This document shows, piece after piece, positions 1 to 64,000 of a stretch of 64,000 bases of DNA. Both the position numbers and the translations under genes were made by a program. This DNA is from Pavona decussata (lineage: Eukaryota): positions 4,216,001-4,280,000 of the forward strand of contig CDRNST010000035.1 in the NCBI GenBank assembly GCA_977016875.1. Direction: 5' to 3'. Positions within the stretch are counted from its first letter, which is position 1. Every line of letters starts with the position of its first letter. Below the pieces are notes generated by a model. That model worked only from the letters and a program-made list of their open reading frames with translations. It had not been told where the DNA came from and searched no databases.

Positions 1-25988: not shown

Positions 25989-27581
25989 CTGTCATGCTGG
26001 GAGTAACCCCAAAATCTGTTGTGTTGAGAAGCTGTACAACAGGTGATGCCACATTGCTAAACGTTGTGCTGGGTGGGGGTGCTACAAGTGATGCTACATA
26101 TCTTGTGGTTGTAATGAGTGGTGGTATCCCACTGCCTGCAGTTGTGTTGGGTGGCTGTGATACAGGTGGCATCCCACTACCTGCAGTTGTGTTGGGTGGC
26201 TGTGATACAGGTGGCATCCTACTGCCTGCAGTTGTGCTGAGTGGCTGTGCTATAGGTTGCATCCCACTGCCTGCAGTTGTGCTGAGTGGCTGTGCTACAG
26301 GTGGCATCCCACTACCTGCAGTTGTGCTGAGTGGCTGTGATACAGGTGGCATCCCACTACCTGCAGTTGTACTGAGTGGCTGTGCTACAGGTGGCATCCC
26401 ACTACCTGCAGTTGTGCTGAGTGGCTGTGATACAGGTGGCATCCCACTACCTGCAGTTGTACTGAGTGGCTGTGCTACAGGTGGCATCCCACTACCTGCA
26501 GTTGTGCTGAGTGGCTGTGATACAGGTGGCATCCCACTACCTGCAGTTGTGCTGAGTGGCTGTGATACAGGTGGCATCCCACTACCTGCAGTTGTGCTGA
26601 GTGGCTGTGATACAGGTGGCATCCTACTGCCTGCAGTTGTGATGGATGGCTGTGATACAGGTGGTACCCCACTACCTGTGGTTGTGTTGGGTGGCTGTGC
26701 TACAGGTGGTACCCCACTGCCTGCAGTTGTGCTGAGTGGTGGTGCTACAGGTGGCATCCCACTGCCTGCAGTTGTGTTTGGTGGCTGTGCTACAGGTGGT
26801 ACCCCACTGACTGCAGTTGTGCTGAGTGGTGGTGCTAACGGTGGTACCCCACTTTCTGCAGTTGTGATGGATGGCTGTGCTACAGGAAGTACCCCACTGA
26901 CTGCAGTTGTGCTGAGTGGTGGTGCTAACGGTGGTACCCCACTTTCTGCAGTTGTGATGGACGGCTGTGCCACAGGTGGTACCCTACTACCTGCAGTTGT
27001 GCTGAGTGATGGTGCTACAGGTGGTACCCCACTGCCTGCAGTTGTGTTAGGTGGCTGTGCCACAGGTGGTACCCCACTGCCCACAGTTGTGATGGATGGC
27101 TGTGTTACAGGTGGAACCACGTTGCCTGCAGTTGTGTTGGGTGGCTGTGCCACAGGTGGTACCCCACTACCTGCAGTTGTGTTGGGTGGCAGTGCCACAG
27201 GTGGTACCCCACTACCTGCAGTTGTGCTGAGTGGTGGTGCTACAGGTGGTACCCCACTGCCTGCCGTTGTGTTGGGTGGCTGTGCCACAGGTGGTACCCT
27301 ACTACCTGCAGTTGTGCTGAGTGGTGGTGCTACAGGTGGTACCCCACTGCCTGCAGTTGTGTTAGGTGGCTGTGCCACAGGTGGTACCCCACTGCCTGCA
27401 GTTGTGTTGGGTGGCTGTGCCACAGGTGGTACCCCACTACCTGCGGTTGTGTTGGGTAGCTGTGCTACAGGTGGATCCACATTGCCTGCAGTTGTGCTGA
27501 GTGGCGGTGCTACAGGTGGTACCCCACTGCTTCGAGTTGCACTCTGCTCTCTGGGACGGGGTTCTCCAGAGTCTACAGCTT
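25989..27581 (-). CDS. G2 exon 2: 531-aa Pro/Thr/Ser/Ala-rich (mucin-like) linker made of 15-aa repeats
   Basis: ttttttaatccatgcag|AA GCT ... ATG ACA G|gtatga, 1593 nt, phase 1-1, no stops. The same acceptor context is found in the G4 exon at 59747. Confidence 0.75.
26110..27530. repeat. 45-bp coding minisatellite, about 31-32 copies (unit ~TTAGSGVPPVAQPPN / TTAGSGMPPVSQPLS)
   Basis: Directly visible: (ccactacctgcagttgtgctgagtggctgtgatacaggtggcatc)n with variants. Confidence 0.97.
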
Positions 27582-28154
27582 CTGCATGGATTAAAAAAGA
27601 CTGGGCAGTTAAAAAATTATTAATAATCATCTGTTGGAGGCTACTGGGTTTCTGTCTAACAACTGGGTAAAAGAAATGACACCTGAAAGATATTGCTTTT
27701 TCTGGTTTGTAAAAGTTAGAGGTTAATGTAACTTGGCTGGTTAGCAAAGAACACTGTAAGCATTTCCAGGACTCAAGTGCCGCCTGCCGCATGGGAACCA
27801 TCATTCAATTCAAGCAATGCCTCTTACCCATGAACTGGAACCATGAATCACTCCTAGTCATTATCTCTAAGAGGCTGTTAAAACCTATTAAACATTGTGT
27901 TTTTGGTTGCATAATCCAATGAAACCACATTTTTGTGTATGACAAAATCATAAACCTCCAGCCTCACTTCATGAGGAATAATTACTCATGAATTCCGCAT
28001 GAAACTGAACACAGTTTGGACTTGCTTTACATGTTTGGTTAATGACGCTATTAAACGCTTGCTAGGGTTATGGTGACCGGTAAGCATTACTATGATATTG
28101 ATAAAGTAATTCCTCAATTTTATATCAAATGGATCGCAAATTTGAGTATTGTTC

Positions 28155-28568
28155 TTAATGATAGTGCCTACAAATTAAATACAGAGCTATTTTTGCACAG
28201 TTTATGACTGTGGGAAAAGCAGATCTTAACAAGGATTATTGGAAACCAAAAAGAAAATTGGGGGTAACCACACATTTTTTAGAGATAATTAAGCAACAAT
28301 AATTAAAAAAACAGTAAAATACAAAGCAAATTATGGCGTTTTATTCCATATTGAAGCTTTATCATCTCTGAAAAATGCATGGTTACCCCCAATTTTCTTT
28401 ATGGATACCATTAGAGCACTATTGTCTTGGTAAGTTCTGCTTTCTCCGTATAGTTTTAAACAATGCAAAAATATCCCTGTATTAGTAGGCACCACCCATA
28501 GAAAACCCGAGCACATCGACATGCGCAGAACATATGCAGTCAGTAACAAAAGTAGGCACCCTCCTTAA
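28155..28568. mobile_element. TTAA-flanked MITE (TIR ~aggacggtgcctac); other copies at 29479-30844, 61373-61787, 62749-63020
   Basis: ttaa...gtgcctac ... gtaggcaccctccttaa, with shared internal sequence among the copies. Confidence 0.65.
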
Positions 28569-29655
28569 AATAACTCAGTTTCTCGTTTGCAAACTCTTTT
28601 TTTATCACTGAGCAAAGGAAGTGAGTTCACAAAGAGCTAAGCATTTTTGAATGCTTTTCCTCTTTGCTGTGAAAATCCAATTAAAAGCCACACACGTGCA
28701 TTTGAACAAAAATTGTGACTTGTTGTTTAAGTGGAAATAAACTGTCTTCTAAGGAGTAGCTCGTTAGAATTTAGTGCAATTTGACAAAACAATAGTTTCC
28801 TAAAAGTGCACATGTAACTTACCTACAAACAAACACCAAAATCTGACAGAGGGTATCAGACACCTAACACAAAATGTTGAAACTTGCAAAACCAATATTT
28901 ACGGGAGATCAAGGGGAAGGCTAGCAGCAAGGCCTGGAACTGAGTTCATAAGATTGCTCCAGTGAAGAAATTTGGCCAAGTGAGACTAAGTGCTGATTTT
29001 TGACAAACAACCAAGGAATGTAGTGGCAAATGCGGGTTTGTGTAGGTGTAGCAAATACATGTAATTTTGCTATTCGTCATCCAAACATCACAGGGAAGGT
29101 TTCGTATTTCACAATGGACAAAAGTACATGTCCTCAGGTAGTTCATTCATGAATTTCTCACATATCATGCATGCTTGTTACGGATTTTGAATGATTGACA
29201 AATTTTATGATTTTATGATTGGCAATCATGTCTGATGTTAGTGATGTCTTGCCGAAAAGACCAGATCAAAGATAGCTGCCAGCCCCCTGCTCAAACTTAA
29301 ATCAGACTCAAACTCAACTCAAGCTTGTAAATCGGTAAATAGCCAATCCCAATATTCACTCACCAATAATTCTATGCTCACAAGTTGATTCGAGCTGTGC
29401 ATTCATTATTATCACAACCATAGCGTGATGGCCGGAATATCACATGCCATGGTGTACTTTGTGTGTGACAAGTTAATTTTAAGGACGGTGCCTTTCTTTT
29501 GTTGCTGTGCATACATTCTCTGCATCTCGAGATACTCGGCTTTCCTATGGGTAGTGCCTACTTCTACAGGGATATTTTTGCTCGGTTTAAAACTATGCGG
29601 AGAAAGCAGAACTTAGCAAGTGCTCTTGGTATCCATAAAGAAAATAGGGGGTAAC

Positions 29656-30456
29656 CACAGGGAGTCCACAAAAGTTGTGAAAAAGAAACAAATTAATAAA
29701 TTATCGACTTACATTGTTTGTTTCTTGTGGTTTTCTATAGTGCTCATTTGCATACAATTTACGCGACAGAACGAATGTCGTGTACTGAGTTGTGCGCGAG
29801 CGGATCTGAGCTATGCTGACTTTACTATATATAAATATTGACAAGGGAGGCAACTTTTTTTGCGAAACAATTTGAACACACTCAGCAAAATAGCTTTGAA
29901 CATTCGACTTGTTCGCCTCTTTGCAACCAAATTCGTATCGAACTAAAGCTGGATAATTTGGGAACACACTTACCTGTCAGAATCCCAACAAGAAACAATT
30001 TTGAGCCAGCATTTTAGCTCCGTTTTCATAGTATTGCTCTGTGTATTTTTTCGCAACAGCTGCCGCCAGTTACCTTGGTGCAGACGTCACAGATTTACGC
30101 GCCATCACGAGCGAAATGTCGCCTCTCCCTACTTCCCAAAGATGTTTTTGCGCGACAGCTTTGGACAGTCACCGCTCCCTGTTTAGTCACAAATTGCGCG
30201 AACTGAAATAATATTTCTACTTTTGGTTTTATTTACAAAATTTAGGTTTGCGCGACAAGTCGGCTGAAAATTTATTTCCGGTCTCGCGTAATTTGTGACT
30301 AAACAGGGAGCGGTGACTGTCCAAAGCTGTCGCGCAAAAACATCTTTGGGAAGTAGGGAGAGGCGACATTTCACTTGTGATGGCGCGTAAATCTGTGATC
30401 TGTGTCGATAATTTATTAATTTATTTCTTTTTCACAACTTTTGTGGACTCCCTGTG
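29656..30456. mobile_element. P-superfamily-like non-autonomous element
   Basis: ~50-bp TIR cacagggagtccacaaaagttgtgaaaaagaaa..., 7-bp TSD gggtaac. The empty site is visible in the paralogous copy at ~62917. Confidence 0.75.
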
Positions 30457-30894
30457 GGGTAACCATGCATTTTTCAGAGATATTTAATCTTCAACTTGGG
30501 AAAAAATGCCATTCATTGCTTTGTATTTTAGTGCTTTTTAGAATTGTTGTTGCTTAATTATCCCTAAACAATGCGTGGTTACCCCCAATTTTCTTTTTGG
30601 ATTCCGGTAGTCATTACTAAGATCTGCTTTTCGGCAAGATTTCCGCACGGCCACAAACATTTGAATGTATACATTTTGCGACTCAAACTCTACTCATGTT
30701 CGTTCTTTGTGTACGAGTGTTTAGTACGACAGTGATGCGTGTATAATTAATGCATAAGGCTGTGCGGAAATCTTTCCCTACTTTTCCCGCATAATCATAA
30801 ACTGCGGGAAAATAGTCCTCTGTATTAGTAGGTACCGTCCTTAAACTGGATTTGATGATCTATTTGTTTACATAAGCTAAATGCAAATATTTAC

Positions 30895-31651
30895 CTGCAA
30901 GAAATAAACTTGATAACCAAACTGGCTTTGGCTGAAAGGTTTGTGGATCAGAAGTCATCGTGTTTAGCTGCACTCCAACCAAACTCCATTTCCTTCTAGC
31001 TCTTCGTAGAATAGCACAGCCAAGAGGAACAAGAATGGACGATGTAAAATTGTCGAGTTGATACCGCTCAGAGGTATCTCGAGTTAGTTTGTGGGTTTTC
31101 ACACCAAACGATCGGTTGCTGCTTGGGTCTTCAGCCAGCATATGGCAGCAAAATCCTTCAGAGTAATCATAAACAAGGTCAACATGAAATGCGCCGTGCC
31201 TTAAAACGCTGCATTTTTTCTTAAACAAACCGTGGCGGAACTCGGAAGCATGTGAATTGAGCGGAATCACTGTTAGTCCTGGAGCAGCTGGATCTTGGAA
31301 GGGCCGGTCCTTTGCAACACGATCGAGCTCAAATGTTTTTAATTCTCTGTCTGATTTTTTAAAATCCAGGAAATAGTTCTTGAGATCGAAATCCCCTTGA
31401 AAGACGTCTTCAGCGGTTATGATCGCATACTTGAAGCTTCTGCCCCCTGCACGCCGCCACTGTGTTGGGATCTGGTCTTCTGTGAGTTTAAACAAAGTTC
31501 CACAACCAACAGTTTTTTCCCCTTGACGATCTCCTAAATCTGGAATACGTTTTTGAATCCGGCAAATTCCTCTTTCATTTTTTAATTCGTTTCTTCTGAC
31601 TTGCGCGGCTGTTGCTCCGCTAGCTGCACCTTGGATAACACGTTTGTCCAT
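30895..31651 (-). CDS. G2 exon 1: trypsin-like (PA clan / Trypsin_2-type) domain, probably catalytically dead
   Basis: First ATG (31651) after an in-frame TGA; donor CTT GCA G|gtaaat (phase 1), 757 nt. The order GICRI...VGCGTLF...YAIITAEDV...GLTVIPL...PLGCAILR...WSLVGV parallels VCRI..GTGFL..ITAxHV..DxAL..GSSGSPV..VVG. Fold assignment is by eye. Confidence 0.65.
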
Positions 31652-31782
31652 CAGACAGTCCACTTCCCCCAACCTTCACCTTCCACCTCCCTTGTCTTGT
31701 CGACGCTAGTACCCAGATCTTCTCAGTGTTCGGAATTTGTCATCCGCGAGACCCCGAGACCTGGGAATGCAGGGTGAGGATG

Positions 31783-31850
31783 AGGCGGATGGCGGATGGC
31801 GGATGCGGATGGCCGATGGTGGATGGCGGATGTGTTGGCGGATGGCGGAT
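31783..31850. repeat. (ggcggat)n 7-bp tandem repeat upstream of G2
   Basis: Directly visible, about 8 imperfect copies. Confidence 0.8.
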
Positions 31851-32446
31851 TAAATAAAAAAAATAAAAGAAAAGAATGTTGATACTGATAAATGTTGTGG
31901 TTTTTTTTTTTTAAAAATTTGAATTAATTTATATCTTATTGTCAGTCAAACAGCGAAAACGCTATGGAATGTTTCTTCTCGTTTTTCAACCAAATCAGTC
32001 TGAGTTTGCAGTGGAACTCCGTACATTAGTGGGGCACACCATCCGGCAAAACAATACGTTCACATTCATGAACATTTACGGGATAATCTGCAGATTAATG
32101 GGAAAAGTACCTTATCAGCTCAATGGCCTCCTGATGAGGTCTTGTTTGTTCGAACAGACAGATCGATACAAGTTATTAAAAAAATGTTATAAGATGTCCA
32201 AAGATTTCCCGGCGTAGGATTTGCGAACGTGTCATTTTCTTCCCTTCAAATTTGCACACAAGCGCACAAGCAAAGTTTTCCTTGCAAGAGGGGGACTTTT
32301 TCTGATCGCGCTTTCCGTCTTTTCGGTTTTGATATTCATTGCAGATTTTGGTTTTTCTCTTTTTTGAACATTCAGATTTTTTTGCCTGACAGAAAAACAG
32401 GTTTTTTTTAGTCAGTTTCTGGTTTTCCCCCAGTTGCCTCGGCGGC

Positions 32447-32580
32447 NNNNNNNNNNNNNNNNNNNNNNNNNNNNNNNNNNNNNNNNNNNNNNNNNNNNNN
32501 NNNNNNNNNNNNNNNNNNNNNNNNNNNNNNNNNNNNNNNNNNNNNNNNNNNNNNNNNNNNNNNNNNNNNNNNNNNNNNNN
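32447..32580. other. Assembly gap (N run); a second gap lies at 36632-36817
   Basis: N characters. Confidence 1.
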
Positions 32581-33208
32581 CGTATTTACATATTCTGATC
32601 AATAGCGCTTTACAATAATCAATACATCACCGTGAGAAAAAAGTAAACTAAGTCACAAACTATAAAAAATACTTCTTAAAAAGATAAGTTTTAAGTCGAG
32701 ATAAAAGTGATGTTGCTTGACAAAGCTCCACGGGTAGGCCATTCCAGAGTTTCGGAGCTGCTTCTGAAAATGATCTTACTCCCAATGTTGTAAGCTTCTT
32801 TCCCTTGGGATGGTCCAATAAGAGTTTACCAGTAAACCTAAGATTATATAATGAATTCGATTTTATACTAATAAGATCACTAAGATAAGTTGGCGTTAGG
32901 CCATAAACACATTTGAAAGTTCTTATAGTCAATACAAAGGAAACCGGCAGCCAGTGGAGCTCATAAAGCGCCGGTATAATGTGAGAAAACTTTCCGATGC
33001 CAAGAATAAGTCTGGCTGCTGCATTTTGTACACGCTGTAATTTAGCAATCTGCGCCTTTGGTAAGCCAAACAATAAACCATTGATTACAATAGTCAAGAC
33101 GGCTGGTTATAAAAGCATGGACCAAAGTAATTAAGGAGTCTCGCGACAGATATTTCTTAATAAGTCTCAAGTTATGTAAATGATAAAATGCCGCATTACA
33201 AGCCTTGT
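32581..33208 (-). mobile_element. L2/CR1-clade LINE 3' fragment
   Basis: LLFGLP..QIAKLQRVQNAAARLI...HI.PALYELHWLPV...RSFS.AAPKLWNGLP...LKTYLF. Confidence 0.85.
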
Positions 33209-34255
33209 TGCTTTCTGCTGCCGCTAAAGCTGACTTTAACTTCTCAAATACTGCTACTAGCTATAAACTGGACCTGTACCTCAAACGTTTGTTTCAACTA
33301 TGTATAAAGATAATTTGCATACCAGCTAAAGGAAGCAAACACCATGACCTTTATAACCTGAGTTCATTTCTGGGATAAAACAGCAGTAAAGATGCCAGGG
33401 ATACAGCCTCACGCAGACGTCCTATGGCTAGTCACGTCACGCAATGCACCCCACGAGAGTGACGTGACATGACAAAGAACTTCTGCGTGTGAGGCCACAG
33501 GTACCGCAAGCCCTATGAGAGATATAGGTGACCTTTGCGTGAGTGTCGTAATTTAAGCGTCACGGCGAGCATAGCGTAACGGCGAAATTATAAGGATTTA
33601 TATGGAACAAAAACGATTCCTACTTCAATTGAAAATTCCGAATTTTCAATTAAAAAAAAATCCCTACCTGAACTCCCTTGTTTGTAAATTACAACACTCA
33701 CGCAAAGGTCACGGCCTATATCTCTCATAGAGCTTGGGGTACCTGTGGTGAGGCAGACTTTCCGAAAGTCCGTTTTCGGCGCACAATAAGACAACTTGAG
33801 ATAAGCTACGTGGGAGCCTTCGCTTGGTCGCAGTACCATTGTACAAATGTGTGTCGCTATTTTACAAGCTCTTAAGAGGTATGCCGTTTAGTGATATTGC
33901 ACAGTTTACACATACTTCACCTCATTATAAAAATACCGTCTATTGTTGTAAAGTAAAGAAAACCAAATAAAAAAGCAAAAGCTGTAAAGAAGTTAACAAT
34001 CTAAAAAAAGTACACGAAAAATAATGTTCCTGCATAATTTCAATATTTCTATGTACCCTAATTATACGAATTCACTGAAAAACTCAAATGCACAGGAGCA
34101 GATACTCGGGGCGAGGAAACGGTACAACTGGCGAGAAACATTTTTGGTGGAGAAGGAGGCTTTCCTTCACTGAATTTTTATTGCCAAGTTTTGACTTTCC
34201 TTCGCCCCAGCTGTCTGCCCCTGTGCTTCATGGACGTAAGAAAGGTACATGTAGC

Positions 34256-35731
34256 CAGGGCCGTAGCCAGTATGAGGCAAACCGAGGCACTTGCCTCAGT
34301 CATTGTTTTTTGTTTTTGTTTTGTTTTTTTTTGGGGGGGGGGGGGGGGGAATTACGATTTTTTTTGAAGGAGAAAGAAAGGCACTAGCAGCAAATGAATT
34401 CACAAACAGTTAAATAAATATAAAAAAATGTTAACGCAACATGGTATTATGTTTAATGATAACGCGAATCAGGCAGTGGCCTGAATTACAGATGAGAAAA
34501 ATTAAGCAAAAATTCATGCTAACCAGGCAGCGACTTCCTAAAGAAAACTGCTTCGTTTTCATGTGTTTTGACGCCATTTCTCGAGTCTTCTGTCTTCTCT
34601 GATCTGAGTGAGGAAAATCTATCAAAATGCAGCGTTCTATTTCCCTGCTAGCAGAGGTCTCGGAATTTTTGTCAAATAAGTTTTGATCCCAGTGTTTTGT
34701 TTAAACGTAGCCCAGGGGCTTAACTACCTGTACGCACATACGCACGTGCGTACCTGAAAAAGTCGAAAATAAAATAAAATAGAATAAAATAATATCAGGT
34801 AAGATAAAATAAAATAAAACGAATAAAACGAGAAGTGATTAGGTGGCGTCATAAGTGGCTGTTGGTTGAAGACGGCACTCCGCAGGCCTTGGTGGAGACG
34901 CTGGACTTTTCTATCCCAGAATTTTACCCTAGAATTGCTGTAACAGTCAAGACGCTTCTCACATACCCTGTGTCTACATGTGCTGCAGAGCGGAGCTTTA
35001 GTAGCATGAAAAGGCTTAAGACGCCACTTCCGAGTGCTATGTCAGATGCGAGGTTGTCCTCGCTATCCGTGATACATGTTCACAAGCACAAGGAAATAGA
35101 CCTAAGTGAGGTCATTTCTGTCTATGCTGGAATTAAAGACAGACGGTTAGCTTTGTGTTTGTAACAGTAAACCAGTATATCCATTATGCCTTTAGGAAAG
35201 CTATGCCTCAGTTTTTTTGCTCTTGGCGATGTAGATCTAGGCATGTACACTTTGATTGTTTATTTGAAGATTTATACTGAGTAAGCGCGTACTTAATGCT
35301 GCTCAAAAGCAATGATGTGGCCCACAGTGGTAAAAAGTGCTCCGGCATTTGTGAATAAAACCCTGAGATACCGCTAGCTTGTTGGCTTAATTAATGAATG
35401 AAGGGATCGAAGCACTTCAATGAACCCAAGAAAGCAGCGAAGAATTAAACGACGTAGTTGCCATTTCATGACACACTTACACTTACAGCATAACCTCACC
35501 ATCCTGACGATAAAGAAAATTTATTCATGTCATTATGGCACGTGAAAAAAACAATTGAGTGGGGAGAGGAGGGGGGGGGGGGGGACAGGGTGATTCGGAA
35601 AAATTGTGCGTACCTCTTGAAAAATCGTGGCTACGCCCCTGAGCCATCATATTTAAGACCCTAAACAGCTAGGCGGGGAATTCAACCATGGATATTGCCT
35701 CAGTCGTGATTTGTTTCTGGCTACGGCCCTG
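34256..35731 (+). mobile_element. hAT deletion derivative carrying the C-terminal dimerisation domain (34835-35164)
   Basis: TIR cagggccgtagccag, 5-bp TSD gtagc; FYPRI...LLTYPVSTCAAERSFSSMKRLKT.L.SAMSDARLSSL. Confidence 0.85.
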
Positions 35732-36864
35732 GTAGCTGTCAGTTTGAGAACAACAGAAACATCTCGCATCAACCTTGTCAACGCATAAAACATTGCCCCG
35801 CTTTTTAAGGTTCAAAAAGTTAATAAATAAAAAACGAGAAAACTGGACGGTTCAATACAAAGGCAAGACTAGCTTGGCTAGCACCAGTCCAAGGAACGGA
35901 AAGACCAACAACACTTAGCCCGACATGACAAATGGTAGCCTTTAAAATGAAAATTATTCACAATTTTTTTAATAGATTCTTCCAACCATGAAGTAGGGTT
36001 GACACTAGGTCTTTGTTCTAGTTTTTTCTTCCTTTTTTGTGCACATTGTTTTTTAAACAATTTGTAACATTTTCTCATTACACATTGAAGACACTGTTAC
36101 ATGATAGTCAGCAACAATACAAATTTTTCATACATTCGCTAAATTGAAATTGTGCCAAAAATACTAAAACCAATATATCTGGATACTTTCACTGTAAATT
36201 TAGGTGTAAAAATTAATACCTTCTAGCTACAATTACTATAATTACACAGCCCAGCTTTCATTACAGGATCCTAGGAACCATGTAAGATCCTAAAGCATCC
36301 CATCTCAGAGAACCTTATGAGATCCTAATCAGGACAGTAGTGGAAGGTGTTTGAAACAAGAAGTTAATTGAAAGAAATGTGATGGTACATTTCCAGCCTG
36401 GTGAGAAGAAGTTAATTATTGGGCTGACTTTGTAAATAATTAATCCACCTAAACAAAGACTGTTTTCTTGAGTAGAATTTAAGCAGCCATATACATGCAT
36501 GATTTTTAATTCATTGATCAAAATTCTCTAAAAGGTCAAGGTTTGAAAGCTGTCACCTGATTGGCGCACAATAATCATATCAATCCTTTCTGGTGGTCGC
36601 CTTAATGGAGGATTCAACAGCATTTGGGACGNNNNNNNNNNNNNNNNNNNNNNNNNNNNNNNNNNNNNNNNNNNNNNNNNNNNNNNNNNNNNNNNNNNNN
36701 NNNNNNNNNNNNNNNNNNNNNNNNNNNNNNNNNNNNNNNNNNNNNNNNNNNNNNNNNNNNNNNNNNNNNNNNNNNNNNNNNNNNNNNNNNNNNNNNNNNN
36801 NNNNNNNNNNNNNNNNNAAATCAGGGATAATGGAATAAACCGGACAGAAACAAATATGTGAAAT

Positions 36865-37049
36865 ATAACATGACATGGTTAAGAATCCAAGCTGGCAGGA
36901 GGCAGAACAGCTGGCTATTTACAAGCGCAGTTGAGAAGTTGAATTCGGCGCTACCGAGAAACAACTCCAGCTACGCAGTCAGAGTGGGACTTGATTCTGT
37001 GACCTCTGAATTACAAGTCTGATGCTCCAACCACTCAACCATACTGCCT
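36865..37049 (-). mobile_element. tRNA-derived SINE
   Basis: Minus-strand head ggcagtatggttgagtggttggagcatcagacttgtaattcagaggtcacagaatcaagtccc (A/B-box like), followed by a core and an AT-rich tail. Confidence 0.7.
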
Positions 37050-37212
37050 GAAGTGATCCAACTCACACAACCACACTGAAGTGTCACCTTCATGGAGGTG
37101 TCTGAATCTAGAGGTTCCACTGTATAGAAAATCCTAGCATAGGATACTTTGTGGGATCACCACTGACAGGTTAGTGATGGCAGAAGTTTGTGGTCTAAAC
37201 ATTTCACACTGA

Positions 37213-37694
37213 TTACACTTCGTAAACCCAGTTTTCAAGTATGTCTGTTACATCTGTCCTGTCAAAATCCTTCTCTTTTAATATGTCAATCAATTTTCCA
37301 ACTGTTGCTTCTCTCTTTTTGGACCACGTCTTCAGAATTTCGTCGGTGTGGTTTGGATATTTCTGCTCCATAAATTCTGTCTGATCTCTGCTTAATCCAA
37401 CCCTCTCTGCCAGCATTCTAAAGTCATCAAATTGCAGACTTCGCTTGATGTTCAGTTTCAAACAGACATCAGAATACACTTTCAGAGGGATGCTTGTGAC
37501 TTTAGTTGAAAGACGAGCATTGACTTGCTCTCGATCCAGGCTTACTGCTGCATCAACTGCATCTGTGCCGTTCTTAACTCTTGTCTTGAGGGCATAAGGA
37601 TCCTTGTCTGCTAAAGTCATCCCTTTCACTTGCTGTTTGATGAAGGGAACACTCTCGGCAGGAACCAGGCGTTGAGCATCAGGTGTTCTGCTAT
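37213..37694 (-). CDS. G3 terminal exon: linker + MyD88-like death domain
   Basis: ttaattttgtctaaag|AT AGC AGA (phase 1). RLSTKVTSIPLKVYSDVCLKLNIKRSLQFDDFRMLAERVGL...ATVGKLIDIL...WVYEV*. Confidence 0.85.
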
Positions 37695-63020: not shown

Positions 63021-64000
63021 GTGGGATGCCCTGAGGGGCAAACCATGTTTAAAAACGGGTAGATGTTTTTTTTTTTACACAGAATGCCCGCAGGGCAGGC
63101 CGTGTCTAGGTTTGGGTGGGGTATCTTTTATTTTTCTTTGTCGTAGTCACAAATCTGCACATTAATTTATGCATTAAACTCTGTCCTCTCCTAGTAGGGA
63201 TGTATTGTTCTGATTGTCATCAACAGAAGCGGCCCAATCAAAATCCATTATCGAGGCACATATCACGAGAGATCCCTTCCGGTGTGAAGTCAAATCATTA
63301 TTTGATTTATTCATTAAACCTAGATTGTCTTCAACAAAAACGGCCCAATCAAAATCCATTATCGGCGCGTATATCACGAGGGAGGGGACCCACTCATCTC
63401 TACCTGTGTGACGTCAAAGCAAATCATCAGTTGGAAGGCCGTGTTTTGTTCAATGGCGGCCACATGTATGAGTTTAAGACTCCAATCTGCCATTTTCAGA
63501 AAGAAAACAAACCTTTTTACAAACGGTGAATCAAAATAACTTTTAAGTAGTACTCAACAGTTTAAATTGTGGAAATTGGGAGAGTTCACAGTGAAGAAAT
63601 TATGCTTTCACAAACAGATCAAATAATTCAAGGTGAAGGAAGCCAGACCAGTTCCAGCGGGGTCATGACGTTATCGCAGAGTAATTTCCGGTATGATTCC
63701 CAGTGACACAATGATAACATATCATGCAGTCTCTCTAAATAAACCCATTCAATTATTTCAATTGCGAAGGGAGGATAGTTTTAAAAAATCTGCCAAGCAT
63801 ACAAATATGGGGAATAAATGGGGCTACATTAAGCATTCCGTGTTAATGCCATTAGGGGCATCTTGTTTTTTTTTTTCCTTCGTCGTAGTAACAAATCTGC
63901 ACATTAATTTATTCATTTAACTCTCCCATCTCCAGGGAGGAGGTGATACGAGTCCCCTAAAAACGACTGCGTGGGAAGCTACCCCTCTCCTAGTAGGGAT

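What the first reader, a model, noticed from the sequence alone, without database searches (positions are those of the whole stretch)
30895..31651. Trypsin-fold pseudoprotease at the N-terminus of a four-death-domain protein
Seen: the motif order of a PA-clan protease, but TAxH reads TAED, the DxAL region reads PGLTVI, and GxSG reads VPLG. All three triad residues appear absent. Inference: a protease-fold bait or peptide sensor on a long tether, analogous to plant NLR integrated decoys. With the GT4 result, this makes two different enzyme folds in one cluster that look inactivated.
Basis: partly seen in the sequence, partly recalled or inferred. Interest (0 to 1): 0.75.

Follow-up and report, generated by a model that had tools for sequence, protein, structure and literature searches.

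The report
Dead trypsin-fold head on coral death-domain protein
The first exon of a coral gene encodes a trypsin-shaped domain that has lost all three catalytic residues; it belongs to a previously undescribed family found in corals and sea anemones that sits, on a flexible linker, in front of death domains and other immune-type signalling modules, so it most likely binds rather than cuts.

Summary
The minus-strand exon 31651-30895 (252 codons plus one base, GT donor) has no Pfam or PDB sequence match. With a 76-sequence family alignment it folds confidently (pLDDT 89.8, pTM 0.87) into a chymotrypsin/trypsin double barrel. 115 PDB chains reach Z>=8, all PA-clan; the top hits include known dead proteases (Protein Z, MamO, SMIPP, HGF).

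Profile-profile alignment to an active anthozoan Trypsin_2 family maps His to D82 and Ser to L210. The Asp position is G125 by motif.

The loss is family-wide. In 87 clusters (50% identity), the His column is mostly K or E, the Asp column is G, and the Ser column is variable. No other His or acidic residue is conserved.

Named members come from Nematostella, Stylophora, Pocillopora and Oculina. The domain is always N-terminal, followed by a low-complexity linker, then Death domains, TRADD-N/HEPN/ankyrin, ankyrin or OTU.

Here splice phases link it to a 531-codon Pro/Thr repeat exon and four Death-like exons. Two pass Pfam's cut-off and two are sub-threshold. There is no transcript evidence.

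The pseudoprotease reading is supported. The "bait/integrated decoy" mechanism is plausible but untested. I class it as a new variant of a known kind (PA-clan pseudoprotease). Another note in this scan had predicted the paralogous exon just beyond the window; I found it there.

The parts
30895..31651 (-). Exon 1: start codon plus the 252-residue trypsin-fold pseudoprotease head, ending in a phase-1 donor G|GTAAAT
   Evidence: ORF and sequence; AF2 models; PA-clan structural matches
31406..31408 (-). Codon of D82, the position equivalent to the catalytic His (family column mostly K/E, His in 3 of about 95)
   Evidence: hhalign A4 vs A5 aligns I-T-A-E-D-V with L-T-A-A-H-V, E 6e-4; column counts
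31277..31279 (-). Codon of G125, the motif-based equivalent of the catalytic Asp at the start of strand 126-131 (family column G in 81 of about 98)
   Evidence: Motif and strand register, column counts; the greedy hhalign puts the Asp at A123 instead, at low confidence
31022..31024 (-). Codon of L210, the position equivalent to the nucleophile Ser, followed by the invariant G211
   Evidence: hhalign aligns V-P-L-G-C-A-I-L with G-N-S-G-G-P-I-L and G-A-S-G-C-P-V-I; column counts
25989..27581 (-). Inferred exon 2 (1593 nt, phase 1-1): Pro/Thr/Ala/Gly-rich tether holding a 45-bp repeat of 31.4 copies at 26120-27530
   Evidence: Acceptor cag|AAGCTG and donor ACAG|GTATGA in the right phase; TRF; translation
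24779..25063 (-). Inferred exon 3 (285 nt, phase 1-1): Death-like domain 1, sub-threshold
   Evidence: bDLD3 20.5 bits, E 4.8e-4, below cut-off 27.1; splice sites
21787..22110 (-). Inferred exon 4 (324 nt, phase 1-1): Death-like domain 2, sub-threshold
   Evidence: Pfam Death 20.5 bits, cut-off 22.6; splice sites
20369..20674 (-). Inferred exon 5 (306 nt, phase 1-1): Death domain 3
   Evidence: Pfam Death 33.1 bits, E 6e-8; splice sites
18201..18505 (-). Inferred last coding exon: Death domain 4 and the stop codon; the acceptor (ccag|AA at 18506/18505) is the only phase-1 site in frame and is uncertain
   Evidence: Pfam Death 36.1 bits, E 7e-9; sequence

Best explanation
Exon 1 encodes a catalytically dead PA-clan (Trypsin_2-like) double-barrel domain. 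It belongs to an old hexacorallian family in which the His-Asp-Ser triad was lost before the family diversified. The domain is always the N-terminal head of a modular intracellular signalling protein. In this gene the order is head, a tether of about 530 residues made of 15-residue Pro/Thr-rich repeats, then four Death-like domains.

The most likely mechanism is that the head works as a non-catalytic binding module. It keeps the barrel core and the backbone elements that frame the substrate cleft: the G-x-G strand, the invariant Gly after the former Ser, and the V-G-V strand. The loops around that cleft change quickly between paralogues. Binding of a protein or peptide ligand, of host or invader origin, would couple through the flexible tether to homotypic assembly of the Death domains into a signalling or cell-death complex.

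Shown here: the fold, the loss of the triad, the breadth of the family, the N-terminal position and the architectures of relatives. Inferred: the splicing of this particular gene, binding through the old cleft, and the link to immunity.
For: Fold.

Triad loss at family level: across 102 aligned members the His column is K46/E16/H3, the Asp column is G81 and the Ser column is L32/Y10/H9/N9/D8/S1. The following Gly is present in all 90 members aligned at that column. In the 76-sequence alignment no His, Asp or Glu column reaches 50%, and the columns conserved at 60% or more are mostly Gly or hydrophobic.

Homology to an active family: hhalign E 6e-4 and 2.4e-3, with co-linear motifs including the shared G-V-C-R-I strand.

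Persistence and constraint: there are 87 clusters at 50% identity. Named members come from Nematostella, Stylophora, Pocillopora and Oculina. This genome holds at least 10 uninterrupted copies. Among three recent paralogues, only 6 of 35 family-core columns vary against 92 of 204 other columns (Fisher p 0.0016), while overall dN/dS is 0.78-0.92.

Architecture: annotated relatives carry the head at residues 1 to about 250, then a low-complexity linker, then Death domains, TRADD-N + HEPN_DZIP3 + ankyrin, ankyrin alone, or OTU. A paralogous head exon lies upstream of a GT4-conflict exon both in this genome and in another coral assembly.

Gene model: all junctions are phase 1 with good splice signals.
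Against: No ligand is known and no binding was tested. No transcript evidence was obtained for this gene, and the last acceptor is uncertain. Two of the four Death-like exons are below Pfam's threshold. The paralogue dN/dS near 1 rests on few synonymous differences (16-37) and could partly reflect relaxed constraint. I had no model coordinates, so the statement that no alternative catalytic constellation exists rests on conservation, not geometry. Two Cys (C30, C169) are conserved in about 90% of members and are unexplained. In the bacterial and metazoan systems described by Kaur et al. (PMC8195603), the domain joined to a Death-like adaptor is usually an effector rather than a sensor. The head could therefore be a disabled effector.
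Confidence: 0.6

Rival explanations
1. Integrated bait. The dead protease mimics the coral's own active trypsin-like immune proteases. It traps invader-encoded protease inhibitors or effectors that target them, and capture triggers Death-domain signalling.
For: The genome holds at least 40 Trypsin_2 ORFs with an intact G-N-S-G-G-P motif in tandem arrays, which are possible guarded targets. Loops evolve fast between paralogues. The gene sits in a cluster of conflict-type GT4/Death genes.
Against: The head family shows no HMMER-level similarity to those active arrays. It is uniformly inactive across 87 clusters and is shared by anemones and corals, so it is not a recent copy of a host target. 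There is no NLR or STAND chassis in the gene. Canonical protease inhibitors dock on an oxyanion hole and S1 pocket whose residues are changed here.
Confidence: 0.15
2. A cFLIP-like regulator. The dead protease, brought into a Death-domain assembly, pairs with or competes against an active protease partner and tunes its activation, as the pseudo-caspase FLIP(L) does for caspase-8 (PMC7586951).
For: It has the same logic of death-fold adaptor plus dead protease. Trypsin-like peptidases fused to Death-like adaptors are known activators in bacterial conflict systems (PMC8195603). An active anthozoan Trypsin_2 family shares the G-V-C-R-I strand motif.
Against: No member of the family itself keeps the triad, so there is no close active paralogue to pair with. 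The five active Trypsin_2 ORFs scanned, and the L018 ORF, show no Death domain.
Confidence: 0.12
3. A cryptic enzyme. The domain is still catalytic through non-canonical residues, for example the conserved Cys30 or Cys169.
For: C30 (68 of 76) and C169 (72 of 76) are the only strongly conserved reactive residues.
Against: Neither lies at the nucleophile position. No His or acidic partner is conserved. H170, next to C169, is His in only about a third of members.
Confidence: 0.05
4. A relic or spacer. The head has no function of its own and is carried along by exon duplication in a fast-turnover gene cluster.
For: dN/dS is 0.78-0.92 between recent paralogues.
Against: All 10 copies in this genome have open frames. 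Core columns are protected (p 0.0016). The family is conserved between sea anemone and stony corals. dN/dS falls to 0.2-0.4 against the old paralogue L004.
Confidence: 0.08

Closest known systems
PA-clan pseudoproteases: Protein Z, haptoglobin, HGF beta-chain, scabies-mite SMIPP-S, MamO
   Same: They share the chymotrypsin-type double barrel with the catalytic triad replaced. They are among the best structural matches (Z 12.9-14.2). MamO is a documented repurposed serine protease (PMC4794232).
   Different: From my own knowledge, those are secreted, extracellular or magnetosome proteins that each arose within an active S1 subfamily. This family has no signal peptide-like N-terminus, is fused to Death and other intracellular modules, has no detectable Pfam match, and is inactive throughout.
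Pfam Trypsin_2 (PF13365) peptidases, in particular the anthozoan family typified by the ORF at G000:C273 (locus L018; 'uncharacterized protein' in Montipora capricornis)
   Same: The motifs are co-linear: G-V-C-R-I strand, G-S-G strand, I-T-x-x-x-V, h-h-h-x-L strand, G-x-x-G-x-x-I-L and V-G-V. hhalign gives E 6e-4. Language-model and Atlas neighbours are mostly Trypsin_2.
   Different: The L018 family keeps His, Asp and Ser in stony corals and scores over the Pfam cut-off. The head family scores nothing and lacks all three residues.
cFLIP / FLIP(L), the pseudo-caspase with death-effector domains
   Same: A death-fold adaptor domain or domains joined to a catalytically dead protease domain in a cell-death signalling protein (PMC7586951).
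   Different: The protease fold differs (caspase versus trypsin) and the order is reversed: the dead protease is N-terminal here. There are Death rather than DED domains, a 530-residue repeat tether, and no active sister paralogue with the same architecture.
Trypsin-like peptidase + Death-like (bDLD) proteins of bacterial conflict systems, and the metazoan GT4/TRADD-N/Death expansions (Kaur et al. 2021, PMC8195603)
   Same: The combination of a trypsin-fold domain with Death-like adaptors; genomic company of GT4-conflict and Death genes; lineage-specific expansion in a sessile marine animal.
   Different: The bacterial versions are described there as active peptidases. An inactive trypsin-fold head in anthozoan Death proteins is not mentioned in the passages I read.
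Plant NLR integrated decoys
   Same: The idea of a non-functional copy of an enzyme or target fold attached to an immune signalling scaffold.
   Different: There is no NB-ARC/NACHT-LRR chassis here, no known effector, and the family is old and uniformly inactive. The resemblance is only conceptual.

Membership tests
PA clan (chymotrypsin/trypsin fold) superfamily | Two six-stranded beta-barrels with the cleft between them | tested here: met
   AF2 pLDDT 89.8. 115 PDB chains at Z>=8, all PA clan. Foldseek gave at least 500 hits. Atlas TM 0.57-0.65.
Active serine (or cysteine) peptidases of the PA clan | Catalytic His after strand 3 (T-A-A-H motif) | tested here: not met
   D82 aligns with the His. 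The family column is K46/E16/H3.
Active serine (or cysteine) peptidases of the PA clan | Catalytic Asp at the start of strand 6 (D-h-A-L-h motif) | tested here: not met
   G125 by motif (G in 81 members) or A123 by low-confidence hhalign. No acidic column is conserved.
Active serine (or cysteine) peptidases of the PA clan | Nucleophile Ser/Cys in G-x-S-G | tested here: not met
   L210 aligns with the Ser. The column is variable, with Ser once and Cys twice.
Pfam Trypsin (PF00089) / Trypsin_2 (PF13365) | Score over the family's gathering threshold | tested here: not met
   No hit at E<=1 for the exon and none at E<=10 for 18 members. Only profile-profile similarity, E 6e-4.
PA-clan pseudoproteases (a functional class, not one lineage) | PA fold kept, triad lost, sequence under constraint | tested here: met
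   Fold. Triad. Core columns protected, p 0.0016, and open frames in 10 copies.
Death-domain proteins (Pfam PF00531 / death-fold) | Death domain over the Pfam threshold in the same gene | tested here: met
   Two downstream exons score 36.1 and 33.1 bits, and two more score 20.5 bits, below cut-off. That they belong to one transcript with exon 1 is inferred from splice phase and from relatives with head + Death.
NLR integrated decoys | STAND NTPase (NB-ARC/NACHT) plus repeat sensor chassis carrying the decoy | tested here: not met
   Pfam scans of the exons and of 10 long relatives show Death, TRADD-N, HEPN_DZIP3, ankyrin and OTU, but no NACHT or NB-ARC.
NLR integrated decoys | The decoy mimics a host protein targeted by a pathogen effector | not testable with these tools
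   No effector or target is known.
cFLIP-like pseudo-protease regulators | A close active paralogue with the same adaptor architecture to pair with | tested here: not met
   All 87 cluster representatives lack the triad. The active Trypsin_2 ORFs examined have no Death domain.

The most novel reading that the evidence does not exclude
Anthozoans carry a dedicated, diversifying family of intracellular dead-protease baits. Each bait is tethered to death domains or other effectors. The family would detect invader-encoded protease inhibitors or protease-targeting effectors and convert capture directly into death-domain signalling. This would be an animal counterpart of plant integrated decoys, built without an NLR chassis.
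Probability: 0.15. Interest if true: 0.85.

Novelty: new variant of a known kind. Interest (0 to 1): 0.55.

Why it matters
Dead proteases of the trypsin fold are known mainly as secreted cofactors and ligands. An intracellular family fused to death domains, TRADD-N/HEPN, OTU or GT4 modules, shared by sea anemones and reef corals, would be a new building block of early-animal cell-death and immune signalling. It would also be a trypsin-fold parallel to the pseudo-caspase cFLIP.

The family has no Pfam model, and its annotated members are called "uncharacterized". Defining it would improve annotation of coral immune gene clusters. It also gives a tractable entry point, because the conserved Nematostella orthologue (XP_048587364.1) can be studied in a laboratory model.

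If the head proves to be a recognition module under diversifying selection, it would make directly testable the question of how corals sense invaders without large antibody-like repertoires.

Tried and rejected
- Pfam scan of the exon and of 18 relatives found nothing.
- Profile searches against PDB sequences with A1 and A4 found nothing at E<=10.
- hhalign against a low-diversity set of the coral's arrayed Trypsin_2 domains (A3) aligned only the Ser-motif segment, at E 0.14 and later 0.007. Forced global mode gave a meaningless alignment.
- I looked for an active paralogue inside the family. None exists among the 87 cluster representatives.
- I looked for Death domains in five arrayed active Trypsin_2 ORFs and found none within the fetched frames.
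- A second cluster look-up for taxon names of 10 divergent members returned no names, so the taxonomic range beyond Hexacorallia is unknown.
- Three literature searches found no description of this family. The actiniarian immunome paper has nothing relevant.
- I could not obtain model coordinates, so no distance check for an alternative triad or for the C30-C169 pair was possible.
- Complex prediction was not used, because no specific partner is claimed.
- The N run upstream of the exon (about 32434-32600) was left as it is.

Full report
**What is at the coordinates**

All named relatives I found are anthozoan.

On the minus strand an ATG at 31651 opens a frame that continues to a G|GTAAAT donor, with 30895 as the last exon base.

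**Is it a trypsin fold?**

Sequence libraries say nothing. There is no Pfam family at E<=1 for the exon or at E<=10 for 18 relatives, and no PDB sequence match with family profiles.

Structure prediction is clear. With 18 relatives the model had pLDDT 72 and pTM 0.76. With a 76-sequence alignment of the wider family it had pLDDT 89.8 and pTM 0.87, with no segment under 50. The structural searches agree:

- Foldseek against the PDB returned at least 500 hits at E<=1e-3, all trypsin-like proteases.
- The Foldseek-independent VIA-align search of 48,161 chains gave 114-115 chains at Z>=8 and few matches below that (127-128 chains at Z>=5), all PA clan. The top hits were Protein Z (Z 14.2), V8 protease (13.7), an IgA1 protease trypsin-like domain, uPA, MamO, UmbA4, SMIPP and HGF, with 170-187 aligned residues at 3.3-4.0 A.
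- ESM-Atlas structural neighbours (TM 0.57-0.65 over 190-206 residues) and language-model neighbours (0.95-0.96) are almost all Trypsin_2 or Trypsin clusters. They include bacterial conflict-system architectures such as VMAP-C + Trypsin_2.

The fold claim is therefore confirmed.

**Are the triad residues really gone?**

I had no coordinates, so the mapping rests on profile alignments, strand register and family conservation.

In the same genome I found an active relative: a 350-residue single-exon ORF on contig C273 (locus L018). It passes Pfam Trypsin_2 at 37.4 bits and carries T-A-A-H-V, R-D-I-A-L-V and G-A-S-G-C-P. It also shares the G-V-C-R-I first-strand motif with the head family. Its family is conserved in corals and an anemone.

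- hhalign of the head-family profile (A4) against that family (A5) gives E 6e-4 and puts D82 opposite the His.
- Against L018 alone, or against the arrayed coral Trypsin_2 set, it gives E 2.4e-3 to 7e-3 and puts L210 opposite the Ser and G211 opposite the following Gly.
- A greedy extension is co-linear over 222 columns.
- The Asp is the least certain. By motif and strand register it is G125. The greedy alignment suggests A123 at low confidence. Neither is acidic.

**The loss is family-wide**

An exhaustive HMMER search found 87 cluster representatives at E<=1e-3 (53 at 1e-10), mostly single-exon ORFs of about 250 residues. Aligned to the family model, the triad columns read:

| Triad position | Residue here | Family column |
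|---|---|---|
| His | D82 | K46, E16, N6, Q6, D5, H3 |
| Asp | G125 | G81 |
| Ser | L210 | L32, Y10, H9, N9, D8, R7, S1 |
| Gly after Ser | G211 | G in all 90 members aligned at that column |

In the 76-sequence alignment, most columns conserved at 60% or more are Gly or hydrophobic. The only strongly conserved polar or reactive residues are C30, C169, T79 and Y93. No His, Asp or Glu column reaches 50%.

A geometric check remains to be done.

**Family, architecture and gene model**

Named members are from Nematostella vectensis (XP_048587364.1, 957 aa), Stylophora pistillata, Pocillopora verrucosa and Oculina patagonica. All are annotated "uncharacterized" or "hypothetical".

In these annotated models the head is always at the N-terminus and is followed by a low-complexity linker. 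The linker is acidic and about 400 residues long in Nematostella, short and Thr/Ala/Val-rich in Pocillopora, and three 32-residue repeats in Oculina. Then come Death domains, or TRADD-N + HEPN_DZIP3 + ankyrin, or ankyrin, or OTU.

This genome has at least 10 copies, all open. One of them lies 951-1730 bases beyond the window's end, as another note of this scan had predicted. It is upstream of a short linker exon and a GT4-conflict exon. The same head-then-GT4 arrangement, next to a GT4 + Death gene, occurs in another coral assembly.

For the gene in hand, every junction I propose is phase 1 with a good splice signal:

| Exon | Coordinates (minus strand) | Content |
|---|---|---|
| 1 | 31651-30895 | Pseudoprotease head |
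| 2 | 27581-25989 | 1593 nt; 31.4 copies of a 45-bp unit |
| 3 | 25063-24779 | Death-like 1 |
| 4 | 22110-21787 | Death-like 2 |
| 5 | 20674-20369 | Death 3 |
| 6 | 18505-18201 | Death 4 and stop |

The last acceptor is the only in-frame phase-1 site and is not strong. Pfam supports exons 5 and 6 as Death domains (33.1 and 36.1 bits). Exons 3 and 4 score 20.5 bits each, below threshold.

"Four death domains" is therefore a reasonable but unverified model.

**Selection**

Nei-Gojobori estimates between the three recent paralogues give dN/dS of 0.78-0.92, from 16-37 synonymous differences. Against the old paralogue L004, which is the Nematostella-type copy, the values are 0.21-0.39.

Replacements avoid the family core: 6 of 35 core columns vary against 92 of 204 others (odds ratio 0.25, p 0.0016). 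They cluster at residues about 35-46, 110-123, 190-208 and 217-221.

By the motif mapping, the second of these stretches precedes the former Asp and the third precedes the former Ser. In active PA proteases those segments shape the substrate subsites. That last step is inference from general knowledge of the fold.

**How it most likely works**

I commit to a non-catalytic binding head. The barrel and the backbone frame of the cleft are kept, the chemistry is gone, and the surrounding loops diversify. The head is joined by a flexible tether to homotypic assembly domains.

This fits the logic described for conflict systems in which Death-like adaptors bring variable domains to a core complex (PMC8195603). 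It also fits known dead proteases that act by binding, such as Protein Z, haptoglobin, HGF and MamO (PMC4794232).

I cannot decide between three readings:

- **Bait for inhibitors or effectors.** I give it about 0.15, because the family is old, uniformly inactive and not a copy of the arrayed active proteases.
- **Sensor of some other ligand.**
- **cFLIP-like regulator (PMC7586951).** I give it about 0.12, because no active sister with a Death domain was found.

Cryptic catalysis (0.05) and a functionless relic (0.08) are less likely.

**Novelty**

PA-clan pseudoproteases are a known kind. This family has no Pfam model, no named member and, in three full-text searches and two papers read, no description. 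Its intracellular, Death-linked architecture is unusual. I rate it a new variant of a known kind, with interest 0.55.

Noticed in passing
G000 contigs C232 (about 826-1097 kb) and C145 (about 1426-1467 kb); loci L006-L016: At least 40 Trypsin_2 (PF13365) matches. Most lie in large single-exon ORFs of 400-900 residues arranged in tandem arrays, with intact T-N-K-H-V, K-D-L-A-L-L and G-N-S-G-G-P motifs. No other Pfam domain was seen in the five ORFs scanned. This looks like a lineage-specific expansion of active proteases.
   Followed up: partly
L018:274-1326:+ (G000:C273:4102173-4103225): A conserved anthozoan 350-residue Trypsin_2 protein that shares the G-V-C-R-I strand with the dead family. 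Stony-coral members keep His, Asp and Ser. The four most divergent members (including an Actinostola protein) have T, S or A in place of the His while keeping the Asp and the G-A-S-G-C-P motif. This may be a second, independent step towards inactivity.
   Followed up: partly
window 26120-27530 (-): The tether is 31.4 copies of a 45-bp unit, giving a 15-residue repeat rich in Pro, Thr, Ala and Gly. Many units contain an N-T-T sequon. The neighbouring genes encode GT4-conflict glycosyltransferase-like domains joined to Death domains. The paralogue upstream of the GT4 exon has only a short homologous linker at about 59.6-59.8 kb with no repeat array, so tether length varies greatly between paralogues.
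   Followed up: partly
head residues C30 and C169 (window codons 31564-31562 and 31147-31145): These two cysteines are conserved in 68 and 72 of 76 family members. They are the only strongly conserved reactive residues. C30 corresponds to the invariant Cys of the G-V-C-R-I motif in the active L018 family. Their role (structural pair, metal site or other) is unexplained.
   Followed up: no
window 20916-21320 (-) and 22068-22736 (+): ORFs of 134 and 222 residues lie inside the proposed introns between the Death exons. By eye they look like fragments of a retroelement reverse transcriptase. They were not scanned.
   Followed up: no
P0097 (Stylophora XP_022807529.1), P0095 (Oculina KAL9970918.1), P0078: The same dead-protease head is joined to TRADD-N + HEPN_DZIP3 + ankyrin repeats, to three 32-residue repeats + an OTU deubiquitinase-like domain, and to ankyrin repeats alone. 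This shows that the head is shuffled among many signalling and effector contexts.
   Followed up: partly
L017 (ENA ERZ26692694 contig, 20.8 kb): Another coral assembly shows the same local order as this window: a GT4-conflict gene with a Death ORF, then a head exon, then another GT4-conflict ORF about 5.7 kb downstream.
   Followed up: partly
window about 32434-32600: A run of N lies about 0.8 kb upstream of the start codon (seen as X in ORF translations).
   Followed up: no
L004:940-1761:- (G000:C35:3742073-3742894): A slow-evolving paralogue, 28% identical to the window head. It groups with the Nematostella 957-residue protein (same A-V-C-R-I-[KR]-E-K-L-P start). This suggests one old conserved lineage beside the fast-diversifying ones.
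   Followed up: partly
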